Shown here piece by piece: positions 1 through 64,000 of a DNA stretch of 64,000 bases. Source of the DNA: a virus (taxonomy: Duplodnaviria; Caudoviricetes). The number at the start of each line of letters is the position of its first letter. Position 1 is the stretch's first letter. The stretch is taken from the IMG/VR virus record IMGVR_UViG_3300035491_000042, positions 1-64,000 of that record; one strand, 5' to 3'. The notes under the pieces are model-generated. The model saw only the letters and a list, made by a program, of their open reading frames with translations, was not told where the DNA came from and made no database searches. A program made the translations under genes and the position numbers.

Positions 1-812
1 TCGTTATTGGTCTTGCGAGCGTAGTACATGATCAGGTACAGGCGATCAGCACTCAGCTTCTTCGACAGCACGTCCTTCGGCACGATGGAGTAAACCACGT
101 CGACATCTTCAGGAACGATTGCGATACCGTCATTCACGTCAACGATACGAATCTGGTCACCATAGGTGTATATCGCGTTTTTCGCTGCCTTGTTGGTGAA
201 TACTTCGATGTTGTTCACGCGAGAAACGTTGCTGATAGCAGACTCAACCGCTTTCTCATACTCACTGAAGCCGTCAGCGAAGATATGGATACCACCAGAG
301 GCTTCAGCCATCTTCGCCAGCATTTCACGGTCGGCATAGTAGCCATACTCGATGAATGCGATGGAGTGGTAGCGATCAGACAGCTTGTCCAGATTTGCGA
401 AGATATCGCTTTCACTGGAACTGTTGTTGTAGCCGTCAGTCATCATGATGAAGTTGTTGACTCGATCACCAGACAGGTTCAGCTTCATCGCCAGTTCCAG
501 CGGATCAGCGAACGCAGTGGCACCAACAGGCTTCAGGTAGCGGTCGATGGCGGTATGAACCGCTTGCAGGCTTTGCAGGTCATGGATCGGGGTGTTTTCG
601 AACACAACACCACACTGACCGCGACCACTGAACCAGATCACACTGACAGTATCGTCTTCTTTGGCGACCATGGAAACGTTGTTGCGCAGGTGTTCACGTA
701 CTTTCTCAAGACTACCGTACATGGAGTACGATACGTCAACAACGTAGACGTGATTACATGCTTGTTTGGTTGTGACGGACTTAGCGCCGCCGACTTCGAT
801 TACATCGAACAT
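1..812 (-). CDS. von Willebrand factor A domain protein (partial, runs off window start)
   Basis: Own translation from ATG 812: MFDVIEVGG...VYVVDVSYSM (MIDAS DxSxS)...FIMMTDG; frame open to position 1; absent from ORF track. Confidence 0.8.
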   Translation of the reverse strand, partial: MFDVIEVGGAKSVTTKQACNHVYVVDVSYSMYGSLEKVREHLRNNVSMVAKEDDTVSVIWFSGRGQCGVVFENTPIHDLQSLQAVHTAIDRYLKPVGATAFADPLELAMKLNLSGDRVNNFIMMTDGYNNSSSESDIFANLDKLSDRYHSIAFIEYGYYADREMLAKMAEASGGIHIFADGFSEYEKAVESAISNVSRVNNIEVFTNKAAKNAIYTYGDQIRIVDVNDGIAIVPEDVDVVYSIVPKDVLSKKLSADRLYLIMYYARKTNN

Positions 813-834
813 AGTTTGTTCCTTTTCTTGGTTA

Positions 835-1110
835 CTAATTGACAGGTTCGTATTTTAACTCGAAGACCGATGGAGTGCAAGGATAAAATTCACCCTTGAA
901 ACCACGAACGATGTAATCGCCACGCTGGGCAGTCATGATACCTTCCAGCGTTTTGATCCGTACCGTAGATGCACCATTTAGGCATCGAACTGCTTCGTGA
1001 CTATCAAAAGAATCCCCAAGGAAGTCTTTGACTTCCTGAAGATTCTCACCGTCCCAGATGAGAGCCTGAAACTTCAGTTCAGGCTTTGTCTTATACCAAA
1101 TAGCAGGCAT
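835..1110 (-). CDS. conserved phage hypothetical protein
   Basis: TLEGxMxAxxGDYIxxGxKGEFYPC motif common in phage proteins; tightly packed in operon. Confidence 0.7.
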   Translation of the reverse strand: MPAIWYKTKPELKFQALIWDGENLQEVKDFLGDSFDSHEAVRCLNGASTVRIKTLEGIMTAQRGDYIVRGFKGEFYPCTPSVFELKYEPVN

Positions 1111-1111
1111 A

Positions 1112-1978
1112 TTATGCTCCTACGCTCAGAGGTGCTTTGATCACACCGGCAGAGTTGTACCCATCCAGAGCACCAACGAAGTCGCGAGCATCCAGTTCCA
1201 GCGTACTCGCAAGTGTCTCACACCCACGCGGGAGAACGAACGTCGGTGATGCGAACTCAGGATTCTGCATATACTCGGTGACAGCTTCAGAATGGTTCAT
1301 GTAGAGGTGAGTATCACCCAACCAGCAACTCAGACGACCCGGTTTCAAACCAGTCCATGCAGCGAGCAGGTGAGTCAGCAGAGCGTAACTGGCGATATTG
1401 AACGGCAAACCGAGGAATGAGTCAACAGAGCGTTGCCACCAATGCAGGTCGAGATACTCGCCCTTACGAACGAAGCACTGAAAGCCAAGGTGGCACGGCT
1501 TCAACGCCATTGTGTCATCGCGGATATCTACTGGATTCCATGCCATCACGATATGATCGCGACGGTTCGTGTCCTCAGTCAGTTGTTTGATCAGATTGCC
1601 GATCTGATCAAGTTTCCGATCCCATGGGCCAATATTCCGAAACTGTGTTGGGTAAAGATCACCAACAAATTCTTTATCTTTGATCCCATGAGTATTCTGC
1701 CATCGTGCTGCGTCGTCATTCCAGATCGTCCAGCGCGGTTCGTCACTACCGTAAGTATATCGACGCAAGTCCTTCAGGCTGCTCGAACCAGAAAGGAACC
1801 ACAGTAGCTCACCGACAACGGCATTCCACTGGAGCGTCTTGGAGGTGACAGCCGGGAATCCATCAGCCAGATCGAATTCCATCGTCTGGTTCCAGATACT
1901 CAGGGTATCGCCGGTACGAGTGCTACGCAGCTCACCCTCTCGCATGATCTTGTCATACAGCTTTTTCATTTGCAGCAT
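1112..1978 (-). CDS. thyA: thymidylate synthase ThyA
   Basis: RTG, ELLWFL, MALKPCH (catalytic Cys), QRSVDSFLGLPFNIASY, GDTHLY motifs. Confidence 0.96.
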   Translation of the reverse strand: MLQMKKLYDKIMREGELRSTRTGDTLSIWNQTMEFDLADGFPAVTSKTLQWNAVVGELLWFLSGSSSLKDLRRYTYGSDEPRWTIWNDDAARWQNTHGIKDKEFVGDLYPTQFRNIGPWDRKLDQIGNLIKQLTEDTNRRDHIVMAWNPVDIRDDTMALKPCHLGFQCFVRKGEYLDLHWWQRSVDSFLGLPFNIASYALLTHLLAAWTGLKPGRLSCWLGDTHLYMNHSEAVTEYMQNPEFASPTFVLPRGCETLASTLELDARDFVGALDGYNSAGVIKAPLSVGA

Positions 1979-2969
1979 TTTTCATTTCCTTTTCAAATTC
2001 CAGTACATCTTTATCGATGGATTCTACAGTGTTCGCATGAATGTAGTCAACCATATCACCGTGTTTCTCTTTGAACGCCGTGATGAACTTACCAAGCTCT
2101 TTACCTTCGATGTTCAACAGCTCACCAATACGCACCATCGGGTACTGCTCCTTTGCCTGAATCGCTCTATTGCGCTCAGTCCACAATGCAGCATGTTCTA
2201 CCTGTGCATGTGGGAACTCTGCGAAGATTTCTGGGAGGAAACTTTCCTTTGGGTGCTTTTCCCAGCAAAAGTCGTTCAGATAACCGCGCTTCTCGTCGAT
2301 CCACTCAAGAAACGCTGTATACGTTGGGCGTTTACGGTCACGGACCCGAGCAGCATGGTTGCGGTTGTCGAGAAGATAGATTCTGGGCGAGAACCGTGGG
2401 TGCCCGGAAACATAACGAAACACCGCCTCTCGGTTCTCGAAACCTTCATTCCACAACTCGAATGAATACCCAAGGAACTCGATGGCCTCAGAGAATGTTC
2501 GTGTTAGTCTAATAACACCCAGCATATTAGTGCCATCTCGAACTGGTAGATGAAGCCCATCATGCCCAAACTTCATTCCCATTTTATGGGCGATGCGACC
2601 AATAAGATTACCGAGGTCATTGTACGAGAAGTACCCATGAGCAAAGTCGAGAACATCCCGAGGTAGGAAGATTACATCTACTTGAATCATACTCTTCCAT
2701 AGAAACGAGACGACATCCCCATTAACCACAACATACTCAGATCGTGGAAAATAAATAAGGAAACGTTCCTTCAGATCGATGTCCATCAGGATATCGATAT
2801 CACCAAAATCCTTCTTATCGGCAATATAATGCGGAATTTCGAAGATATTCGAAGATTTTTCGGCATTAAAAATCCGATTGAACGAATAACGAATGTCCTT
2901 GACGGTTTTAATCAACTCATCCTCAGTTATGCGTCGACCACCTTTGTCTTTAAATAGGTTACCACCCAT
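1953..2969 (-). CDS. Pol beta/PolX-superfamily nucleotidyltransferase
   Basis: Start refined to MGGNLF (RBS GGAG); FGDIDIL, QVDVIF third acidic residue, RIAHKMGMKFGHDGL resembling the PolX thumb motif. Confidence 0.7.
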   Translation of the reverse strand: MGGNLFKDKGGRRITEDELIKTVKDIRYSFNRIFNAEKSSNIFEIPHYIADKKDFGDIDILMDIDLKERFLIYFPRSEYVVVNGDVVSFLWKSMIQVDVIFLPRDVLDFAHGYFSYNDLGNLIGRIAHKMGMKFGHDGLHLPVRDGTNMLGVIRLTRTFSEAIEFLGYSFELWNEGFENREAVFRYVSGHPRFSPRIYLLDNRNHAARVRDRKRPTYTAFLEWIDEKRGYLNDFCWEKHPKESFLPEIFAEFPHAQVEHAALWTERNRAIQAKEQYPMVRIGELLNIEGKELGKFITAFKEKHGDMVDYIHANTVESIDKDVLEFEKEMKNAANEKAV

Positions 2970-2997
2970 AAATTTTCTCCAAAAAAGAACCCTTACA

Positions 2998-3879
2998 TCA
3001 GAACTCGATGTAAGGGTTAGCGACGGAAATAACGTTCTTGATGCCCAGTTCGAGCCAAAGACGAACCATGCAGGGTCGATCATCGATTGCCGTGGTAACA
3101 TTGTAGTGTGGTGCTACATGTTCCCAGAACAGGCGTTCTTTGACGACCGTATCAGGCTCATGGCTACCTTCCGGGCGCATGAAGAGGCGATCTTCTGTCA
3201 TATGACGGTCGACGTACTTCTTCAACCACGCTATCGTCTCATCTCGGCACACAGAGTCACGACCCGAAAGGAAAATGACTGTATGGTTAAACGTCAAACC
3301 AGACACCATACTGATGATCTCTTCGCGTGGTGTGTCGATCCCAACAGCAGCCCAGTCGAACGGGCTGCGATCACCCATCTTCGCAACAGTACCGTCCACG
3401 TCGACAATAACCGCATATGGTTTACCGCTGGTCTCTTTGTATACCTTACGACCGGAATACTTCAGCCAGCGCTGGTACATACTGTAGATGACTTCATGCC
3501 CAACACCATTAGGACGTGCAGCATCACGCGCATACGCTTCCTTCAGGGTGATCTGGAAATCCTTGATCTCGACTTCGTACCCAACACCTTCCAGCACACG
3601 GATCAGTCGATTACGAATCTTCTCGTTCAGGTTGGTGTCGGAGATGATCACGTTTCGTCCAGCTTCAGCAGCAGCTTCGATTGCAGAGATTTGCAGGTTT
3701 GTCACCAGCTCTTCATCGCCACGCCCGAAACGATAACGACGCCAGTCCAGATCACCCTTGATACAACGGCGAAGATCGTCACGGTTGATGTTAACGTATG
3801 TACCATCCTTCGCAATCAGCTCTTTTGCGAACGTAGTCTTGCCGGATGTCGGAATCCCGACAGTAATGATTGCTTTCAT
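2998..3879 (-). CDS. pseT: polynucleotide 5'-kinase/3'-phosphatase (T4 PseT-like)
   Basis: P-loop GIPTSGKT, NRDDLR, HAD DVDGT, SGR, DDR motifs. Confidence 0.93.
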   Translation of the reverse strand: MKAIITVGIPTSGKTTFAKELIAKDGTYVNINRDDLRRCIKGDLDWRRYRFGRGDEELVTNLQISAIEAAAEAGRNVIISDTNLNEKIRNRLIRVLEGVGYEVEIKDFQITLKEAYARDAARPNGVGHEVIYSMYQRWLKYSGRKVYKETSGKPYAVIVDVDGTVAKMGDRSPFDWAAVGIDTPREEIISMVSGLTFNHTVIFLSGRDSVCRDETIAWLKKYVDRHMTEDRLFMRPEGSHEPDTVVKERLFWEHVAPHYNVTTAIDDRPCMVRLWLELGIKNVISVANPYIEF

Positions 3880-4994
3880 CCTTTTTCCTCAATGTTCAGT
3901 TCTTTGCAGTAGCCAGCGAACAGCTTCAGGCGTTGGCGTTCATCAGCGTTCATGAACTGCTCTTCCGGTGTAGAGCGACGGTTGCGAGCTTGGAACATAA
4001 TCGCAGAGCAACGTTCGTCTTTCACAGCCAGAGCAAAATCTTTCTGATCGACAATACCCTTGGTTGCCTCCCATACACGGGCGAAGTCTTCCTTCATCAG
4101 GCGGCTTGCTTCGATGAAAGGAGCAAGGATAGGACGGTCTTCGGGGAAATACGAGAGGTATTCGTCAGCCTCATTGATCAGCGCCAGCGTCATAGCTCGC
4201 TTCTTGTTCAGACCATTTCCTTTAATCAAGTGGAGTGCCACGTATGTCGGAGACTTGACCTTGCACATAGGCACACCATCACGGTAGATGACGTAGCCTT
4301 CCTTCAGGTCAGGCAGGTTGCGAGCGGCTTCAACACAGTGCTCAACCGAGTCGAAGGTGTATGCCTTCGGACGCACCCAGCGCATTGCACCCAGCGTTTC
4401 GTCGGATACCTGAACGTAGTGCCCATCCTTATGGCGGGCTGCAAGAAAATGCAGTGTGTAACCTTCATATCTGGTTACTACACGGTTTTCTACACAGGTC
4501 AGCTCCAAAGAATAAGTGACGTTCTCGTCCAAAATACCGAGAGGCACAACATCGTCGAACTCGGTGGCTGCGTGATCGTCGTAGACTTTCAACACCAGCT
4601 CTTCAAACGTTGGCCCCCACATGCAGTTCGATTCAGCAAACGCTGTTCCGCGAGTGGCACAATGCCACTTACCGTTGAAAAAGAAGACACGGATCAGCGA
4701 GCCGTCAATCTTGTCATAACAGACATCATTCGGCTGAATGTCGAAGTTTACCGAGTCACCCTCACCGACGTTGAAGAAACGGTCAAAGGAGCGAGCCACC
4801 ACATCCAGATCATGTGTCAGCGTCAGACCACGGCATTCGCGAGTGATCGGAGACATCTTAGGAGATTCGATCTGACAGTAGTTGAGCACATAGAGCCCGT
4901 GCTCAGGGTAGTTCTTGACCGTGATGCCGTACTTGGTGTTCAGCTTCTCGATGCCGTGTTCTTTGATGAAGTCTACGACTTTCAGATTTTTCAT
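3876..4994 (-). CDS. rnlA: RNA ligase 1 (T4 RnlA-like)
   Basis: ECRGL, FDRFFN, motif I KIDGS, EGYV, KVKS. Confidence 0.9.
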   Translation of the reverse strand: MKNLKVVDFIKEHGIEKLNTKYGITVKNYPEHGLYVLNYCQIESPKMSPITRECRGLTLTHDLDVVARSFDRFFNVGEGDSVNFDIQPNDVCYDKIDGSLIRVFFFNGKWHCATRGTAFAESNCMWGPTFEELVLKVYDDHAATEFDDVVPLGILDENVTYSLELTCVENRVVTRYEGYTLHFLAARHKDGHYVQVSDETLGAMRWVRPKAYTFDSVEHCVEAARNLPDLKEGYVIYRDGVPMCKVKSPTYVALHLIKGNGLNKKRAMTLALINEADEYLSYFPEDRPILAPFIEASRLMKEDFARVWEATKGIVDQKDFALAVKDERCSAIMFQARNRRSTPEEQFMNADERQRLKLFAGYCKELNIEEKG

Positions 4995-5006
4995 GGTGTT
5001 GTCACC

Positions 5007-5249
5007 TTAGAATCGAGCGCGATTCAGTTCGAGTTTTGTGATTTGGTATTCAATAACATCGGTTCCTTTCGTGGCAACAATAGAAAGTGGTTGGTTGGCA
5101 CCGAGTCTGATCTTGCTACTGACATGATACCCATCATCTGCCAACATCTTCAGCTCAGTGTCTCGGGCGTTTTCGGCTTTCTTTTTTGAACTGAATGCAC
5201 CTGTGTTCATGTCGTTCATCTTCAGAATGTGAATGTATTGTGTAGCCAT
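5007..5249 (-). CDS. hypothetical protein
   Basis: ORF with RBS GAGGG, downstream of sigma70 promoter. Confidence 0.6.
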   Translation of the reverse strand: MATQYIHILKMNDMNTGAFSSKKKAENARDTELKMLADDGYHVSSKIRLGANQPLSIVATKGTDVIEYQITKLELNRARF

Positions 5250-5265
5250 AATATTGCCCTCTTTC

Positions 5266-5323
5266 AAAAAAAAATGCCCCGTTGGATACGAGGCATTGTA
5301 AGGGGTGACTGGCTCAGTGTCAA
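5266..5323 (-). promoter_or_regulatory. sigma70 promoter (TTGACA-17-TACAAT) overlapping an intrinsic terminator
   Basis: -35 at 5318-5323, -10 at 5295-5300; hairpin ATGCCTCG/CGGGGCAT followed by T-run on minus strand. Confidence 0.8.
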
Positions 5324-5955
5324 GCCATTTCTGGTGGGGTGTCTTGCTTCTTCGAGAACTTGAACATCAACCAACCACCGGCAGTGACAACCGTTGCAGC
5401 AATGACAGGCGCAACGTTTGCAGCCATCGCCGCGCCAGCGCCAGCAGGGGCGGCACCCGGTGTTACAGCAACAAGAACCATGAGGGACGCCGTTACCACG
5501 AAACTCACGACACCAGCGTACATGATCAGTGCTGACAGAGCACGTAGGACGCTCTTCAGGAACTTCGCAATACCACCTTCACGGGTGATCGGTTTAAATC
5601 CTTCCGCTTTCAGATTCTCGACGAAGTCCATGATGTCCTGTTCGTTGTCATACTTGACAACCTTACCTTTGTCTTTACCTTCGAACAGAATGGCTTGATG
5701 CTCAGAGCCGTTCTTAACGAAAATCCAGCGGGTGTTTCCTTTCTCAAGGAACATGAATCGCAGGCGGTCAGTTCCTTTCGCCAGAAGCTTCTGAAGGCTC
5801 GGCAGCAGTGCTTCGTTCAGTTGTTCTTCATGTTCTTGTAGGAAGGCCACCACCTCAGCTTCAAGCACAGCTCGTTGCTTTGGCGAGAAATTCGCCATGT
5901 CTTTGAGTTGTTCGCGAACTTCGTTCACAATACTTTCTTTCAGGATGTCACTCAT
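5320..5955 (-). CDS. late hypothetical membrane protein, possible internal virion protein
   Basis: TAAATA late motif and GGAG RBS upstream; two C-terminal hydrophobic helices. Confidence 0.6.
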   Translation of the reverse strand: MSDILKESIVNEVREQLKDMANFSPKQRAVLEAEVVAFLQEHEEQLNEALLPSLQKLLAKGTDRLRFMFLEKGNTRWIFVKNGSEHQAILFEGKDKGKVVKYDNEQDIMDFVENLKAEGFKPITREGGIAKFLKSVLRALSALIMYAGVVSFVVTASLMVLVAVTPGAAPAGAGAAMAANVAPVIAATVVTAGGWLMFKFSKKQDTPPEMA

Positions 5956-5996
5956 TTTTGTCTCCATGGATAAAGTGTATACCCATTATTTAGAGC

Positions 5997-6245
5997 CTAA
6001 CGGTGACGCTGGTAATTCTTTTTCTTCTCCCGCGCTTCCTTCAACGCGTGATAGAACTGCTTCGGCGTGATCGCAGCCAGTGCCTCTTTGCGTTGACTGG
6101 TGTAACACCAAAGGTTCTCTGTTAGCTTCTTACAGTCATTCATCTTGTCGGCGAAAGTATCACCGTAGTGTCGACCGTGGGTATCGTTCCAGACCTTAAC
6201 CATCTTCTCCAGAACGAACGTAGTGTCATGTTGTGTGAATTTCAT
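5997..6245 (-). CDS. hypothetical protein
   Basis: ORF track; operon packing. Confidence 0.6.
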   Translation of the reverse strand: MKFTQHDTTFVLEKMVKVWNDTHGRHYGDTFADKMNDCKKLTENLWCYTSQRKEALAAITPKQFYHALKEAREKKKNYQRHR

Positions 6246-6248
6246 ACA

Positions 6249-6524
6249 TTACCACCCCGCAAACACATCATAGGCTTCTTTTTTCTTGCGTGGCGCATGC
6301 ACCTTACGGAACAGCGAGAACGCCTCTTTAACAACCATACCCATGTTTCGGTTTCCAGCGTAAAAATCAACCGTCTTGGTGTGGACGTCGAAACGAACAC
6401 GCATGATAGCTACACCCTTGTTGTTCTGAACATACACAGGAAAGCCGGTTTCTTTGGCTTCGTTGATAGCGCGAATGATCTTACGCATCATAGTAGGGTG
6501 GGACAGAGAAGTCGAAGTGATCAT
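6249..6524 (-). CDS. hypothetical protein
   Basis: Start refined to MITSTS with RBS AGAGG. Confidence 0.6.
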   Translation of the reverse strand: MITSTSLSHPTMMRKIIRAINEAKETGFPVYVQNNKGVAIMRVRFDVHTKTVDFYAGNRNMGMVVKEAFSLFRKVHAPRKKKEAYDVFAGW

Positions 6525-6552
6525 GTTATAGCCTCTTTGTTTGCTAGTTGAA

Positions 6553-6594
6553 GGATCATCATAGTACACTCGTTGGAATGTACTATGATGATCC
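6553..6594. repeat. perfect 16-bp inverted repeat
   Basis: GGATCATCATAGTACA-10nt-TGTACTATGATGATCC, intergenic. Confidence 0.9.
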
Positions 6595-6630
6595 AAGGGC
6601 GGAGGGCAGTACCCTTGGATCAAACGGTTA

Positions 6631-6987
6631 TCAGGAAATTTTACAGAGAACCGCACGGCGGCCTTTTTCACCAGCGTTGCGCGGTTGTAGACCGGCACGT
6701 GTGATACCGCCGTGGGCAGTCGCTACATAACGAATTGCATTGTTGGCAGTCTGGATGTCAGTTTTGAGCATCCCAGCAACTTCGACTGCTGTCACCGTCT
6801 TCCCAGAAAGAGAACCAGTCATCCCAATCAGCTTGTTGCGAATCGCAACAGTTTCCGGTGTTGGCTGCTTGCCCATGTTCTTCGTCTGTTCTTTGAGAGC
6901 ACTGCGGAGCAGGTTTTCAATCTTGGTTACACTCACCTTGTTTTCTTTGGCGAATGTTTTGGCGATTTCTTTGATGTCAGTTTTCAT
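6631..6987 (-). CDS. putative winged-helix DNA-binding protein
   Basis: Start MKTDIK with GAGGTG RBS; TAVEVAGMLKTDIQTANNAIRY HTH-like segment; basic. Confidence 0.5.
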   Translation of the reverse strand: MKTDIKEIAKTFAKENKVSVTKIENLLRSALKEQTKNMGKQPTPETVAIRNKLIGMTGSLSGKTVTAVEVAGMLKTDIQTANNAIRYVATAHGGITRAGLQPRNAGEKGRRAVLCKIS

Positions 6988-7048
6988 ATCGTTCACCTCG
7001 TGATTTACTTTGATGCCGCGGTTGGTTACTTGGTTTACAGTTTGAATC

Positions 7049-7216
7049 TTACAGGTAGACGAAGACCTTGTCAATATGCAGAGACCGTTCTGGTGTTGGG
7101 AAGTCTTCGTCCCATACTTCACCAGCTAGACAGCCCCAGTCGAAGTAGTATGTGATCTCACCGGTACGGATCAGCGAGAACTTACAGATCGGAGCATACG
7201 AAAAATCGGTTTCCAT
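7049..7216 (-). CDS. small hypothetical protein (55 aa)
   Basis: Own translation METDFSYAPICKF...; GGGG RBS; fills the gap between neighbours. Confidence 0.5.
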   Translation of the reverse strand: METDFSYAPICKFSLIRTGEITYYFDWGCLAGEVWDEDFPTPERSLHIDKVFVYL

Positions 7217-7217
7217 G

Positions 7218-7433
7218 TTACCCCCTTACCGAATGCTTCATCATCCCCATGATGATATCGTCGACCGTGTTGATGACGTTCACCATGTCCATGATACACG
7301 CTCTTGCGACCTTGTCACCGCGTCGTTTGTGGGCTTCCATCAGCAGATCGTCGCGGTCTGCGTGGGTTGCCTCATCATCCTCGTCGACGACAAGAACACC
7401 TTGCTTCCACCCGGTAGCCATCTTACAGCTCAC
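7218..7433 (-). CDS. hypothetical protein
   Basis: ORF track; operon packing. Confidence 0.5.
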   Translation of the reverse strand: MSCKMATGWKQGVLVVDEDDEATHADRDDLLMEAHKRRGDKVARACIMDMVNVINTVDDIIMGMMKHSVRG

Positions 7434-7791
7434 CAGAGTCGATTTCTGCCAGTTCCAGCATGAAGATTCGGAAAGAACCGCCAGCAGGAGCAGGTCGACC
7501 GGGGATCAGCTTCGGGCCATTGTACTGGAAAACGATCATGTTGTCACCATTTTTCATGTCGATTTGTGCGTGATCAACCGGAATCTCGGTGTTGCACATG
7601 CGGTTAGCCAGCTCAACAGTTACCGGGTTGCCCATCGAGTACACCATCGATTCGGCGTTCTCGCGGATATACTGACCAGCCTGTTCAGGGGTCAACGGGT
7701 CGACCATGATATCGAATGCGGCTTCGGCGAACTTGGCTTCTACCATGTTCATGGAAAATGCATTGCTTACGAAAGTGCGCTTGGTAGTCAT
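7423..7791 (-). CDS. DUF1874/STIV B116/AcrIII-1-like protein (variant active site)
   Basis: NAFSMNM, SMGN (canonical SxGH), DHAQI..GD (canonical NRxxI..GD), Q..KL..G; 122 aa, typical size. Confidence 0.7.
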   Translation of the reverse strand: MTTKRTFVSNAFSMNMVEAKFAEAAFDIMVDPLTPEQAGQYIRENAESMVYSMGNPVTVELANRMCNTEIPVDHAQIDMKNGDNMIVFQYNGPKLIPGRPAPAGGSFRIFMLELAEIDSGEL

Positions 7792-7817
7792 AATAATACC
7801 TCTTTGGTTGGTTTTAC

Positions 7818-7853
7818 ATGTGGCACCATACTAGATGCCACATAGAAACTCAA
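7818..7853 (-). promoter_or_regulatory. hairpin-embedded sigma70-like promoter
   Basis: TTGAGT-17-TATGGT; -10 lies mostly in the loop of the ATGTGGCA/TGCCACAT inverted repeat. Confidence 0.6.
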
Positions 7854-8101
7854 CTAATACCTAATGCAGCCCGCTCAACGTCGGTAAGCTTGGCAATTGC
7901 TTGTTCTCTGATCTTACCTTGATGATACGAGATTGCATCATCTGCTGTGTCGTGAATGATGAACCGAACCGGTTTTACAAGGTCATGAGGACCAGCTAGC
8001 TTGCTTGCTTCAACCTCATCGGCGATATAGCAGTGGTGTCTATGAAACTCACCGCCGTCCCAACGAAGAACCTCGAATGCTTTGATGATTGTTGTTGTCA
8101 T
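7850..8101 (-). CDS. hypothetical protein
   Basis: ORF with GAGGTG RBS. Confidence 0.65.
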   Translation of the reverse strand: MTTTIIKAFEVLRWDGGEFHRHHCYIADEVEASKLAGPHDLVKPVRFIIHDTADDAISYHQGKIREQAIAKLTDVERAALGIS

Positions 8102-8110
8102 CTCGTCACC

Positions 8111-8452
8111 TCACTCTTCGCTGAAGTCTTTCAGTTGAGAATCGATCTCATCAATCAGATCGTTCATACTGGAGTCGCTGATAAGATCGTAATCGTTGCC
8201 CCAGATCAGAACATAGCAGCCTGCCTTGCGGAGGGTGTTTTTCTGATCAGACTCCGGGCGATTCCAGAGCTTCAGGACGTTGCATTCGGTTTGGCAGAGC
8301 TCAGACTTGATCAGCTCAACGTCACGAGTAGGCTCTTTGATAACCATCTCTTCGCCGTCACTGACGGTAAGGTGGATGTCGGAAGGGTGGGCGAAGATAA
8401 CCTTCAGCAGGTCGTCGACGACTTTTTGCTCGATTTCGCTTGCGTATTTCAT
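8111..8452 (-). CDS. hypothetical acidic protein
   Basis: Start refined to MKYASE after repeat promoter and RBS AAAGGGG. Confidence 0.65.
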   Translation of the reverse strand: MKYASEIEQKVVDDLLKVIFAHPSDIHLTVSDGEEMVIKEPTRDVELIKSELCQTECNVLKLWNRPESDQKNTLRKAGCYVLIWGNDYDLISDSSMNDLIDEIDSQLKDFSEE

Positions 8453-8485
8453 GATGATACCCCTTTCTTTGGTTTGGGCAGTTGG

Positions 8486-8531
8486 CTTTAGCTTGGGATC
8501 ATTTAACCATAATCCCAAGGTGAAGTCAACT
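8486..8531 (-). repeat. 46-bp promoter-hairpin repeat, copy 1
   Basis: AGTTGACTTCACCTTGGGATTATGGTTAAATGATCCCAAGCTAAAG (minus strand), identical in 4 copies. Confidence 0.95.
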
Positions 8532-8767
8532 CACTTCTCGACGTTCTTCGGGCGACGGGTCGCCCAAGTGGCGTTCTTGTGGTTGGTAGGTGCGACTTCG
8601 TACACATCACCGCAACCGACTCGGATAGTGCCATCCATGTACACGGCGGTAATGGGGGCGATTTCCTGCGGAGTGCCGACGAACTTGCCGTTACCGTCAC
8701 TGCCGTGGTTGATGACGACGTGTTCACCGACTTGCGGGAGGCGTTGTGCTGCTGATTGCTTGGTCAT
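8531..8767 (-). CDS. hypothetical protein
   Basis: Start MTKQSA with AAGGA RBS. Confidence 0.6.
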   Translation of the reverse strand: MTKQSAAQRLPQVGEHVVINHGSDGNGKFVGTPQEIAPITAVYMDGTIRVGCGDVYEVAPTNHKNATWATRRPKNVEK

Positions 8768-8795
8768 GATGGTGTTTCCTTTTTGCTTTGAGGTT

Positions 8796-8830
8796 GGGGA
8801 CATTTAACCATGTCCCCGGTCTGGTGTCAA
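8796..8830 (-). promoter_or_regulatory. variant promoter-hairpin element
   Basis: TTGACA-17-TTAAAT; same GGTTAA loop, different stem GGGGACAT/ATGTCCCC. Confidence 0.85.
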
Positions 8831-9186
8831 GCACTAATGCGCTTGTGTTTCTTTTCCCACTTACCAATGGCAATGTTGAAGTAGAACGCGGTGTTGAAGT
8901 AGTCAGTCATCGGGTCACTGTTATCATACCAGTCGCCTTCACGCTTGATGATCTCGACAACTTTTTCCAGAAACTCAATTCGCGCTGGGTGTCCTTCGTA
9001 GTTCTCACGAATGTAGTAGTGATTCACACCTTCATGAACATCGTCGTCGAAGAGGCTTGACTGCATCACAGCAACGTTCAGCGTCATATGGTGGCTGATG
9101 ATCACCGAGAACTTTACTGCCTTACCAAACTCTTCTTTCAGAGCCAGACGGATTTTTTTGGCGGTTGCGGCGTTAATGTAGGCCAT
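8827..9186 (-). CDS. LPD29-like (polyvalent-protein-associated) domain protein
   Basis: KFSV and DNSDPMTDYFNTAFY..IxIGxW motifs. Confidence 0.55.
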   Translation of the reverse strand: MAYINAATAKKIRLALKEEFGKAVKFSVIISHHMTLNVAVMQSSLFDDDVHEGVNHYYIRENYEGHPARIEFLEKVVEIIKREGDWYDNSDPMTDYFNTAFYFNIAIGKWEKKHKRISA

Positions 9187-9221
9187 TTTGATTCCCCTTT
9201 TCTTTGGTTTTGGGTAGTGAA

Positions 9222-9267
9222 CTTTAGCTTGGGATCATTTAACCATAATCCCAAGGTGAAGTCAACT
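9222..9267 (-). repeat. 46-bp promoter-hairpin repeat, copy 2
   Basis: Identical to copy 1. Confidence 0.95.
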
Positions 9268-9474
9268 GTGTTTTTCAAGTAGGCGCAAATGCTCGGCACA
9301 ATTCTGGAACTCTTCCATAGCCCAACGCATACCAGCCGGTGAATTCTCAAAACGCTCTACTTGCGCCCCATACTCAACAACAATCTGGTTTTTGGTGTGG
9401 TCGATATACGCAATCAGGAAGAAAGCGCCGTCGATTGAGTACAGTTCAGTACGTTCATTAGCCATGATACTCAC
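9262..9474 (-). CDS. hypothetical protein
   Basis: ORF; stop codon is the TGA of the repeat's TTGACT. Confidence 0.55.
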   Translation of the reverse strand: MSIMANERTELYSIDGAFFLIAYIDHTKNQIVVEYGAQVERFENSPAGMRWAMEEFQNCAEHLRLLEKHS

Positions 9475-9475
9475 C

Positions 9476-9859
9476 TCAAATAGTATACAGTTTCAGATCA
9501 TCGCCCAAGTACACTTCGACTTGTGGGTACTTTGTTCCATACCCAACCAGATCGGTTAGCTGATCACCTAAAGCACCTGCGCCTCGATCCCAGAAACCAG
9601 CACCGTGTCCGTTTCGAGTCAACCAGAAATCATGACCAGCGCAAACCCAGATAGGTGCATCGTCTTCAATAACCCGTGCCCGGTTGTACTCATCCAACAA
9701 CGGGAAGGTCTCATTGTAAAAATCAGTAGCTTGGGCTGTCAATGCCGCCTTTGCTTCGTCTGCTAGTAGGTCGACATCAGGAAAACCGTCAGTGTCATGA
9801 GCAGTCCAAACAGCAGCAACCATATAGCCTTCGATGAATTGAGATAGACGTTTGTCCAT
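9476..9859 (-). CDS. conserved phage early protein
   Basis: GHDFWLTRNGHGAGFWDRG motif seen in phage early-region proteins. Confidence 0.7.
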   Translation of the reverse strand: MDKRLSQFIEGYMVAAVWTAHDTDGFPDVDLLADEAKAALTAQATDFYNETFPLLDEYNRARVIEDDAPIWVCAGHDFWLTRNGHGAGFWDRGAGALGDQLTDLVGYGTKYPQVEVYLGDDLKLYTI

Positions 9860-9862
9860 GAT

Positions 9863-10534
9863 TCAGCCCCTTGCGATGATGTCGACTTTCTTTTTCGAGA
9901 CGCCGTGCGCCCGGAATCCGATCACAAAGTCACGGTTAGCGTGTTGGCAGAGCTGGCAGGTGCTACAGGTCACCTTGTCGCTCTTCTCGGCAGGGCAAGC
10001 CACTACCTTGACGTCATTGACCGTCTGAACGTTTGGGGCGTCAATCGGCAGGATACAGACCACTGGCAGCTTACTGGTTTGCTTCAGCAAAGTAGCAGCT
10101 TGGACCGTGTTCGCCGATACGTTGACCGTAAACCCGTTTTTGTTCGCTTTTTCAATAGATTTAAGATTCTCGACCGAAAGCGCATGATGGGTATAGGTGA
10201 ACCCCATTTTGCCTTTGTTGGCACGTGTCAAGGCGGTCAGGAATCCGTCGTCGATGGTTCCGTTTTTGTGCGGCAGGTCACCAGCAACATTGTGACGCCA
10301 AAACTGGTTACGTGGAAGAGACGCGACAGCATGGATAAACTGATCGGCCTCCAGCGCAGTAGACACCTTGCCATCTGTCAGACGACTCCAATGGATACGG
10401 GAGTGACCTAGTTCAGCGTAACACCCGTTCCCTTTGAGCGGGCAGGTTTCCGGGCAAGTATTCATACCTGACATTGTGGTAGGGATAGGACCAGTTTTTG
10501 TATTGCGGGAAATTCGAGTCAGTGAGAAGAACAT
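9863..10534 (-). CDS. Cys-rich Fe-S/radical-SAM-like phage protein
   Basis: NxKTGP, CPxxCP..CYA, RHNVAGD, YTH, CPA..CxxCxLC, FxAHG; start refined to MFFSL. Confidence 0.65.
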   Translation of the reverse strand: MFFSLTRISRNTKTGPIPTTMSGMNTCPETCPLKGNGCYAELGHSRIHWSRLTDGKVSTALEADQFIHAVASLPRNQFWRHNVAGDLPHKNGTIDDGFLTALTRANKGKMGFTYTHHALSVENLKSIEKANKNGFTVNVSANTVQAATLLKQTSKLPVVCILPIDAPNVQTVNDVKVVACPAEKSDKVTCSTCQLCQHANRDFVIGFRAHGVSKKKVDIIARG

Positions 10535-10567
10535 AATAGTACCCCTTTTCTTTGATTGGGTAGTGAA

Positions 10568-10613
10568 CTTTAGCTTGGGATCATTTAACCATAATCCCAA
10601 GGTGAAGTCAACT
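10568..10613 (-). repeat. 46-bp promoter-hairpin repeat, copy 3
   Basis: Identical to copy 1. Confidence 0.95.
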
Positions 10614-10614
10614 A

Positions 10615-10842
10615 TCAGAATGACGCTACCAGTCTCGCAATGTCTTCGGCAGTCATTTTCTCGACTTCAAAGAAGTTGAGATCGGAGCCTACCCCGTCGA
10701 CGTTAGCATGAGCGGATTCAGTGTTTTTGTCGATGCAGACGAACGCCTCAAAGTCCCCAGCGTCACGAACTTGCAGAGACCGAACGCCAGCGCAATATTC
10801 CTCGGTCACAGCGTAGAAAACCCCGTCAATCTGTACTTTCAT
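10615..10842 (-). CDS. hypothetical acidic protein
   Basis: Single-gene cassette between repeat copies 4 and 3. Confidence 0.65.
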   Translation of the reverse strand: MKVQIDGVFYAVTEEYCAGVRSLQVRDAGDFEAFVCIDKNTESAHANVDGVGSDLNFFEVEKMTAEDIARLVASF

Positions 10843-10874
10843 GGTAATACCCCTTTCTTTGGTTGGGCAGTGAA

Positions 10875-10920
10875 CTTTAGCTTGGGATCATTTAACCATA
10901 ATCCCAAGGTGAAGTCAACT
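10875..10920 (-). repeat. 46-bp promoter-hairpin repeat, copy 4
   Basis: Identical to copy 1. Confidence 0.95.
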
Positions 10921-11287
10921 AGACGTTCATGTAGTTGCGAATCTTGACACGGTACTCCCGTGGCTTGCCCGGTACTGGCGTAACGGTTGCATACGTCTGG
11001 GTATGCCCACAACAATCGTGCTCGCAGCAGCAACCGTAGTCCAGTGAGTCTTCAATGGCACGGGCTACCCAGTGACGGATGCCCTTACCGTGACGTGCTT
11101 CGATTGCCCGTTTTTGGGCACCAGACAACGTGACAATAGTATGCTGGGTGTACCCAGTCCCATCATTGTCATACTCGACCACTTTTGGCTTGAGCATCTT
11201 ACCGACTGCGACGAACACATGATCATTCAGATGATCATAGCCAATACGATACCCATGTGTGACGCGTTTGTAAATATTGATTTTCAT
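10919..11287 (-). CDS. hypothetical protein with Cys cluster
   Basis: CCCEHDCCGH; AAGGG RBS. Confidence 0.65.
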   Translation of the reverse strand: MKINIYKRVTHGYRIGYDHLNDHVFVAVGKMLKPKVVEYDNDGTGYTQHTIVTLSGAQKRAIEARHGKGIRHWVARAIEDSLDYGCCCEHDCCGHTQTYATVTPVPGKPREYRVKIRNYMNV

Positions 11288-11303
11288 TTTCGTGCCCTTT
11301 TAA

Positions 11304-11441
11304 TCAAAAGACATTGACCACGTTGGTATGGCGATTCATGTTAATCCAAATCACGATACCCACAACTTGGTTGCCATCCTTAATATAGGTGACACTATCA
11401 CGACCGAAGAAGTCGTGACAATATTCGAGGTTGTCAAACAT
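11304..11441 (-). CDS. small hypothetical protein (45 aa)
   Basis: MFDNLEY... with GGAG RBS; longer track ORF is likely over-extended. Confidence 0.55.
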   Translation of the reverse strand: MFDNLEYCHDFFGRDSVTYIKDGNQVVGIVIWINMNRHTNVVNVF

Positions 11442-11456
11442 TTGACGTTCTCCGTT

Positions 11457-11812
11457 CTGGTTTATTTTGTCGGACGGACTCAACAAAGTCAAGTCCGTCC
11501 TGCAAAATAAACTAGACGTTTTAGCTTTCATAAGCACAACCGCGCAGGTCATTTTTAAGGACGCGACGACGCCCGACGTTATTATTTCAGTGCCTGTCAC
11601 CGGCACGATTCGAGTAGGCGCAGTAGTACATATTTCCGCTAGTATGTTCCCCGTCGGGAGCGATACCTTTACCGAGGCAATCTTTATGACGTTCAAAACT
11701 TTGACATGAATCGTCTAGACATACCTTTCCCAAGGCGTGGCACACATACAAGCCACATTTTACCTTATCCACATTTTTAAAGAGCGTACCGAGCGGCGAC
11801 TTGTCCGTCGGT
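11457..11812 (-). ncRNA. candidate structured 5' leader/ncRNA with boxA
   Basis: boxA-like CGCTCTTTAAAAAT at 11773-11786; several hairpins incl. long stem 11459-11511; no RBS-supported ORF. Confidence 0.45.
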
Positions 11813-11818
11813 GGAGCC

Positions 11819-12257
11819 ATTATAGCAGCTCCGAAAAACCTTGTCAAGCGTCAAAACACCTGACTTGTACCGCATTGCCGATCTAGCTGGCGTGGTGTCA
11901 TTCTATCGAACCGTTGTTGCAATGTCAAGCCCATAATTATCTTGACCGGTTGGGGCTGGCGTGTACCGTTATCCGCCTGACCCGATCCCCTAGATCAGAG
12001 CCGCAACCGTTTGCATGGTTCGCATTATGACGACTGTCACGATGCTTGTCAAGCAACCGTTGAACCGAGCCGCTTAACCGGTTGATCGCTTCAACGGTTC
12101 CAATTGTGCCGGGTGTGAATCCAATTGTCAAGCATGCACCGAAAAAAACTTTCACCGGACGAATGCATGAACCGGGTGCGCACGTAGAAAACGCGCAACA
12201 CGCGTAGAAAACCGCGCGTGTATGCGTATTATATCACACGGAGAATGCGGGTGTCAA
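11819..12257 (-). promoter_or_regulatory. five tandem sigma70 promoters
   Basis: TTGACA-17-TATAAT (11819-47), -17-TAGAAT (11900-28), -17-CATAAT (12024-52), -17-CACAAT (12103-31), -18-TATAAT (12228-57). Confidence 0.85.
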
Positions 12258-12289
12258 TAGGGTCTGGAAAAGTTTTTCAGGGGGGTCGA

Positions 12290-12420
12290 TTGGTCAAAAA
12301 ACGACCAAATTGGTCAAAAAATAGACAAAAACAGAGGTTTTTCCGGTGTTTTTTGGACAAAGTTTGGACATGTCCAAGGACAAAAGTTTGACACTTTTTG
12401 TACACGATTTTTGGACAAAA
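12290..12420. repeat. short TTGG(A/T)CAAAA-type repeats with A/T tracts
   Basis: About 8 degenerate copies; palindrome TTGGACATGTCCAA at 12364-12377. Confidence 0.7.
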
Positions 12421-12424
12421 GCGC

Positions 12425-13180
12425 TCACATGGAGCGCTTTGCAATCGGGCGAGAGAAGTAGGTCATACCATTCTTACCCGGTTTGAAGGTAGCCGTCAGG
12501 CTGATCTGGAGGTCGGTGCATTCCGAAACATCCAGAGCAGCAGGAACGGTTCCCCACAGCTTGTGACCCTCTTCGGTCTTCACCAACATCTTCAGATCAT
12601 ACGTGCTGTAGCGGAAGCCGTCAACCAGCTTGGTGGAAACCACCTTACCGATGATGGTCTTGCGACCTTCGAGGTATACTTCTGGTTCCTCTTTGGAAGG
12701 TTTAACCACGCCGTACTCGATATCCGCAATGATACCGCTGATAACAGACTTCATACCTTTCAGGTACGCGTATGCGATCTTGTTGTCTTCATCGCCCCAC
12801 GCCGCGCCCATGGATACCTCAACGTCATCCAGCTCCAGCTCGATCAGAGCCTGAATGTCAGTAACACGTGCTTTCACGCGAGTAGAGAAGTTACCACCGA
12901 ACTCTTTGGCAGGGAAGTATGGGTCGAGGTCTTCCTTCATGACCGGGAGAAACTCACCAGCAGCAAAGATAACATCACTGTAGTCGCGAGCGTAGTTGTC
13001 ATACATACCGACCGGCATGATGTAACCATCACACGGTGCGTGGTAGCGACCATTACTGTCAACAGAGGGATCGATACCGCTGTTGCTTTCCTTGAAAGCC
13101 GCTTCGATGCGAGCTGCACGGGCGTTACGGAAGGCGTTCAGTGCTTCTACAGCAGCGAGGGTTTTGGTGAATTCGGTCAT
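12425..13180 (-). CDS. hypothetical protein, possible C-terminal OB fold
   Basis: Start MTEFTK with GGAG RBS; beta-rich C-terminus ending FSRP. Confidence 0.65.
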   Translation of the reverse strand: MTEFTKTLAAVEALNAFRNARAARIEAAFKESNSGIDPSVDSNGRYHAPCDGYIMPVGMYDNYARDYSDVIFAAGEFLPVMKEDLDPYFPAKEFGGNFSTRVKARVTDIQALIELELDDVEVSMGAAWGDEDNKIAYAYLKGMKSVISGIIADIEYGVVKPSKEEPEVYLEGRKTIIGKVVSTKLVDGFRYSTYDLKMLVKTEEGHKLWGTVPAALDVSECTDLQISLTATFKPGKNGMTYFSRPIAKRSM

Positions 13181-13212
13181 GGCTAATACTCCAATCAGTG
13201 AATGTGGAGCCA

Positions 13213-13240
13213 ATTATACAGACCGCGTTTAGGATGTCAA
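13213..13240 (-). promoter_or_regulatory. sigma70 promoter
   Basis: TTGACA-16-TATAAT. Confidence 0.8.
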
Positions 13241-13262
13241 GCCCCCTTTCGAGGGCATCGAC

Positions 13263-13646
13263 TTATTTCAGGCCATACTGCTTGCGACGGCGAAGAGCCT
13301 TACGGCGTTTACGAAGGGCTACCCGCTGGGTCTTTGGGTTCTTCTTCTTGGTCTTCACAGACTTTCGAGCTCGCAGCCGTAGCTGTGATTTCGACATACC
13401 TGTTGTCGCCGTAGCACGGCGAGACCGAATCTTTCGATTGAGCGTTTTCCGAATAGTGCCATCAGCGCTCACACGCTTGACGATACTTTCAAGAATAGCT
13501 GCTGCGGTCTCGTCGTCGAGATCATACTCTTCCTTGATGGCCTGCACATCTTCCTCTGTCTCACAACTATCAAGTAGGAAGTCAACGATAGCGTCGACAT
13601 CTTCTTCCAGCTTCGAGTTTTCGGATTCTAGTAGTTCAAGGAACAT
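13263..13646 (-). CDS. prohead core protein (T4 gp68-like)
   Basis: Acidic N-half; KRVSADG...RATATTGMSKS..RARK..K.NP...RKRRKA..RR..GL; TAAATA upstream. Confidence 0.75.
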   Translation of the reverse strand: MFLELLESENSKLEEDVDAIVDFLLDSCETEEDVQAIKEEYDLDDETAAAILESIVKRVSADGTIRKTLNRKIRSRRATATTGMSKSQLRLRARKSVKTKKKNPKTQRVALRKRRKALRRRKQYGLK

Positions 13647-13690
13647 CGGGTTTCTCCATTCTGACAGTATTATTTACTGTCTAGAACAGT

Positions 13691-14341
13691 TTACAGCAGA
13701 TCACTTACCAGAGAGCGTATATCTGGCTTCTCGAAAGTCGACGGTTTCATGATCTTGCCTTTGCTGTTCTTGAAGACACAGTGACCGCTTTCGGTCTTGA
13801 TCATGACGACGCCTTCTGCTTCAGGGCGATTCTGTTCGATCCACTGGCATTCTGACTCGATACCATCGACGTACATCGGGTACTTCGTCCAGTTACTGCG
13901 CATGACTTCGTTGATTACGGCGAGAACATCGACACTTGGGTCAGTGAGAATCTTCTCACACATGCCTTCGAATGATACACGGACAAGTTCATCACTGATG
14001 ACGCACTCTTCTGGGAAGAACATCAAAGCAGCGTCCTCAACCCATTCACCCGGATACGATCCGTCCAGAGTTAAGATACCATCGAACGCGGTCTCATCGC
14101 CGTGAGTATTCAGAAAGTGCAGATACGACAACGTAACGAATACGTCGGCGATACCATCATACGCTTCAACCACGTCCTCGACGATAGCTCCACCGATCAT
14201 CTCGGCGAGTTCGCTACGCACGAAACCGTACTGCGCTGCTTTCTTCTCAGGGGAGAAGTCGTGATTCCCGCCCTCGTATGCAACAGCGTTCCACGCGACC
14301 ACGTCGAATGCTGCTGCTCTCAATTCTTCTACTCGTTCCAT
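13691..14341 (-). CDS. MazG-like all-alpha NTP pyrophosphohydrolase
   Basis: ELAE..EAYDGIAD, EVMRSNWTK, GKIMKP..F..PD. Confidence 0.75.
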   Translation of the reverse strand: MERVEELRAAAFDVVAWNAVAYEGGNHDFSPEKKAAQYGFVRSELAEMIGGAIVEDVVEAYDGIADVFVTLSYLHFLNTHGDETAFDGILTLDGSYPGEWVEDAALMFFPEECVISDELVRVSFEGMCEKILTDPSVDVLAVINEVMRSNWTKYPMYVDGIESECQWIEQNRPEAEGVVMIKTESGHCVFKNSKGKIMKPSTFEKPDIRSLVSDLL

Positions 14342-14442
14342 TCCTTTTTCCTTTTTGGTTAGATTATTACTGATTGGATAACCACTGTACAGGTTCAGAA
14401 AACGTTCGTCAACCCAAATATCGTTTTTCACTAAATAAAGTG

Positions 14443-15389
14443 ATGAAAACACAAGAAACTGCGATAAAAGACTTCCAACACACGCATGGTGATGCATATG
14501 ACTATTCGCTCGTGGAATATAAAAACAACAACACCAAAGTAAAAATCATATGCCCAACACATGGTATTTTTGAGCAGATACCACGCGCTCATACTGCTGG
14601 TCATGGCTGTAAACTCTGTGGCGTGATGGCAGTGACAGAGAGTAACAGAACCCAAACATCCAAATTTATAGAAAGAGCATCAAAGAAATACCCAGACACG
14701 TTTACATACGATAAAACCGAGTACAAACATTCAAAAACCCCTCTCATCGTCACGTGCAGAACGCATGGTGATATACAAGTAGAACCAAGGATTTTTTTTT
14801 GAACAAGGTGTCGAAGTACGGATGTAAACAGTGTTATTGGGATAGCAAGAAACTCACACTAGATGACTTCATAAAACGCGCAACGAAAATACACAAGTCG
14901 AAGTATGATTACTCACACATTAAAGAATTAGACACGGTAGAAACGAAAGTAGAAATCATGTGCCCAGACCATGGTATTTTTGTAACAACCGCTGCGATAC
15001 ACCTCGGTGGTTTCAATTGTCCTCACTGCCAACGAGAAGACGCACTAGGTGGCTACAATTCAGTATTTTTCGAAAGAAACCCGGAACAGAAGAATACAGA
15101 CGCTGTTCTTTATCTTGTTGCGTTTGACGATGGGGACAACACGCAGTTCATAAAAATCGGTATAACGAAAAACCTTCGAACCAGATTTGCTGGCTATAGA
15201 AACTATAAGAAAGTAGTTCTGTTTGAGAAAACGATGACGCTGTATGACGCGTTCTTAGAAGAGCAGAAAATTTTGAAAACTATTAAAAGAAAGTTCATAC
15301 CTACCGATGAAAAGTTCTCTGGTAGGTATGAATGCTTTCACAAGGATGAGCAGGACGATCTTCTTTCCTACCTTAGATCACTACCTTGA
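14443..15389 (+). mobile_element. homing endonuclease with repeated Zn-binding (DUF723-like) modules, split by a frameshift at a T9 run
   Basis: Three YDY..CPxHG..GCxxC repeats plus C-terminal GIY-YIG/T5orf172-like LYLV..KIGIT..RF; ORFs 14443-14802 and 14799-15389; opposite strand to neighbours. Confidence 0.7.
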
Positions 15390-16761
15390 CAATGACTGTT
15401 TCGTCGCGACCTTTTATTTCTTCTGTAGAATGATAAGACTCTAATGCCTTCTCATATGGGTAGCCATCAACATCGTCTACATTCTGTAAGTCGACTTTGA
15501 TACAATCGTGTGACCGGTCATCGTAGAAAATGTAAAGATTCTGACTGGCTCTTGATGTTAAATTGAGAGCATTTTCAGAGTATGCATTAGCACCGGGGAG
15601 GCCAGATGACCGAGCGTATGTGTCTGCGATAAGCGCTTCATGAATATGCCCGAAAATCACATAGTCGATCCGTATGCCTCTAGCTGCGTACTGTGCCCGT
15701 TTCTGAGCAACCTTAGTTGATGGGTTACTAGCCAAACCATTATGCCCATGAATAAGAAGAATGTTACTTCCGAGAACATTGATAACCTTCTCAAGCGGGC
15801 TACTGTAACACTCACCGAAACTAACACCCGGTTTATCACGGAATAACATAGCAAGCCCGTTGTGTAGGATAAAATCGTAGTTATCCTGAGCAATGGCATT
15901 AACCCAACCAACGTCTTTCCCTACGCGAGACTCATTTCCTGTGACACTAAACACCGAAACGTTGAATAGCTCATTCAGATCACAAATCGCCTGCTGAAGG
16001 ATGTCGATGGCGAGGAATAGTGCCTTTGATCGGTTAGCCGCATTTGTGAGTACCTCCTCCAAACGTCTGTCTGAATTTTGGGTATCGCCAGTGATACAAA
16101 CGACGACGTCTGTAATCCCATGAGCACCAAAATAGTGCTTAGCCCGCATGATATGCTTTTTGATTCGTTTCGATGCAATGTCGAAATTGAATTTATTGTG
16201 TGGTAGGTCGATCTGTTCATTGAAATGAAGATCACTCAGGTGAACAATCCCTACCGCTTTCGTCTTCGACGACTTATGACTCTTCGTGTGAATCGTAAAG
16301 GAGTGGTCGCTCATGACGTCCAGCAGAGCGCCTGTGAGCTCTTCCAGCATGTTATTGACCCGACTAGACTCACGTGTCTGCTTTCGCTCCACACGGAGCA
16401 AATCAGCCTGCTTCTGAGCCCGTTTGACCAAACGCTGGTAGTATTCTGGCTCTTCTCGGATCAAACCATGGGTGACGGCACCAGAACGGATGCGACGGAC
16501 CAGAAGCTCAGGGACATTATGGTACTCGGCTAGCTCGCTTGTTGGGGAATCACTGTTCGCGATATGCTCAACGTCTTGCTGCGTCAGCAGGTAAGTCTTC
16601 GAGCTGCGTACAGCACGTACATGGTTGATGTACTGCTGCACACGGGTTTTCTTGCTCTTGGAGCCGAAGACCATTTCTGCGATCTTTCGGCTGCTCAACT
16701 GGTCTTCGAATGCTAGTTTTTCAATGGAAAACTTCTCGTAGTCGGTGAGTGAAAAATTCAT
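15373..16761 (-). CDS. HTH plus calcineurin-like metallophosphoesterase
   Basis: SDLH, TGD, GNE, HGH, GHIH motifs; N-terminal HTH-like segments. Confidence 0.8.
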   Translation of the reverse strand: MNFSLTDYEKFSIEKLAFEDQLSSRKIAEMVFGSKSKKTRVQQYINHVRAVRSSKTYLLTQQDVEHIANSDSPTSELAEYHNVPELLVRRIRSGAVTHGLIREEPEYYQRLVKRAQKQADLLRVERKQTRESSRVNNMLEELTGALLDVMSDHSFTIHTKSHKSSKTKAVGIVHLSDLHFNEQIDLPHNKFNFDIASKRIKKHIMRAKHYFGAHGITDVVVCITGDTQNSDRRLEEVLTNAANRSKALFLAIDILQQAICDLNELFNVSVFSVTGNESRVGKDVGWVNAIAQDNYDFILHNGLAMLFRDKPGVSFGECYSSPLEKVINVLGSNILLIHGHNGLASNPSTKVAQKRAQYAARGIRIDYVIFGHIHEALIADTYARSSGLPGANAYSENALNLTSRASQNLYIFYDDRSHDCIKVDLQNVDDVDGYPYEKALESYHSTEEIKGRDETVIVKVVI

Positions 16762-16771
16762 TACGATTCCT

Positions 16772-17923
16772 TTAAATTGCAACGTCTAGCTGGGTTGCTG
16801 CCCTCGTAACCGCTGTGTAGCGGAACTTCTTGCGTTCGAGGAAGAACGAAACGTCTTCGTCGTAGAACAACACGCTAGAGAAAGTTGAGCCCTGAACCTT
16901 GTGACATGACATACAGTAACCATACCCGAACTTACACAGGACAGTGTTACCGATACTCTTCTCACTATACTCAGATACCCAGCAGTCATTCGCTACGTTC
17001 ACAATGTACTGCTTGCCGTCGTTTTCGCCCTCTTTGTTCAGTATGAATGTAGAAAGCACCTTACCGGGGAACGAACCGACTACTGTGAAACGCTCACCAT
17101 TATTTATGCGGGCTTCCCCTCCGTTGACAATGGTGTTCTGGAGACAAACAACGGTTTCACCAATTTCTGGGAGTTCACCATGGAAACCACGTGCTCGGCG
17201 GATGAGATCGTTGAATCGTTTTCGTGTCTTGTTCATACCACAGACAACAACGTCATATTGATTCTTCTTGTGGAAGTCGAGACGCAGCACGTCTGCTTTG
17301 TTTCTATACGTCAACGCTTCTTTCTTTACTCTAGGAAAAGAATCGTTCTCGCGAAGATGTGAGGCTAGAAAACCGATGCCATTGTTTTCAGAGAACCTGC
17401 GGTTTTTCGTCAGGCTGCATACAGGACCAGCAACGTCAACCATTGCGTTAAACTCTGGTGCGTTACGGTCGGTGTTCACAGATGGAAGCTGGGCTTGGTC
17501 ACCAGCGTAAACGATTGGCACACCAAGGCTCATAAAGATGTTGTGCATCTCTTTTGGTAACATGGAAGCTTCATCTAGGATGAGCCCGTCCGCACACGCC
17601 TCTCGAATCTCATCGTTGGTTTTCTTGTCCCAGCCGATAAGATTCTTTTCATCATCGAAAATTGGCGTATAAAGAAGCGCGTGACACGTTCCAGCGGAAA
17701 TTCCATCCTTTCCTAGCTGGGACGCGGCGCGACCAGTGAACGCAACAACAGAAATCACCTTACCATGCAACTTCATGAATTTGATGACATTGCGCATTAC
17801 ATGCGTCTTACCAGTACCTGCTGGTCCGTTCAATCTAAGGACGTTCGTCCCACGTGAGATTAGGTGAGCACAGACGGTTTCAAACGCGTCTCTCTGTTCA
17901 CCTTCGAGGGTAAAAATGTGCAT
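16772..17923 (-). CDS. dda: Dda/RecD-like SF1B helicase
   Basis: GPAGTGKT, DEASM, GDQAQLP, HKVQGST, YTAVTRA. Confidence 0.88.
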   Translation of the reverse strand: MHIFTLEGEQRDAFETVCAHLISRGTNVLRLNGPAGTGKTHVMRNVIKFMKLHGKVISVVAFTGRAASQLGKDGISAGTCHALLYTPIFDDEKNLIGWDKKTNDEIREACADGLILDEASMLPKEMHNIFMSLGVPIVYAGDQAQLPSVNTDRNAPEFNAMVDVAGPVCSLTKNRRFSENNGIGFLASHLRENDSFPRVKKEALTYRNKADVLRLDFHKKNQYDVVVCGMNKTRKRFNDLIRRARGFHGELPEIGETVVCLQNTIVNGGEARINNGERFTVVGSFPGKVLSTFILNKEGENDGKQYIVNVANDCWVSEYSEKSIGNTVLCKFGYGYCMSCHKVQGSTFSSVLFYDEDVSFFLERKKFRYTAVTRAATQLDVAI

Positions 17924-17947
17924 TAAGCCTCCTGTTCAATACACGAG

Positions 17948-18002
17948 ATTAAAACACATGGTGTGTCGTGTGTCAACAAAAAAGCCCGCACAGGGCGGGC
18001 TT
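17948..18002 (-). terminator. intrinsic terminator adjacent to sigma70 promoter of dda
   Basis: AAGCCCGC-loop-GCGGGCTT with T-run; TTGACA-17-TTTAAT at 17948-17976. Confidence 0.75.
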
Positions 18003-18006
18003 CTTC

Positions 18007-18519
18007 TTACTCTTCGGTTCCATCCTCGGAGAGAACTTCCTGCACTTTCTCTTCTGGCTTCTGGCGTGGCTTAGGACCGGGCTTCTTGCGCTGTTTCTCA
18101 GGTTCCGCTGCCTTTGCTGATGCTGTTTTTGCGACAGCGTCAAGAACATCGGTCAGTTTCTCCAGAACAGCAGCAGTGTTAGCGTCACTACCACTACCAC
18201 CACGGTTATTGGTTTCAGCAGAGATAGCTTTGATGGCCTTTTCACCGGGCTTCAGAATCTTATGACCTTCAGAATTTTCGTCGATGACTGCGACGCAGAT
18301 TAGGTTGTCAAATTGTACCAGTGCGTTGATACCGTTACTCAACTTGACGTCACCCATCACCGTCAGAAGATCATCAGAAGTCTTCTTCGCCTCGATCTCT
18401 TTCATGCGCTCATAGTCGACACGGTGCAATGACTTCACCGGGATGTAGATCATACGGTTTTTGTTCTCTCGAAGAACAAAAACTCGCTGTAGTTTGTTGT
18501 CAATACGAATAGTTTTCAT
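18007..18519 (-). CDS. hypothetical protein
   Basis: AGGAG RBS; ORF track. Confidence 0.7.
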   Translation of the reverse strand: MKTIRIDNKLQRVFVLRENKNRMIYIPVKSLHRVDYERMKEIEAKKTSDDLLTVMGDVKLSNGINALVQFDNLICVAVIDENSEGHKILKPGEKAIKAISAETNNRGGSGSDANTAAVLEKLTDVLDAVAKTASAKAAEPEKQRKKPGPKPRQKPEEKVQEVLSEDGTEE

Positions 18520-18543
18520 GGATTCTCCTTTTCATTCGCTTGG

Positions 18544-18726
18544 TTACATAAGAACCAGTTTGTTCTTTTCGTCGACAGTGTACTCTTCATAGTCACCGTT
18601 CCGACGTTCAACACCGAACCACCCATACTGACCAGATGCAGCCAGTTTGTTCAGGTCGCGTATGTTATTTATAGTAAATTCTTCGGGCTTGTTTTTCATT
18701 CCATGCTTGACGGCAGTAACTTTCAA
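18544..18726 (-). CDS. small hypothetical protein
   Basis: GAGGG RBS, TTG start; operon packing. Confidence 0.5.
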   Translation of the reverse strand: MKVTAVKHGMKNKPEEFTINNIRDLNKLAASGQYGWFGVERRNGDYEEYTVDEKNKLVLM

Positions 18727-18737
18727 ACCCTCACTTA

Positions 18738-19010
18738 CTACTTTTTTTCGTCATCTTCCTCGTCATCTTCAGACTCAGAATCGTCTTCCTCGTCATCTTC
18801 AGAATCATCCTCATCTTCAGATTCGGTTACGCTTTTTTCATCACCTTCGGTTTCACTTTCAGAATCATTCTCGTCAGTGTCACCCTTTGCGGCTTCTTCC
18901 AGCATCTGCTTACGAGTCTCAGTCGCTTCATTGAGAATGTTTGAGAACGCTGTTGCTGTTGCAGCTTTCACGCTTTCTTTCAGTTCTTTCATAAGTTCAT
19001 CATTGGACAT
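18738..19010 (-). CDS. acidic late protein, possibly gp67-like prohead core protein
   Basis: TATAAATA at 19035-19042 upstream; poly-D/E tail; 90 aa. Confidence 0.5.
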   Translation of the reverse strand: MSNDELMKELKESVKAATATAFSNILNEATETRKQMLEEAAKGDTDENDSESETEGDEKSVTESEDEDDSEDDEEDDSESEDDEEDDEKK

Positions 19011-19037
19011 GTTGTTGTCTCCTGTTTACAGTTTTAT

Positions 19038-19913
19038 TTATATGTTTTTGAAAGACGGTTTTTTCTTAAAAGCTCGTTCACCGATAAACCGTATATTACT
19101 CTGGTCTTTGATACCGATATCCGAAAGAAACTTCATCGTTTTCAACTGGCTATACGCGGATGGTTGGTAGCTCTTGATCTTCTCCAGAATAAGCTGCCGT
19201 ATACCCTCTGGTTGAGCTGTTAAGTCTATCAGTTCAATATTTCGCATCAGAGTATCGGCGACCTTCTCATCTCTTCCGGGTAGAATGGTCTCCAACAGGT
19301 TCAGCATCTCAAGATCATCGCTCCATGCCTTTCGTAGTCTATCCACACGCACACGCGGGTACGCGGACGGAACGTGGTCGCCAGCGTCACCACGGATGCA
19401 CTTCACGAACAGATCGAAGCCAGCATCCTCTGTTTCTCGCCAGCATTTCTGTACGGGTGAATACAGGCGAGTGTGATCGTTGATCAACTGGATAAAATCT
19501 TTATCAGACGAGAGAATGATGTTCTCGCTGTCTGATTCTTGACACCAGACACCGATAATGTCGTCAGCTTCACAACGAGCAACCTCCAAGACGTATGCAG
19601 CAGTGCATTCACGGAAGAACCGAACTAGGTTGTTACATGCTTCGATTGTGTCATCAAAGTACGGGTCATCAATAGAGCCAGTGTGGTTTGCTTTGTATTC
19701 TGGGTAAACGTCGCGACGCCATACGTTAGGTGAATCGACGCATATAACGAAGGCGTCCGCTTTTAGTTCAGCAACAAGGGTACTCAGACGAACCAAAGCG
19801 CTCTTAAACAGAGTCTCAGCGACAAAACGCTCCTTGGTCTTCTTATCCTTCGGGAGGATACTGTGACGAAGCGAAAAGACGAAGTTGTTTACGTCTACGA
19901 TTAGGTTTGTCAT
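19038..19913 (-). CDS. rnh: T4 RNase H-like 5'-3' exonuclease
   Basis: VD, WRR..YPEYKAN, EADDIIG, SSDKDFIQL, GDAGD. Confidence 0.9.
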   Translation of the reverse strand: MTNLIVDVNNFVFSLRHSILPKDKKTKERFVAETLFKSALVRLSTLVAELKADAFVICVDSPNVWRRDVYPEYKANHTGSIDDPYFDDTIEACNNLVRFFRECTAAYVLEVARCEADDIIGVWCQESDSENIILSSDKDFIQLINDHTRLYSPVQKCWRETEDAGFDLFVKCIRGDAGDHVPSAYPRVRVDRLRKAWSDDLEMLNLLETILPGRDEKVADTLMRNIELIDLTAQPEGIRQLILEKIKSYQPSAYSQLKTMKFLSDIGIKDQSNIRFIGERAFKKKPSFKNI

Positions 19914-20371
19914 TACTCATCCTCTGTCTTCTCCTCGAATGATTCGAGAAGCTGTAAAAGACCATCATGTGCTAATGTGAGAAGTGCCAACTGGATGGCA
20001 AACTGATTCTCCGTCTGAGAGTCATCAATGAGACCTTGCTGGAATAGCGATTCTGGGGCTTTTTCGTTGTAACGAATGATTGGGGTGATACTATTAAGAT
20101 CGTCGCTGAGCTCTACGGTCACAGAGGACTTTCCTTCAGTAATAACCGAGTTCTTTCTGAGGTTCTCAAGCTCGGCTTCTAGCTCTTTGATGGTCTCGTC
20201 CTTTTCCGCCAACTCAGTTGAAAGTTCCTGAGCTATCTCCACTATATCATCGACTTTCTTTTGAAACTGAGCAGCATCTGCGTTCATGCGTTCACGCATC
20301 GTTTCGAGATCACCCTCAAGCCGTTGCTTGTCTTCTTGTAGTTTAGTGAATTCCTTCTTATTGACCCACAT
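19913..20371 (-). CDS. coiled-coil hypothetical protein
   Basis: Heptad-rich N-terminus. Confidence 0.65.
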   Translation of the reverse strand: MWVNKKEFTKLQEDKQRLEGDLETMRERMNADAAQFQKKVDDIVEIAQELSTELAEKDETIKELEAELENLRKNSVITEGKSSVTVELSDDLNSITPIIRYNEKAPESLFQQGLIDDSQTENQFAIQLALLTLAHDGLLQLLESFEEKTEDE

Positions 20372-20373
20372 AC

Positions 20374-20844
20374 TTAATCCTCTTTTTTCAATTCTGCGAA
20401 ACTTTCACCGTACAGCTTGAGCTCTTTGCCGATCATTGGGTACAGAGCAGATTTGACAGTTTCAAACGCTTCAGGTGAGGCACCGTATGCGACAGAAACA
20501 TGGGCAAGGAACGGATCAAATGAATGATTCATGAAGAATGAAAGTTCTTCATGCCTTGCCTGTGCAGACGGTGCGTCGATGGTCAATACTATAGCACCTT
20601 TCCCTTCCTCGTCAACACCAAGCATTTGAATGTCTACAATCGTTCCCGTGTGGACGAGCTGAGGCTTCCCGAATACCTTTGCGTTCTCAATGGGGATAGG
20701 ATTCGATTTATCATACATGAGCGTCATGTGCATGTCATGAGGCTTAATGAGTGTAGCATCCATTGGGATATGTTTGATTTGAGCGTAGATAGCTCTTCCC
20801 ATTTCCAAGCCGACACGAAGTGAAACATACCCTAGTTTGATCAT
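20374..20844 (-). CDS. 2H phosphoesterase, Acb1/T4 gp57B-like anti-CBASS nuclease
   Basis: Two HxT/S motifs: HMTLMY and HSFDPFLAHVSVAY; 156 aa; TAAATA upstream. Confidence 0.8.
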   Translation of the reverse strand: MIKLGYVSLRVGLEMGRAIYAQIKHIPMDATLIKPHDMHMTLMYDKSNPIPIENAKVFGKPQLVHTGTIVDIQMLGVDEEGKGAIVLTIDAPSAQARHEELSFFMNHSFDPFLAHVSVAYGASPEAFETVKSALYPMIGKELKLYGESFAELKKED

Positions 20845-20866
20845 TGTTTTGTCTCCATTGAATTAT

Positions 20867-22657
20867 TTACAGTGGATATTCGTACTTTATCAAACCGCAA
20901 TCATAGATCGGGTATATCCCGTGTTCCAACATATTGGTCATTTCACTCTTAGTCGGATCGAAGTGTTCGAGTATCGTTTCAAGATTCTTCCTACGGAAGT
21001 TTTGCTTACGAACGCGTTTGTCATCAATCACGTACTGGTAATCCGGTTTGATATGCTTAGCCTCCACCCAACCAGACTTACGATACACATCACCCTCGCT
21101 GTAGCGTTTATCCGCGAACGATACAAGATTTGCACATCCAAGGTCTCTCAGGAACGGGATAGCGTGTTTCAAAAGACGCGTAAAGCCTCCTACAACGCGA
21201 CATGAGGTGGCGTATCTCGATAGCTCATACTCTGTGTCGGTTCTCTTCTTGAAGCTCATCATAGCTCGTATCTCACCAGCATAATACAGACACAGTGTCA
21301 GGCTTTGACCGCCATTTCCTTGAATGTGGTTCTTGTCGTAGAACGCTTTGATGGTTTCTTTCTCATCCTTGGTGATATTGATGAGTGTGCATTTTCTGGC
21401 GAATACGGTCTCTCTGTCGTCAACACCAAGGATCGATTTCAGTTTTGCCTTCACCTGTTCCTGTCGATGCTCCCATTCGTCCTCAAAGATATGAATCAGG
21501 CGCACTCCGACCTCCTTGGCGGCGTTGCTCTTCTCAAGATGGAAGTTGTTCTCCTTATACTTCTTTGAGTGCCAGTACAACCCGTTATACTCGATACCTA
21601 TCATTTTCGATGGGATAAGAATGTCAATCTCTCGGTTGTTTGGTAATGTGGTTCGATCCCCAGAGATCGCGTCATCAAAACCAAGGCTCTGAATGAACGC
21701 GAGTACTTGTTTTTCTGCGAACGACTTGTTCGTTGGTTCTACCTCAATGTTGAACTTTCGTAGCCGGTCGTAGATCACCCCATCACCGACGCCCAATAGG
21801 TTTCCTAAGCGAACACCACCAAGGAGGCGGTAATTCTCTTCCAGCCAGACTGGGTTGTCGAGAAGATCGAGATTTTCTTTTGAAATGTGTCGTTGCGAGT
21901 GATGAGGGACGCCGTATGTGTTTAAATTCTTCATCCGTATACGCTCTTTAAAGACGTCCGAGCAGCGATAGAACTCAGAGCCATAACGCTCCAAATTCGT
22001 CTTCTTGACCTTCCGAAAAACGACATCGTTCTGTATAGGGTTCTCTACCCCATAACGTTCAATGTTCGTGTTCTTAGCTTTCTCTTTCACATCATCGGAC
22101 TGCATTGGGTTCTCTACCCCATAACGCTCCAAATTCGTCTGTGTGATCTTTTTCTTAATATCTCCAGACGCAAACACATTATCAACACCATATGTTTTCC
22201 TAATAGATGCCTTATGCTTCCGACGCCCACTTTCTGTTTTCATTGGGTGGTCTGCGCCGTAACGAGAATTATTGGTTTTCTTGCGACGTTCCTTTACGTC
22301 GTCTCTCTGGGTGTTATATTCAACCCCATAAAGCTCAAGATTATTTTCCTTCTCCTTTTCGACAACAAATACACCGTTACATTTTCGAGAACAAGTCTTC
22401 GGAAATTCAGGGCCATGCGCTGTATGTATTTTATTCCCACACACAGGACACAGTGGTGGTTCTGTTATACCGTGTTTCAGTGCGAAGAGATACACAGAAA
22501 ACTCTTTTCGCCCGTCCATCGAATCGATGAAAGAAAACATACGTTTCACCGATTCTTTGAATTCTCGGTGTTCTTTCTTCTTGACCCATGCGGTGCTTGT
22601 ACCATCACCCATTGCGGTACGATAGTACTCTTGTAGTTGCTCGATACCCATATTCAT
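20867..22657 (-). mobile_element. Hef-like homing endonuclease
   Basis: Zn finger, YGVENPxQ repeats, EIDI..IGIEYNGLYWH PD-(D/E)xK nuclease, C-terminal GNAT-like domain. Confidence 0.75.
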
Positions 22658-22740
22658 TCCTCATTTCGTTTTCATCGCATGATATCAAAATATTTACAAC
22701 CCATCAAGTATAACAGGTGTGATTAAAACTCAGGCAAAAG

Positions 22741-22764
22741 AAAACCCCGCACTAGGCGGGGTTT
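22741..22764 (-). terminator. intrinsic terminator after major capsid gene
   Basis: AAACCCCGC-loop-GCGGGGTTTT. Confidence 0.85.
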
Positions 22765-22788
22765 GTCTTATTTTCCCTTGAAAATCAA

Positions 22789-24045
22789 TTAGTTAGTAAA
22801 ACCAAGTTCAAGGTTAGCCACAGTAGCACGGGCATAATAGTCAGGACTATCGCCAAGGCTGGTGGCAGTGTCGGTGAAACTATGCAGAGCGTATCGGGTA
22901 CGCAGCATAACACGGAAGTCGCCGGTCTCGGGATTTCGAACAACACCAGAAGAGCTCAGCGGAATGTACGGAGCGTACACGAAACCGGTATCGATTTCTG
23001 AACCTTTGTAACCCATCAGGATGTAGTCGGATTCGGCATATGGGTCAACATACACGCGAGTAGTACCAGCGAAAGTACCAACGAACAGCGAGCTACCGAT
23101 TTGCAGACCGGCACCACCATTGGCGGGGACCAGAGCATTTACCGGAACGAAAGAGCTGTTGGCAGCATTCTTCAGACCAGTGAACACACGCTGGGAAACA
23201 ACCATCCAAGTCGCGCCAGACTTACGAGTTTTCATCGCAATTTGTGCACTCAGGTTGTCGATGGCGATAGTCATTGCAGCCAGTTTTTCACCAGCGTAGC
23301 GACCGTCAACGTTCGCGAAATCGAAAGCTTCAACAGTACCTGCCAGAGACACCAGTTCACCCAGAAGCTCACGATCCAGCTCACGCATGATTTCATCGCC
23401 CAGAGTTTGGCTCAGTTCGCTTTCGATGTCCAGACCATCCAGAGCGGACAGGTCGTCAGCAGCTTCCAGCGAGTAAGCAGCGCTCAGCTTACGGCTCTTA
23501 GGTTCAACCGCTTGGGTCAGAACTTCGAGGTCCATAGGCTTACCACGGTTACCTTCCAGATACACGGTTTGTTCGAACGGGTCGAGTGCGTCAACGGCGT
23601 CGTAGTCGTCACCCAGAGCCAGCAGGGAATACTTGTCAAAGACGTTCTTACCGGAAGCTTCGGTGCCAGCAGCAACCGCATTAACACCAGAACCAGCAGT
23701 GGTTTCGGTATCTTGGCTGTAACGCATACGCAGGGTACGAACAATACCACGAGGACCATTCAGCGGTTGGAAACCTACGAGGTCCATAGCCAGCAGAGCA
23801 GGCATGGTACGACGAACCAGAGGCATAAACATCATGTCGTAGCGACTGATGTTCGAGGTTACAGTAGAACCGGGTGCAGTAGACTCAACAACAACTTTGT
23901 TGTGTTCAGTAGAGGTGCCCAGTGCAGCGACGTTTTCGGCGTGAACGTTTTCCATCAACTGCTTCATAACGCCAGCTTGCTTGTCGTCCAGACCTTCAAG
24001 AAGAGCGTCGCGGAACTCGCCCCAATTTTCGTATTTCTTACTCAT
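22789..24045 (-). CDS. major capsid protein (gp23-like)
   Basis: LVRR.MP.L.A..LVGFQPL.GP, KSRKL, E..RE..RE, YAPYIPL, TRYA. Confidence 0.95.
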   Translation of the reverse strand: MSKKYENWGEFRDALLEGLDDKQAGVMKQLMENVHAENVAALGTSTEHNKVVVESTAPGSTVTSNISRYDMMFMPLVRRTMPALLAMDLVGFQPLNGPRGIVRTLRMRYSQDTETTAGSGVNAVAAGTEASGKNVFDKYSLLALGDDYDAVDALDPFEQTVYLEGNRGKPMDLEVLTQAVEPKSRKLSAAYSLEAADDLSALDGLDIESELSQTLGDEIMRELDRELLGELVSLAGTVEAFDFANVDGRYAGEKLAAMTIAIDNLSAQIAMKTRKSGATWMVVSQRVFTGLKNAANSSFVPVNALVPANGGAGLQIGSSLFVGTFAGTTRVYVDPYAESDYILMGYKGSEIDTGFVYAPYIPLSSSGVVRNPETGDFRVMLRTRYALHSFTDTATSLGDSPDYYARATVANLELGFTN

Positions 24046-24096
24046 TAGAAAACTCCTAAAATGATTTACATCTTTATTTATTATTTCTGTTAAATT

Positions 24097-24933
24097 TTAT
24101 CGACGAGTCGCAGCTTTAACAGATTTTTGTAGACGAATGATCATCGGATCAGTAGATTCCGTAACCACAGCGTCAGCGTCTTCTTGGCTAAGAGTTACAC
24201 CTTCGTCAATAACGACAGTGCCTTTACCATCTTCAGCCGCATCGGTGTTCGAAGACTCGACGATAGTCGCATCGTTTTCGCCCTTATCGGACTCAGCAAG
24301 CAACACACCGCGAATACTTTCGAACTTAGCATCCAACTTCTCAGTTGCAACACCTTCCAGAATAGTTTCAGCGATGGCTCGCTTATCACCAGTTACACCT
24401 TCAAGAAGCTCGTTGATTTTCTCTTTACGCTTATATGCGTCGAGTTCAACTTTGGCTTCTTTCAGTTCAGCCAGCGCTTCGGCATCAACTCCACCGAACT
24501 GTGCTTCGAAAGCCTCACGATAGGATTCGAAGATGTTCATAGCGAACTGGTGCTTACGGGCAAACTCAATGCTTTCTTTCAGCTCTTCGACTTCTTCAGC
24601 AACGGCTTCAGCAACCATAGTCGCGAGTTTCTCAGACTGGGCGGCATCATAGCTTTCTTTGAATTCTGTCAGCTTGGTGGCATATTCGACCTCAATAGTT
24701 CGAGCATGCGCAACTTCTTCGGCAACAGCAGCCAGTTCTTCGGCAACAGCTTCTTCGATGATCGAAGGGAGCATATCACTCATTTCGGTCTTGGCTTCTG
24801 CAAGCTTCTGTGCATATTCAGCTTCGATTTCAACTGCACGAGCTGACACAGCAGTATTGAAGGCTTCAGTCATAGCCTGTTTGGTCTCATCTGTCAGAAC
24901 GGCAGATTCGAACAGTTGTTGTAGTTGGTTCAT
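24097..24933 (-). CDS. prohead scaffold (gp22-like)
   Basis: Acidic coiled coil between protease and capsid genes. Confidence 0.85.
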   Translation of the reverse strand: MNQLQQLFESAVLTDETKQAMTEAFNTAVSARAVEIEAEYAQKLAEAKTEMSDMLPSIIEEAVAEELAAVAEEVAHARTIEVEYATKLTEFKESYDAAQSEKLATMVAEAVAEEVEELKESIEFARKHQFAMNIFESYREAFEAQFGGVDAEALAELKEAKVELDAYKRKEKINELLEGVTGDKRAIAETILEGVATEKLDAKFESIRGVLLAESDKGENDATIVESSNTDAAEDGKGTVVIDEGVTLSQEDADAVVTESTDPMIIRLQKSVKAATRR

Positions 24934-24960
24934 GAATTTCTCCTGAAAATCGTTACGTTA

Positions 24961-25602
24961 TTATTTACTTGCATGCGATGTTTTGATGTGCGCAATGAAC
25001 TTTTGCATCTCAGCGAGTAAGTATTTTTGAGCTGCACTATCGTGGATCACCGACTCCGAGAGGTCGTTGATGATTTCTCCGCGAGCATACATCTCAAGCT
25101 GTTCTTGAATTGTTTCTGGGTAAGCACTTCGACAGGAAGGTGTGGCGACTGCATCGACCGTTACTAGGTGAAAGTTACTAACCTCACCTGTGGACTCCAT
25201 TACACTACCAGACCCACGGGTGCTCACACCAACTCTGATATCGGAATCAATGAGAGCTTTTAGAATCGCCCCTTTTGGGTGCTTATCAAGAATCTCGGCT
25301 TTGCCGATCATCCGGTTGCCTTCCATTCTGGCAGAAACGATCTTGTGTGAAACGTTCTCAAGCTTAACTTCTAGCGAATTAGGGTGATCCAGCTCTCCAA
25401 GCACAAACTGTCCTTGAGCTGCTAGAGAATTGATACGTTCGACTTCTTTGGTCAGCTCATTTAGGCGATACGTTCGCCCATTACGGTTCTTCACCCCTGC
25501 CTCGGCAAACACACCAGAAAGATACATCTTCTTGGTGTTGGTTGCGCTTTCTACTACAATGTCTGTTGTAACATCGTGGAAGTTCTCTTCAATCAGAATC
25601 AT
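24961..25602 (-). CDS. prohead protease (gp21-like)
   Basis: NRNGRTY, GELDHP, VSH, GVSTRGSG, DAVATPS; TATAAATA at 25629-25636. Confidence 0.95.
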   Translation of the reverse strand: MILIEENFHDVTTDIVVESATNTKKMYLSGVFAEAGVKNRNGRTYRLNELTKEVERINSLAAQGQFVLGELDHPNSLEVKLENVSHKIVSARMEGNRMIGKAEILDKHPKGAILKALIDSDIRVGVSTRGSGSVMESTGEVSNFHLVTVDAVATPSCRSAYPETIQEQLEMYARGEIINDLSESVIHDSAAQKYLLAEMQKFIAHIKTSHASK

Positions 25603-25631
25603 GGTAATGCCCTATTGTTTATACACTTTAT

Positions 25632-26432
25632 TTATACACTTCCACTGTTGAGTTTTGTAGTATCACCGGTATTTCGGAAATATTGAACTGCAACAGTCTG
25701 CTTAGCATACTCTTCTTCCTCGATGCGACCTTCATAGAAGTCCCATGCAATGAACTCCTGTGCCTTTTTAACGAGGGAGTCAACTTTCTCCGGTGTGGCT
25801 TCCCTAATTTCCTGAATGGTTCTGCGCACTCTGGCGGTTGCGTTCTTTCTGAAATATGACTGCGCTGCCTGATATCCACGAAACGCTAGAAGAAAAACAC
25901 TCTCGTTCAGATCACTCTCGTTGACCTTCTGAACGGTTTTTATCGCTCGTTTGGCTGACGAGATGATCTGGTCTCGCTCAGGACTTCTCTCGTCCTTTTC
26001 AACTCGTTTAATCAACCGATATCCAACGTCTTTAACGTTTCTATCGATGTCAGACAAAATTGGTCTGGTTGCAGCTTTGTATATAGCCTTGTAGCTATTC
26101 CCGAGTTTCTTACGAATGGCGATGATGATATCCCGCTTCAACACAAGATTCGTAAACTCTTTGTACAGCTTCTCGACAGCTTGATTGGACTTGATATAGT
26201 GCGCGATAGAGCCCACAGCAAGGCCAATTGTGCCAGATGCTATTGCACCAGCAGCTACCGCGCTAAGTGGGATCAGGCCATATGAAGCCAGTGAAACACC
26301 GATCATCAAAGATGTCGCAATGTTACTCGCTGTCGGTAGGATCAAATCCCTGTTGATATGTAGCTTATCCGCTAGAGTCAACAGACTTTCGTCTTCAAAA
26401 AGCTCATCAGTCTTCATTCTTACTATTACCAA
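25632..26432 (-). CDS. hypothetical protein in head operon
   Basis: Lies between portal and protease; hydrophobic N-terminal segment, basic body. Confidence 0.6.
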   Translation of the reverse strand: MVIVRMKTDELFEDESLLTLADKLHINRDLILPTASNIATSLMIGVSLASYGLIPLSAVAAGAIASGTIGLAVGSIAHYIKSNQAVEKLYKEFTNLVLKRDIIIAIRKKLGNSYKAIYKAATRPILSDIDRNVKDVGYRLIKRVEKDERSPERDQIISSAKRAIKTVQKVNESDLNESVFLLAFRGYQAAQSYFRKNATARVRRTIQEIREATPEKVDSLVKKAQEFIAWDFYEGRIEEEEYAKQTVAVQYFRNTGDTTKLNSGSV

Positions 26433-27958
26433 CCTTGTTGATTTTGTTCTTGAGCCTGTAGGCCATATTTTTCAGCAACAGCAGGAGTTGGAGTGCCATA
26501 GACAATATTATCGATTTCTGTCTGTTCCATACCCTTAATAACGTCATCACTAATACCAAGCTCACGAAGACGTTCTTCCTCGTTGTGGTGTAGCTCGTCC
26601 TGCGTCAAACCAAGATACTTCTGAAGAGAAAACTTCTTAGACAGCACATTGATCTGTAGTGTGCTGTTATAAACGTTTAGTTGGGTTTGGTTCAGCTCCA
26701 TCTCTTTGTACTGAGAGAACGACATTGGTTCATTGATGCGAAGTTCAAGGTCTTCTGGGATGACGATATCTCTGTCGATACAGAACTCTTTAAAATTCTC
26801 GAACAACGTCGCAGCAAAACGTCGCTGAAACCGTTTTACGTACCCCATATAACGCATCTCGATCTGATACAGTTGACCAACACGCATGTCGTTATACTGA
26901 CTTCTTTCTTGGTCGCCTTGTGTGTCGATCATCGAATGAGGGATGCGCAGACCAGCAGCAAGCTTGCGACTGAACCACTCAAGGTCAGCAGTCTCACCAA
27001 GGTTCTGTCCACCCGGTAGTGTCTCAATGCGAGAACCTTTACCGGTGCTATTGGTCGGGATGAAGATGTCTTCACTGGTCGAGTGTGGGTCATATTCAGT
27101 CGTCAGTTCCTTGTTCTTCACCGCGTTCTTCTGCATCAGTCGCATGCGTTGCTTCTCAATAGCAGCTTCGCGCTTCGGTCCTTGTAGGTTACCGGTGTCG
27201 ATGTAGTAAACACGACGCTCGGGGGCGCGAACAACGCGATAGATGATGACTGCGTCCTCGATCAGACTCATCTGTCTCCAAGTACGATATACCGGCTCGA
27301 TGATAGACATACCAAATGGTTCATTATTTGTCTTTAGAACAATCAAGTCACTCACTGGGATAATTTCGATGTCATTGACACTGACCGCGTTCATGCGCTG
27401 ACGCTCTTGCTGACTCAAAGTGCCGGATGACTTGATCAGTCGCCCTTCTTTGTTATACAAGTAATGAGTGACGACTTGGTCATCTTCATTAGAGAGGATA
27501 TAGCCAATCATCCGTTCGGTTTTTAACTCCTTACAAGAACCATCTGGTTGTTTCCTGTAAAAAGTCGCCCCATATTTCAACGTCTTACGAACGCGCTCGA
27601 ATAAATCCACATCCATTCTGGTACGTGCGCCCCATGTGCGAATTGCTTCCGAGATGAAACGCATCAGAGTCTTCTTTGTTTTTGTCTCATCTGGGTACAC
27701 ATCAAGGAAAACATAATCATCGTCAGCATTGGACGATGAGATATCCTCAGCCAGAACATCAAGAGCGCGAGAAATTTCTACAGAAGTAGTGTCGGCATCA
27801 TCATAGCGTTGCAGGCGGTTGAAACGAGAACCGCTGTTGTCAATGTAGTTGTTATACCAGCTACTTGAGACTGCATGCGAGCTCATTGCGTAACCGCCAT
27901 TACTCTTTGAACCCAGACGAACTGTGTTCCATACGGATTCTTTTACTTGTACACTCAT
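26426..27958 (-). CDS. portal protein (gp20-like)
   Basis: EDAVIIYRVVRAPERRVYYIDTGNL, EDIFIP, IETLPGGQNLG. Confidence 0.95.
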   Translation of the reverse strand: MSVQVKESVWNTVRLGSKSNGGYAMSSHAVSSSWYNNYIDNSGSRFNRLQRYDDADTTSVEISRALDVLAEDISSSNADDDYVFLDVYPDETKTKKTLMRFISEAIRTWGARTRMDVDLFERVRKTLKYGATFYRKQPDGSCKELKTERMIGYILSNEDDQVVTHYLYNKEGRLIKSSGTLSQQERQRMNAVSVNDIEIIPVSDLIVLKTNNEPFGMSIIEPVYRTWRQMSLIEDAVIIYRVVRAPERRVYYIDTGNLQGPKREAAIEKQRMRLMQKNAVKNKELTTEYDPHSTSEDIFIPTNSTGKGSRIETLPGGQNLGETADLEWFSRKLAAGLRIPHSMIDTQGDQERSQYNDMRVGQLYQIEMRYMGYVKRFQRRFAATLFENFKEFCIDRDIVIPEDLELRINEPMSFSQYKEMELNQTQLNVYNSTLQINVLSKKFSLQKYLGLTQDELHHNEEERLRELGISDDVIKGMEQTEIDNIVYGTPTPAVAEKYGLQAQEQNQQGW

Positions 27959-28017
27959 GTGAGTATTCCTTTGTGATAAATATAGATCATTACACCACTA
28001 TTTATGGGACATAAGAC

Positions 28018-28542
28018 ATGCCAATGATTACGCAATCTATCAACAAAGACTACCTAGACATGTACGATGGTTACGACCAACAAGAAGTTGGTCTTGGTGT
28101 GGTGCAGCCAAATATTTATGCAACGCCAGCATACAAGAAGAAAAAAATAAAAAGTCTGATTCTTGGTGGTATTTCAGAAATTCAGTATGCTGGTATGGAG
28201 CATGACAGAAACCCTCTCATCCTGACCATGGCGTATGAAGGCCCATATAGCACGGTTATCGGGTACAACTTACACTACTGTCCACCAAAACTAAGATCAG
28301 CTATTCTCAAATTCGTACTAGACTCGAACGTTGCGAGAATCAAGGCGAACCAACCAATAATCGTGGACTACCATGCATTGAAGAGAGCAATCCCAGATAG
28401 TCAGTATCTTGTTCGACGATACAAAGTTGTTGGCATCAACGTCCTTGAGACATACCGACTCTCTGATTGGCCCGAAGCGGTCAAAGACCGCTCCAAGTGG
28501 GAGGGGCACTATAAGATGATCAAGGAAGGAAAGGTTCGTTAA
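28018..28542 (+). CDS. DNA end protector (gp2-like)
   Basis: DRNPLI...GYNLHYCPPKLR...RRY; ATAAATA upstream. Confidence 0.7.
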   Translation: MPMITQSINKDYLDMYDGYDQQEVGLGVVQPNIYATPAYKKKKIKSLILGGISEIQYAGMEHDRNPLILTMAYEGPYSTVIGYNLHYCPPKLRSAILKFVLDSNVARIKANQPIIVDYHALKRAIPDSQYLVRRYKVVGINVLETYRLSDWPEAVKDRSKWEGHYKMIKEGKVR

Positions 28543-30590
28543 TCTTCCTCTGGAACCATCCCATCCAAAACAAAATTCAGACCACTCTCTGTGACGTACG
28601 AAGTAAATTCTTCGTCTAGGACAACAGTATCACGCAAGTATTCTGTCAACCTAGCTGCAAGGTAGTCCAAATCAAGATCAGCGTCTTCGATATCACTAGA
28701 GATAACAAACGCGATACTTGGTTCGTCGCTGATCAGTTTGTGACTGTTTCGATACTCATCACATGTGTCATAGAACAACCGCTCAAGTGACTCACTCTCA
28801 CCAACAACCATTAGAACACGAGAGACCCCATCACTAATCGATTCAACGATAGCCAGTTCGAGCTCACCCATGTAATAGGTCTTCAGTTCTACAGACTTAT
28901 CTCGGTTTGCTACCAGCCCGTCGATGATACAAACTTCCACAAACATGTTCTCACGAAGAGGGACGTTCGGGATTTTGTGGTCGGTGCAGAAATTTACAAT
29001 GGTGTCGTGGGTTGCTTTCGACACCCGAATACCCTTCAGAGTAATACTGCTCATAGAAACGTTCTCCTTTTGTAACGTCTCTTTATTTACCCGCGCCTCT
29101 TTGCGTTCTTTTACGTATTCAGCGTCGATGATGCGGTAAATATTGGTCATGTAGAAGTCGTCGTCACGTCGACCGTTTGAACAGTCACATTCACCGACAA
29201 CAGCTATCGAGCTACACTCGACCATCGCCTTCTTCGCCCGGTTTACGGCAGATGGAGGCACACCAGACCATGCACTGGCAAAACGGTCTGCAAACACTGT
29301 TTCGCCGTTATAATCTTTGTAAAGCTGCTTAATGGCATCAAGCAGTATCAAGCTTTTGAGAACTTTCTTTACCCCATCATAACCTTTTGGGAGCGGCATA
29401 ACAGGCTTCTTCATGAGATGCGACACGTCTAACATACCAGCGTCAACCATCATACGCAGGAACCATACCACGAACTCCGGTGGTCGGAGACGAGGAGCTT
29501 GACACCCATAACGCATTGTTGCGTACAGACGCACGATGTTATAGTCGACCTGCTCCAATGGATCACCAAAGTGGTTGGAGAAGTCACGGATGATCATATG
29601 TGTGCCGTTGCTGTGCCAGCGAACGCCCATAGATGGTCGACGGTCGATATGGGATGGGATAACAGAGCGCTGTGACGTTTTCTCTCCCGGTGCTGGTACG
29701 CGAAGCCCAAGAAACTTCCCCAGAGCGGTTTGAATCTCTCGGTTATGGAACAGCTCGCAAACCAGCTTGCTATCCAGTGTACCGGGCTCAATAGTGAGCT
29801 TACCATCAACCAGAAACTCGCGCTGTGGAGCATACTCGATGTCCTCAGCAGGCTTGTACATATCCGGGGTTTGTGGTAGGTACATCGTCGATTCTTCGTA
29901 GTTGATGCCCTTACGGTCGTTCATCTGTGCAACCAGTGCGTTGATAACTTCCTCATCCTTCATGTCAAGAACCGGTTTTTCCTTCTTCGTTTTAATCTTT
30001 TTCGGCTTCGATGGCTTCTTAGAGGCAGCACTAGCCTCACGCTTCATCTCAAGAGCAAGCTGGGTGGCAGAAGCCATCTCGACAGCGAGCAATTCCATAT
30101 CCAGTTTTGGTAGCTGGTCAAGATCAAAGATCGCTTCCCATGGCTCATCACTCTCGGCAACATACGTTTTCTGGTCAGGAAGGATCACATACCCGCCGTC
30201 ACCGAGGATATCGATGTTCGGCAGGAAGTTAATGCGACGGTTCACGCCTTCGGTTTTGCTGAAGTATATGTGGTAGCCATTCGACATGGTCTTTACAACC
30301 ATGGCTTTCAAATCTTCACAGAGCTCAAACACCCGATCCATCGCGTTTTCAGTCAGAATCTTGCTGGCGGGACAGGCTTTACCAATGTCGATATCAACCA
30401 CGGTGAATTGATCGTTAGAAGCACCCACCAGAGCGTCTGGGAACCTGCCCCATAGGCGTTTGATGACCTTCTTGTCGGTTGTACCGTCATAGAAGCCCTT
30501 CTTCGTCAGAGGGCTCTTGGTTGCGCGATGACACGGGAAAACACTGATACCTCGCTCAGCATACTTCAGGGCGATGGATAATTGATTCAA
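28539..30590 (-). CDS. bifunctional primase/polymerase (Prim-Pol) domain protein with degenerate 2H-like C-terminus
   Basis: VFPC...P...GF..GTTD, VVDID, TMSNGYHIYF, IDILGDGGYVILP. Confidence 0.75.
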   Translation of the reverse strand: MNQLSIALKYAERGISVFPCHRATKSPLTKKGFYDGTTDKKVIKRLWGRFPDALVGASNDQFTVVDIDIGKACPASKILTENAMDRVFELCEDLKAMVVKTMSNGYHIYFSKTEGVNRRINFLPNIDILGDGGYVILPDQKTYVAESDEPWEAIFDLDQLPKLDMELLAVEMASATQLALEMKREASAASKKPSKPKKIKTKKEKPVLDMKDEEVINALVAQMNDRKGINYEESTMYLPQTPDMYKPAEDIEYAPQREFLVDGKLTIEPGTLDSKLVCELFHNREIQTALGKFLGLRVPAPGEKTSQRSVIPSHIDRRPSMGVRWHSNGTHMIIRDFSNHFGDPLEQVDYNIVRLYATMRYGCQAPRLRPPEFVVWFLRMMVDAGMLDVSHLMKKPVMPLPKGYDGVKKVLKSLILLDAIKQLYKDYNGETVFADRFASAWSGVPPSAVNRAKKAMVECSSIAVVGECDCSNGRRDDDFYMTNIYRIIDAEYVKERKEARVNKETLQKENVSMSSITLKGIRVSKATHDTIVNFCTDHKIPNVPLRENMFVEVCIIDGLVANRDKSVELKTYYMGELELAIVESISDGVSRVLMVVGESESLERLFYDTCDEYRNSHKLISDEPSIAFVISSDIEDADLDLDYLAARLTEYLRDTVVLDEEFTSYVTESGLNFVLDGMVPEED

Positions 30591-30593
30591 AGC

Positions 30594-31082
30594 TTACTCC
30601 TTTTTAGCAGGCCCATAATAGGCGATGAAGTAAGCATCCGTCAAGTCGAAACGACCCTTTGTTTTGGGGTACTCGCCAAAAATACCCTGAATGTGTTCTG
30701 GTAGTGCGTCGAACATCATTTCTTTTTTCGCGTTCCCGTTTTTGGTGGCGATCTTCTTCAGCCACTTCGGGTTTACAAGGTTGACAGACACCTCTGGGAG
30801 GTCAAAAAGAAATGTGCGAAGGATGATGGCGAAAAGGCCAGCAAGGTCTTTTGCAGCGTCTCCGGTAGCAGCGTATGCCAGTTCTTCAATGTATACCTCA
30901 TCCGCTTTGTATTCACGGGCGATGGATACCAGAGCGTCTGCGATAGATTGCATCTTTACAACCTTCTCTCGGAAGCCCTTCACTGGTGGGAGACGAACAA
31001 GTTCGTGGTGGATCATGACGCCGTCGTCCATGACAACGACGCCTGATGATGAAATAGACTGGTCGATACCGATTGTGATCAT
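30594..31082 (-). CDS. RuvC-like Holliday junction resolvase
   Basis: IGIDQS..SSG, IEE, KK.ATKNGNAKK, DLTDAY; start refined to MITIG. Confidence 0.85.
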   Translation of the reverse strand: MITIGIDQSISSSGVVVMDDGVMIHHELVRLPPVKGFREKVVKMQSIADALVSIAREYKADEVYIEELAYAATGDAAKDLAGLFAIILRTFLFDLPEVSVNLVNPKWLKKIATKNGNAKKEMMFDALPEHIQGIFGEYPKTKGRFDLTDAYFIAYYGPAKKE

Positions 31083-31126
31083 TTGATTTTTCCCTTTCCC
31101 AGTATTTAGGGAAAGGGAAAACTTTA

Positions 31127-33343
31127 TCACTGGATAGTTGAGAAGCCGTTTTTCTTCACGACCGTCAACGACTCTGTTGTGGCGTCTGACAGGTCATCCC
31201 GGTGGGTGATCAGGAAAACGTTATCAGCACACGAAACAATGAACTTCGTTGCTGCTCGGATACCTGACTTGTCCAATGCACTGTCCAAAAACTCGTCCAC
31301 AAGGGCAATATTACAGCCTTTGCCCAGCAGGGAGATCGTGTCACGGAACGCCATAGTCACCGCGATGTTCAGACGCAGACGCTCACCACGAGACATCAGA
31401 TGATACGAAACGTCACGGTTCATATACATGATCGACACAGTCAGGTCACTGTTCAGTTCACACACGTGAGGCAAACCAAGACTCTGGGTGTAGTGGTTAA
31501 TCTGCTTGTTGATGAACGGAACGTAGTTGTCAAGTATACGGCGACGAACAAAGCTCTTACTGTCCGTGAGCAGCTTCACGAGGTATCCAAGGTGCGTATC
31601 AATCTTCTCACATTCGGAAAACTCTACCTGCTTCATACTTAACTCATTCTCTACCTCATTCGCGGCTTCCTCAGCAGCCAGCATCATCTCGGTGTGGGGG
31701 TTCTGCTCGGACTCTACGCGCTTGAGATTCTCTTTGCACTGGTCAACCCTCATCTTGTCGGCAAGCAGATCATACTGGTTGGCATACCCACAAAGGTCTA
31801 TACGCTCGGCGTCAGCTCTGAGTTCATCCAGCGTTTCGGTCGCGTCAGCAACCTCACGCTGCAATAGCTTAACAACATTAGACAGTTCATCAAGAGGATC
31901 ATTCTCATTGAGTTCTTCCAGCTCTGATCTGGCTTCATTGATCATCGTAGTGTATGGATTTGAGGCTACCTTGGCAGTTAGAACCTCGATCATCGCATTA
32001 CATTTGTTCAGTAAGCGAATCTTAGACTCACACTCGGCTACGGTGCCATCGAACGGAACCTCAATATCCCGAGGCGAATCATTCAAAAAGTCCTCACAAT
32101 CGTTGATCTCGTCATCAATATCCACGATCTTGTTTCGATCTTTCTCGATTTCCGATTTCAGCGTTGATAGATGCTGCTCGTCTTTGTATGGACCACCACA
32201 CACATGACACGTCCCGTTCTCGTGTGCCTCAATCTGAGCCTCACGCTCTTTGATACGTTCAACCAAACGCTGGCGGGTTTTCTGTTTTTCGTTCAGAATA
32301 CTCGTTTGACGTGCTCGCTCGTCGTTGTGCTGAATAGCTTCAATGCACATGTGGTATTCTTCTTCAGACCGATAGGTCTTCTGTTCAGCAAGGCGCTCGT
32401 CGAGCTCTAGTTGTGTCTCAGCGCCATGCGTTTTCTCGCTTAGAAGAAGTTTATCAATCTTCGAACGAAGTAATGTGTGCTTCTGCAACTTGTTTTGTTT
32501 TACGGTGAGTTCAGCATTTGCCTCGTCGCGACGGGTTTCGACTTCCTTGATCTGCTGGAGTATCTCATCACGCTGCTTGAAAGCCGCTTCAACCTCATCA
32601 AAATTGATGCTATTGAGACGCTCCAAATCTTTCTTCAATTTCTCAATTCGGACGGTCTTCTCACTATCAAAGTCAGCGACAGCAGACAAATGGCGGTTCA
32701 CTTGACGGAATGCTTTGTCACACGCATCGTTGAGGATATCCATCTCACGTCTCAGTGTCTTCATCTCAGCCTTGTTCTCGCTGGTGAACTTCTTTGCTAC
32801 CTCATAGCGAGCCGCAAGCACATCCAGACAGAGTAGTTGCTCAACAACAGTACGTTGCTCTGGACCACTCATCTCGAAGAAAGTCCGCTTTGTTGGGCTC
32901 ATAAAATGTGTGAGCATGAAGACGTCGTAAGACATACCAACGAACTCAACGATGGCTTCATCGGTGTTCTTCATGCTGTCTCGGGTCATACTGACACCGT
33001 CGACTTCAAACTCAAGCAAACTTGGCTTGCGTCCGCGACGAACGATGGCAGTGCTGGCACCTCGCTTCATGTGTACTTCGGTGAGAAGCTTCTTGCCATT
33101 CGAAAGATTGACCAGCTCATCAGCGCGAACCTTGTCGATACCTTCACCGTACAAACAGAAGATGAGCGCATTGAACGCTGCTGTCTTACCAACACCATTA
33201 GCACTCTCGTTTGTGTCACCAATATCTTGGTTCTCACCACGAATCAGTGTCAGTGGGCTCTTATCCAGTTGAACCCACTGCATTTTATTGCCAAACGACT
33301 GGAAGTTTGCGAAACCTACAGTCGTAAAAATCGTTTTTTGCAT
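31127..33343 (-). CDS. Rad50/SbcC-like ATPase (gp46)
   Basis: NGVGKT, CHVC zinc hook, MSRGE signature, VDE, ITH. Confidence 0.93.
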   Translation of the reverse strand: MQKTIFTTVGFANFQSFGNKMQWVQLDKSPLTLIRGENQDIGDTNESANGVGKTAAFNALIFCLYGEGIDKVRADELVNLSNGKKLLTEVHMKRGASTAIVRRGRKPSLLEFEVDGVSMTRDSMKNTDEAIVEFVGMSYDVFMLTHFMSPTKRTFFEMSGPEQRTVVEQLLCLDVLAARYEVAKKFTSENKAEMKTLRREMDILNDACDKAFRQVNRHLSAVADFDSEKTVRIEKLKKDLERLNSINFDEVEAAFKQRDEILQQIKEVETRRDEANAELTVKQNKLQKHTLLRSKIDKLLLSEKTHGAETQLELDERLAEQKTYRSEEEYHMCIEAIQHNDERARQTSILNEKQKTRQRLVERIKEREAQIEAHENGTCHVCGGPYKDEQHLSTLKSEIEKDRNKIVDIDDEINDCEDFLNDSPRDIEVPFDGTVAECESKIRLLNKCNAMIEVLTAKVASNPYTTMINEARSELEELNENDPLDELSNVVKLLQREVADATETLDELRADAERIDLCGYANQYDLLADKMRVDQCKENLKRVESEQNPHTEMMLAAEEAANEVENELSMKQVEFSECEKIDTHLGYLVKLLTDSKSFVRRRILDNYVPFINKQINHYTQSLGLPHVCELNSDLTVSIMYMNRDVSYHLMSRGERLRLNIAVTMAFRDTISLLGKGCNIALVDEFLDSALDKSGIRAATKFIVSCADNVFLITHRDDLSDATTESLTVVKKNGFSTIQ

Positions 33344-34374
33344 TACTTTTCCTCGGTTTTGAGCTGCAAATATAGGGCTTCGAGCATTTTCTTGTCAATC
33401 CCATCAATGTCGACGCTCTCCCTGATCACCTTCACCACGACATCGTCAATGTTCTCGGTGTCAGAGACTTCGATATCTGCGCTCATGATCTCACGGGATT
33501 TGGTGTTGTTGAACTTGATACGCACACCGTCAAACGCCATCCCTGACAGCTTCTCTTGCACCTCATCGACGATGGAGTCATCGGTGACATCATCACCAAA
33601 CACAACGCGGATGGTTGTGTTTTCAACGTCATCACCCAGCTCCGCAAGCACCTCATCCAGCTTGTCATGATCAACAGAGATCACCTTGATACCCTGATAT
33701 GTCTCGAAGGTGGTTTTACCAGTGACGTCGTCGAAGATGAACACACCGTGGTCTTCGTTGGCTTCGTTCATGGTGATCGGGTATGGTGTTCCGACGTACA
33801 GGATGTTGTCCTTTTCCTGCATCGAGTGGTAGTGACCAGTCAGAACACGTTTGTACCCACGCAGCTCTCGGTGCGACTGACCATGTTCCATCTCATAGCG
33901 ATCATTCACCATGAAACCATTCAGCTCAAGGTGAGCGAACAGGTACTCAGCGTCCTTACTGGCGTTCACGACCTCATCCCACTGCTCGCCAGAGGCGATC
34001 CAAGGGGTCATCATGATATCACCGACCATAGTCGGTTCGTGGATCACTGTCACATATGGGCTCAGTACGTTGATGCTGCTGATATCAAGACGATCCAGAT
34101 AGAACAGGTCATGGTTACCTTCAAGCACGTAGACATTCTCACGTCCGAATACCTGACCCAACATCTGGGCACCGACGACGCCATAGTTCAGCGTCTGTAC
34201 CTGAATCTTACTGCGGCTGTGGAACCAGTCACCAAGTTGCACCACCTTGTCGACCTTATGGGCGAGACCAGTGTCAATCGCCCATTCCACGAAGTCAAGG
34301 ATGCTGTTGTTAAACTTCTCAGAGTCTCCGCGCTCACCAAAGTGCAGGTCTCCGATTACTAACCATCGGCTCAT
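33343..34374 (-). CDS. Mre11/SbcD-like nuclease (gp47)
   Basis: GDLH, GDWF, GNHD, GHYH. Confidence 0.93.
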   Translation of the reverse strand: MSRWLVIGDLHFGERGDSEKFNNSILDFVEWAIDTGLAHKVDKVVQLGDWFHSRSKIQVQTLNYGVVGAQMLGQVFGRENVYVLEGNHDLFYLDRLDISSINVLSPYVTVIHEPTMVGDIMMTPWIASGEQWDEVVNASKDAEYLFAHLELNGFMVNDRYEMEHGQSHRELRGYKRVLTGHYHSMQEKDNILYVGTPYPITMNEANEDHGVFIFDDVTGKTTFETYQGIKVISVDHDKLDEVLAELGDDVENTTIRVVFGDDVTDDSIVDEVQEKLSGMAFDGVRIKFNNTKSREIMSADIEVSDTENIDDVVVKVIRESVDIDGIDKKMLEALYLQLKTEEK

Positions 34375-34934
34375 TGTTCATTTTCCCATTCAATGACGTC
34401 TTCATCGTCGAAGTCGTCTTCATCACCGTCGTAGCGATCTTCCAGAATGGCTTTGCGTTCCTGTTCGCTGATCATGTCCATGTAGGCAGGATCGGCTTCG
34501 AGACCAAGCTCAAGCTTCATCTTGTTTACGACGTTGCGCTCAGTGTACTCGTTCTTGAGGAAATGGAACAACACATGCTTCATGCACGTGGTGAAATAGG
34601 CGTGTGGGTTGTTGCAGGTCAGGTAGTTGTACTCAACGATTTCGCCGTGCCATTCGACGATCTCTTTCCGAAGGATGTTGCCCTCTTCGTCTCGCTCAAG
34701 GATTTTTGTTCGATAGGGTCGAAACTTTGGGAAGCCTTTCACGCAGGCGAGCATGCATTCAGAGATGATGTCGTCGCGAATGTGAAAGAAGCGAACGTAG
34801 TTCGGGTGGTTGGCATAACGCTCCGCAAGGAGCATGAACATCTTAGCTAACTCATCACTGATCTCGTCTTTCTTCAGAGAGAGAAGCATTTCACGAAAGA
34901 AATCAGCGGGCTGAATGTAGTTTTTTTTACTCAT
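34371..34934 (-). CDS. late transcription sigma factor (gp55-like)
   Basis: KNYI, HPNY...DDII, NPHAYFT; next to gp47/46 as in T4; TAAATA motifs precede late genes. Confidence 0.8.
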   Translation of the reverse strand: MSKKNYIQPADFFREMLLSLKKDEISDELAKMFMLLAERYANHPNYVRFFHIRDDIISECMLACVKGFPKFRPYRTKILERDEEGNILRKEIVEWHGEIVEYNYLTCNNPHAYFTTCMKHVLFHFLKNEYTERNVVNKMKLELGLEADPAYMDMISEQERKAILEDRYDGDEDDFDDEDVIEWENEQ

Positions 34935-35170
34935 GTGGTAACTCCAGTTGTGTCTTGATTGTATGACAAAAATTCAAATCTGTCCAATGATTTATCCATA
35001 GATTTTGATGGTTCTGAAAACACGGGATATGTTGTTGAATCTAAAGGATTTTTCATTCTTTGAATACAGTAATAAGTATTGAGTCGCTGCGCTCGCTGTC
35101 GCTCGCTCCGCTCCTCACCTGTTCACTGGATTTTCGTTGAAGTTTCATTGAAATATATTAGGCGACTGAA

Positions 35171-35236
35171 TGAGAATCATTTGCATTTAAAATTGTTTTT
35201 CATTTGAACAGTGTTTGTGTTTGAGAATTGTTATCA
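35171..35236. promoter_or_regulatory. two candidate Fur boxes
   Basis: TGAGAATCATTTGCA (11/14) and TGAGAATTGTTATCA (12/14) versus 7-1-7 TGATAATnATTATCA. Confidence 0.45.
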
Positions 35237-35297
35237 TAATACAGAATACGTCTTTTCTCTAAATAAACATGTAGATTTCATCCATTTGGAGAAAAGA

Positions 35298-35486
35298 ATG
35301 AAAAAGTATACAAACAACACTCACTCGATGAAAACCGTTCTGTTCAAGGATGGGTCGGCACAGTTCCTGATGAGGGGCCAGTCGTTCGAGAGTGACAAAG
35401 AAATTGAGCGTGTTTCTAAGGGTGTGCTCGTCAAAGACGTGGTAAAACCAAAAACCGCCAAAAAACCGACTGAAGAAACAAACTAA
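35298..35486 (+). CDS. small late protein
   Basis: TAAATA and GGAG RBS; start refined to MKKY. Confidence 0.65.
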   Translation: MKKYTNNTHSMKTVLFKDGSAQFLMRGQSFESDKEIERVSKGVLVKDVVKPKTAKKPTEETN

Positions 35487-35506
35487 GAGATTCATAGGAG
35501 AAAAGA

Positions 35507-36979
35507 ATGTCATTTCCAAATTCACCGGGCGTTTATGATCGCATCGTAGATCGCTCTTTTGTTGTCAATTCCGGTGGTATCGTAGCTGGTGGTATCGTTG
35601 TATCTGCCAAGCGTGGACCGGCTAAAGTAAAAACTGTTACTTCGGCTCGTGAGTTCATCGAGACCTATGGTCTTCCGTCTCGTGATAACCCATCACTGTA
35701 CGCCGCCCTTCGATATCTGAACCGTGCTGGTGTGCTGAGTGTGCGTCGTGTTACCACTGAAGGCGACGACTATGCCACTGGTACTCTACTGAGCGGGGTT
35801 GATGACCAACTTATCGTTGAAGCCGCGAACGAAGGCTCGTGGGGCAACTCACTAACTGTTTCGTTTGAAGAGAGTGTCATTGGCTCTCCATCCGTCGTCG
35901 GTTGGTTCTACTTGATCGTCAAGGACGATGGTGTAGAAGTCGAGCGTTTTGAAGTTTCTCGTGACCCGAATGCGAAGAATGGTTTTGGTAACAGCATCTT
36001 CATTGAAGACGTTGTAAACAACCGTTCGAAGTACGTTCGAGTGTATGACGTCCCAACCGTTACAGCCGAATATGACTACGACGCCGTTATCACGCTGAGT
36101 GGTGGTACTGATGCAAGCACTGCCCCAACCTCCGGCGAGATCAATCTGGCTTGGGCTGAGTTCAATAACGTCGAAGAAGTACCGGCTACCCTTCTGATCA
36201 ATGGTGGTTGGGCAGTGCCTGAAATTCATGTCGCCATGCTGACTGTGGCTCGGAATCGCAAGGATGCTGTTGCGATCCTAGACGTTCCAGAAGACGTTGC
36301 TGACGACGTACAGGGGATGATTAACTATCGAACTACCGAACTCGCTGCTAACACCTATTTCGGTGGTATTTATGGCGGTTGGTTGCGTGTTTACGACCAA
36401 TACAACGACCGTGAAGTTCTGGTTCCGCCATCTGGTGACGTTGCTGCTGTTTTTGCAAACACCATTGAAGTTGCTGAACGCTGGGATGCCCCTGCTGGTC
36501 TGCAACGCGGTATCATCCCGAACGCACTTGGCGTGAGCAAGGTCTTCACCGAAGGCGAGCGCGATCTTCTCTATCGTTCTGGTGTGAACCCGGTCACCAC
36601 GTATGCTGGTGCTGCTGCTGTTATCTGGGGCCAGAAGACCCTTCAGGTACAGGCGAGCGCTCTCGACCGCTTCAACGTTGTCAACCTCGTCCTTTGGATG
36701 AACCAACGCATCGTAGAATCGCTGCAACCGTTCGTGTTCCAGCCGAACACCGTGTTCACTCGCGATAGCGTGAACTACCTGATTTCGAACTTCCTTGAGA
36801 ATATTCGTCTTCGTGGTGGTCTGTATGGTTACTCTGTCGACACATCTGAAAATATCAACACCCCACAGGTGATTGATAATAACCAGATGCTTGTTGATGT
36901 GTATATCAAACCGACACGCACGGCAGAATTCATTCGAGTTAGCACCATTGTTACACCGACTGGCGTAACTCTGGCGTAA
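35507..36979 (+). CDS. tail sheath (gp18-like)
   Basis: SPGVY, PPSG, WDAPAG..RG, NPV, WGQKT, FQPN. Confidence 0.95.
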   Translation: MSFPNSPGVYDRIVDRSFVVNSGGIVAGGIVVSAKRGPAKVKTVTSAREFIETYGLPSRDNPSLYAALRYLNRAGVLSVRRVTTEGDDYATGTLLSGVDDQLIVEAANEGSWGNSLTVSFEESVIGSPSVVGWFYLIVKDDGVEVERFEVSRDPNAKNGFGNSIFIEDVVNNRSKYVRVYDVPTVTAEYDYDAVITLSGGTDASTAPTSGEINLAWAEFNNVEEVPATLLINGGWAVPEIHVAMLTVARNRKDAVAILDVPEDVADDVQGMINYRTTELAANTYFGGIYGGWLRVYDQYNDREVLVPPSGDVAAVFANTIEVAERWDAPAGLQRGIIPNALGVSKVFTEGERDLLYRSGVNPVTTYAGAAAVIWGQKTLQVQASALDRFNVVNLVLWMNQRIVESLQPFVFQPNTVFTRDSVNYLISNFLENIRLRGGLYGYSVDTSENINTPQVIDNNQMLVDVYIKPTRTAEFIRVSTIVTPTGVTLA

Positions 36980-36993
36980 TAAAATCTGGTCAG

Positions 36994-37023
36994 AAAAAAA
37001 ACCCCTCATTGAGGGGTTTTTTT
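36994..37023. terminator. bidirectional intrinsic terminator
   Basis: A-run CCCCTCA/TGAGGGG T-run between convergent genes. Confidence 0.85.
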
Positions 37024-38679
37024 CAATTCGAAGCATAGTGAACCAGCGTCATAAACTCGCAACCAACCAGCTTCTCTCATGTTTTCGTGCTCTGTCTTCT
37101 TAACGTCGAATTGATCCAGAACTTTAGATAACTTGTGCTTCATGCACTGATGCCTTGAAAGGGTATATGTTTTACGTGTGTTGTAGTACCGGTAGTTTGG
37201 TTTTGTGATGTGCGACAGCTCGAACCCACTTTTCATGTACAAATCACCATGGCTGTAGTCGAGCGAAGCGAACGTCAAAATTCTTTTGATATTTTTCCCT
37301 CGCATAAAATGACTCAGTAGTTTAGTGAAACCTCCAACAACAGCCACTGACGTTGCATATCGAACTAGGTCATACTCTCCATCATCTTTTAGGCGTTTGA
37401 AGCTCATACATGCAACCAGTCGGTCTCCCGATACCAAACCAATAGTACTTACACCATGCACCGACCCTTGGATGTGGTTTTCGTCATAAAACGCTTTCGC
37501 GATGTTCTGGTTAACATCAACCACCCGTGTTTTCCTTGCAAATACTCGTTCTGATAAAACACCGATTGATCTAAGAATCCTCTTCTTTAATATTTTTTGC
37601 TTTCTTTCATCCTCCCAGTCATCCTCCCAAATATGAAAAAGATTGACCCCCTTCTTCATACACTCTGTCGATTTCTTTTGATGATAGTCCGATGGTTTGA
37701 ATTTCTCCGAATGCCAAAACAGTCCGTTATATTCGATTGCGAGTTTTTTGGATGGGATGTACAAATCGAGCTCCCTTCCATCAAGAACTGTGCGATCCGA
37801 TCTGATGATCTCATCATGTGGTATGATGGTGCTAATAAAATCATAGAGAACGTCTTCCCCGTGCGAGTGATTAGTGTCGTTTTGAACGCCAAGCTCTGCC
37901 ATTCTAGCTACCGTTCTACTGACCGAATAATCAAGAACCCTAGCAATCTCTTTTGTGTGTTTATATTCATTGACAACTTCTATAAACTTTGCGTCGTCAT
38001 TGAAAATGTCGTGATGTTTTTTATACGCTTTAGTTGTGTGATCAACACCATAACGCTCTGAAACAGTTTTTAGGTATGACAGTCTGGCAGCATGCTTGAA
38101 TGGTTTATGGTGCATTGGGTGTTCAACACCATACTTTTTCAACAACGTTTCCTTCTTAGTCTTACGACCTTGTTCGGTGTTTAAGTACATAACCCCACCA
38201 TACCGACTGGTGTTTGTATCAGCGACCTTCTTCTTGATACTATCTACCATCATTGGGTTTTCAACACCATACTTCTCAAGCATAGTATTTTTGAACTTCT
38301 CAATACCATCCGGTGTTCTCATATTGTGATCACCATACCTAGCAGTCATAGTATTTGTTCTCTTTTTTACTGTTGTTTCTGACTTCCTCGCGCATTCACG
38401 AGAACAATATGTGGAGAAGATATAGGAGTCGTAGTGACACTCACCGGCTCGTGAGTTCTGGCGAATAGTGACGTGACGTCCACACTCACATAGTGGTACG
38501 GATGTGATGTTCTTCATGATGCAATATAGCCGCATTGAGAACCGCTCCTTACCGCCCATATGTTTTGTTAAAAACTCCGTCTCGTTGATTATCAGCTCTT
38601 TCAGTTCTTTCAGCTCTTTTGACCTCCCAAATTTCACGGCATCTGGAAATCCAAGCTCTGTTATGATGTCAACAATCAT
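37006..38679 (-). mobile_element. Hef-like homing endonuclease (paralog of 20867-22657)
   Basis: YGVENPM repeats, ELDLY..AIEYNGLFWH, GNAT-like C-terminus; inserted antisense between sheath and tube. Confidence 0.75.
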
Positions 38680-38822
38680 TTTATTTCCTCGCTGGTTTTA
38701 TATATTTATCATATTCGCTTTCATCGGCTGAGTCAACTGCTGGTTAGAAATAAATAAAAGACTAAATAGAAAGAGATAAATCAACACGAGGTTTGACATT
38801 CCTCGCCTTTCAGGAGTAAATA

Positions 38823-39329
38823 ATGGCTAATATTCAAGATGTTCGATCAGTAGCCTCACCTCAGAGAGCTTTCGAATTTGAGGTAGAGTTGCTAGCAAAC
38901 ACCGTAGCAGGCTTGCTACCGATCCTGACGCAACGCGTCGAGTCTGTTAACATCCCAGACAAAACAACCGAGACCATCGAGATCAATTACAAGGGTCAGA
39001 AAACCATTCACGCTGGTCGTGATGCGTCTTCACACTCGGTAACTGTCACTTTCTGGGATACCGAAGAACGAGAAGTGTATCGGTTCTTCAAGAATTGGAA
39101 AGAGAATGGTATCAACAACAGTACCGTTGGTGGTGGTGCCACACGAGACGAATACGCGACGCAGATGCTCATTCGTACTTTCGCTCATGACTCTACTCAG
39201 GTAACCGGTACTCACCGACTAACGCAGGTTTGGCCTACTTCAATTGGTGAAACATCGCTTTCATATGAATCGAGTGAACACATTAAGGTCGAGGTCACAT
39301 TCTCGTACGACACCCAACTGTTCGAGTAA
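38823..39329 (+). CDS. tail tube (gp19-like)
   Basis: SVNIP..I.Y.G...AG, VTFWD, WPTSIG...SY....VTFSYD. Confidence 0.85.
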   Translation: MANIQDVRSVASPQRAFEFEVELLANTVAGLLPILTQRVESVNIPDKTTETIEINYKGQKTIHAGRDASSHSVTVTFWDTEEREVYRFFKNWKENGINNSTVGGGATRDEYATQMLIRTFAHDSTQVTGTHRLTQVWPTSIGETSLSYESSEHIKVEVTFSYDTQLFE

Positions 39330-39354
39330 TAAGGCAACGCTTCCCTTGCGATTT

Positions 39355-39375
39355 AAGCCCCTATGGGGCTTTTTT
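39355..39375 (+). terminator. intrinsic terminator
   Basis: AAGCCCC-TAT-GGGGCTT followed by T-run. Confidence 0.85.
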
Positions 39376-39409
39376 CGTTTCTAAATAAGAGATATAGAGG
39401 TTTTAAGAT

Positions 39410-40009
39410 ATGCCACTTAACATTGTTGAACTAGGTAAGAAACACCTTCGAGAATTACTTCCTGACAGGGCAGAAAACGCTATTGGGTTCTTGGAGCAAT
39501 CGGGTATTCTCAACACATCGATTGTTGTTAACGACAAGACAAAAGAACCACAGCGCGGATATATGTGGGAGGTCCATTTTCGTGACACACAGGGACGAGG
39601 TGAGTTTATTAAGCTATATGCAAAGAACACTAACATCCCTGCGAGTATAAATGAGAACGTAAAGCGTATGTATGCTGGGGTTGAATATAGTTACTCAGGT
39701 AGGGACACTTCACCTCGTGTGTTTCGTGTGACTTTCTGGGACAACCAAGAACAGGATGTTTATAACTATTTCGTTGCGTGGTTTGACTCTATGCAGCAGG
39801 GAAGATCGCGAAGAAAGGTAAACCCAGTAAACTATCAGCGAGACATTACACTACAGTTAAAAGACAGCCTTGGTATACAAAACGGAAGCACAATAACACT
39901 TACCGATGCATACCCAACAGAAATTGGTGATGTACCACTGTCATATTCAGATAGTTCTGAATTCACATTTGATGTTATGTTTAGCTACCGCAATAAGGAG
40001 ATAAGTTGA
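39410..40009 (+). CDS. tail tube-like protein (second paralog)
   Basis: VTFWD, YPTEIG..LSY..FDV.FSY. Confidence 0.7.
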   Translation: MPLNIVELGKKHLRELLPDRAENAIGFLEQSGILNTSIVVNDKTKEPQRGYMWEVHFRDTQGRGEFIKLYAKNTNIPASINENVKRMYAGVEYSYSGRDTSPRVFRVTFWDNQEQDVYNYFVAWFDSMQQGRSRRKVNPVNYQRDITLQLKDSLGIQNGSTITLTDAYPTEIGDVPLSYSDSSEFTFDVMFSYRNKEIS

Positions 40010-40926
40010 TGAGTACTATCGAAGACGCAATCGCCAGAAAGTATCAGCAACTACCGCAGTTCGACTATATGTGGCGTGTTGAGCTCCCTGAGCTAGGGAG
40101 GGAGGGGTTTATGGACCCATTCGGTGTAACTGCACTAAACTGCTCGCCAGACGTCGCAGAGTTCATTACAGGCGGTTTTGGTGGTGGTGCCCTATCTACA
40201 TTTGCATCAGGTGTTCGGAGATTGGCAAATACTGTGACTGCTGCTGTCGGTAATGTGACTGAACGTTTCGGCTTTCCAAATCCACTTGCTGGGAGAAGCT
40301 TCGAGTCTATTGGTCGCTCAACGTCGCTCAAGACCGAACGACAAACCGATATGCTTAATCACCGAGTCTTCTCGATTGATACACCGTACAAATCATTTGA
40401 GGTGACTAAACACACATTTGGTCAGAGTTTCTTCTACAACGCCGGAACAAATGACATCGGGTCGATGTCGATGCGTATTGACGAGTATGAAGACGGTGCG
40501 ACATTAGACTATCTTCTCCAGTGGCAGAAGCTAATACAGAACAGCGACGGGACACACAACCCGCCTGCTGCATATAAGAGAGATATTCGGTTCATCAAGA
40601 TGGCGTCAAGTGGTATCGACTTGCACGTAACGGTTTTTCGTGGATGTTGGCCTAGTGAGATTTCAAACTCATCGTTTAGCTATGATTCCAGTGCCATTTC
40701 TCAGGTAAACGTTACGTTCTCTGTTGATGGGGTAGAGCATTTCATTATCCCAGCGTCACAAGTTATCTCTGCTGTTGAGAGCGTACAAGGTGACATCCTG
40801 AATGGTATCGATATGGGTAGGAGCGGTGACTTTACTGGCATCATAAATACTAATAACCTAAAGAAAAACCTGACGACTGCGGTGGTTTCAGAAATCAGTC
40901 GACGTGTCAGTAAGTATTTCTTTTAA
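40006..40926 (+). CDS. tube-fold baseplate/tube initiator (gp54-like)
   Basis: WPSEIS..FSY...VTFS tube-fold motif; synteny. Confidence 0.55.
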   Translation: MMSTIEDAIARKYQQLPQFDYMWRVELPELGREGFMDPFGVTALNCSPDVAEFITGGFGGGALSTFASGVRRLANTVTAAVGNVTERFGFPNPLAGRSFESIGRSTSLKTERQTDMLNHRVFSIDTPYKSFEVTKHTFGQSFFYNAGTNDIGSMSMRIDEYEDGATLDYLLQWQKLIQNSDGTHNPPAAYKRDIRFIKMASSGIDLHVTVFRGCWPSEISNSSFSYDSSAISQVNVTFSVDGVEHFIIPASQVISAVESVQGDILNGIDMGRSGDFTGIINTNNLKKNLTTAVVSEISRRVSKYFF

Positions 40927-40940
40927 AAAGGAGAAAACAT

Positions 40941-41786
40941 ATGACGAAGAAAAAAAGCCTGACTAGCCAGATGTTTGTTGAAGATGACGAACTCACAGTC
41001 GATGTACAAAAAGAAGAAAGTGTTACAGAAGAACCAACAACTGCACCTGCTGATGCAAACTTGGTTGAACTCCCATCAAAAGGTCTTCTTGGCTACCCAG
41101 CAACTATTGAGTACCGAGAGATGATGGTTTCTGATGAAGAAATCTTGGCTGGTGCTACTGAACAAACATATTCTAGAACACTCAATGGCGTTCTAAAGTC
41201 TGTTCTGAATAACTGTCCTTTCTATGAGAAACTAACACTCATCGACCGTGATTGGGCACTTATTTGGGTATGGGCAAACAACTACACCGATATGAAACGA
41301 GTTTCGGTTGATTGTTCTCATTGTGGTACTAAAAACGAGCATGTTGTTTATTTGAGCAAACTCCAAAGTACTCCCATCAAGGAGAGTATTGCAACTCGCA
41401 ACCCTATCCAAATCCCGATTGAGAAAACGGGTGGTTTCGTTGAAGTTCGGTTGAATACTGTTGCTGACGAGATGTTTGTAGAAGACTACATGATCAAAAA
41501 CAAAGACGCGAAGTGGGATTTTCTCATGCTGTGTCGCTCTATTAGTCTCGGTCGTGATATTCCTTTTGACGTCAAACTCAAGTGGATTCGAGAGAATATC
41601 AGTGCGAAGGAGTTTGGGCTGATTCGTAAATACCATACACACTTCTCGTATGGAATCAACCCAACCATTGAACACAAATGCGACGCGTGTGGTGGGGTCA
41701 CGCATGGTCTTGTTCCCTTTCAAGCAACCGATGTTCTGTACCCCGTCGTATCGGACGATTTTGCACACGAGCTATTTGGCGACTAA
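40941..41786 (+). CDS. baseplate hub assembly chaperone (gp26-like)
   Basis: LPSKG, M..DE.IL, CxxC twice. Confidence 0.7.
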   Translation: MTKKKSLTSQMFVEDDELTVDVQKEESVTEEPTTAPADANLVELPSKGLLGYPATIEYREMMVSDEEILAGATEQTYSRTLNGVLKSVLNNCPFYEKLTLIDRDWALIWVWANNYTDMKRVSVDCSHCGTKNEHVVYLSKLQSTPIKESIATRNPIQIPIEKTGGFVEVRLNTVADEMFVEDYMIKNKDAKWDFLMLCRSISLGRDIPFDVKLKWIRENISAKEFGLIRKYHTHFSYGINPTIEHKCDACGGVTHGLVPFQATDVLYPVVSDDFAHELFGD

Positions 41787-41922
41787 GGTTCTCAAGCTCC
41801 AGCCGTCTGAGATACGTAGCATGTCTGTGTCGAAGTTTAACTTCTACCTTGAGATGCTTGTCGAGGACATACGGAAGAAAGACCCTTTCATACTGCCCCC
41901 ACAACTTCTGAAGATTTCATAA
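41761..41922 (+). CDS. small gp51-like/chaperone extension ORF
   Basis: LKLQPSEIRSM...FYLEML motif; start uncertain (TTG or frameshift). Confidence 0.45.
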   Translation: MHTSYLATKVLKLQPSEIRSMSVSKFNFYLEMLVEDIRKKDPFILPPQLLKIS

Positions 41923-41950
41923 TCTTCAGAAGTTTTTGTCGTTATAAATA
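41903..41950 (+). terminator. 14-bp perfect hairpin/terminator followed by late promoter
   Basis: AACTTCTGAAGATT-TCAT-AATCTTCAGAAGTT; TATAAATA at 41943-41950. Confidence 0.75.
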
Positions 41951-41981
41951 ACACTGTAAACCTCAGAATAGGGTAAAAACA

Positions 41982-44144
41982 ATGAATCAAAACGTTAACG
42001 AACAAGTAACTCCCGACTTCGGTGCAGGAGACGCACTTCTCGATGCTCTCCTAGAGAGTGGTGTTATTAAAGAATCATCGCACTCGCTGATCCTAAGCCA
42101 CCAACTTATCAACGAGAGTAAGGAGAATACACCTACATCGTACGTTCACAAAGGACGTCGTATTAGCTGGGAGCTCTTCAAGGCGATCTACACTACATAC
42201 GATGATTACCAGACTATTCAGTCTATTTGGGATGCGCTTGGGTACAAACCAGAGTGGTTTGAACCGGGTCCAGAGGCTAAAAGTCAGACCCGCGAAGGGA
42301 ACATGCGTAAGTCACTAGACCGTATTATCACCTACTTCAAGACAAACAACGCTGATGCTCGAAAGATTCTGGTTCCATACGGAAGTCGGATGAAGGCATA
42401 CTCTCGTCACTCACAAACTCCTCTTGGTAGTGAAATCGACGACGACGGTGATTTTGACTTTGATCCTTATCGCGAGAGACCAACACGGGACGAATCCATC
42501 TTCCCCGGTGCACGTGGACGTCGTAACCGTTCGACCCAGATCATTGATCGTATTAACTCTCAGGAGCTTATGCCCGGTCAGTTCTATTCTGATTTTACGC
42601 GTATCCCACCATCTAGATGGGGTAGCTGGCTGCGATTCTGGGAACGGGACGTAACGTCAGTGAAGCATGACAAGAGTCTCTTCGGTCGCACATGGAAGAA
42701 GTTTTTCGTTCTTGGGTATCAGTTAGAATCCAACTTGATGTACGAAATCTGGTACAACAGTATCGACTCTACGTTCACAATCCACGATTTTCGTGGTAAC
42801 CAGATGCTGCGAAAGTTTCCTTCACTGAGCGAAGCAATCAAAGGTGTGTTCAACGCTGTTTCGCAGGCGTCTAATCGTGACAGTGAAGTTTTCACTTCAA
42901 TGAACAACCAGATTGCTCTTTCTGTCGGTCGCGCAATGGCTAATGGTCTTGATCCGTTTATTGATGACGTTCAGCGTCTTGAGAAGAAGGAACATGAGGA
43001 AGCAGAAGCTAAGAGACTTGAGGCTGAGAAGAAGCAGAAAGAAGCTGAAGCTGAAAAGATGCGGTTGAAAGCTGAGATCAAGAAACAAGCTGCTGCAAAC
43101 CGTGCTGCTTGGTCGAAGCAGATGGAAGAAGACCGAGAAGAAGGTATTGAGCAAATCAATCGTGTGAAGGAAAAGGCTGCTGATCTAGCAACTCAGTTTG
43201 GTCACCATGCTGCCGATGCTATGTTGAAGGCATATTCAACCGGTCGTGTGAATGCTGAATTCTTTGCCAAGAAGACTTCCGAGATGATGGGTATCTTTGG
43301 TACTCAAGAAGAACGTGAGATTCGCGCTCGTTTCGTAAGCGGAGAGATTGGTATTGACGACTATGTCCTTGAGGTTCGTAGTCTTGCTGCAAAGATCAAA
43401 GGTCAGAAAGCCCGTGAGGCTGCTGACGAGTTTCGTAAGAAGAGCGAAGACCTTGCGAAACAAACGTCCACTCCGGCTAAGAAAGCTCCAGCTAAGAAAG
43501 CAACGACTAAGAAATCTTCAGCCGTTTCTGTTGTTGATAAAGCCGTTGCAAAGCGGAATGGGAAGATTACTGAGGGGTTTGATTTCAAATACCTGATGGA
43601 AAACTTTGAAAGCTTTGAAGCACAAGAAGAGGCGGTCGATGATGTCGTAGACAGTAGTGGATATATGGCTGGTATTCGGAAGCTTCGTAAAGAGGCTACC
43701 GGTTCGCAGACCCAGAACGCAGTTCGCGGATCAATCAACTCCGAGCTGATCGAAACTTACACAGCAACCCGTGTCAACGAATCGCAGTTTGCTGGTTGGT
43801 TTAGCCGTTGGTTGAACGTGGGTCGTAAAGACCCCGTTGTTCTCCCCACTGATAAACGATCATTCTGGAACCGTGCAAAGATGTTTCTCAGTGGGCAACG
43901 CTACCAAGCAGACTTCATCGTTGGGTTCAGTCTTCGTGGTGCTGTCAATATTGAGATTTGGTATGTTACAGAACCAAACCCAGAATATGCGTTGACTGAC
44001 TTCATCTCTGGCGAGTCAAACATCCATCCGGTTGTTTCGACGTTCTATGTTTTTGATGTAACGAGTGGTCGCTTACTTCGCAAGTTCATCCCGTACTACA
44101 GAAATGCAGTACAGATCGCTATGGCGAAGATTTCAGCTCTATAA
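41982..44144 (+). CDS. large late virion-associated hypothetical protein
   Basis: Own TATAAATA promoter; coiled coil; two similar FxxG(Y/F)xL...EIWY...STF segments. Confidence 0.7.
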   Translation: MNQNVNEQVTPDFGAGDALLDALLESGVIKESSHSLILSHQLINESKENTPTSYVHKGRRISWELFKAIYTTYDDYQTIQSIWDALGYKPEWFEPGPEAKSQTREGNMRKSLDRIITYFKTNNADARKILVPYGSRMKAYSRHSQTPLGSEIDDDGDFDFDPYRERPTRDESIFPGARGRRNRSTQIIDRINSQELMPGQFYSDFTRIPPSRWGSWLRFWERDVTSVKHDKSLFGRTWKKFFVLGYQLESNLMYEIWYNSIDSTFTIHDFRGNQMLRKFPSLSEAIKGVFNAVSQASNRDSEVFTSMNNQIALSVGRAMANGLDPFIDDVQRLEKKEHEEAEAKRLEAEKKQKEAEAEKMRLKAEIKKQAAANRAAWSKQMEEDREEGIEQINRVKEKAADLATQFGHHAADAMLKAYSTGRVNAEFFAKKTSEMMGIFGTQEEREIRARFVSGEIGIDDYVLEVRSLAAKIKGQKAREAADEFRKKSEDLAKQTSTPAKKAPAKKATTKKSSAVSVVDKAVAKRNGKITEGFDFKYLMENFESFEAQEEAVDDVVDSSGYMAGIRKLRKEATGSQTQNAVRGSINSELIETYTATRVNESQFAGWFSRWLNVGRKDPVVLPTDKRSFWNRAKMFLSGQRYQADFIVGFSLRGAVNIEIWYVTEPNPEYALTDFISGESNIHPVVSTFYVFDVTSGRLLRKFIPYYRNAVQIAMAKISAL

Positions 44145-44154
44145 GGAATAAGAA

Positions 44155-46101
44155 ATGGCGTTTGACAATGACGAAAAGGAATATCTCCAAGCACTAGGTA
44201 TCTTTGGGGCACGACGTGCCCTAGAGATGCAGTCTGGTGATGACCGAATTACCGAGTACCGTCGCATGGAATCGATGCAGAACATGCTCTCGCGTATGGA
44301 GTTTCCAGTCGTCGTTGAAGGAATTGACGACCGTACTGCTGAGCGATTTGCGAGTGTGATGACTTCACACGTGCAGCGTGTACGCCTCACTGGGGTATTG
44401 GGCGATCTTATCCACCCATTCATGGATCGGCTGCGTGGTCTTCAGGACGAGAGTAGTGAGATGCACATGCGCAACCACTATGAATCGTCTCTGTACGCCA
44501 GTAAGATGCTGAGTGCCCTTCAGCGTATGGAAGCGGCTGGACAGGCGCAGGAGCGTGGTATTTATCTGGCTATTCGTGAATTCCAGATGAATCCGCTACT
44601 GAAAACGCTCAACGTCTCGATGCGAGCGATTCGTGGCTCACTTAGCTTGGCATTTGGTGTTGCGTTCGGTTTTAAGAAGCGCAAGTCAGATACAGATCGT
44701 ATCGTTGATGCGATCAAGGAGCAGACCGAATGGATGATGGAAGGACAGATCAGCCAGCAACAGGGAATCTTTACACGTCTCTTTCGTCAGGGTCTCATCG
44801 GTTTCAGCGCTAGAACATTCGGAGCATTAGGTGCGGGTGCTCTTGGTATCGGTAGAGATAGGGCTCAGGACGCCGAGAACCGCCGCTCACGAGGTGAAGA
44901 GACAAACTTCGGGGACGCGGTGAGTCGTTTCCTTTTCCGCAACACAATCACTCGTAGGGGACGTATGAACCCATTCGGTGGGGGTTCTATTGGTTTTGGA
45001 GAAGACGCGCAGTTTGAAGAACTTGGTGGGGTTAACATTTATCAAGTCGGTGACCGGGTAACACATCGTCTACTTGGCGACACGTTCAAACATATCAGTC
45101 GATACGACGAGCGTCAGGAGATTCTTGCTATTGAGGATAACAGCAACTTCCAAGCAATCCGAAAGTTCACAAAGGAAACCAAAGAAGAGGTTCGTAAACA
45201 TCGTCGTCAGGCATTTTGGCAAGGGATGCTCAACATCGGTGCAAACGTCATTCGTGGTATTGGTGGTCTGGCACTGAAGGCTGTCAGTCTCATTGGTGCG
45301 CTAGCACCGCTGGCTAAGCTTGGTGGGGTCATTCTCGGTGGTCTCGCCGCACTGGGTACTAGGATCGTGACTGCGATCAGAACATCTCGTCTTGGGTCTC
45401 CGGGTGGTGATGGACCAGATGGCGGTAGAAGAAACAGGCGTGGTGGTGGAAGAAACCCGCGCGGTGGTGCTGGTGGTGCTGGTGGAAGACCCCCGAGTGG
45501 TTCACCGCGCATTGGTGCTGGTCGTTTCGGACTTGGATTTGGTTCTCTACTTGGTTTTGGACTTGGACTTGGTGCTGACTACGTCGGAAGAGATACTGGT
45601 GCCGGTGCTGCTCTGGACGTTGCTGGTAGCACACTAGGATATGCAAGCACTGGAGCTCTCCTTGGTTCATTCATACTACCGGGTATCGGGACGGCGGTTG
45701 GTGGTGTCGCTGGTGGGTTGCTTGGTCTTGGTCTTGGTGCATACAATAACAGGGAAACCATTTTTGGCCCATCTCCAACGGAAATTCCGTACTCTGGGTC
45801 TCCTATGGCTGTTCCTAACCAGAATGGTCCTGTTCGTTATGGCTCCACCATGCCTAACTATGAAGATGTGCTGAGCTCTGCGCATCAAAAGAACATCGAG
45901 ACCCTTATCAACGAGACCTCGCTTCAACGCGATGAGAGTATCCCTGAGATGGTTGACCTGATGCGTAATCAACAGAATATTAACAAAGAACAGATGCGCA
46001 TACTTGAGCGCATCGCTAATAACACTGAAACTTCACCATCTGGTAGTGTTTTTGATGGTGTTACAGATGCAGAGCTCATGAGAGCTATTGGTGGGAGATA
46101 A
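44155..46101 (+). CDS. tape measure-like protein
   Basis: Helical, Gly-rich hydrophobic segments; position before baseplate genes. Confidence 0.6.
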   Translation: MAFDNDEKEYLQALGIFGARRALEMQSGDDRITEYRRMESMQNMLSRMEFPVVVEGIDDRTAERFASVMTSHVQRVRLTGVLGDLIHPFMDRLRGLQDESSEMHMRNHYESSLYASKMLSALQRMEAAGQAQERGIYLAIREFQMNPLLKTLNVSMRAIRGSLSLAFGVAFGFKKRKSDTDRIVDAIKEQTEWMMEGQISQQQGIFTRLFRQGLIGFSARTFGALGAGALGIGRDRAQDAENRRSRGEETNFGDAVSRFLFRNTITRRGRMNPFGGGSIGFGEDAQFEELGGVNIYQVGDRVTHRLLGDTFKHISRYDERQEILAIEDNSNFQAIRKFTKETKEEVRKHRRQAFWQGMLNIGANVIRGIGGLALKAVSLIGALAPLAKLGGVILGGLAALGTRIVTAIRTSRLGSPGGDGPDGGRRNRRGGGRNPRGGAGGAGGRPPSGSPRIGAGRFGLGFGSLLGFGLGLGADYVGRDTGAGAALDVAGSTLGYASTGALLGSFILPGIGTAVGGVAGGLLGLGLGAYNNRETIFGPSPTEIPYSGSPMAVPNQNGPVRYGSTMPNYEDVLSSAHQKNIETLINETSLQRDESIPEMVDLMRNQQNINKEQMRILERIANNTETSPSGSVFDGVTDAELMRAIGGR

Positions 46102-46103
46102 CA

Positions 46104-46895
46104 ATGCAGCGTAAGATGTCGGAGTTGTCCAGTAAACACAAGATTGTCTTGTCATCTGGAACAAGAAAGGTGGAAGCTCCACTTCCACCTGACTTTGGTT
46201 TTACTGTAGGCTCTGAGTATACAACTCCATTTGATGTGGGGAACATTTCTGGTAATATCCAGAAACTTTATGCCGTGTTAGGTATTTCTAACCCGGTAGG
46301 TCTTCGCATGCGTAAATTATATGCGAACCCAGAACCAAGTGAGATTTCTTTTGACATGGAGTTTGCTGCTTATTACTCTGCTAAAGAAGAAGTCGTTCTT
46401 CCTATTGTGACTCTTCTTATGATGTCTCTTGGGCACGTAACAACTAATGCGGACATTGAGGCTTATATTAAGAGGTTTGCAGACTTGGCAGCTAAGGGTA
46501 TTGCGTTAACCGGTGAGGCTGCTGAGACGGTGGAACTTTTGAGTGGCGGTGCGGCAGATGCAATCAATTCTGGTGCTACATATACTGAAGGTGCCGTCGA
46601 TACAGCTACCGACGTCGCTACCGAGACCCTGAATAATGGAACGGTGTCTGCTGTTACTGGGTCGATACTAGACTTGATCAACCTCATCTCAGCGCCTGAA
46701 CCATGCATCCTTCGGTTTGGCGACTTCATTACACTGCCAAAGGTGTTTGTGACGAGTACGGCTGTTCAGTTCTCTAATGTTCTGGACAAAGATGGGTATC
46801 CTATGAGCGGAACGGTTTCCGTGACATGTGTACCGCAACTGGCGATTCTTGCTGATGATATTGGACCGATGTTCGGTTCCATTGTGGGGGTATGA
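46104..46895 (+). CDS. baseplate-tube junction protein (gp48-like)
   Basis: SFD..F, P.PC.L.FG, V.F...D.DGYP motifs; synteny. Confidence 0.5.
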   Translation: MQRKMSELSSKHKIVLSSGTRKVEAPLPPDFGFTVGSEYTTPFDVGNISGNIQKLYAVLGISNPVGLRMRKLYANPEPSEISFDMEFAAYYSAKEEVVLPIVTLLMMSLGHVTTNADIEAYIKRFADLAAKGIALTGEAAETVELLSGGAADAINSGATYTEGAVDTATDVATETLNNGTVSAVTGSILDLINLISAPEPCILRFGDFITLPKVFVTSTAVQFSNVLDKDGYPMSGTVSVTCVPQLAILADDIGPMFGSIVGV

Positions 46896-47212
46896 CAATG
46901 TCGATGACAATCAGGAAATACTTCTTTGATGAAGTTGAAGTGAATGGAAACAAAGAGATTGACTACCTATCAACTCGACTTACTGGTATGTCTCTCAGTA
47001 CAGTAGATACCCATAGGGTAAGTGCTGTAACGGCTGGTAGGCTTGATTTGATCTCAGTGATCTTCTACGGGACGTATGACCTTGGGTGGCTCATATGCGA
47101 ACACAATCAACTCAAAGACCCTGTCGGAGATGTGTTCGTTGGGAGAGTTTTAAAAATTCCTTCAATCACAGAATACTATCAATACTATAACAGAAACACA
47201 AGGAAGGTTTGA
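46892..47212 (+). CDS. LysM-like baseplate wedge protein (gp53-like)
   Basis: RLDLIS..FYG...LGW.I...N...DP......G..LKIP. Confidence 0.8.
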   Translation: MTMSMTIRKYFFDEVEVNGNKEIDYLSTRLTGMSLSTVDTHRVSAVTAGRLDLISVIFYGTYDLGWLICEHNQLKDPVGDVFVGRVLKIPSITEYYQYYNRNTRKV

Positions 47213-48492
47213 TGAAAACATTCGAGATTTTCTCTCAGCTTATATGGGTCGGCTCTTCGACTGAGTCTATCTTTGTTCGCCTCTCCTGTAATCAGGATAT
47301 TGGTCTGAAGAGCATTACTGCTGAGTCGATGGAAATCGTTGAGTCTTTTTCAATTGCCTCTCCTGCTGTTTCTTTTGAGTTCACAGATGGGAACGGTGAT
47401 TTTGTCAACCATATAAAACCCAACCCATCAACAACGTTTTATCTTGATATTGGTCGAAGCATAATTGACACGACCCGAATCAGTTTGAAGTGCGTAAAAC
47501 TTGTGATGCTGAACAAGAAAGCCGGGTCAGCAGAACAGATTGCGTTTAAGATGTTCTTTGCTCATGAGAGCTGGGACACCATGACGAGTATTCGTAGAAA
47601 CCGTGGCTGGGCAAACACAAAACACACTGACATTGTTCGTGAGATTGTTGCGGATGCCGGGTATGACTTAACTGATATTGCTGATGGGTCATCAAAAGAA
47701 GAATACACCATCCAGCCGTACTGGGATAACATTAAGATGATCCGTTACCTTCAGATGTCAAATAGAAGCCCAAATGGTGGACATACTGAGTTCGGTATGC
47801 GGCTGAATGGGGAGTTTGTCTTCAAGACAACTGGGGATATGATTGTTGAGCAACGCACATCAGCAATCAACCGAGAACTTCCTATCATCCGGCTGGAAGG
47901 ACAGATTTCGGATGAGAGCACTCGTAAGACTGCGTATGATAACAACTACGGGGTTCCTACATACTTTGCTCACTTCTCTGCGTCCGAAAGATACATGGAC
48001 GCGGTTCGTAACGGTGGTGGTGGTTACAAAGCCATGCAGTATGATTCGATAAGCGACGTTCTGAACGTCAGGGACGTAAAGTATTCAACCAGCCAAACCA
48101 TTCAACTGTCGGACTGGGCTGCTGTTCAGACTGTTCATGAAACCTCCAATATCATGTGGTATGGTGGTAGGGATGCGAGTGTCTTTGATGATGCTTTGAA
48201 CGATGTAGTTGATATCGTAGACTCGATGAATACCTTTGAAATCTCGATGGATGGTGCGGTTGATCTGCATATTGGGAGATTAGTCGAACTGATTATCCCA
48301 GTACCAATTAACATCGGCTCTCTCATCCCCAGCAACCTTCTGTACTCTGGGTTCTATCTTGTTTCCGGTGTCCAACACAAAATCCGTTTCTCAAGCGGTA
48401 GAGTTGGTACTCAAGTATTCCTTATGCGCGAAGGGTTCGACACCAAGAACCTAGACGGATATATAAAGAGTCTAAAAGGGAAATTCGTATGA
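47209..48492 (+). CDS. baseplate hub (gp27-like)
   Basis: SGFYLVSGVQH C-terminal motif; precedes gp5. Confidence 0.65.
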   Translation: MMKTFEIFSQLIWVGSSTESIFVRLSCNQDIGLKSITAESMEIVESFSIASPAVSFEFTDGNGDFVNHIKPNPSTTFYLDIGRSIIDTTRISLKCVKLVMLNKKAGSAEQIAFKMFFAHESWDTMTSIRRNRGWANTKHTDIVREIVADAGYDLTDIADGSSKEEYTIQPYWDNIKMIRYLQMSNRSPNGGHTEFGMRLNGEFVFKTTGDMIVEQRTSAINRELPIIRLEGQISDESTRKTAYDNNYGVPTYFAHFSASERYMDAVRNGGGGYKAMQYDSISDVLNVRDVKYSTSQTIQLSDWAAVQTVHETSNIMWYGGRDASVFDDALNDVVDIVDSMNTFEISMDGAVDLHIGRLVELIIPVPINIGSLIPSNLLYSGFYLVSGVQHKIRFSSGRVGTQVFLMREGFDTKNLDGYIKSLKGKFV

Positions 48493-49934
48493 AAGGTGGT
48501 TTTGATTCTGACGCTGACAAGTTTTCATTCACTGGGATTCGACGTGGGGTAGTCGTTGACAACAATGACCCATATGGTTTCGGTCGCTGCAAGATTCGTG
48601 TGTTTGGTGTTTACGATGAGTTAAGTGCAGACGTCATCCCATGGGCTGAATACGCAGACCCGTTCATGATTGGTGGAACCGTGAACGCGGGTGGGTGCTT
48701 CGTCCCAGCAGTAGGGGCGAAGGTGTGGTGTTTCTTCGAAGCCGACGACCACAGACAGCCGGTTTATTTCGCTGGAGCACCATCAGCCAAGGACATGCCA
48801 TCGAATCGCAATTCCAACCCAGAGGGGACGGTTGCGTACCCTAATAACAGGGTCTTCAAATCACTCTCTGGTCATGTCATCGAGTTTGACGATACCCCCG
48901 GTGCCGAACGTGTCCGTATCCTCCATAAAAGTGGGACCGAGACGGTCATGTACGCCAATGGCGATATGATTGAACGCGTCGTTGGGGATTTTACCCGTAT
49001 CGTGAATGGTAATCTTACTGAACAGATCGTTGGTGATGTTGTCCGTCAATATGGCGGAAACAACAAAGAACTAATTGGTGGTGATTCGCTTCGCACTGCA
49101 AATGGCCAACTTAGCGAAATGAGTGGTGGTGGGTCATCCTACCTCACTGGTGGGAACATGTCACTGGATGGTTCCAAGATCGACCTGAACAAAGGTGGTA
49201 TGGCTATCATCTCTGCTGGGGCAGTTGCCGGTTTTGAGGTGCCAGACGATATTCAAATGACACCACGTAACGCAACGCTGGTGATTCAAGAGCTCGGCTC
49301 TCGCGCAGCGTTCGATGAGGATGGTCAGGAAATCCCAGAGGACTGGCCTGCTGAAGAGTCGGAGACATCTGTTCTTGAACCGACACAAATCCTAACACCA
49401 CCAACACCAGCGTCGGAGATCACTGCTGAATGCGAGATCATCACTAAAGTAGATTACTCGTATAAATTGTCACCAAACTTCACCATTGGATCACTTTCGA
49501 TCAATACAATCTTTCCGCACACGGTGAAAGCGCAGGGATCGTTTGATCTCAGTGGGATAATCTGCAATATGAAACATTTGTGCTTGAATATTCTTGAGCC
49601 TCTTCTCGCCCAATACCCGAACATTCGGATCAACAGTGGTTTTCGCACTGGCTCTGGTTCATCTCAACATGAGCGCGGTCAGGCAGTTGATATTCAGGTT
49701 CCCGGTTTCAGTGCTGCTGATTATAGTGACATGGCATCGTGGATCATGAGTAATTTGAATTTCGACCAATTCCTGCTCGAATTTGGTAGAGCACCATGGG
49801 TACACCTATCATTCGACCCAACCAGAACCGGTGGACAGCGAGGGATGATTGGGACGTTCTACCCACGGAATTCCCCGCAGTGGGAATTTGGCGTATTGAA
49901 GAACTACTACGACAACGGTAGAATCATTACTTGA
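48489..49934 (+). CDS. baseplate central spike gp5 with C-terminal M15 peptidase
   Basis: OB fold DP..GR.K.RV, SGH..EFDDTPG.ER, beta-helix repeats, SGFR..SQH..GQAVD..WVH. Confidence 0.85.
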   Translation: MKGGFDSDADKFSFTGIRRGVVVDNNDPYGFGRCKIRVFGVYDELSADVIPWAEYADPFMIGGTVNAGGCFVPAVGAKVWCFFEADDHRQPVYFAGAPSAKDMPSNRNSNPEGTVAYPNNRVFKSLSGHVIEFDDTPGAERVRILHKSGTETVMYANGDMIERVVGDFTRIVNGNLTEQIVGDVVRQYGGNNKELIGGDSLRTANGQLSEMSGGGSSYLTGGNMSLDGSKIDLNKGGMAIISAGAVAGFEVPDDIQMTPRNATLVIQELGSRAAFDEDGQEIPEDWPAEESETSVLEPTQILTPPTPASEITAECEIITKVDYSYKLSPNFTIGSLSINTIFPHTVKAQGSFDLSGIICNMKHLCLNILEPLLAQYPNIRINSGFRTGSGSSQHERGQAVDIQVPGFSAADYSDMASWIMSNLNFDQFLLEFGRAPWVHLSFDPTRTGGQRGMIGTFYPRNSPQWEFGVLKNYYDNGRIIT

Positions 49935-49953
49935 AAAAGTGGGAGAACAATCT

Positions 49954-50709
49954 ATGCCATCACAAACAATCTTTGTTGGTGATACACTACCAAGTAACCA
50001 GTATGGCGACTTTGTCGTCATTGCGTACAAGAACGCGCATGAGATATATGTTCGCTTTCTAAACACCGGATCAGTTGTAAAAACGAAGTCGTCCCACATC
50101 AAGAGTGGCTTGGTCAAGGATAGATACGCCCCGACACTATACGGAATAGGTGTCATCGGTGACAAACACCCGACTATGCTAGATGGTAAACCTCATCCCG
50201 TTTATGTCAAATGGGCAGGCATGTTTGAGCGGTGTTATGGTGGCAACGACTCGACAGAGTCTTATAGAAGAAATTGTGTCACCGTCGCAGAAGATTTTCA
50301 TTCCTATGAGAAATTTTACGAGTTCTTTACTAACCTACCAAACAGCGACAAAACACACTGGAATTTAGATAAAGACCTAAAGGGTGGGAGTGAATACTCA
50401 CCAGAAACAGTATGCCTTCTACCGCCAGAGATCAACATGGCTTTGGTTTGTATCACAAAAAGGAATTCAAGCGGTCTTCCGGGGGTTCGTCGAAGTGGTG
50501 AGAAATTTACTGCTCGTATTATGTTGGCTAACGACGAACGGCATATAGGAACCTTCGCAACACAAGAAGAAGCATATCATGCATACCGTGTGGCGAAGAA
50601 CAAATGGGTGATTGAACTGACTGAGAAGTATTCTGAACACCTAGAAAGCGATATTGTTAATCTTCTGCAAAATTGGTTTCCTCCAACCATAGACGAAATC
50701 ATTACCTAA
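49954..50709 (+). mobile_element. HNH homing endonuclease with AP2-like domain
   Basis: Y..W..M..RC, LDKD...YSPETVC..P..IN, GV......ARI......IGTF...EEA..AY. Confidence 0.8.
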
Positions 50710-50764
50710 TCCGATCACAGAAAACTCCGTCGATAAATACTCATAAGATCGACGGAGTAGTCTA

Positions 50765-51151
50765 ATGACCGATTATGTATATTCAGATATGAATCCGCAC
50801 CTAACACTTAGTGCGGATTCAGCAGTAAACCTTGTATATGATGAAGATGTGATTATTCAGTCACTAAAAACCATCATAGCAACAGTTCAAAACGAACGAG
50901 TGAGAAACCCAATCGGGACTCGCCTGCTTCGCCTATTGTTTCAACCAATCGACAGAGACACGACACTTCTGCTTAATACAGAACTCCGTGAGGTCATAAA
51001 TAAGTATGAACCACGGGTTGAAATTGTTGGGCTCAGTGTCGTACCTAACCCGGATCAAAACTTCTATAAAATCAGGATTGACGTTCGCATTAAGTCTATC
51101 CAGCGAACAATATCGTTCAGCTCTCGTATTCGCTCATTCGCAACAACATAA
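50765..51151 (+). CDS. baseplate wedge gp25-like
   Basis: I.QSL..I..T...ER..NP.G..L..LLF, I.KYEPRV. Confidence 0.88.
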   Translation: MTDYVYSDMNPHLTLSADSAVNLVYDEDVIIQSLKTIIATVQNERVRNPIGTRLLRLLFQPIDRDTTLLLNTELREVINKYEPRVEIVGLSVVPNPDQNFYKIRIDVRIKSIQRTISFSSRIRSFATT

Positions 51152-51160
51152 AGGACTACA

Positions 51161-53647
51161 ATGAAAGACTATACAAACTACGACTATCAGGCTAACCTAC
51201 AGCGTATGACTGATCTTCTTGCAAATGCAGAAGGTTGGGGTGAAGGCTATCAGTCATCCACTGGTCAGACATTGATCCAGATGGTGGTTGATGCAACTGA
51301 CTACCTTCACTACATGTTGGAACGTCGAAGCGCTGAGAATTATATTCAGTTCGCACAAATTCGCAGCTCTCTTATTGCTCGGGCATCTGATCTTGGGTAT
51401 CGAATCACTCGTGCGCGAGGCAACACAGGAACTCTGAATCTTGCCCTCCCAGACGATGAAATTGCTGTAGTTGATGTTGTTATCCCCCGTTATACCGAGT
51501 TCACTCGCAATGGGGTTAGCTACATCACAGCAGATGATGCGACGATCAAAGTCGGAGAGAACAGCGTAGACGTGAGCGTCATTCAGGGAAGCCTTGAGTC
51601 TATCACAGCTTCGGTCGATGGTAATGGTGAGATCATGATCAGTGATTATGAAACCATTGACAACCGTGGTATGATTGTTTCGGAAGGAACAGTAGAATAC
51701 CTTGACGTATTCACACAGACAGATGCAAATTTGCGTTCTCTGTCTTTTGTTGGCCCGGATGAGGCATTCTACGATATCAAGTATACCGTACTCGGTATGG
51801 TTATTGTCTTCGGTGACAACGATTACGGTAAACGTCCGTCAAACCCAGTGACTATCCAGTTCATTCGAGTCAATGGTTCAAATGATGCTGTTCTAGCGTT
51901 GAACCAGACGTTCGATGTCGTATCAACGCTTCCTCGTGAAATCGTTGCAACCAACGTGAGCCAGATTCGTGGGCACTTTGACGTTGAGAGTGATGACAGC
52001 ATCAGAAAGAACGCACCACTGTACCATCGTTCTGGTGGACGAGCTGTAACCAGTGACGACTATGCTTTCTGGGTGAAGAACTCCGGCATCGCAAATATTG
52101 TTGATTGTAAGGCTTTCGGTGAGGACGAGCTCGACTCCCTGATCTACAACCTGAACAACGTCTACATCACCTACCTGAAAGAGGATGGTTCTGTACTCAC
52201 AGTCGAAGAACAGAAAGCGCTACGATCATATCTTGATAACATCAAAACCAGTCAAGCGCATCTAGTGTTTAATGGTGCTCGCAAACTTTTGATTCAGAGC
52301 CTACTTGAGTTCCAGAAGAACCCAGAGGCACCTATCGCTGACTCGGAAGCATATGAGATTGTTTATAAGTTCCTCGTGGATTATTTCGACCTCGGGGAGG
52401 GATCGATTGGTGGTTCTGTACAGTCATCCGACATCATCAGAGACTTGTACCGCCTGACAACAACCAGAAGTAATGTCACATATCCTGTGATTGACTGGGC
52501 TAAGATCGAACTGAATGGTGTGTTTCCGTTCACAACACCGTTGCGAACTGACCGAGTATTGGCACGTCTCTCGACATCTTACACTCCTAGTAACGATGAT
52601 AAGTTTGTTTTGATCTTCGATAATCTTGTGTCAGAGGTCGACGTATACGAAACAGACACGGCCACCGATATCATGACTCGCATGCGAGATCAGATTTTCT
52701 TAACCACACCATTTACAGCTCGTGTTATTCTGAATGGCGTGGCCCTTGATGCGTTCGGTAAGCCTATCCCGGTTGAAATCAACCCTGCGGTTGGTGCGAC
52801 GATGCTCGTTGGTGTCGACACCCCGTACTTCGGACCTAGTACGCTTATTGATGGAGCTGCTGTTGGTAGTACACTTGCGCGTGTTGTTCTACGCTCTCCA
52901 GCGATTACTGTGTATCACTACTACTACTCGTCTCGTGCCGGTCGTAGACCGATGATCCCACTGCGTGATAACACAGAGATCAATTTCACAGCACCGTCTG
53001 ACACTGATGTTCTCGTGTATACCCGGTTGAATAAAGATCAAGAGAACACAGAAAGCCTGATCGCTACCATTCCGGCTGGTCAATCGTACAGCTTTACCTC
53101 TCTCAACGATGAACATATCCTACAATTTGAGTATGTTAATGATTCGTATGAGGATCGCACTGCGGAGATCATCTATGATAACTTTGATGGTACTTCATAT
53201 GGTCTGGAAATCACAAGTACAGACAGAATTGGTGTCTTCTCGGTAATCAAAACATCTGGTGACCTTGGTAATTTCATTGATCTTGATTACACCGTTACAC
53301 TTCCAGTGTTTGCGTCTGTTGTTGACCCTAACAAGGACTTGATCTTACCGGGTAGTGTGAAGATTGTTTATCCTGATGGTGTTGTTCTGCTTCGAGATCG
53401 CGGTGATGGCTACTTCGAGAATGTGTCTGGTGAGTTGGTGCCATCTGGTCGTATTGACTATAAGAACGGCGATGTGACTATCCCGAATGTCGTCCCAGAT
53501 GGAGAGTTCCTGTTCACGTACAAACAGAACAAGTATGACAACTTCGTCGTTGATGCGAATACCGCAATGCAGTTGATCGAACCGAAGCCTACCATAAATA
53601 GCACCATGGAAAGCCTCTCTACTATTGGAGTTGTGAATGAGTCTTAA
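51161..53647 (+). CDS. baseplate wedge gp6-like
   Basis: E.YI..AQ.RSS...A..LGY, FGD..YGK.P, ES...IR..AP, RAVT..DY. Confidence 0.88.
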   Translation: MKDYTNYDYQANLQRMTDLLANAEGWGEGYQSSTGQTLIQMVVDATDYLHYMLERRSAENYIQFAQIRSSLIARASDLGYRITRARGNTGTLNLALPDDEIAVVDVVIPRYTEFTRNGVSYITADDATIKVGENSVDVSVIQGSLESITASVDGNGEIMISDYETIDNRGMIVSEGTVEYLDVFTQTDANLRSLSFVGPDEAFYDIKYTVLGMVIVFGDNDYGKRPSNPVTIQFIRVNGSNDAVLALNQTFDVVSTLPREIVATNVSQIRGHFDVESDDSIRKNAPLYHRSGGRAVTSDDYAFWVKNSGIANIVDCKAFGEDELDSLIYNLNNVYITYLKEDGSVLTVEEQKALRSYLDNIKTSQAHLVFNGARKLLIQSLLEFQKNPEAPIADSEAYEIVYKFLVDYFDLGEGSIGGSVQSSDIIRDLYRLTTTRSNVTYPVIDWAKIELNGVFPFTTPLRTDRVLARLSTSYTPSNDDKFVLIFDNLVSEVDVYETDTATDIMTRMRDQIFLTTPFTARVILNGVALDAFGKPIPVEINPAVGATMLVGVDTPYFGPSTLIDGAAVGSTLARVVLRSPAITVYHYYYSSRAGRRPMIPLRDNTEINFTAPSDTDVLVYTRLNKDQENTESLIATIPAGQSYSFTSLNDEHILQFEYVNDSYEDRTAEIIYDNFDGTSYGLEITSTDRIGVFSVIKTSGDLGNFIDLDYTVTLPVFASVVDPNKDLILPGSVKIVYPDGVVLLRDRGDGYFENVSGELVPSGRIDYKNGDVTIPNVVPDGEFLFTYKQNKYDNFVVDANTAMQLIEPKPTINSTMESLSTIGVVNES

Positions 53648-54992
53648 AGAACAACTGATCAAGAATATCCCTGAGTTCCAACGAGAATCGCCTTCTATGA
53701 AGGCGTTTGTTAGCGCGGTCGGTGACTACCTTGATGATGCCAAAGAGGCAATTGAACAGTTTGACTACACATACGATGGTACACGAGGGACAGTATTCAA
53801 CGTAGAGCAGACTCTGAAAGATCGCGGGCTTGATATCCCTGCTGGTGTCCCAGAAGAGACACGCAGACGCGTCCTGAGAGACGCTGCGAGTATCTTTGCG
53901 AAGATTGGTACGTTTGATTCTTTACGATTCGCCTTGAGGCTCACGGGGCTCAAGGCGAAAGTTCTTAGTGGGTGGATGCCAGCACCGAGAACATTCCGTA
54001 CCGGTTTTATCCGCAATATCGACACAGATGTTGTAAGTCGCTATGACGTAAACCGTTATCTTTACACTGAGTTGCTCTATGGCGTAGAGGAAGTTCGCGA
54101 GGATGGTGTGTTCTTTCGTGGATACCGCTATGACGACTACGATGGTGACACTGAATACACTGACATCCCTATCCTCGGTGAGACATACGAAAACATCCCA
54201 GAAAAGAACTACACTGTGGCAAAAACGCCATATGTGATCGTTCGCATCGAAGAGGGTGAACTGAATGCGTCTATTGTTTCGTACACTGACCCGGTAACCG
54301 GTGAAACGTATGAATATTCTGCCGATGAAGAGTTTCGACTCGTTAACGAAATCATTCGATACTTTTTGGCTACCACGTTCCGCCCAACAACCGTTCGCGT
54401 TATTATCATCATCAATATTCAACCATTCTCAGATGAGATTGAGATTGTTGACGACTTGGTTGACGACACGACTTATACCCCGGATGGCGGGGATGACCTG
54501 TTTGATGGTCTGGCGGTTTCCGATGGGGATTTTGGGATTCTCTCTGAGTCGATCATTGATACAACTGCGATTGGTAGCGCCAAGATGACTATTGGTGGGG
54601 TAACTCCTTTCCATGCACCGACGGAAATCGTTTCGACCGATCCTATGAAGATTGGCGTACTGAGTCTTACTGGTGTCGACGACGAGGACGTGTATGAGGT
54701 TCAGAAGCCCAGTGGGACACAAAGCATCGATGTTGCGCTAGACGGTGCAACATTCTACGCATGCAGCGGCGACTCATTCGATATCACATCCCCTCCCGGT
54801 ACTGTGATGGAGTTCAGGGTTCAGTCATACAACTTGACAACCGGTGCATACGAATGGACTCCATGGTTTGATCTACAACCAAACGAGAATCTGAGCGGGG
54901 AATTTACTGTTCTCACATATCTGATCGAATTCCGTTACGTCTCTCTGCCGTCGCTACCGGTCAGAGCCGTTCTAAATATAACCACGCCATAA
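53637..54992 (+). CDS. baseplate wedge protein (gp7/tail protein I-like)
   Basis: Follows gp6; RR.L......KIGT..S motif. Confidence 0.55.
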   Translation: MSLKEQLIKNIPEFQRESPSMKAFVSAVGDYLDDAKEAIEQFDYTYDGTRGTVFNVEQTLKDRGLDIPAGVPEETRRRVLRDAASIFAKIGTFDSLRFALRLTGLKAKVLSGWMPAPRTFRTGFIRNIDTDVVSRYDVNRYLYTELLYGVEEVREDGVFFRGYRYDDYDGDTEYTDIPILGETYENIPEKNYTVAKTPYVIVRIEEGELNASIVSYTDPVTGETYEYSADEEFRLVNEIIRYFLATTFRPTTVRVIIIINIQPFSDEIEIVDDLVDDTTYTPDGGDDLFDGLAVSDGDFGILSESIIDTTAIGSAKMTIGGVTPFHAPTEIVSTDPMKIGVLSLTGVDDEDVYEVQKPSGTQSIDVALDGATFYACSGDSFDITSPPGTVMEFRVQSYNLTTGAYEWTPWFDLQPNENLSGEFTVLTYLIEFRYVSLPSLPVRAVLNITTP

Positions 54993-55003
54993 GGGTATGA
55001 AAC

Positions 55004-55582
55004 ATGATAAAATTTACTGAACAAGCATCAATGACTGACGAGGTTACAATCCGCGAACAGGTTATTGGTCAGCAAGAAGTACACACTGAAAGATTTGGTA
55101 TTCGTGGTGATGTAACCATTGTCGAGCGATGCATCAAAACTGGAAAAGTGCTTGACACTGTAGAATACAAGAACGTCGTACTGACGCAGGGTAAGGGTGA
55201 AATTCTCCGTGCTTTCTCCGTGCCTCTTTTGGACACCAACAAGGTGAAAACAATTGTTGTTGGTAATGATGTTGGGTCTGGTGATCTTATGAACCCGGAA
55301 GACCCGGATGCGTCGTATACAGAAGCTAACATGGAGACAGTTTATACTGTACCGGAAGAGGAGTTCTTCATTGACTTTCCGACTGATAACTCTGTTCGTT
55401 ATCGGGCAACACTGAATGGACCCGCTGTTATGATTCTGTATCCTAACCTACCAAACGTTGTGTATACCAGTGCGTCTATTTTCACAAACGCAAACAAGGC
55501 TGTTACGTACAAGAGATTCCCTGCTCGTACTATCTCTGCTCTGATCAGCGTAGAGATTACTTGGACACTGACAATCACCTAA
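55004..55582 (+). CDS. baseplate protein
   Basis: KNVV...G, C-terminal ITWTL; synteny. Confidence 0.55.
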   Translation: MIKFTEQASMTDEVTIREQVIGQQEVHTERFGIRGDVTIVERCIKTGKVLDTVEYKNVVLTQGKGEILRAFSVPLLDTNKVKTIVVGNDVGSGDLMNPEDPDASYTEANMETVYTVPEEEFFIDFPTDNSVRYRATLNGPAVMILYPNLPNVVYTSASIFTNANKAVTYKRFPARTISALISVEITWTLTIT

Positions 55583-55598
55583 AAGGACAATAAGCCTC

Positions 55599-57518
55599 AT
55601 GACAACTATCGATAAATCGAAGATTCACTTCATTCAGAACGGTGAAGGGCACTTCCCGAAAGTCTATAACAGACCAACAGACAATCTCGCTGATGAGATT
55701 CAGCGTGGGTTCAATAGCATCGATAGTGATCTTGATCTTATTAGAACAAAAATCGCCGATGCTATTCGTGACACTGCTACCCTGAAACTGGACTTCGCTG
55801 CTAATGATTATGGTGTTGGTGGTGTTGGTTCGTATAGGGACGATAGTCTTGAGTTTGGTGATATCGTAACTTTCGGTCGATCTACTGGTGGTGGTCGTTT
55901 CAATGAACAGGGTTTGTATGAGTGGGTTGGTGTCAACGTGCCTCGAATTGATCATGACCCTTCCACGGTTCGTACTAACCTTGTAATTCAGAGTGGAAGC
56001 TTCGGTGGTTCGGAATGGGTTCGTGAACGGATAACAGTCAGTGATGGGACAGTAGTTGGATTGGACGGGGAACTGTCTGCGAGTAAGCTAATTGAAGACA
56101 CTACGACAAATAGTCACCGTCTCCGACAGAACATAGTTGTGATGGCTGGCACAACGTACACACTTTACGCGTTCGTCAAGGCTTCAGAACGAACTAAGGT
56201 AAGACTGTTTGCTGGTGGCACCTCTGCGTCTGCTGATTTCGATTTGGTTTCCCTTCAAATAAGCAACCAAGTAAACACAATTGGTGCTACAATTACCAAT
56301 CTACCCGATGGGTGGGTTCGCGTGAGTATTAGTTACAGACAGACATTCACCGGAAGCGCACTGCACCTAGTTGCGTTGCTCAATGAGAACGGGAGCTTTT
56401 CGTATCTTGGTGATGGTGTTAGTGGTGTTTCCATATACGGTGTTCAACTTTTACCCGGTGTCGATGTGTATGATTACATCCCAACAGAGGCAACCGCTAT
56501 TAGTACACCAGCAGAACCACTTGGCTTGTTGGTTGAAGAACCCCGAACTAACCTTTTCCCGTCATCAAATGGAGACGGTACTTTTGGTAACGTTCCGACA
56601 TTCACTGCAAACGCTGTTATATCTCCCGATGGGACATCGAACGCCACGCTTATTAACAGCGGTGCGTCACCTAACAGATATGAACTAGCTTTGACTTCCG
56701 GGTCTTCCGGCCTTGCGACCGGACAGGTATTCACAATCAGTTGGTGGGAGCTTCCCATCAATTACACGTTTAGTACGTGTCTGTCTCCGCAGTCTTTTGT
56801 GAACGCGAATATTATTAGCGGGACATTCGCGTTAGTACAGACTCTTCCTTCTGGGTGGAAAAGATATTCAGTCCAAGCAAGTATTATCGATGGAAGCCAG
56901 CTAGCGAGATTCAGGCTTTATTTTAGTGGCGGAATGTCCGGTGTAGTAGACCCTTGTGCAATTTGGGGCATTCAGGTTGAGATTGGATCGCTTTTAACCA
57001 GTTTGATCCCAACCTCGGGGACTGCTGTTACGCGGGCTGACGACAGAGCGTTTGTCAGTCAAACTGGTTGGTTAAACGCACTGGAAAGTACGTTATACGC
57101 AGAGTCCTCATCGATGTCTCAGAACAACGGGTATCGTGCAACCGTAACAGTCAGTGACGGAACACGATACCATCGTGCCGGACTTTATCGGAAACATTCT
57201 ACAGATACAATTGGTTTCACTGCATATCTTTTTGAGAGTATTGAAGGTTCTGCTCAGCTAAACAATAGTTCCAACTTCAACAGTGTTGGATTTGCAAAAC
57301 AGGCTATGGGGTGGGATCGCTCAACGTTTGCAATGGTGGGTAATGGCGGGGATGTTGTTTCAAATCTTAACTCCCCTGAGCTCACTTCATTGAATCGACT
57401 TTTGATTGGTGCTGGTAGTTCGGTTACTACTGAAAAGCTAGCAGGACACATCAAGTCAATCCGCTACATCCCTCGTAGGCTAACAGACGACGAGCTGAAG
57501 AAAATTACGTCACACTAA
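55599..57518 (+). CDS. tail fibre/receptor-binding protein 1
   Basis: N-terminal YNRP anchor module; TFxRSTGGGRFN..PRIDHDP; GLLVEE.RTN; beta-sandwich domains. Confidence 0.75.
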   Translation: MTTIDKSKIHFIQNGEGHFPKVYNRPTDNLADEIQRGFNSIDSDLDLIRTKIADAIRDTATLKLDFAANDYGVGGVGSYRDDSLEFGDIVTFGRSTGGGRFNEQGLYEWVGVNVPRIDHDPSTVRTNLVIQSGSFGGSEWVRERITVSDGTVVGLDGELSASKLIEDTTTNSHRLRQNIVVMAGTTYTLYAFVKASERTKVRLFAGGTSASADFDLVSLQISNQVNTIGATITNLPDGWVRVSISYRQTFTGSALHLVALLNENGSFSYLGDGVSGVSIYGVQLLPGVDVYDYIPTEATAISTPAEPLGLLVEEPRTNLFPSSNGDGTFGNVPTFTANAVISPDGTSNATLINSGASPNRYELALTSGSSGLATGQVFTISWWELPINYTFSTCLSPQSFVNANIISGTFALVQTLPSGWKRYSVQASIIDGSQLARFRLYFSGGMSGVVDPCAIWGIQVEIGSLLTSLIPTSGTAVTRADDRAFVSQTGWLNALESTLYAESSSMSQNNGYRATVTVSDGTRYHRAGLYRKHSTDTIGFTAYLFESIEGSAQLNNSSNFNSVGFAKQAMGWDRSTFAMVGNGGDVVSNLNSPELTSLNRLLIGAGSSVTTEKLAGHIKSIRYIPRRLTDDELKKITSH

Positions 57519-57545
57519 CTATTGTGATAATATAGGAAACAAATT

Positions 57546-57740
57546 ATGCCAGTAATCGACAAAGGTAATATCGAGTTCATCGTTAACAACGAGAACCATG
57601 ACGCATCTGTCTACAACCGTCCTGTGGACACGCTAGCAGATGAGGTTCAGCTTGGTTTTAATGAGATAGACACTGATATCGCGAGCCTTAGTACCGGTAT
57701 CGAATCTCTCCTAGATGAGATCAATGGCGAGGTAATCTGA
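57546..57740 (+). CDS. stand-alone fibre anchor/adaptor (64 aa)
   Basis: IDK..I.FI.N.E.H...VYNRP.D.LADE matches N-termini of 55599 and 63030. Confidence 0.7.
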   Translation: MPVIDKGNIEFIVNNENHDASVYNRPVDTLADEVQLGFNEIDTDIASLSTGIESLLDEINGEVI

Positions 57741-60712
57741 TGTCGTTCGTTGAAAAGTTTCAATATCTACGAAACACAAAATGGCTTCTTCGTGAAGCCA
57801 TCAGTGCTATTGGCGGGCGTGTATCTACAAGCGATACATTCAGATCGTTCAGAAAAGAGATTCTCAAGGATGAGGCTACCCTGATCCTTGATTTTGATCG
57901 TGACTTGTACGGTATCGGGGCAACGTCACAAACAAGAAATGACACCGCTGGTTTCTCCGATATCGTAACGTTCACTCGATCTACTGGTGGTGGACGTTTC
58001 AACCAGTTCGGTATGTATGAGTGGGTAGGTAATGATGTCCCTCGATTTGATCATGATCCAGCAACTCTGACAACATCGGCATCGAGTGTCACTATTGGCT
58101 ATGGTGAGAAGCGTTTCCACACCACCGGTCAATATGCACTTGGTGAATCTATTGTCGTGAGCTATGACGCCAACAATTACATGATTGGTACGGTAATCCT
58201 GTCTTCTGCTAGCACAGTGACCCTGAATGTTGTAACTGTTGTTGGTAGTGGGACTTATAGCGCTTGGACACTGATCGTTCGGCTTGGGCTGTTGGTTGAA
58301 GAAAGTCGGACTAATCGGCTGACATACAGCGAGTTTCAAAACGGGCTGGCTGACGCTCCAGTTAGATTCAATGTTACTGCTTCTGTAACGCCAGACTTCA
58401 ATCCCCTCGGGACTACGTCTTGTATAGTTTACCCTTACACACCAACGAGTAACACTTACGCATATAAGCAGTTCTCCGCTACAAGCGGAACACCTTATAC
58501 GTTCTCGTGTCTTGTGGTGATGGAAGACGGAGGTGTTCCCGTTATCGCGGAATCATCGACAGATGCGTCTGGCGACTTTCGTGTCGTAGTAGACAGCTCA
58601 AACGTGCTTATTTACTCCAAAGTGGAGCACGTTTGCGGTAACGTATACAAGGTAATCGGCCATAAGATCGGTGAAGCTACAGGGACAAGAAACTATGGTC
58701 TGTATAAAGCGATGGGTAACTCGACTCGCGGATTCAAAGTAACCGGATACCAGCTTGAAGTAGGAACCTTCCCTACCTCCTACATCCAAACCACAGGGAC
58801 TGCTATCACGAGGGCCAGTGAGTTATCTTACACAAAGACAATGGAGTGGTTCAACGCCGATGGTGGAACCGTCTACCAACACGTCGACTTCACCGACGGG
58901 CAAACCCAAACGACAGGCAGAGTATACCCTGCGATACTGAAAAGCTCTGTCGACGCTACCAGCTCTGCCTATACGCTGGGCCTGTACAACTTTGCGCGGA
59001 TGATTAAAGGAAATCCAGCCCCGACCGCCATTGATCCTTTGGGTACGTTCGACGGGGCAATGGGCAACGACGTAACTGACCCAATCAAGGTGGTGTACAC
59101 CTACGACGACGACGGACTCGTTACGGGGACAGCCAACGTTGGGGCCCCGAGGCCCCCAATCGACATGGGGTGCGACTTGTCACTGACTACCCGGTTAGGT
59201 ATCGTGCAGGCTAACAACTACTCAGGTCACATCAAATCCATCCGCTATATCCCTCGTCGTCTCGGATCATTGGAAATTGATGACGCCATTGCAACTATGA
59301 GCACTGAGTTTACCGAGGAAAAATATTCTCTGAATGGGATCGGGGGAAGCTCCGTGTCCGATGTTATGACATTCACACGTTCTACCGGTGGCGGGCGTTT
59401 CAATGAGCTTGGATACTATGAGTGGGTAGGCACTACCGACACACCGCGTATTGATCACGACCCGTCTACAGTAGGAACCAGTACAGACAGTATCACCATG
59501 AGTATTGGTGCTAAGACTATCAACACAACCAGACAGTATACTGCTGGGGATGTGATTTCAATTGCTTATGACGCATCAAACTATATGATTGCTCGTGTTC
59601 GTCATGCGACAGCGACTGTTGTTAATGTGGATGTCCTGAAGGTTGTTGGTAGTGGGACATATAGCGATTGGAGGATGGTTGTTCGTAAAGGTGTTATGGT
59701 TGAGGAGGGTCGGACTAACTTGCTGCCTAATTCAAAACCAATCACATACGGTTTTGGTGTGGCGACGAAAGAAGACGAAGTTGGGATTTCTGGTTCGATT
59801 GGGAGTGCTGTAAAAGTAACGCAAGTCGGAACCGGAGCAGAATATTCAAACTTAACAATTAGCGTAAGCACAACAACAACGTACACAACCTCTGTGTATG
59901 TAGCAAAACAAGCTAATGCCTATTCGGCGCGAATCTCAATTGGGCTATTACGCGCCCCGGCTGCGTCTGTGTATCGTGCAGACTTGCGCTTGAATCCGAC
60001 CGATGGGTCTCTCTTTCGGGCTAGTGGTCTAGCGCCGGCAACAGTGAGCGACGCTGGCGACTGGTGGAGAGTTACGGCAACAATTGTGCCAGATGGCGTG
60101 ATATCAACAATGCAGCTCTATGTAGAGGCGTCTAGTGCTAGGACTCCGGGGCAGTACAACACGTTCGACGCATTCCAGATAGAAGCAGGTACATCCGCGA
60201 CCTCCTATATCCCAACAGCAGGGACTGCTGTTACTCGTTCATACGATTCTCTATACCGCACAATCGGTTCGGAGATCGACTGGAATGAAGGTACTGTCAC
60301 TATGGACATGTCTATCGATAGTATTCCTCCTCAGTTGTATCGGCTGCTGAGTTTCAGCTCTGGTTCTGCTGACGACAGAATCACCATGTTCAATTCCAAC
60401 GGAAACTTTGGATTTGATTGTGCTGTTGGTGGAGTTACCTCGGTTTCGTATGACAGTGGCGTCTCTATGACCACTGGTAAGCATAAGATTGGTCTGTCGT
60501 GGTGTCGTACTCTGGGGATTCTGAAAATCGCGATAAACGGGGTTGTAACTACTGTTGATGGTGCTGTTTTAGACCCGTCAATCTTTGGACAGGTTTGGTT
60601 CGGACAACGAGGATATTCAGCCCTTGGTGCCATTGTCAACAGCTCGTTCGAGAATATCCGTTTCTCAAAGAGCATCATGATCGATGATGAGCTCTCGGTG
60701 ATTACCAGCTAA
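57740..60712 (+). CDS. tail fibre/receptor-binding protein 2 (tandem duplicated module)
   Basis: Two copies of TFTRSTGGGRFN...VEE.RTN module. Confidence 0.75.
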   Translation: MSFVEKFQYLRNTKWLLREAISAIGGRVSTSDTFRSFRKEILKDEATLILDFDRDLYGIGATSQTRNDTAGFSDIVTFTRSTGGGRFNQFGMYEWVGNDVPRFDHDPATLTTSASSVTIGYGEKRFHTTGQYALGESIVVSYDANNYMIGTVILSSASTVTLNVVTVVGSGTYSAWTLIVRLGLLVEESRTNRLTYSEFQNGLADAPVRFNVTASVTPDFNPLGTTSCIVYPYTPTSNTYAYKQFSATSGTPYTFSCLVVMEDGGVPVIAESSTDASGDFRVVVDSSNVLIYSKVEHVCGNVYKVIGHKIGEATGTRNYGLYKAMGNSTRGFKVTGYQLEVGTFPTSYIQTTGTAITRASELSYTKTMEWFNADGGTVYQHVDFTDGQTQTTGRVYPAILKSSVDATSSAYTLGLYNFARMIKGNPAPTAIDPLGTFDGAMGNDVTDPIKVVYTYDDDGLVTGTANVGAPRPPIDMGCDLSLTTRLGIVQANNYSGHIKSIRYIPRRLGSLEIDDAIATMSTEFTEEKYSLNGIGGSSVSDVMTFTRSTGGGRFNELGYYEWVGTTDTPRIDHDPSTVGTSTDSITMSIGAKTINTTRQYTAGDVISIAYDASNYMIARVRHATATVVNVDVLKVVGSGTYSDWRMVVRKGVMVEEGRTNLLPNSKPITYGFGVATKEDEVGISGSIGSAVKVTQVGTGAEYSNLTISVSTTTTYTTSVYVAKQANAYSARISIGLLRAPAASVYRADLRLNPTDGSLFRASGLAPATVSDAGDWWRVTATIVPDGVISTMQLYVEASSARTPGQYNTFDAFQIEAGTSATSYIPTAGTAVTRSYDSLYRTIGSEIDWNEGTVTMDMSIDSIPPQLYRLLSFSSGSADDRITMFNSNGNFGFDCAVGGVTSVSYDSGVSMTTGKHKIGLSWCRTLGILKIAINGVVTTVDGAVLDPSIFGQVWFGQRGYSALGAIVNSSFENIRFSKSIMIDDELSVITS

Positions 60713-60720
60713 GGAAAAAT

Positions 60721-62256
60721 ATGAGTATTGAAAATAAAGCAAAGTACCTTCTTGAAACGAAGGTACTTCTACGCAATGCGATCAATCGGGTCGGTGGTAA
60801 TCTCTCCGCTACCGACCCTTTTCGCGCCTATCCTGAGCAACTAACAGCGGTCGACGAGCCCAATGTTCTTCTTGACTTCACAACCGGATATTTCTCCGTT
60901 GGGGCTGGGCTCAAACGTAATCGTGGTGGAAAGTTCTCTGATGTTCTAACATTCACTCGATCTACTGGTGCTGGTAGATATAACGAACTTGGTATGTATG
61001 AGTGGGTAGCTGCTGACACTCCAAGGATAAATCACAAACCAGCAACCAAAAGCACGAGCACAACAACGAATGTGATCGGTATTGGATCAAAGACGTTCCA
61101 GACTACCGTTCAGTATGCGGTTGGGACGCCTCTGTGCATTTCTTATGACCTCACAAACTTCATGAGGGGGGTTGTCACAGCCTCAACAGCCTCAACCGCT
61201 ACCGTTGACGTACAGTCGGTGGTGGGTAGTGGAACCTATTCATCGTGGACGCTAATCGAGACCGAAGGACTTCTGATTGAAACTCAGGAGACAAACGAAA
61301 TCGAAAGTAGTGAGTTTTCTGCTGGAATATCTGATGCTACTGGTGAGAATGCAAGTATTGCAGCATATACAGGAGACTTTGGTCCTCTTGGAACAACAAC
61401 TGGTATCGAGCTCACAACAGGTGCAGCAGAGTCATATGTTACCGTGATCCAATGGCTCACAAAAGGAACCAGAACAGCCTTTTCATTCTTTGTGAAAATG
61501 AGTAATGGCGCTCAACCGAATATCGGTGAAGACGTTAGTGATGATTTCTCTCTGATTGTGAACTCACTGGCAGTTAGTCAGAACGCGGGTGCCACTGTAG
61601 AGGTCGAGCCACTAGGGGATGGGGTATACCGTGTCTCTGTCGTCTTCGTGTACACCACACCACCGTTTGGTGATGGTCGCTTCGGCATTCGACGTGAGAG
61701 CGGACAGGAACTGAAGAGTATCTATGTAACTGGCTTTCAGGTCGAAGCTAGCACATCTGTCAGAAAACAAACTTCCTATATCAGGACGAGTGGAACAACC
61801 ACCACAAGAGCATCGGAGTATACTTCTCTTGCGAATGGTATATGGTTTAACAAGACCGAAGGAACTGTGTTCGCAGAAGGCTACGACAATAACGCTCAGA
61901 AAATCGTCAGCATCGGGACATCCATCTCTGATTATTATGCGAACGTGGGTAATGATATTATTACTAACACAGCAGAAGCACTAACACGAACTGGTGGAAC
62001 TGTTCAGGCGGATATCACTATCCCATTCACAAGCCAGATACCCAAATACGCGTATGCTTACAAAACCAACGACGTCGCATTTTGCGTTGATGGTTCTGCG
62101 GTGGGAACTGATACCAGCGTTACGCTACCCACAACAGATGCTGCCATGTATATTGGTACAGGTCTCGGAGTTAGCGTTATGGCGGGTGTTGTGAAGAGAA
62201 TCAAGTACATCCCAAGACGACTAACTAATATGGAACTACAGGAACTTACATCATGA
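60721..62256 (+). CDS. tail fibre/receptor-binding protein 3
   Basis: N-terminus paralogous to 57740; same module; ends YIPRRL. Confidence 0.75.
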   Translation: MSIENKAKYLLETKVLLRNAINRVGGNLSATDPFRAYPEQLTAVDEPNVLLDFTTGYFSVGAGLKRNRGGKFSDVLTFTRSTGAGRYNELGMYEWVAADTPRINHKPATKSTSTTTNVIGIGSKTFQTTVQYAVGTPLCISYDLTNFMRGVVTASTASTATVDVQSVVGSGTYSSWTLIETEGLLIETQETNEIESSEFSAGISDATGENASIAAYTGDFGPLGTTTGIELTTGAAESYVTVIQWLTKGTRTAFSFFVKMSNGAQPNIGEDVSDDFSLIVNSLAVSQNAGATVEVEPLGDGVYRVSVVFVYTTPPFGDGRFGIRRESGQELKSIYVTGFQVEASTSVRKQTSYIRTSGTTTTRASEYTSLANGIWFNKTEGTVFAEGYDNNAQKIVSIGTSISDYYANVGNDIITNTAEALTRTGGTVQADITIPFTSQIPKYAYAYKTNDVAFCVDGSAVGTDTSVTLPTTDAAMYIGTGLGVSVMAGVVKRIKYIPRRLTNMELQELTS

Positions 62257-62576
62257 CAACTTTTTTTGATTACTTTTTACGTTTTACCGATGAACAAGAA
62301 GCCCATGCGATCTTGGAGCAAGCTGGTTTCGAGGTCGTTCATGAGGTCGAAGACGAAGTAATTCGATCTTCCTCTGAAACGGCTACTGTATACCACGTTG
62401 GGATCCTCTCTGAAGGTGGTGAATGGGATGAAGACGGTACTGTGATCACTGAACCAACCGTGATCGAAGGTTGGCACGTGAACATTCGTCTTCGCGAGGA
62501 TATGACCGAGGAACAAGCTGCACTGTTCGTTGGGAAGATTGAAAACCCAGAAACACCAAAGGTGATTTTTGGATGA
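62253..62576 (+). CDS. putative fibre assembly/accessory protein
   Basis: Acidic, DY.LRF...G.......G...TEP....GWHVN.R; follows fibres. Confidence 0.55.
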   Translation: MTTFFDYFLRFTDEQEAHAILEQAGFEVVHEVEDEVIRSSSETATVYHVGILSEGGEWDEDGTVITEPTVIEGWHVNIRLREDMTEEQAALFVGKIENPETPKVIFG

Positions 62577-63004
62577 AGATTCCATACTATCGTTTGAAGG
62601 TAGACGACTCTGCATTTGACGACGAGAGAGACGTCACAAAGCGCATCGACGCCTATCAGATGTTCTTTAACATCGTCATCAAAAGCGCATACGTGGATGA
62701 TGTAGCACTGATGGAGCATGAGAAGGCTCATGTTCGTTGGTGGTACTATACCATGTTCTTCTTCGCTGCAATCGGGCTTGTTTCTGGGTACTTCTTTTGC
62801 GAGTACGCATATCTTCTTGTTGCGATCTCTCCTTTCATGCAGGGAATCTTCAATCGAATCCCTCTCACCAATGGTTGGATGGAACTACCCGGATATATCG
62901 TTCAGGTGAAATACGCACCATCGTACTATGAGACTGCTGTGACACGGCTGGTTAATAAGTACGGAATGAACGAGAAGCTTATGAGAAAGATTCTCAAGCC
63001 TTAA
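62573..63004 (+). CDS. small membrane protein with HExxH motif
   Basis: HEKAH, two hydrophobic segments, downstream E..GY. Confidence 0.6.
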   Translation: MKIPYYRLKVDDSAFDDERDVTKRIDAYQMFFNIVIKSAYVDDVALMEHEKAHVRWWYYTMFFFAAIGLVSGYFFCEYAYLLVAISPFMQGIFNRIPLTNGWMELPGYIVQVKYAPSYYETAVTRLVNKYGMNEKLMRKILKP

Positions 63005-63029
63005 ATATGGTACAACTGGAGTTTAAATA

Positions 63030-63854
63030 ATGCCGCAAATTGATAGAACGCAGATTCGCTTCATCCAGCGAGGGGAGCCTCATGTTGGTGAGGTTTACAA
63101 CCGCCCTACGGATGACCTTATTAAGCAAATCGATATCGTACTCGGTGAATTAGAAGGTAGTATCACAAACATCGCAACCGGTGGTATCTCTCCGTGGGAT
63201 GAAAACGTTGCATACCTAGCAGACGTTACCTATGCTATCGGTCCTATTTCTGGGGATATCTTCAGGGCAAAGGTAGACAACATCGGTGAGAACCCAGACG
63301 AGGATACGAACGAAGACTTCTGGGCGGTTGCATTTATCACTACCGAGTCCGGTTACACTCGGGTGCAGAGCGATGCTCGATTTTTACGGACAGAGCTTAA
63401 CGGAGCTGACGTACCAAACCCAGAAGAGTTCCGCAATAACCTTGGTATCATTTCTAACACCGACGTGATCGCCTTGGCACCGAAAGGATTCATCTCTTTC
63501 AATGGTGCAACTGGTATTGTTTATTCGTCTCGAAATCTGACGCTGACGAAGCTTGGGACTGGTCAGTATCGCCTGAACATCGCTTCTGGTGCTCGCTCTG
63601 GAAACTCGAACTATTGTGTTGTAGTCAGTGCGATTGATACTGGTGTCACGTCGCAGGCGTCGACACTGTCTGCTGGTGCCCACAACACAACAACCGCGTC
63701 TCTCAGTACTCGCTCTACAACATACTTTGATGTAAACTGTGTACTGCGTTCATCCCAATTGGCATATGCCGGTGGTAACGACGCTAACAATGCTCAGGCT
63801 CTGGCAATCAATCTCGCCGACCACGCATACATAAGTCTATCATTCTTCTGGTAA
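63030..63854 (+). CDS. tail fibre-like protein 4
   Basis: YNRP anchor module; W....Y...N.G..P.....W CBM-like segment; TKLGTGQY. Confidence 0.7.
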   Translation: MPQIDRTQIRFIQRGEPHVGEVYNRPTDDLIKQIDIVLGELEGSITNIATGGISPWDENVAYLADVTYAIGPISGDIFRAKVDNIGENPDEDTNEDFWAVAFITTESGYTRVQSDARFLRTELNGADVPNPEEFRNNLGIISNTDVIALAPKGFISFNGATGIVYSSRNLTLTKLGTGQYRLNIASGARSGNSNYCVVVSAIDTGVTSQASTLSAGAHNTTTASLSTRSTTYFDVNCVLRSSQLAYAGGNDANNAQALAINLADHAYISLSFFW

Positions 63855-63865
63855 AATGGTGTAAA

Positions 63866-64000
63866 ATGGAAAAAGGAAAGCTGTATTACATATTCTTTCA
63901 GAGTCCAGCGCGGAAGGGTCGGGTAGCGTTCACCGTTTCCGATCAATCTGTCGATGAACTAAAAAAGGAGTATATCATCCCAAACAATTCTAAGACTCTC
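63866..64000 (+). CDS. hypothetical protein (partial)
   Basis: ATG 63866 MEKGKLYY..., open to window end. Confidence 0.4.
   Translation, partial: MEKGKLYYIFFQSPARKGRVAFTVSDQSVDELKKEYIIPNNSKTL

What the first reader, a model, noticed from the sequence alone, without database searches (positions are those of the whole stretch)
7423..7791. AcrIII-1 (DUF1874)-like ring nuclease homolog with substituted catalytic residues
Aligns by eye with recalled DUF1874/SIRV1 gp29 motifs: NAFSINM=NAFSMNM, SIGH=SMGN, NRVEI=DHAQI, RL..G=KL..G. AcrIII-1 degrades cA4 using the GH histidine. Here His becomes Asn and the conserved Arg residues become His/Lys. Inference: a non-catalytic cyclic-oligonucleotide sponge or an enzyme with altered specificity against type III CRISPR/CBASS signals. 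It sits directly behind a hairpin early promoter in a gammaproteobacterial-type phage.
Basis: partly seen in the sequence, partly recalled or inferred. Interest (0 to 1): 0.8.

Follow-up and report, generated by a model that had tools for sequence, protein, structure and literature searches.

The report
Phage AcrIII-1-like protein lacking catalytic residues
A small gene in a T4-like environmental phage encodes a well-folded relative of the viral enzyme that destroys the CRISPR alarm molecule cA4, but it belongs to a rare conserved branch that has lost the enzyme's cutting residues while keeping most binding residues, so it may soak up the signal rather than cut it.

Summary
ORF 7423-7791 (-), 122 aa, scores above Pfam's cut-off for PF08960 (DUF1874/STIV B116-like). 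Its AlphaFold model (pLDDT 95.3) matches SIRV1 gp29/AcrIII-1, STIV B116 and Csx1-Crn2 (Foldseek E 2e-8 to 2e-5).

Of the four residues whose alanine mutants cripple cA4 cleavage in Csx1-Crn2 (equivalent to N8, H47, R66, E88 of gp29), only the Asn remains. The query has N55, H74 and P97 at the other three. Lid Arg R85 is Lys94.

This is not a one-off. The query belongs to a well-supported branch of 29 protein clusters, none with the His (N22 G4 A2 T1). All 145 canonical relatives examined have it. The branch keeps cA4-contact residues N10, S13, N15, T58, Q89 and R/K94. It is under purifying selection, and a homodimer is predicted.

Best reading (about 0.45): a non-cleaving cyclic-oligoadenylate binder, a sponge. 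Rivals are a rewired enzyme (D73-H74) or a role unrelated to nucleotides. Nothing biochemical was tested. I found no description of this branch in three literature searches. It is a new variant of a known kind.

The parts
7423..7791 (-). 122-aa DUF1874 / AcrIII-1-fold protein of the His-less branch. Positions equivalent to SIRV1 gp29 N8, S11, N13, H47, T50, R66, Q81, R85, E88 read N10, S13, N15, N55, T58, H74, Q89, K94, P97.
   Evidence: ORF. Pfam PF08960 29.6 bits against cut-off 26. PDB alignments. AF2 pLDDT 95.3. Foldseek 6scf/2x4i/2j85 E about 1e-8. Column counts. Predicted homodimer 0.67 against best control 0.00.
7627..7629 (-). Codon AAC = Asn55, at the position of the general-acid His47 of AcrIII-1.
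   Evidence: No difference listed there in contigs of 4 runs. Asn also in L020.
7570..7572 (-). Codon CAC = His74, preceded by Asp73, at the position of the scissile-phosphate Arg (R66 in gp29, R514 in Csx1-Crn2).
7799..7805 (-). Shine-Dalgarno-like AAAGAGG, 7 nt before the ATG.
7818..7843 (-). Hairpin or palindrome: 8-bp arms 7818-7825 and 7836-7843 with a 10-nt loop, extended to 11 pairs in the RNA fold.
   Evidence: RNA fold -22.9 kcal/mol, z -4.38, 0 of 200 shuffles as good. Kept in L020 with a compensatory change in both arms. One of 5 elements of the same layout on this strand between 7.8 and 10.9 kb.
7848..7853 (-). -35-like TTGAGT. It overlaps the stop codon of the upstream ORF. 17 nt further on lies the -10-like TATGGT (7825-7830), inside the hairpin loop.
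   Evidence: Not listed by the consensus scan, which needs 9 of 12 matches. The -10-like hexamer reads TGCGGT in L020.
7218..7421 (-). 67-aa acidic ORF of unknown function. Its ATG starts 1 nt after the target's stop (TAAGATG). It is conserved directly downstream in L020.
   Evidence: No Pfam or PHROG hit.

Best explanation
The gene encodes a homodimeric DUF1874-fold protein from a rare phage branch of the AcrIII-1/Crn2 family. The nucleotide-binding basket has been kept, but the canonical cleavage machinery has been dismantled.

Proposed mechanism (inferred, not shown): the dimer still binds a cyclic oligoadenylate (cA4 or a close relative) made by a host type III CRISPR or CBASS-like system and sequesters it instead of cutting it. 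That would make it a stoichiometric sponge that keeps the signal away from host effectors.

Shown here: family membership, fold, the residue pattern, the existence of the branch and its conservation.

Predicted here: the homodimer.

Inferred: ligand binding, absence of cleavage, and an anti-defence role.
For: 1. Fold and family.
- PF08960 over the cut-off.
- pLDDT 95.3 model with Foldseek top hits 6scf, 2x4i, 2j85, 2j6b and 8y7f.

2. Dimer.
- Score 0.67 against best control 0.00. The mark was reached by 20 of 30 solved same-chain pairs and 1 of 23 single chains. The runs share at least 96% of their contacts, and partner pLDDT is at least 83.
- The interface uses residues 11-15, 22-32, 87, 89, 91, 108, 110. 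The paper on Csx1-Crn2 likewise describes pairing of the second beta-strands.
- The pass may come from likeness to solved complexes.

3. Cleavage residues lost.
- In Csx1-Crn2 the mutants N451A, H495A, R514A and E536A (gp29 N8, H47, R66, E88) markedly reduce cleavage (passages).
- gp29 H47A loses more than 2500-fold (passages).
- The query has N55, H74 and P97 at three of these four positions.
- Among 145 canonical relatives: H 145/145, the preceding G 145/145, R66 144/145, E88 137/145.
- In the 29-member branch these columns are relaxed: N22 G4 A2 T1; S18 G5 K3 N2; R11 K5 H4 L3 and others; E7 K5 P3 D3 and others.

4. Binding residues kept.
- N10 29/29, S13 29/29, N15 29/29 (against 86/145 in canonical members), T58 26/29, Q89 29/29, R/K94 29/29.
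- 4 of the 12 branch-invariant columns are among the 8 side-chain cA4 contacts named in the preprint; hypergeometric p = 0.003.

5. A His-less protein of this fold can hold cA4.
- The 6scf chain carries Ala at the His position and is the cA4 complex.
- Csx1-Crn2 H495A without its CARF domain binds cA4 with KD about 62 nM.

6. Selection.
- dN 0.249 against dS 1.17 compared with L020.
- Five single-base differences in contigs of four further runs: 4 synonymous and 1 E44D.

7. One branch.
- 29 rows form one split with SH-aLRT 99 in a 176-row tree, and 100/100 in a 37-row careful tree.
- One sub-branch of 6 keeps N65, R66, R85 and (in 4 of 6) E88, and lacks only the His.

8. Context.
- The gene sits in a run of small genes, each preceded by a hairpin element.
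- The same phage carries a Tad2-like sponge-family gene, PF11195 at 88 bits.
- The genome has only one PF08960 gene, so there is no active paralogue to pair with.
- Branch proteins are acidic, median pI 4.5.
Against: - No binding or cleavage datum exists for any member of the branch.
- The Arg at the scissile phosphate (R66) also contributes to affinity: S452Y/R514A binds cA4 at about 334 nM against about 62 nM. It is not conserved in the branch, so affinity for cA4 may be lower or the ligand may differ.
- The lid Arg is Lys in the query and in 5 of 29 branch members.
- The host is unknown, so it is unknown whether it makes cA4 or any cyclic oligonucleotide.
- Even for canonical members the native role is disputed. 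SIRV2 gp37 did not act as an anti-CRISPR during infection and binds a host lysine methyltransferase (abstract and section 10).
- The timing and level of expression, which matter for a stoichiometric sponge, are unknown.
Confidence: 0.45

Rival explanations
1. It is still a phosphodiesterase with a rewired active site or another substrate. His74, preceded by Asp73, sits where the canonical Arg holds the scissile phosphate and could take over as general acid. Alternatively the branch cuts or binds a different signal (cA3, cA6, a mixed-linkage or other nucleotide signal).
For: - D-H at positions 73-74 is found in P0001, P0002, P0103 and P0106. P0106 lies apart from the others in the tree, so the pair arose at least twice.
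- R66/R514 lies at the scissile phosphate.
- The branch has its own invariant columns, which points to a new constraint: Y90, N91, G92, G105, L61, and F26/D27 in 24 and 26 of 29.
- Other ring nucleases work slowly without a His (general knowledge of Crn1; not tested here).
Against: - His at position 74 is in only 4 of 29 branch members. The column reads R11 K5 H4 L3 and others, so it cannot be the branch-wide catalytic residue.
- No branch-invariant residue is a typical general acid or base other than Tyr90, which 91 of 145 canonical members also have.
- Position 55 tolerates G, A and T.
Confidence: 0.2
2. It has a role unrelated to nucleotide signals. The fold is used as a protein-binding or nucleic-acid-binding module, for example to inhibit a host protein, as reported for SIRV2 gp37 and a host lysine methyltransferase.
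For: - The preprint 10.1101/2023.01.10.523387 (abstract and section 10 read) reports a second, protein-binding role for a canonical member and doubts a general anti-CRISPR role.
- The active-site columns are relaxed in the branch.
- New conserved residues (F26, D27, N91) lie in or beside the predicted dimer interface.
Against: - The residues that stay invariant are those that line the cA4 pocket (N10, S13, N15, Q89), not a new surface.
- The methyltransferase partner is restricted to crenarchaea.
- A median pI of 4.5 argues against general DNA binding.
Confidence: 0.2
3. It is an ordinary AcrIII-1 ring nuclease that cuts cA4 by the canonical mechanism.
For: Family membership, fold and predicted dimer.
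Against: - Three of the four residues shown by mutagenesis to be needed are replaced.
- H47A alone costs more than 2500-fold.
Confidence: 0.05
4. It is a decaying, functionless remnant of a ring nuclease gene.
For: Loss of the catalytic residues.
Against: - dN/dS about 0.2 against a 72%-identical homologue, with conserved neighbours.
- 4 synonymous changes and 1 conservative change in four further runs.
- 12 invariant columns across 29 clusters that share only about 30-45% identity.
- Intact frame, a Shine-Dalgarno-like sequence and a high-confidence fold.
Confidence: 0.03

Closest known systems
AcrIII-1 (SIRV1 gp29, PDB 2x4i/6scf; STIV B116, PDB 2j85): viral cA4 ring nuclease, Pfam PF08960/DUF1874
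   Same: - Same Pfam family over the cut-off, and same fold (TM 0.65-0.83).
- Same size.
- Predicted homodimer through the second beta-strand.
- The N-terminal SNAFSxNM loop, T58, Q89 and the GP[RK]L lid motif are kept.
   Different: - The general-acid His is Asn, the scissile-phosphate Arg is His, and the loop Glu is Pro.
- The Gly before the His and the Ser at position 51 are not conserved in the branch.
- The branch has its own invariant Y90-N91-G92 and G105.
- Sequence identity to the solved members is about 17-20%.
Engineered H47A gp29 (6scf) and H495A Csx1-Crn2 (8y7g): catalytically dead variants used to trap cA4
   Same: They lack the His yet hold cA4 tightly enough to crystallise; KD is about 62 nM for the Crn2 domain construct. 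The natural branch looks like this state, most clearly the sub-branch of 6 that changes only the His.
   Different: They are laboratory point mutants that keep R66 and E88. The query has also changed these two positions.
Crn2 and the Csx1-Crn2 fusion: cellular DUF1874 ring nucleases of type III CRISPR loci
   Same: Same domain. Foldseek gives 8y7f E 2.1e-5.
   Different: - They are cellular, CRISPR-linked or fused, with an intact active site.
- The query stands alone in a phage. No fused form of the branch was found (weak evidence).
Phage cyclic-nucleotide sponges (Tad1, Tad2, Acb2, Acb4)
   Same: The proposed mode of action is the same: a small, acidic, oligomeric phage protein that sequesters a nucleotide signal. 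A Tad2-like gene is present elsewhere in the same phage genome.
   Different: There is no sequence relationship; the Pfam scan of the target lists only PF08960 and a sub-threshold DUF4318. None of these sponges derives from a ring nuclease fold. No dedicated cA4 sponge of the DUF1874 fold turned up in my searches.

Membership tests
Pfam PF08960 (DUF1874 / STIV B116-like) fold family | Profile HMM score at or above the curated gathering cut-off | tested here: met
   29.6 bits against 26, E 7.8e-7, residues 13-89 on profile positions 8-78 of 101. The same match was found in the genome search at 29.1 bits.
Pfam PF08960 (DUF1874 / STIV B116-like) fold family | Alpha/beta fold of the solved members | tested here: met
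   AF2 pLDDT 95.3, pTM 0.87. Foldseek ranks 1-11 are 6scf, 2x4i, 2j85 and 2j6b at E 2e-8 to 1.5e-6, probability 1.00. BFVD top hits are THSA-485A, SRV and STIV proteins.
Pfam PF08960 (DUF1874 / STIV B116-like) fold family | Homodimer that forms the ligand basket | tested here: met
   This is a prediction only. ipSAE 0.67 against best control 0.00. The mark was reached by 20 of 30 solved pairs and 1 of 23 single chains. At least 96% of contacts are shared between runs, and pLDDT is at least 83. The pass may reflect likeness to solved dimers.
AcrIII-1 / Crn2 ring nucleases (functional class) | General-acid His (gp29 H47, Csx1-Crn2 H495), called 'absolutely conserved' in the preprint | tested here: not met
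   Asn55. His is in 145 of 145 canonical relatives and 0 of 29 in the branch.
AcrIII-1 / Crn2 ring nucleases (functional class) | Arg at the scissile phosphate (R66 / R514) | tested here: not met
   His74. Arg is in 144 of 145 canonical relatives and 11 of 29 in the branch. R514A markedly reduces cleavage.
AcrIII-1 / Crn2 ring nucleases (functional class) | Glu of the mobile RLPEG loop (E88 / E536) that supports the His | tested here: not met
   Pro97. Glu is in 137 of 145 canonical relatives and 7 of 29 in the branch. E536A markedly reduces cleavage.
AcrIII-1 / Crn2 ring nucleases (functional class) | Asn of the N-terminal loop at the scissile phosphate (N8 / N451) | tested here: met
   Asn10. 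It is in 29 of 29 in the branch and 143 of 145 canonical relatives.
AcrIII-1 / Crn2 ring nucleases (functional class) | Lid Arg that locks the closed dimer (R85 / R533) | tested here: inconclusive
   Lys94 in the query. The branch has R24 and K5; canonical relatives have R in 145 of 145. Whether Lys can lock the lid is unknown.
AcrIII-1 / Crn2 ring nucleases (functional class) | Other cA4 side-chain contacts (S11, N13, T50, Q81) | tested here: met
   S13, N15, T58 and Q89 are present. The branch has 29, 29, 26 and 29 of 29.
AcrIII-1 / Crn2 ring nucleases (functional class) | Rapid cleavage of cA4 to A2>P, and inhibition of type III CRISPR signalling | not testable with these tools
   Needs biochemistry and an in vivo assay.
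Phage nucleotide sponges (Tad1, Tad2, Acb2, Acb4) | Sequence membership in one of the known sponge families | tested here: not met
   The Pfam scan of the target at E up to 10 lists only PF08960 and DUF4318 at 12.4 bits.
Phage nucleotide sponges (Tad1, Tad2, Acb2, Acb4) | High-affinity binding of a signal nucleotide without cleavage | not testable with these tools
   Inferred from the residue pattern only.

The most novel reading that the evidence does not exclude
The 29-cluster His-less branch would be the first natural sponge derived from a ring nuclease. In this reading a phage enzyme that destroys cA4 was converted, by loss of H47, R66 and E88, into a protein that only sequesters a cyclic oligoadenylate, possibly one the parent enzyme cannot cut. 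In the query's own sub-branch the recurrent Asp-His pair at the old Arg position could instead mark an active site rebuilt from a different residue.
Probability: 0.4. Interest if true: 0.8.

Novelty: new variant of a known kind. Interest (0 to 1): 0.6.

Why it matters
- AcrIII-1 is the founding viral ring nuclease, and its His was described as absolutely conserved. A conserved, selected phage branch without it, and without two further cleavage residues, shows the fold has a second life.
- If the branch binds without cutting, the two known viral strategies against nucleotide signalling (degrade or sequester) would be linked by a direct evolutionary path. The branch would also be a candidate cA4-class sponge.
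- If it cuts by another residue or binds another ligand, it widens the chemistry of the family.
- Practically, homology-based annotation would call these proteins 'AcrIII-1 ring nuclease'. The residue pattern says that this label should not be transferred.

Tried and rejected
- **Nucleotide search of the phage collection.** Megablast with 6000-10000 found no match. tblastn with the protein found only 2 STIV2 records. The window's own record may be left out of these collections.
- **T5-like pre-early region.** I asked whether the gene lies in a first-step-transfer region next to a long terminal repeat. The terminal repeat is only 127 bp, probably an assembly overlap, so position in the record says nothing.
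- **Sigma-70 promoter.** The consensus scan of 5000-11000 did not list the element upstream of the gene.
- **Expression.** No RNA holder was listed.
- **Genomic context of the other branch members.**
  - IMG/VR scans gave 12 loci (11 His, 1 Asn) and 41 loci. Of the 41, 39 were newly classed (38 His, 1 Asn, same contig as before); 2 had been classed earlier.
  - GTDB genomes gave 6 loci and JGI metagenomes 55, together 60 His and 1 Asn (L020).
  - Only L020 belongs to the branch, so the context of the remaining 27 clusters could not be seen. They are mostly from Logan assemblies. The tool that fetches such contigs is closed.
- **Cluster names.** The 10 branch clusters looked up carry no informative name.
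- **Fused forms of the branch.** None was found among proteins of 222-2000 aa. The tool itself calls this weak evidence.
- **Acb4 family (PF13876) in the genome.** No match, but the control rang in no genome, so this says nothing.
- **The final Nature 2020 AcrIII-1 paper.** Not held under its DOI or its PMC id. I used the preprint instead.
- **Supplements and figures.** These are closed or not held. The preprint's Extended Data alignment and phylogeny, and supplementary tables of later surveys, may contain His-less sequences that I could not see.
Full report
**What is there.**

Window 7423..7791 on the minus strand is an ATG-started ORF of 122 aa. AAAGAGG lies 7 nt upstream. The overlapping 198-aa plus-strand ORF (7249..7845) was not searched or examined further. 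The evidence for family membership is:
- Pfam PF08960 (STIV_B116-like, the former DUF1874): 29.6 bits against a curated cut-off of 26, E 7.8e-7.
- PHROG 5063: E 3.1e-8.
- PDB chains by phmmer: STIV B116 (2j85_A, 1.7e-5), SIRV1 gp29 (2x4i_A, 2.3e-4) and the gp29 chain of the cA4 complex (6scf_A, 9.1e-4).
- An AlphaFold2 model built on 83 aligned relatives has mean pLDDT 95.3 and pTM 0.87.
- Foldseek against the PDB returns only AcrIII-1 family entries in ranks 1-11 (E 2.2e-8 to 1.5e-6, probability 1.00, TM 0.64-0.83). The Crn2 domain of Csx1-Crn2 follows (8y7f, 2.1e-5). Below the Csx1-Crn2 entries, E-values rise above 0.1.
- The viral structure library gives Thermoanaerobacterium phage THSA-485A, Stygiolobus rod-shaped virus and STIV proteins first.

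**The residue pattern.**

The HMMER alignment to gp29 lets gp29 numbering be read onto the query:

| gp29 | Query |
|---|---|
| N8 | N10 |
| S11 | S13 |
| N13 | N15 |
| H47 | N55 |
| S49 | V57 |
| T50 | T58 |
| R66 | H74 |
| Q81 | Q89 |
| R85 (from family alignment) | K94 |
| Glu of the RLPEG loop (from family alignment) | P97 |

The last two rows rest.

The AcrIII-1 preprint (10.1101/778746; passages read) calls His47 absolutely conserved and assigns it the general-acid role. H47A loses more than 2500-fold, and R85 locks the closed dimer. The preprint lists R66, N8, Q81, S11, T50, S49 and N13 as side-chain contacts to cA4.

The Csx1-Crn2 structure paper (PMC11317161; passages read) reports the following:
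- N451A, H495A, R514A and E536A markedly reduce cleavage. H495 and E536 are stated there to correspond to H47 and E88. N451 and R514 correspond to N8 and R66 by my alignment.
- H495A without the CARF domain still binds cA4 with KD about 62 nM.
- S452Y/R514A binds at about 334 nM.

So the query keeps one of the four residues shown to matter for cleavage. It keeps most residues that contact the ligand.

**It is a branch, not an accident.**

Sequences examined:
- An exhaustive HMMER search of 1.84 billion representatives gave 91 proteins at E up to 1e-3.
- I aligned 83 sequences: those hits plus P0002, leaving out 9 proteins of 200 aa or more. The His column read H70 N10 A1 G1 T1, and the non-His rows were the query's nearest relatives.
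- A profile search of the 5.8-billion-protein set with 12 of these returned 106 proteins at E up to 1e-5. There was a sharp score gap: 27 proteins at 118-163 bits, and the next at 87 bits.

Counts among all 176 stored proteins of 90-150 aa (of 187 stored):
- 145 have His and 31 do not.
- 29 of the 31 form one split in a 176-row tree, SH-aLRT 99. The label needs 3 changes on the tree against a shuffled mean of 28.8, and 0 of 500 shuffles were as low.
- The same 29 separate from 8 canonical rows with 100/100 support in a careful tree of 37 rows.
- The other two non-His sequences, P0089 (Thr) and P0141 (Asp), are isolated.
- A further isolated Asn is in IMG/VR locus L004/L099.

Column by column, canonical (n = 145) against the branch (n = 29):

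| Column | Canonical | Branch |
|---|---|---|
| Gly before the His | 145 | S18 G5 K3 N2 |
| His | 145 | N22 G4 A2 T1 |
| R66 position | R144 | R11 K5 H4 L3 and others |
| E88 position | E137 | E7 K5 P3 D3 and others |
| Ser at position 51 | S131 | V11 F8 I4 E4 |

The branch keeps N10, F12, S13, N15, M16, D83 and Q89 invariant. R/K94 is in 29 of 29 and T58 in 26 of 29. It has its own invariant columns: L61, Y90, N91, G92 and G105. F26 and D27 are in 24 and 26 of 29.

Four of the 12 branch-invariant columns are among the 8 named side-chain contacts to cA4; the hypergeometric p is 0.003. Some of these columns also lie in the dimer interface, so the test is only indicative.

One sub-branch of six clusters keeps the Asn-Arg pair and the lid Arg, four of the six also keep the loop Glu, and all six lack only the His. 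Other sub-branches have drifted further.

**Selection.**

- A Tara Oceans contig (L020, 3.1 kb) carries the 72%-identical P0002 in the same gene order as the window.
- Between the two genes dN is 0.249 and dS is 1.17. dS is near saturation, so the ratio of about 0.2 is rough.
- Contigs from four further public runs (three studies; wastewater, seawater and aquatic metagenomes by their records) cover the gene. They show five single-base differences: four synonymous and one E44D. Two of the runs have an in-frame 6-nt insertion near the N-terminus. No change was listed at the Asn55 or His74 codons.

The gene is maintained, not decaying.

**Quaternary structure.**

Two copies were co-folded. The score was 0.67 (runs 0.64, 0.67, 0.71) against a best control of 0.00. 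The mark was reached by 20 of 30 proteins solved as same-chain pairs and by 1 of 23 solved as single chains. The runs share at least 96% of contacts, and partner pLDDT is at least 83. The interface is the strand 22-32 paired with itself, the N-terminal loop 11-15, and residues 87, 89, 91, 108 and 110. This agrees with the published description that the second beta-strands pair to form a basket. Because like complexes are solved, the pass shows likeness rather than independent proof.

**Surroundings.**

- The record is a 152,211-bp virus contig of which the window is bases 1-64000. Its 127-bp terminal repeat is most simply an assembly overlap.
- Large ORFs match baseplate wedge, tail, portal, primase and SbcC-like PHROGs.
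- The portal is 57% identical to two Alishewanella myophages and about 30% to many T4-like phages.
- The target sits in a minus-strand run of small genes without known function.
- Five elements of one layout precede genes between 7.8 and 10.9 kb: TTGA[CG]T, four bases, an 8-bp arm, a 10-12-nt loop, then the second arm. Four are copies of an 82-nt repeat. The fifth, more divergent, lies directly before the target.
- As RNA the target's element folds at -22.9 kcal/mol, z -4.38.
- In L020 both arms carry one compensatory change, which supports a functional palindrome or stem. The -10-like hexamer in the loop is not kept, and the consensus scan did not list a promoter there. Whether the element is a promoter, an operator or an RNA feature stays open, as does its timing.
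- The genome has only this one PF08960 gene. It has a Tad2-like gene (PF11195, 88.1 bits) at 78356-78610, outside the window.

**Interpretation.**

- The canonical catalytic mechanism is very unlikely to operate.
- The best-supported reading is that the dimer still binds a cyclic oligoadenylate and sequesters it. Three facts point that way: the pocket residues are the most conserved part of the branch, His-less laboratory variants of the fold hold cA4 tightly, and position 55 tolerates Asn, Gly, Ala and Thr, so no side-chain chemistry is needed there.
- Against it: the scissile-phosphate Arg also adds affinity and is not conserved, the lid Arg is Lys in the query, the host and its defences are unknown, and nothing was measured.
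- A rewired enzyme is the main rival. Asp73-His74 stands where the Arg held the scissile phosphate, and the pair recurs in 4 of 29 clusters on at least two separate lineages. It cannot explain the whole branch.
- A role unrelated to nucleotides cannot be excluded. A preprint reports that SIRV2 gp37 does not act as an anti-CRISPR during native infection and binds a host methyltransferase (abstract and section 10 read).

**Comparison and novelty.**

- The protein is a member of the DUF1874 fold family.
- It should not be filed as an AcrIII-1/Crn2 ring nuclease, because three defining active-site features were tested and not met.
- It works, on my reading, like the engineered H47A/H495A traps and like phage sponges. 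It is unrelated in sequence to Tad1, Tad2, Acb2 and Acb4; Acb4 is PF13876 (passages).
- Full-text searches did not turn up a description of a His-less DUF1874 branch or a DUF1874-derived sponge. The searches were 'DUF1874' or 'AcrIII-1' (68 papers, 25 listed), 'AcrIII-1' with 'sponge' (17 papers, 12 listed), and ring nuclease, catalytically inactive, cA4, phage, sequester (44 papers, 15 listed).
- I read passages of six of these papers and the abstract and one section of a seventh.
- Figures and supplements were not visible, and the final Nature paper is not held, so an earlier mention cannot be ruled out.
- The branch is rare. It comprises 29 clusters. Among 112 classified loci from IMG/VR, JGI metagenomes and GTDB genomes (fewer distinct contigs, because the two IMG/VR scans overlap), only L020 belongs to it.

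**Verdict.**

This is a new variant of a known kind, interest about 0.6.

Noticed in passing
window 7850-8101 (-): The 83-aa ORF between the target and the upstream MKYAS... gene is an insertion/deletion polymorphism. It is absent from L020, and contigs of runs X4, X5 and X6 join 7854 to 8113 with 9 other letters between. Run X3 and the window have it. It has a weak phrog_5370 hit (1.1e-4) and no Pfam hit.
   Followed up: partly
window 8450-8531, 9186-9267, 10532-10613, 10839-10920 (elements read on the minus strand): There are four copies of an 82-nt repeat in front of consecutive small genes. Each has TTGACT, 17 nt, TTAAAT, with an 8-bp inverted repeat (CTTGGGAT/ATCCCAAG) around the second hexamer, followed by a strong ribosome-binding site. 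The RNA fold of one copy has z -3.67. It is probably a shared regulatory cassette of this gene cluster.
   Followed up: partly
G000:C1:78356-78610 (+), locus L114 1501-1797; outside the window: The same phage genome has a Tad2-like protein (PF11195, 88.1 bits, E 6.6e-26; 98-aa ORF), a member of a known family of nucleotide-signal sponges.
   Followed up: partly
proteins P0030, P0037, P0045: These are tandem two-domain DUF1874 proteins (single-chain pseudo-dimers). In each, one repeat keeps Gly-His and the other has Gly-Leu or Gly-Phe at that place. So one of the two symmetric active sites appears to be dead in all three.
   Followed up: no
L004 / L099 (IMG/VR contig of 68,126 bp), match at 6001-6282 of L004: This is an isolated His-to-Asn change in an otherwise canonical DUF1874 protein that keeps the Asn-Arg pair. 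It lacks the motifs characteristic of the 29-cluster branch, so the loss is probably independent, though it was not placed in a tree.
   Followed up: partly
window 20867-22657 (-) and 37006-38679 (-): Two large paralogous ORFs (596 and 557 aa) both match phrog_3339/phrog_559, annotated homing or HNH endonuclease, at E 1e-116 to 1e-121.
   Followed up: no
window 8827-9186 (-): A 119-aa protein has an LPD29 domain (PF18847, 27.8 bits against cut-off 27) and matches phrog_10415 (1.7e-19). It lies two genes upstream of the target's neighbourhood.
   Followed up: no
BFVD hits to the model of window 7423-7791: The model gives weak but probability-1.00 structural matches (E 1e-4 to 9e-3, 9-12% identity) to 133-147-aa proteins of jumbo Erwinia phages (vB_EamM_Kwan, phiEaH2). 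These may be very distant relatives of the fold.
   Followed up: no
window 11456-11516: A 25-nt inverted repeat, 88% complementary, with an 11-nt spacer (arms 11456-11480 and 11492-11516) is the longest local hairpin in the first 16 kb.
   Followed up: no

Follow-up and report, generated by a model that had tools for sequence, protein, structure and literature searches.

Organisation of the array

The window analysed here, a stretch of 64,000 nucleotides, belongs to the complete genome (152,211 bp, ~152 kb) of an uncultured T4-type phage, in which six units of promoter plus hairpin lie between small early genes. All six elements and the array genes are on the minus strand and the six units fall within one 3-kb stretch; a pattern search and an nhmmer profile found no copies beyond these six in the whole 152,211-bp genome. 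Along the minus strand, the features are:

10919..11287, minus: 122-aa gene of unknown function (phrog_20892) ahead of the first element; TAG stop directly adjoining the -35
10875..10920, minus: element E4; 46-nt identical core, TTGACT-17-TTAAAT, hairpin CTTGGGATTAT/GGTTAA/ATGATCCCAAG
10615..10842, minus: 75-aa gene without family match
10561..10614, minus: element E3 (identical core 10568-10613); full two-tier hairpin with outer helix, 3x3 internal loop and 11-pair inner helix
9863..10534, minus: 223-aa DUF7227 protein (PF23872, E 3e-84); L008 homologue 71% identical
9476..9859, minus: 127-aa gene, phrog_1915; L008 homologue 91% identical
9262..9465, minus: 67-aa gene without own element, missing in L008; TGA stop inside the -35 of E2
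9222..9267, minus: element E2; identical core
8827..9186, minus: 119-aa gene (PF18847 LPD29, E 4e-6; phrog_10415); TGA stop inside the -35 of E5
8796..8832, minus: element E5; TTGACA-17-TTAAAT, stem GGGGACAT/ATGTCCCC (8802-8830), loop GGTTAA as in the main element
8531..8767, minus: 78-aa gene without family match
8486..8531, minus: element E1; identical core, outer-helix 3' arm AAGCCAACT in place of AAGTTCACT, pairing with the -35 region kept
8111..8452, minus: 113-aa gene, phrog_22565 (weak match)
7850..8101, minus: 83-aa gene without own element, missing in contigs of runs X4, X5 and X6; TGA stop inside the -35 of E6
7815..7855, minus: element E6; TTGAGT-17-TATGGT, unrelated 11-pair stem (core ATGTGGCA/TGCCACAT) plus outer helix
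7423..7791, minus: 122-aa gene (PF08960 STIV_B116-like, E 8e-7)

As originally predicted, one to three small genes, preceded by a purine-rich RBS, lie downstream of every element. The suggestion that these genes act against the host remains a guess: Pfam families were matched by three of the ten proteins of the array (STIV_B116-like, LPD29, DUF7227), and no function is known for any of them.

The phage portal shares 57% identity with its counterpart in the Alishewanella phages and no more than 34% with any other record among the matches listed. In this phage, in the Alishewanella phage Slickus01 and in the IMG/VR contig L090 the array follows two conserved genes, the same in all three, and a non-coding cluster of promoters; despite these syntenic flanks, this phage and Slickus01 have no array genes in common. 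Here the cluster (11.8-13.2 kb) immediately precedes the array and contains five to six consensus promoters together with a boxA-like motif. The hairpin promoters of N4 are recognised by a single-subunit RNA polymerase of the phage itself, and the virion RNA polymerase of N4 is a giant protein. No polymerase of that size is encoded here, since the longest ORF of the genome has only 1411 aa and matches the ribonucleotide reductase of Slickus01; a search with PF00940 (single-subunit RNA polymerase) gave no match in this genome and likewise none in the control genomes.

Promoter boxes and the two-tier hairpin

The four identical 46-bp elements with TTGACT-17-TTAAAT that had been predicted are all present: the 44-nt core occurs on the minus strand at 8486-8529, 9222-9265, 10568-10611 and 10875-10918 without a mismatch (copies expected by chance 0.00, 100 shuffles). 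The identical block of 46 nt lies inside an 82-nt repeat family, which extends through the 5' UTR and the RBS with 77-87% identity. A fifth element with its own stem, the same spacing and the GGTTAA loop was found at 8802-8830 (TTGACA-17-TTAAAT), and the sixth, with a third stem, at 7815-7855 (TTGAGT-17-TATGGT), where 11 pairs surround the hexamer. The boxes are thus TTGACT, TTGACA or TTGAGT, a 17-nt spacer, and TTAAAT in five units or TATGGT in one, and TG precedes TTAAAT at the extended -10 position. Judged as sequence, the units possess sigma-70-like promoter boxes ~17 nt apart; we infer their start sites, 3' ends and promoter activity.

An A at -11 is normally critical for sigma-70 promoters. 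TTAAAT has a T at this position, in five of the six units and in both units of the metagenomic relative L008, and due to this replacement a sigma-70 scan did not return the TTAAAT sites. The TTAAAT units may be weak promoters. The stop codon of the upstream gene abuts the -35 or lies in it, as had been claimed: in three of the six elements it is the TGA within the -35 (genes ending at 9262, 8827 and 7850), while in the other three it abuts the box (TAG, TGA-TAG, TGA-G).

An inner stem over the -10 is present as first described, but the hairpin is larger than was recognised. The inner stems comprise 8-11 pairs (-14.1 to -17.2 kcal/mol on their own), and a further, outer helix (5-9 pairs) forms between the -35 region and about +1 to +12. 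The resulting two-tier hairpin of ~55 nt has ~19-21 pairs, an internal loop of 3x3 or 2x3 and, outer helix included, -17.6 to -22.9 kcal/mol. The fold z was -4.0 to -5.5 in five of the six 65-nt units folded; for this phage it was -4.0 to -5.0 in three of the four units folded and -1.8 for E5. Since no T-run follows either the inner or the outer helix in the units, the hairpins are not canonical intrinsic terminators. The main stem and that of E5 differ by two pairs altered on both sides, and one T.G has become C-G, which corroborates the compensatory changes noted before. Intragenomic covariation can arise from gene conversion that copies both arms together.

In every copy here the -10 sits in the loop and 3' arm of the inverted repeat, and an imperfect palindrome of ~55 bp spans the whole promoter. 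Under supercoiling, such a repeat might extrude into a DNA cruciform that gates the promoter by exposing or hiding the -10, and the odd TTAAAT hexamer might require pre-melting of this kind. The sequence is equally compatible with DNA-level and RNA-level structure, however, and in Slickus01 and L090 the hairpin apex is displaced by 1.5-2 nt, so that the -10 is mostly in the stem and its presentation in the loop is not conserved. Moreover, the same genome contains overlapping promoter-terminator pairs. At 5323-5273 (minus strand) the -10 of a consensus promoter overlaps a 10-pair terminator stem, which is followed by nine T, and layouts of a similar kind, a -10 and then a terminator, occur at genome positions 88464 and 147456. 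The overlapping pairs clearly act in RNA and follow an insulator logic. For cruciform- or structure-gated promoters, as originally suggested, the sequence gave neither support nor contradiction; we regard cruciform gating as highly unlikely, the simpler reading being that the hairpin acts in read-through RNA.

Homologous cassettes with other stems

The same cassette with different stem sequences is present in the Alishewanella phages Slickus01 and Slicko01 and in one IMG/VR contig. Homologous cassettes flanked by AGTTGACTT and TAAAGTTYAC number 12 in Slickus01, 11 in Slicko01, six in L090 and two in L008. Ten distinct inner stems, derived from ~6 unrelated stem sequences, contain 96 pairs, of which 89 are Watson-Crick, seven G.T and none of any other kind. 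The absence of unpaired positions is partly built in, since the stems come from minimum-energy folds, and the evidential weight lies in the length and diversity of the stems rather than in this zero count. In the -10 columns the cassettes of the relatives carry TATACT, CATACT or TAGAAT, and the 5' arm tracks the variant (AGTA with TATACT, ATTC with TAGAAT). The outer helix is maintained by at least five different 3' arms. The original prediction held that structure is conserved around the -10. Three more genomes have homologous cassettes with many different stems at this one site, which supports selection on structure.

A palindrome over the -10 is also the classical position of an operator, and GGG/CCC, found in five of the six units, is common to the main element and E5. 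The inverted repeat could therefore bind a dimeric repressor of the phage, by which early transcription would be shut off. This is extremely improbable, as this phage has three unrelated stem sequences and L090 two, with two stem variants in Slickus01; since stem sequences are unrelated within one genome, a single repressor could not read them all, and it is the pairing, not the sequence, that is conserved.

Gene gain and loss at the element edges

Gain and loss of genes at the repeats, which the original prediction expected in relatives, was found in L008, in contigs of runs X3-X6 (assembled from 31-letter words, and breaking at the 46-nt repeat) and between Slickus01 and Slicko01, with gene-sized differences whose boundary lies 0-2 nt from the -35. 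Nine differences were examined, and four of them have such a boundary. The gene that lies upstream of an element in L008 is without a homologue in this genome, the two sequences becoming homologous from the first base of the element onwards. The 67-aa gene is missing in L008, where the element directly follows the 127-aa gene. The 83-aa gene is missing in contigs of X4, X5 and X6, in which 7854 is joined to 8113 with nine other letters between (sides of 128-255 nt). A 276-bp gene of Slickus01 (15047-15322), ending 2 nt before a cassette, is missing in Slicko01. Of the remaining five differences, one begins just past a cassette, three lie elsewhere and one is ambiguous owing to the repeat. A 51-aa ORF of L008, a 292-nt deletion in a Slicko01 gene and a divergence at 9075 are situated inside or between genes, off the elements. 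This phage and L008 share a 47-48-nt core at 100% identity, beside nucleotide identities of 71% for the DUF7227 gene and 91% for the 127-aa gene.

In all three clean single-gene indels (83-aa, 67-aa, Slickus01 15047-15322) the downstream boundary falls 0-2 nt from the -35, and the genes concerned have no element of their own. This would fit an integron-like, site-specific capture that inserts promoterless genes at the stop/-35 junction, and integron arrays likewise have tandem small genes with imperfect palindromes between them and whole-gene gain or loss at the palindrome edge. Yet the complete 152-kb genome gave no match to a tyrosine recombinase domain (PF00589) in a search that detected the domain in all 14 control genomes, every cassette comes with a promoter of its own, the element stands upstream of its gene, and by eye it does not match integron attC core sites. 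Selection for intact genes and promoters would yield the same boundary pattern, and the events number only three. The integron-like mechanism raised in the original prediction is hardly credible. The array also departs from an integron arrangement of promoterless cassettes under one common promoter, all six units carrying their own promoter-like boxes.

It is very doubtful, too, that the stop/-35 junction is a preferred, structure-directed insertion point for promoterless genes, with the two-tier hairpin as recombination site of a recombinase-free or not-yet-identified capture system. If so, the phage would possess an 'integron without integrase', and the 100% identity of the 47-nt core across genomes would reflect a recombination role, not promoter function. 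Selection for intact genes alone would drive surviving indel boundaries to the stop/-35 junction.

Relation to PeSL cassettes

PeSLs of phages RB49 and phi1 combine a strong sigma-70-like promoter with a stem-loop that lies mostly between -35 and -10 or over the -10 and often has polyG/polyC stems; the stop codon of the preceding gene marks the start of the motif, and SD and ATG mark its end, as originally described (Arbiol et al. 2010, PMC2839356). The units described here carry a stable stem-loop, often with polyG/polyC, in or next to the promoter, lie between small genes with the stop at the 5' edge and SD plus ATG at the 3' edge, and coincide with indels and replacements between close relatives. 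Further features shared with RB49/phi1 are the 17 nt between -35 and -10, a stem-loop rich in G/C that overlies the -10 or sits between the two boxes, the tandem order of units between small ORFans on one strand and the link to insertions, deletions and replacements. Another trait of PeSLs is the excision of mini-circles through recombination between units. The likeness to PeSLs seen at the outset thus agrees with that source and with the RB49 genome, in whose hyperplastic region we found the PeSL features directly. In ungapped register, E5 matches the RB49 unit at 119937 in 29 of 39 positions, compared to 7-24 for the remaining 92 TTGAC sites within the same 50 kb. The element class, published in 2010, is therefore already known and not a new kind of system.

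Differences exist nonetheless. The outer helix between the -35 region and +1 to +12 is consistent here, but inconsistent in 16 RB49 intergenic folds. The AT-rich stretch upstream of the -35 described for RB49/phi1 is absent here, since the stop codon abuts or overlaps the box, and five of the six units have TTAAAT as their -10. RB49 has many units over several regions, while here six lie in one 3-kb stretch, in a phage of another lineage (by portal) and with a predicted function. PeSLs of T4/PST and KVP40/nt-1, as described by Comeau et al. (2014, PMC4122927), are also composite promoter/stem-loop units in hyperplastic regions that adjoin indels between related pairs, but they have another promoter consensus and a stem-loop just upstream of the promoter, whereas here it encloses the promoter. 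New here are the cassette with other stems in Alishewanella phages and an IMG/VR contig, the outer helix, the identical core beside a diverged gene and the whole-gene differences at the edges.

Proposed function of the units

We consider it probable that the units are PeSL-type composite regulatory cassettes in a hyperplastic early-gene region of a phage with a T4-type portal, combining an early promoter, a hairpin that insulates against read-through and repeats that serve as recombination substrates. Each unit of ~80 nt would consist, in this order, of upstream stop codon, sigma-70-type promoter, two-tier hairpin, conserved 5' UTR and RBS, the hairpin enclosing -35, spacer, -10 and the first ~12 transcribed bases. 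To judge from the sequence, host RNA polymerase would start at every unit early in infection. The unit's own transcript would begin in the 3' half of the hairpin and for this reason could not form it, while a read-through transcript from upstream would bear the whole ~55-nt hairpin. Arbiol et al. (PMC2839356) tested the stem-loop of the phi1 PeSL that separates ORFs 210 and 211; the RB49 counterpart of this PeSL, like the units here, has no T-run in the genome. By analogy with the tested stem-loop, the hairpin in read-through RNA may attenuate or terminate transcription or be cut, and each cassette would thereby be insulated from its neighbours. Lowered downstream expression is the sole experimental result for the class in the accessible part of that report.

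It is possible, though doubtful, that the hairpins are instead RNase III processing or stabiliser sites, at which long early transcripts from the promoter cluster at 11.8-13.2 kb would be cut into single-gene mRNAs. The interrupted hairpins of ~20 bp with their internal loops, the lacking T-run and the tandem promoters with the boxA-like motif would suit this, and with TTAAAT as a possibly weak -10, most of the mRNA could come from read-through. In the T7 early region, intergenic hairpins are RNase III cleavage sites; these too are ~20-pair hairpins with internal loops between early genes, downstream of tandem strong promoters. The T7 sites lack a promoter, however, and cleavage here is predicted by analogy with such substrates, while the PeSL experiment points to reduced expression.

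For the PeSL-type cassettes that we favour, the pattern among relatives suggests that the near-identical repeats are substrates for homologous recombination and gene conversion, by which genes would be gained, lost and swapped as whole units. Three orthologous cassette pairs of Slickus01 and Slicko01 differ in the stem variant, and one is a hybrid of both, which a crossover in the loop would produce.

Six promoter-hairpin units on the minus strand

The source record is a complete genome of 152,211 bp with direct terminal repeats, of which the window forms the first 64 kb. Its portal protein is of the T4 type (PF07230, E 7e-66), and the nearest cultured relatives are the Alishewanella phages vB_AspM_Slickus01 and Slicko01 with a portal identity of 57%, the portals of all other records listed being at most 34% identical. 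Since the minus strand carries the genes of the first ~40 kb, the array has to be read on this strand.

Units of the array and the DUF7227 gene
8486-8529, minus strand: 44-nt core, identical copy (E1)
9222-9265, minus strand: 44-nt core, identical copy
10568-10611, minus strand: 44-nt core, identical copy (E3)
10875-10918, minus strand: 44-nt core, identical copy
8802-8830, minus strand: fifth unit (E5); TTGAC, spacing and GGTTAA loop kept, stem GGGGACAT/ATGTCCCC
7815-7855, minus strand: sixth unit (E6); TTGAGT-17-TATGGT, 11-pair stem of unrelated sequence
9863-10534, minus strand: DUF7227 gene (Pfam match)

The original prediction of repeated promoter-hairpin elements was borne out by four cores identical without a mismatch, where none is expected by chance, and by two variants. 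The identical block measures 46 nt and lies inside an 82-nt repeat that spans a conserved 5' UTR up to RBS and ATG. Pattern search and nhmmer profile found no copies beyond these six in the whole genome, in which 12 TTGAC sites carry a perfect hairpin of at least 7 pairs within 45 nt, five of them being array units. An Rfam search of 6000-14000 gave nothing near any family threshold. The stop codon of the upstream gene is the TGA within the -35 in three units and abuts the -35 in the other three. Each unit is followed by one to three small genes, ten in total, of which three have Pfam matches (STIV_B116-like, LPD29, DUF7227) and none a known function. The predicted promoter boxes and their spacing are present, but TTAAAT has T at -11, a position that is A in nearly all sigma-70 promoters, and for this reason the TTAAAT sites were missing from the output of a sigma-70 scan; their extended -10 position is occupied by TG.

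A two-tier hairpin with conserved pairing

The hairpin over the -10 is real and larger than had been predicted. In folds of 65 nt from four units the -35 region (AGTTGACTT) pairs with approximately the first 12 transcribed bases, and this outer helix encloses a 3x3 internal loop, an inner helix of 8-11 pairs and a 6-nt loop. Hairpin energies in the four folded units range from -17.6 to -22.9 kcal/mol, with z-scores of -4.0 to -5.0 for E3, E1 and E6 and of -1.8 for E5. The outer 3' arm of E1 has another sequence and retains the pairing.

Spacers of the same plan (~78 nt) separate small genes at 9.5-16 kb in Slickus01, which has 12 copies, and 11 are found in the part of Slicko01 examined. With the two conserved flanks as pattern, an IMG/VR search returned 10 stretches, one of which, L090 (99 kb), holds an array of six units, the other nine being single matches mostly without a hairpin. 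The element pattern itself matched 0 stretches in IMG/VR; in a scan of metagenome contigs it revealed L008 (1819 bp) with two copies of the exact element. The cassettes of all four sources align over AGTTGACTT, the hexamer columns and TAAAGTTYAC and are therefore homologous.

Across the sources the inner stem takes ten distinct forms, which go back to about six sequences unrelated to one another. Because loop lengths differ, so that MAFFT columns hold different pairs, pairs were counted from the base of each stem in place of a formal column-wise count across lineages; the 96 inner-stem pairs, taken from minimum-energy folds, comprise 89 Watson-Crick and 7 G.T pairs, with 0 unpaired. Variants of the -10 are matched by the 5' arm (TATACT with AGTA, TAGAAT with ATTC), and two more forms of the outer 3' arm, both pairing with the -35 region, come from L090. 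The apex of the hairpin is displaced by 1.5-2 nt between lineages. Across lineages the pairing is conserved, but the -10 does not keep its place in the loop. For this reason a cruciform in the DNA, gating the promoter as the original prediction suggested, is less likely. An inverted repeat could also serve as operator for a repressor, which is less likely given several unrelated stems in one genome. The multi-genome comparison is stronger evidence than one genome could give that the hairpin itself is under selection.

The array position is syntenic: in L090 and Slickus01, as in this phage, the array follows a non-coding stretch with several consensus promoters and homologues of the same pair of genes. 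This phage and Slickus01 have no array genes in common. When 7000-12000 was compared with 50,697 phage records by megablast, no match appeared; blastn matched only a ~200-nt part of the DUF7227 gene, which 125 records contain. A Slickus01 cassette matched only the two Alishewanella phages by blastn against these records. The DUF7227 protein has a conserved N-terminal cysteine cluster and 265 confirmed IMG/VR relatives (identity up to 51%); it is common in viral contigs and also present in Pseudomonas Pakpunavirus-type phages. These 265 were obtained with a DUF7227 alignment; among the 80 loci kept of them (762 kb), seven have at least two TTGAC-plus-hairpin sites and none carries an array of this kind. 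The DUF7227 protein is thus widespread and the cassette is not. IMG/VR scans with a single protein, either DUF7227 or the product of the 252-aa flank gene, confirmed no relative.

Relation to known PeSL cassettes

PeSLs (promoter-early stem-loop cassettes) of the phages RB49 and phi1 are described as a strong sigma-70-like promoter plus a stem-loop, most often located between -35 and -10 or over the -10 and frequently with polyG/polyC stems, between an upstream stop codon on one side and SD and ATG on the other (PMC2839356, Arbiol et al. 2010). A later study added T4/PST and KVP40/nt-1 to the class; in these phages the stem-loop immediately precedes the promoter (PMC4122927, Comeau et al. 2014). 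Several units of the RB49 hyperplastic region show TTGACA, ~7-10 nt and an 8-pair stem with G-rich/C-rich arms, the -10 within the 6-nt loop and the return arm after it. E5 agrees with the RB49 unit at 119937 in 29 of 39 positions in ungapped register, while the other 92 TTGAC sites of the same 50 kb score 7-24. This match and the shared layout confirm the assignment to the PeSL family made in the original prediction. In contrast to the AT-rich stretch upstream of the -35 listed for PeSLs, no such stretch is present in the units, and the outer helix was not consistently seen in the 16 RB49 spacers folded.

The system thus belongs to the known PeSL class, in an additional phage lineage. According to a literature search on the term, PeSLs have been described in few T4-like phages only and are little studied. 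New is the presence of a PeSL-type device in a separate T4-portal lineage comprising this phage, the IMG/VR contig, the metagenome contig and the two Alishewanella phages; the words promoter, stem-loop and hairpin are absent from the preprint reporting the latter. What our analysis adds to the known class is a comparison across the lineage, the outer helix and a pair of cultured phages suited to tests. For annotation, such arrays flag the variable early-gene region of these phages.

Proposed function of the hairpin

We propose that the hairpin insulates each unit from transcripts that come from upstream. Host RNA polymerase would start ~7 nt past the hexamer, inside the 3' arm, so that the unit's own mRNA would lack the 5' half of the hairpin and could not fold. 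Transcripts from upstream would contain the full hairpin and might be attenuated, terminated or cut there. One PeSL stem-loop decreased downstream lacZ expression about as strongly as a strong terminator, and whole units drove a reporter (PMC2839356). No T-run follows the array hairpins, which makes processing by RNase III a serious rival to attenuation. A search for T7-type RNA polymerase (PF00940) had no match, its control being likewise silent. Slickus01 and Slicko01 are cultured, and bench tests could distinguish between terminator, processing site and DNA structure.

At 5323-5273 (minus strand) the -10 of a consensus promoter is overlapped by a 10-pair stem followed by nine T, which is the same insulating logic with a canonical terminator. 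Overlapping promoter-terminator pairs (-10, G/C-rich stem, T-run) are also located at genome positions 88464 (plus strand) and 147456 (minus strand). Judged from their layout, such pairs would terminate only upstream transcripts.

Variation between related arrays

Between this phage and L008 a 47-48-nt core is 100% identical, and nucleotide identity beside it is 71% in the DUF7227 gene and 91% in the 127-aa gene. Homology of L008 to the window starts at the first base of the element, and for the L008 gene upstream of it tblastn (E limit 0.01) gave no homologue in any part of this genome. The 67-aa gene at 9262-9465 is absent from L008, where the 127-aa gene runs directly into the element; an additional 51-aa ORF of L008 lies away from any element. 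Contigs of related phages from three sequencing runs (X4, X5, X6; flanks ~97% alike) link 7854 and 8113 by nine letters of other sequence and are without the 83-aa gene (7850-8101), the boundary lying 1 nt from the -35 of E6 and the sides measuring 128-255 nt. Cover of these runs is low over 9263-10517 and absent beyond 9075, and gene loss was read from neither. As weaker evidence, a contig of run X3 (~90% alike, side 69) has the element directly after the 127-aa gene, in agreement with L008.

Most joints from 9268-9277 to 10547-10868, together with the joints of 10615 to 10920 and of 10456 to 8459, were taken as mapping ambiguity: they connect repeat copies with sides of only 20-51 nt, and contigs break at the 46-nt repeat.

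The arrays of Slickus01 and Slicko01 differ by a 292-nt deletion within a gene, a 276-bp gene that is present in Slickus01 only and ends 2 nt ahead of a cassette, and a replacement beginning shortly past that cassette. Three orthologous cassette pairs carry unlike stem variants; two pairs differ in both arms and one in a single arm, a pattern that would result from gene conversion or from a crossover in the loop. One of these cassettes, a hybrid in Slicko01 (L007 4245-4307, record position 10247), combines the 5' arm of one variant with the 3' arm of the other and leaves a G.T pair, the product that a crossover within the loop would give.

In agreement with the original prediction of gene gain and loss at the repeats, comparison of relatives placed a boundary at most 2 nt from a -35 in four of nine differences, the six junctions representing ~1% of the array. 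Boundaries at the -35 are also what selection for intact genes would promote. Again, several genomes are stronger evidence than one could be that genes come and go at the hairpin edge. Encapsidated mini-circles were reported to arise by recombination between PeSL units (PMC2839356), and the cultured pair would allow a test of homologous versus targeted recombination. An integron-like capture system, also predicted, would exchange genes at such repeats but is less likely, as an integrase domain (PF00589) was not found in the complete 152-kb genome, with a control positive in 14 of 14 genomes.

The region upstream of the array

Just upstream of the array lies a promoter cluster, ~1.1 kb without a convincing gene (11300-12430, minus strand) that holds five to six tandem consensus sigma-70 promoters with starts at 12257, 12131, 12052, 11928 and 11847; one further start is at 13240 (13213-13240, minus strand). 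Syntenic non-coding promoter clusters are found in Slickus01 (7772-9129) and L090 (about 2610-4300). The motif GCTCTTTAAAAATGTGG occurs at 11769-11785 (minus strand), ~35 nt downstream of the 11847 promoter; behind promoters, the Slickus01 cluster carries GCTCTTTAACAATCTGG twice and a similar sequence a third time, and related copies lie at 2973 and 3208 in L090. We take GCTCTTTAAAAATGTGG to resemble the boxA antitermination motif of rRNA operons, and should this likeness hold, RNA started in the cluster could extend past the array hairpins.

At 12290-12410 (minus strand), in the interval from the 262-aa gene to the promoter cluster, TTGTCCAAAA-like short direct repeats occur three to four times and TTTTTGACCAAT twice; these look like iterons. 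An inverted repeat is located at 11456-11516 upstream of the 122-aa gene; its arms of 25 nt are 88% complementary and separated by 11 nt.

What the first reader, a model, noticed from the sequence alone, without database searches (positions are those of the whole stretch)
28539..29089. Nested in-frame gene: degenerate Acb1-like 2H domain at the end of the Prim-Pol gene with its own late promoter and RBS
Seen: inside the 683-aa ORF there is a TAAATA late motif (29084-29089), a strong AAGGAG RBS and an in-frame ATG (29054), giving a 171-aa product. That segment resembles T4 gp57B/Acb1 as recalled (KIPNVPLRENMFVEVC vs RVPNPVPREKIHSTIC; VVGESESL vs VLDSEYL; VVLDEEF vs VVLDREY) but lacks both HxT motifs. 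Inference: a catalytically dead cyclic-nucleotide-binding domain made both fused to a primase/polymerase and free at late times. It could be a sponge or a sensor linking immune signals to replication, alongside an intact Acb1 elsewhere in the window.
Basis: partly seen in the sequence, partly recalled or inferred. Interest (0 to 1): 0.78.

Follow-up and report, generated by a model that had tools for sequence, protein, structure and literature searches.

The report
Dead Acb1-like domain nested in primase gene
The last 171 codons of this phage's primase-polymerase gene encode a catalytically dead, very acidic copy of the anti-CBASS enzyme Acb1, and a conserved internal late promoter, ribosome-binding site and ATG probably also make it as a free protein late in infection.

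Summary
ORF 28539-30590 (-) encodes 683 aa. TAAATA (29089-29084), AAGGAG (29069-29064) and an in-frame ATG (29054) precede its last 171 codons.

Fold claim: supported. The AlphaFold2 model (pLDDT 94) matches Acb1 and other 2H phosphoesterases. The domain profile aligns with true Acb1 proteins (hhalign 99.3%). Both HxT motifs are replaced (F38/E40, A115/V117). The alignable base-stacking aromatics are gone and the C-terminal lid differs. Net charge is -21.

Nested gene: supported by sequence only.
- TAAATA is this phage's promoter core: 32 of 77 copies precede SD+ATG.
- Of 813 deep in-frame ATGs in the genome, only this one has TAAATA 15-45 nt upstream.
- Against a 75%-identical relative, the longest identical run (40 nt; next 20) spans exactly TAAATA to ATGAG.
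- Relatives carry the domain as a split adjacent gene or a standalone gene, each with TAAATA, SD and ATG.

A complex model docks the domain on a conserved basic helix of the primase body (ipSAE 0.74, best control 0.01).

The sponge or sensor idea is not supported. No RNA or protein data exist. I rate it a new variant of a known kind.

The parts
28539..30590 (-). Full-length ORF of 683 aa: Prim-Pol domain, a roughly 270-aa middle region (helix-turn-helix-like at about 385-496), a variable charged linker, and the dead 2H domain. TTG start preceded by AAGGAG; it directly follows the RuvC-like gene.
   Evidence: 35 full-length homologues aligned
30147..30572 (-). Prim-Pol (archaeo-eukaryotic primase type) catalytic domain, residues 7-146. 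It is the only primase-type domain found in the complete genome.
   Evidence: PF09250 E 7e-19 and 4.8e-21; no DnaG Zn-ribbon, Toprim_2 or Toprim_4 match
28539..29054 (-). Nested in-frame ORF of 171 aa plus stop: Acb1-derived 2H-fold pseudoenzyme domain, net charge -21.
29084..29089 (-). TAAATA, the core of this phage's late-type promoter motif, 29 nt upstream of the internal ATG.
29064..29069 (-). AAGGAG Shine-Dalgarno, 9 nt before the ATG. It is read in frame as Lys-Glu.
29052..29054 (-). Internal in-frame ATG (Met513 of the long protein), 3 codons before strand beta-1 of the domain.
29050..29089 (-). 40-nt block identical in the 75%-identical relative L016. It is the longest identical run in 1149 aligned nt and runs exactly from TAAATA to ATGAG.
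29055..29082 (-). Predicted RNA hairpin: 9-bp stem (arms 29082-29074 and 29063-29055) with the SD in the loop and the 3' arm abutting the AUG. A late transcript would be expected to start inside the 5' arm.
   Evidence: dG -8.7 kcal/mol, z -3.8, 0 of 200 shuffles as stable. The start-site position is inferred from recalled T4 late-promoter geometry.
28935..28943 (-). Codons F38-V39-E40 of the nested product, in place of the first HxT motif of Acb1.
   Evidence: hhalign columns
28704..28712 (-). Codons A115-F116-V117 of the nested product, in place of the second HxT motif. The following S119 and D121 are retained, as in Acb1 (TLSYD).
29217..29258 (-). Residues 445-458 (PPSAVNRAKKAMVE) of the primase body: a conserved basic helix predicted to sit in the old cleft of the 2H domain.
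20374..20844 (-). Context: the phage's intact Acb1-type paralogue of 156 aa with invariant H39 and H115. It has its own TAAATA 19 nt upstream of the ATG.

Best explanation
SHOWN BY COMPUTATION.
- Residues 513-683 of the phage's only primase (a Prim-Pol enzyme) form a separate, confidently folded 2H-phosphoesterase domain.
- The domain is homologous to the anti-CBASS nuclease Acb1 but has lost the HxT/HxT tetrad: H to F38, T to E40, H to A115, T to V117.
- The three stacking aromatics that can be aligned are also lost, and the domain has become strongly acidic.
- It is therefore a pseudoenzyme derived from Acb1.

INFERRED, STRONGLY. The same 171 codons are also a nested gene.
- A late-type promoter core (TAAATA), AAGGAG and ATG sit in the interdomain linker with the geometry of the phage's other late genes.
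- This block is held constant at synonymous sites in the nearest relative.
- Relatives encode the same module as a split, translationally coupled gene or as a standalone gene, with the same promoter, SD and ATG layout.
- So the cell should hold a little fused protein, made from a TTG start on operon transcripts. It should also hold free 19-kDa protein at late times, probably far more of it.
- A hairpin that places the spacer up to the AUG in a stem may keep internal initiation low on read-through transcripts. Late transcripts that begin inside its 5' arm would escape it, as in T4 gene e and gene 49 (recalled).

INFERRED, MODERATELY. The domain works by binding protein, not nucleotides.
- Its former substrate cleft is predicted to clamp a conserved basic helix (NRAKK) of the helix-turn-helix-like part of the primase body.
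- In cis or in split form it would be a primase subunit.
- The free late copy would then bind the same kind of basic surface in trans, on the primase or on another DNA-binding protein. My preferred guess is that it damps or redirects priming when the phage turns to recombination-dependent replication and packaging.

The confidence given is for the composite of pseudoenzyme, nested late gene and a protein-binding role. The parts are rated separately in the full report.
For: Fold:
- AlphaFold2 model of the domain with 34 sequences: pLDDT 94.2, pTM 0.88.
- Foldseek against PDB: top hits are the phage BCSR5 phosphodiesterase (E 1e-6) and Acb1 of phage FBB1 (7t26, E 1e-5, TM 0.61/0.74), then other 2H enzymes.
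- Foldseek against BFVD: top hits are named Acb1 (E 1.2e-8, TM 0.65-0.78).

Homology:
- The domain profile finds 174 proteins at E <= 1e-3 among 1.84 billion. They include standalone proteins of 150-205 aa with two HxT motifs about 73-78 residues apart.
- 40 of these aligned (A3) hit Acb1 7t26 at E 9e-36.
- A2 against A3 by hhalign: probability 99.3%, E 2e-20.

Loss of function:
- Invariant columns in the domain are only D25, Y139 and G165. There is no conserved His, Lys or Arg.
- The Acb1 tetrad and stacking residues were taken from passages of PMC9117128.
- Net charge is -21; the median of 34 domains is -22.5, against -8 for 40 active relatives.

Nested gene:
- Promoter and internal-ATG census of the genome.
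- 40-nt identical run from TAAATA to ATGAG where 54% of codons with the same amino acid differ synonymously; the next longest run is 20 nt.
- TAAATA is the only sense-strand copy in the ORF and lies within 110 nt upstream of strand beta-1 in 6 of 13 distinct fused DNA sequences, which is 4 of 11 lineages.
- 12 of 50 fused proteins carry the in-frame footprint [LIV]-N-[KNRSTIM] 8-16 residues before a Met at the boundary, against about 1.8 expected. These include 10 of the 11 closest-clade proteins.

Separability:
- L007: primase body of 586 aa, then a 169-aa gene overlapping it as ATGA, with AAGGAG and with TAAATA 45 nt upstream.
- L011/L024: the domain is in a separate frame.
- L012/L013: a standalone 173-aa gene at the same syntenic place (SbcD, SbcC, RuvC-like, 577-nt gap, then the gene..., gp2-like, portal). 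It has its own TAAATA, AAGGA and ATG. No primase part is found in the 60.7-kb and 43.4-kb fragments.
- Standalone forms lie on contigs of up to 38.6 kb.

Docking: ipSAE 0.74, 0.74 and 0.78; best of 3 controls 0.01. That mark was reached by 58 of 80 solved complexes and 2 of 110 mismatched pairs (the tool notes that these counts hold only roughly with my own alignments). Runs agree in at least 84% of contacts, and partner pLDDT is at least 86.

Hairpin.

Sole primase.
Against: - There is no transcript, ribosome or protein evidence. No RNA run holds the stretch.
- The preceding bases are GG, not the TA of T4's TATAAATA. The phage's other sites do vary there (A, C or G).
- AAGGAG is encoded by a Lys-Glu pair in a Lys/Glu-rich linker, where SD-like strings arise easily.
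- In 7 of 13 fused DNA sequences no TAAATA lies within 130 nt of the boundary. In several (L008, L004, L018, L006) there is no SD+ATG either. So the nested start is not a family-wide feature.
- The frequent Met 8 residues before beta-1 alternates with V, I or L, and where DNA is available the Val is GTA. That Met is therefore at least partly structural.
- Synonymous conservation rests on one relative.
- The hairpin was chosen after the fact. The 131-nt region as a whole is not unusually stable (z -0.74).
- The docking is a model of two halves of one natural polypeptide.
- Its interface residues are not more conserved than the rest. Mann-Whitney p is 0.95 and 0.92, in a test that includes buried core residues.
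- The standalone gene in phages whose fragments show no primase argues that primase docking cannot be the whole function.
- The late trans-inhibition role is a guess.
Confidence: 0.55

Rival explanations
1. The domain works only in cis as the C-terminal domain of the primase. The internal TAAATA, AAGGAG and ATG are not used for a separate protein. They are either chance products of a Lys/Asn/Glu-rich linker, or a promoter that merely feeds transcription onward towards the portal gene.
For: - The SD is an in-frame Lys-Glu in a charged linker.
- 7 of 13 fused DNA sequences lack TAAATA near the boundary.
- The portal gene lies further down the same strand.
- No expression data exist.
Against: - This is the only one of 813 deep in-frame ATGs with TAAATA 15-45 nt upstream, and it also has a 6-nt SD, which only 15 of 813 have.
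- The 40-nt identical run is bounded by TAAATA and ATGAG.
- Split and standalone genes show the same layout.
- The portal has its own TAAATA 40 nt from its ATG.
- A transcript from 29078 would first have to cross the convergent gp2-like gene in antisense.
Confidence: 0.17
2. One reading: the dead domain still binds cyclic oligonucleotide immune signals. It acts as a non-degrading sponge when free, or as a sensor that couples immune signalling to replication when fused.
For: - It descends from Acb1 and keeps the U-shaped beta-sheet architecture.
- The phage invests in anti-signalling, with an intact Acb1.
- Phage sponges for such signals are a known strategy, according to the abstracts listed for Acb4 and Panoptes.
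- A highly expressed late free protein suits a stoichiometric binder.
Against: - The three aligned stacking positions (Y12, W74, F107 of Acb1) are L/other, V/E and P in this family. The C-terminal lid that carries W147 and E141 differs.
- No conserved basic residue or His is left to hold phosphates.
- Net charge is -21.
- The cleft is predicted to be filled by a protein helix.
Confidence: 0.1
3. The free late protein is an acidic DNA-mimic-like anti-defence or virion protein. It would target a host DNA-binding enzyme (a nuclease or restriction-type defence). It could be packaged and delivered with the DNA. The fusion to the primase would be secondary.
For: - Very acidic, with a median pI of about 4.2.
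- Late-type promoter.
- The standalone gene persists without a neighbouring primase, between recombination-nuclease genes and the gp2-like end protector and portal.
- An Acb1-like domain is fused to the portal of cyanophage Pam3 (8hds residues 482-611, E 2e-9).
Against: - No target is known.
- The fold is not that of any known DNA mimic.
- The fused form is the commonest architecture: 50 proteins of 550 aa or more carry the domain.
- The only interaction with computational support is with the primase body.
Confidence: 0.12
4. The domain is still an enzyme that uses other residues, for example a phosphoesterase acting on primer ends.
For: S119 and D121 after the second motif, and the N-terminal NF..D..I.N.P motif, are shared with Acb1.
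Against: Both catalytic His and both Thr are replaced in all 34 aligned domains. No alternative conserved His, Lys or Arg exists.
Confidence: 0.03

Closest known systems
Acb1 (T4 gp57B family; structures 7t26/7t27 of phage FBB1; phage BCSR5 9q2g/9q2y)
   Same: - Compact 2H phosphoesterase fold.
- Profile-level homology.
- Shared motifs: NF..D..IPN before the first catalytic strand, and S.D after the second.
- Similar size, about 150-170 aa.
- Phage-encoded and under a late-type promoter, like the phage's own intact copy.
   Different: - The HxT/HxT tetrad is replaced by F.E and A.V.
- The three alignable stacking aromatics are absent, and the lid region differs.
- Net charge is about -22, against about -8.
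- The C-terminal tail is a conserved LDG..PE.E motif instead of the Trp-bearing lid.
- It is usually fused to a primase.
- No nuclease activity is expected.
Non-catalytic 2H-fold domains (AKAP18 central domain; kinetoplastid mitoribosomal small-subunit proteins)
   Same: They appear among the fold matches (2vfk, 3j4q, 6hiw, 7aor). They are precedents for a 2H fold reused for binding or scaffolding.
   Different: - The matches are far more distant (E 1e-3 to 3e-2).
- They are cellular, not phage proteins.
- That AKAP18 keeps its His motifs and binds AMP is recalled, not tested here.
In-frame nested genes of replication and mobilisation proteins (T7 gene 4A/4B; RSF1010 MobA/RepB'; phiX174 A/A*; Tn5 transposase/Inh). 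All are recalled; no call covers them.
   Same: One reading frame gives a long protein and a shorter C-terminal one from an internal RBS and start. The short form can work alone or modulate the long one.
   Different: Here the short product is not the catalytic or oligomerising part. It is an exapted anti-defence-enzyme fold, and it appears to have its own promoter and not only an internal RBS.
T4 nested or late-promoter-in-hairpin control (gene 49 endonuclease VII, gene e lysozyme, I-TevI). Recalled.
   Same: A late promoter lies inside or just before a hairpin that masks a translation start on longer early transcripts. Late transcripts begin within the hairpin and are translated.
   Different: - In the window the SD lies in the loop and only the spacer is paired.
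- The structure is predicted only.
- It has no covariation support.
Phage and plasmid Prim-Pol primases with a helper domain (pRN1 ORF904 type, D5-like primase-helicases). Recalled, apart from the Pfam/PHROG names.
   Same: N-terminal PF09250 catalytic domain followed by accessory domains.
   Different: There is no helicase domain. The C-terminal partner is a dead Acb1. No paper in the searched library joins 'Prim-Pol' with '2H phosphoesterase'.

Membership tests
2H phosphoesterase superfamily (fold) | Two-lobed alpha+beta fold with a central cleft formed by antiparallel beta-sheets | tested here: met
   Model pLDDT 94.2. Every named PDB hit down to E about 1e-2 is a 2H-type protein, apart from two kinetoplastid mitoribosomal small-subunit proteins (ranks 10, 11 and 15). 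36 viral models at E <= 1e-3, led by Acb1.
2H phosphoesterase superfamily (enzymes) | Two H-x-T/S motifs on the cleft strands | tested here: not met
   F38-V-E40 and A115-F-V117 occupy these columns. No His is conserved in 34 domains.
Acb1 (anti-CBASS nuclease) | Sequence homology to characterised Acb1 | tested here: met
   A2 against A3 by hhalign 99.3%, E 2e-20. A3 against 7t26 E 9e-36. The A2 profile alone finds no PDB chain by sequence; its best hit has E 0.17.
Acb1 (anti-CBASS nuclease) | Catalytic tetrad H44/T46/H113/T115 (passages of PMC9117128) | tested here: not met
Acb1 (anti-CBASS nuclease) | Base-stacking aromatics Y12, W74, F107 and W147; E141; a C-terminal lid | tested here: not met
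   The aligned columns are non-aromatic (L6, V70/E71, P112). The profile alignment ends before the lid. The tail is an acidic LDG..PE.E motif. The mapping is by profile alignment, not by superposed coordinates.
Acb1 (anti-CBASS nuclease) | Cleaves 3'3'-cGAMP, cUA or cAAA and protects phage from CBASS | not testable with these tools
   This is a biochemical and genetic property. It is predicted absent because the tetrad is lost.
Nested in-frame gene | Internal in-frame start codon with an RBS at a domain boundary | tested here: met
   ATG 29054, 3 codons before beta-1. AAGGAG with a 9-nt spacer. An SD of 6 nt or more occurs at only 15 of 813 internal ATGs.
Nested in-frame gene | Own promoter upstream of the internal start | tested here: inconclusive
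   The motif and its geometry match the phage's other late-type sites, are unique among internal ATGs, and are conserved at synonymous sites. No transcript 5' end could be observed.
Nested in-frame gene | The shorter polypeptide is actually made | not testable with these tools
   No RNA run was listed. There are no proteomic data.
Prim-Pol primase (PF09250) | N-terminal AEP catalytic domain above the Pfam gathering score | tested here: met
   69.2 bits against a cut-off of 22.8. Invariant D66, D68 and H107 in 35 sequences.

The most novel reading that the evidence does not exclude
An anti-CBASS nuclease gene was duplicated, lost its chemistry and became a very acidic protein-binding module. 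Its old substrate cleft now grips the basic, probably DNA-binding, helix of the phage's only primase. By transcribing and translating just this module from an internal late promoter, the phage floods the cell late with a trans-acting, DNA-mimic-like clamp. That clamp switches priming off or retargets it, giving a replication-to-packaging switch. In lineages where it stands alone, it may attack a host DNA-binding defence protein. This would be an immune-evasion enzyme fold recruited into replisome control, with dual expression from one frame.
Probability: 0.2. Interest if true: 0.8.

Novelty: new variant of a known kind. Interest (0 to 1): 0.62.

Why it matters
Acb1 is known as a small free enzyme that destroys CBASS signals. 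Here a whole family shows the same fold stripped of its catalytic residues and of the stacking residues that can be aligned. At least 50 fused representatives of 550 aa or more were found, plus dozens of short free forms, among 1.84 billion proteins. The domain is attached to, split from, or freed from a phage primase.

This matters in three ways.
- It warns against annotating such domains as anti-CBASS nucleases from fold or profile hits alone.
- It gives a clean natural series (fused, nested, split, standalone) for studying how a defence-evasion enzyme is exapted as a pseudoenzyme.
- The nested late gene is a directly testable case of one reading frame giving two products under different temporal control in a T4-like phage whose only primase is a Prim-Pol.

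If the free form regulates priming or blocks a host protein, it would be a new class of phage regulator or anti-defence protein.

Tried and rejected
- Single-sequence search for short relatives of the 171-aa product: 70 candidates, none at E <= 0.01. The profile search later found many, so that blank was a sensitivity limit.
- The search for related loci with the domain alignment failed because no stretch was conserved enough. Single standalone proteins P0061, P0058, P0073 and fused P0010 found nothing in viral contigs. A1 found nothing in genome contigs.
- As a result, DNA of the closest clade (P0004-P0014) could not be obtained. Its TAAATA, SD and ATG are inferred from the protein footprint only.
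- Megablast of 20 kb of the window against GenBank phages: no match.
- No RNA holder was listed for window 27000-32000.
- Contigs of four DNA runs were laid. One contig spans the stretch with 51 differences, and none of its 40 listed differences lies between 28807 and 29138. A further 67 differences (all four runs together) were not shown, and divergence is too low to test the 40-nt block.
- Predicted complex: see Best explanation. The conservation test of its interface gave no support.
- Whole-region RNA folding is not unusual (z -0.74). Only the local hairpin stands out.
- The sigma-70 and terminator scan gave fewer sites than shuffles. One TTGACG-18-TATTAT site lies at 30644-30615, before the primase start.
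- Pfam and PHROGs give nothing for the domain. CPV_RdRP_C at E 0.013/0.056 and phrog_13375 at E 0.097 are below any threshold and were rejected.
- Literature: no paper holds both 'BCSR5' and 'phosphodiesterase' or both 'Prim-Pol' and '2H phosphoesterase'. The Acb1/primase/inactive/fusion search listed nothing relevant among the 10 papers shown of 702.
- Only passages of PMC9117128 were read. Its Extended Data alignment figure and supplements were not seen and could refine the residue mapping.
- The idea that the frequent Met 8 residues before beta-1 marks a universal internal start was rejected. That position alternates with V, I or L, and the Val is GTA in L004.
- The identity of the middle region (about 262-492) was not settled. 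The only lead is an Atlas match to helix-turn-helix or DnaD-like models at TM 0.27-0.57.

Full report
WHAT IS THERE

On the minus strand, ORF 28539..30590 encodes 683 aa. It begins at a TTG, 6 nt after an AAGGAG, and directly follows the RuvC-like gene. Homologues begin at the same column with Met. Pfam sees only a Prim-Pol domain at residues 7-146 (E 7e-19). PHROGs agrees.

Gene order on this strand is: late sigma factor (gp55-like), SbcD, SbcC, RuvC-like resolvase, this gene. A gp2-like DNA end protector converges on it, and the portal gene follows.

The window is part of a complete virus record of 152,211 nt with direct terminal repeats. That record has one Prim-Pol and one DnaB-type helicase. 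It has no DnaG Zn-ribbon, Toprim_2 or Toprim_4 match. This protein is therefore probably the phage's only primase.

The nearest named phages are Alishewanella phages Slicko01 and Slickus01, at 37% identity over the full length.

THE OBSERVATION

THE DOMAIN

35 full-length homologues (32-54% identity) all carry the C-terminal segment after a variable, gapped, charged linker. An AlphaFold2 model of the 171 residues, built with 34 aligned domains, is confident: pLDDT 94.2 and pTM 0.88.

Fold matches:
- Foldseek against the PDB gives the phage BCSR5 phosphodiesterase (E 1e-6) and Acb1 of phage FBB1 (E 1e-5; TM 0.61 by query, 0.74 by target). Next come 2'-5' RNA-ligase-like proteins, Usb1, CPDase, LigT, ASCC1 and AKAP18.
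- Against viral models the top hits are named Acb1 (E 1.2e-8, TM 0.65-0.78).

The link is also visible in sequence:
- A profile of the domain found 174 proteins at E <= 1e-3 among 1.84 billion representatives.
- The weaker hits are free proteins of 150-205 aa with two HxT motifs about 73-78 residues apart.
- Forty of them, with the window's own 156-aa protein at 20374-20844, form alignment A3, in which H39 and H115 are invariant.
- A3 matches Acb1 7t26 at E 9e-36 and the BCSR5 protein, deposited as 'Anti-CBASS protein Acb1', at E 4e-17.
- The profile-profile comparison of the dead domain with A3 gives probability 99.3% and E 2e-20.

In that alignment the catalytic H-x-T of Acb1 faces F38-V-E40 and A115-F-V117. 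The Acb1 paper gives the tetrad as H44/T46/H113/T115. It gives the base-stacking residues as Y12, W74, F107 and W147, with E141 and a C-terminal lid (passages read). The three stacking columns that align are L6, V70/E71 and P112 here. The profile alignment stops before the lid, and the tail is a conserved acidic LDG..PE.E motif.

The only invariant columns of the family are D25, Y139 and G165. No His, Lys or Arg is among the 30 most conserved positions. The domain is strikingly acidic: net charge -21, with a median of -22.5 over 34 domains and -23.5 over 30 free forms. The 40 active relatives have a median of -8, and the primase body is +3.

It is therefore an Acb1-derived pseudoenzyme. It fails the defining catalytic test for Acb1 membership, and nucleotide binding of the Acb1 kind is unlikely.

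IS IT ALSO A GENE OF ITS OWN?

Five lines of evidence bear on this.

(a) The promoter motif is real in this phage.
- TAAATA is the most enriched hexamer in intergenic DNA: 31 of 77 copies in 11.2 kb, against 3.5 expected.
- 32 of 77 copies are followed at 15-45 nt by SD+ATG opening at least 50 codons. The 14 other arrangements of the same six letters give 1-14 copies.
- The base before the motif varies (A, C or G), so GGTAAATA is not aberrant here.
- The sites include the intact acb1, the portal, the RuvC-like gene and many structural genes.
- The phage has a gp55-like sigma factor. This fits T4-type late promoters, whose consensus and geometry I recall and did not test.

(b) The site is unique. 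Among 813 in-frame ATGs deep inside 190 ORFs, only this one has TAAATA 15-45 nt upstream. Only 15 of the 813 have an SD of 6 nt or more.

(c) There is nucleotide-level constraint. Metagenome contig L016 encodes a relative that is 75% identical over residues 302-683, and 149 of 274 codons with the same amino acid differ synonymously. The longest run of identical nucleotides is 40 nt, at 29089..29050, from the first T of TAAATA to two bases past the ATG. The next longest run is 20 nt.

(d) The layout recurs in other lineages.
- Among 13 distinct fused DNA sequences (11 lineages), 6 (4 lineages) have their only sense-strand TAAATA within 110 nt upstream of strand beta-1. These are the window and L016 (29 nt before SD+ATG), the L010/L021 group (41 nt before GGAG-ATG), Alishewanella phage (20 nt before an in-frame ATG with a weak SD) and L001 (80 nt before GAGGAG-ATG).
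- The other 7 have none within 130 nt, and several lack any SD+ATG.
- At the protein level, 12 of 50 fused representatives show the in-frame footprint of the motif ([LIV]-N-[KNRSTIM]) 8-16 residues before a boundary Met, against about 1.8 expected. They include 10 of the 11 members of the window's clade, mostly with a K-E pair (the AAGGAG reading) 3-6 residues before the Met. I could not get their DNA.

(e) The domain is separable.
- In L007 the primase body ends at 586 aa. A 169-aa gene for the domain overlaps its stop as ATGA, with AAGGAG and with TAAATA 45 nt upstream.
- In L011/L024 the domain lies in another frame as a separate ORF.
- In L012/L013 a 173-aa gene (183 aa stop to stop) sits at the same syntenic place, after SbcD, SbcC, the RuvC-like gene and a 577-nt gap without ORFs. 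It comes before the gp2-like and portal genes, and it has TAAATA, AAGGA and ATG.
- No primase part is detectable in those 60.7-kb and 43.4-kb fragments, which are 39% and 24% complete.
- Free forms occur on contigs of up to 38.6 kb and in clusters of up to 10 members from separate assemblies.
- Some of the roughly 50 short representatives may still be internal-start calls on broken contigs. P0054, for example, matches the boundary residues of fused P0032 as far as they were printed.

I put the probability that the nested product is made in this phage at about 0.75. It is not a universal feature of the family.

A POSSIBLE TRANSLATIONAL GATE

The 40-nt block folds into a 9-bp hairpin (29082-29074 with 29063-29055). 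The SD is in its loop and the 3' arm ends at the AUG. Its dG is -8.7 kcal/mol, z is -3.8, and 0 of 200 shuffles fold as well.

If late transcripts start about 6 nt after the motif, as I recall for T4, they would begin inside the 5' arm and could not form the full stem (second fold). This is the logic recalled for T4 genes e and 49. I confirmed only that gene's TAAATA and its 20-nt spacing.

The hairpin was picked after the fact. It has no covariation support, and the wider 131-nt region is unremarkable (z -0.74).

WHAT DOES IT DO?

The complex model of residues 1-500 with the domain passes clearly.
- ipSAE is 0.74, 0.74 and 0.78, and the best of three controls is 0.01.
- That mark was reached by 58 of 80 solved complexes and 2 of 110 mismatched pairs. 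The tool notes that these counts hold only roughly with my own alignments.
- The runs share at least 84% of contacts, and partner pLDDT is at least 86.

The best-defined contacts join body residues 445-455 with the central strands and the region of the lost second motif (68-71, 82-84, 113, 115). Residues 445-455 lie in the conserved PPSAVNRAKKAMVE helix, within a stretch that resembles helix-turn-helix models (a lead only). So the old substrate cleft appears to hold a basic helix.

Cautions:
- These are two halves of one natural chain.
- The interface is not more conserved than the rest of either partner.
- A model is not a measurement.

With the extreme acidity, this favours a protein-binding, possibly DNA-mimicking, role over nucleotide binding. 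The TTG start of the long form and the AAGGAG-ATG of the short form suggest that the free form would be in excess late. The standalone genes show that the module has a function that does not need a covalent primase. Whether that function is modulation of priming or action on another DNA-binding protein is open.

COMPARISON WITH KNOWN SYSTEMS, AND NOVELTY

The fold and ancestry are Acb1. The expression logic resembles known in-frame nested genes and T4 late-promoter gating, both recalled. The combination is not in the searched literature. That combination is an Acb1-derived, tetrad-less, highly acidic module that is fused to, nested in, split from or free of a phage Prim-Pol. Pfam and PHROGs have no model for it. 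I class it as a new variant of a known kind.

VERDICT

- Observation: confirmed.
- Fold and pseudoenzyme status: about 0.95.
- Nested late gene in this phage: about 0.75.
- Protein-docking mechanism: about 0.5.
- Sponge or sensor: about 0.1.
- Interest: 0.62.

Noticed in passing
PDB 8hds chain A residues 482-611 (not in the window): The profile of active Acb1-like proteins (A3) matches the C-terminal 130 residues of the cyanophage Pam3 portal protein at E 2e-9. A 1134-aa 'Acb1' model also appears among the viral fold hits. Acb1-type domains are thus fused to other phage proteins too, including a virion protein.
   Followed up: no
window 31083-31108 (-): The RuvC-like gene is listed from a GTG at 31130. 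A TAAATA at 31108-31103 is followed 20 nt later by an ATG (MITIGIDQS...) that opens 162 codons. This is probably the true start, with a late-type promoter inside the end of the SbcC gene.
   Followed up: partly
window 28539-28542: The primase gene (-) and the gp2-like DNA end protector gene (+, 28018-28542) converge and overlap by 4 nt at their stop codons. No terminator-like site lies between them. Each is approached by a TAAATA-type site, so late transcription here would be convergent.
   Followed up: no
whole genome G000 (152,211 nt): Full TATAAATA occurs only 7 times, whereas the shorter TAAATA marks about 32 gene starts. The base before it is A, C or G. This phage's late-type promoter core therefore seems shorter than T4's.
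   Followed up: partly
window 20867-22657 (-): A 596-aa ORF next to the intact acb1 matches homing or HNH endonuclease PHROGs very strongly (E 6e-121, three stretches). This is unusually large for a homing endonuclease and was not examined.
   Followed up: no
L013 4424-5001: In the phage with the standalone dead-Acb1 gene, a 577-nt stretch without any ORF of 40 aa or more lies where relatives have the primase body. It could be a deletion scar, a regulatory region or an RNA gene.
   Followed up: no
L011 4001-7241: The primase homologue is called as 1006 aa (P0048). Its last 200 or so residues are low-complexity and overlap, out of frame, a 263-aa ORF that holds the dead-Acb1 domain behind an acidic extension of about 85 aa. 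It could be a frameshifted gene, a programmed shift or two genes.
   Followed up: no
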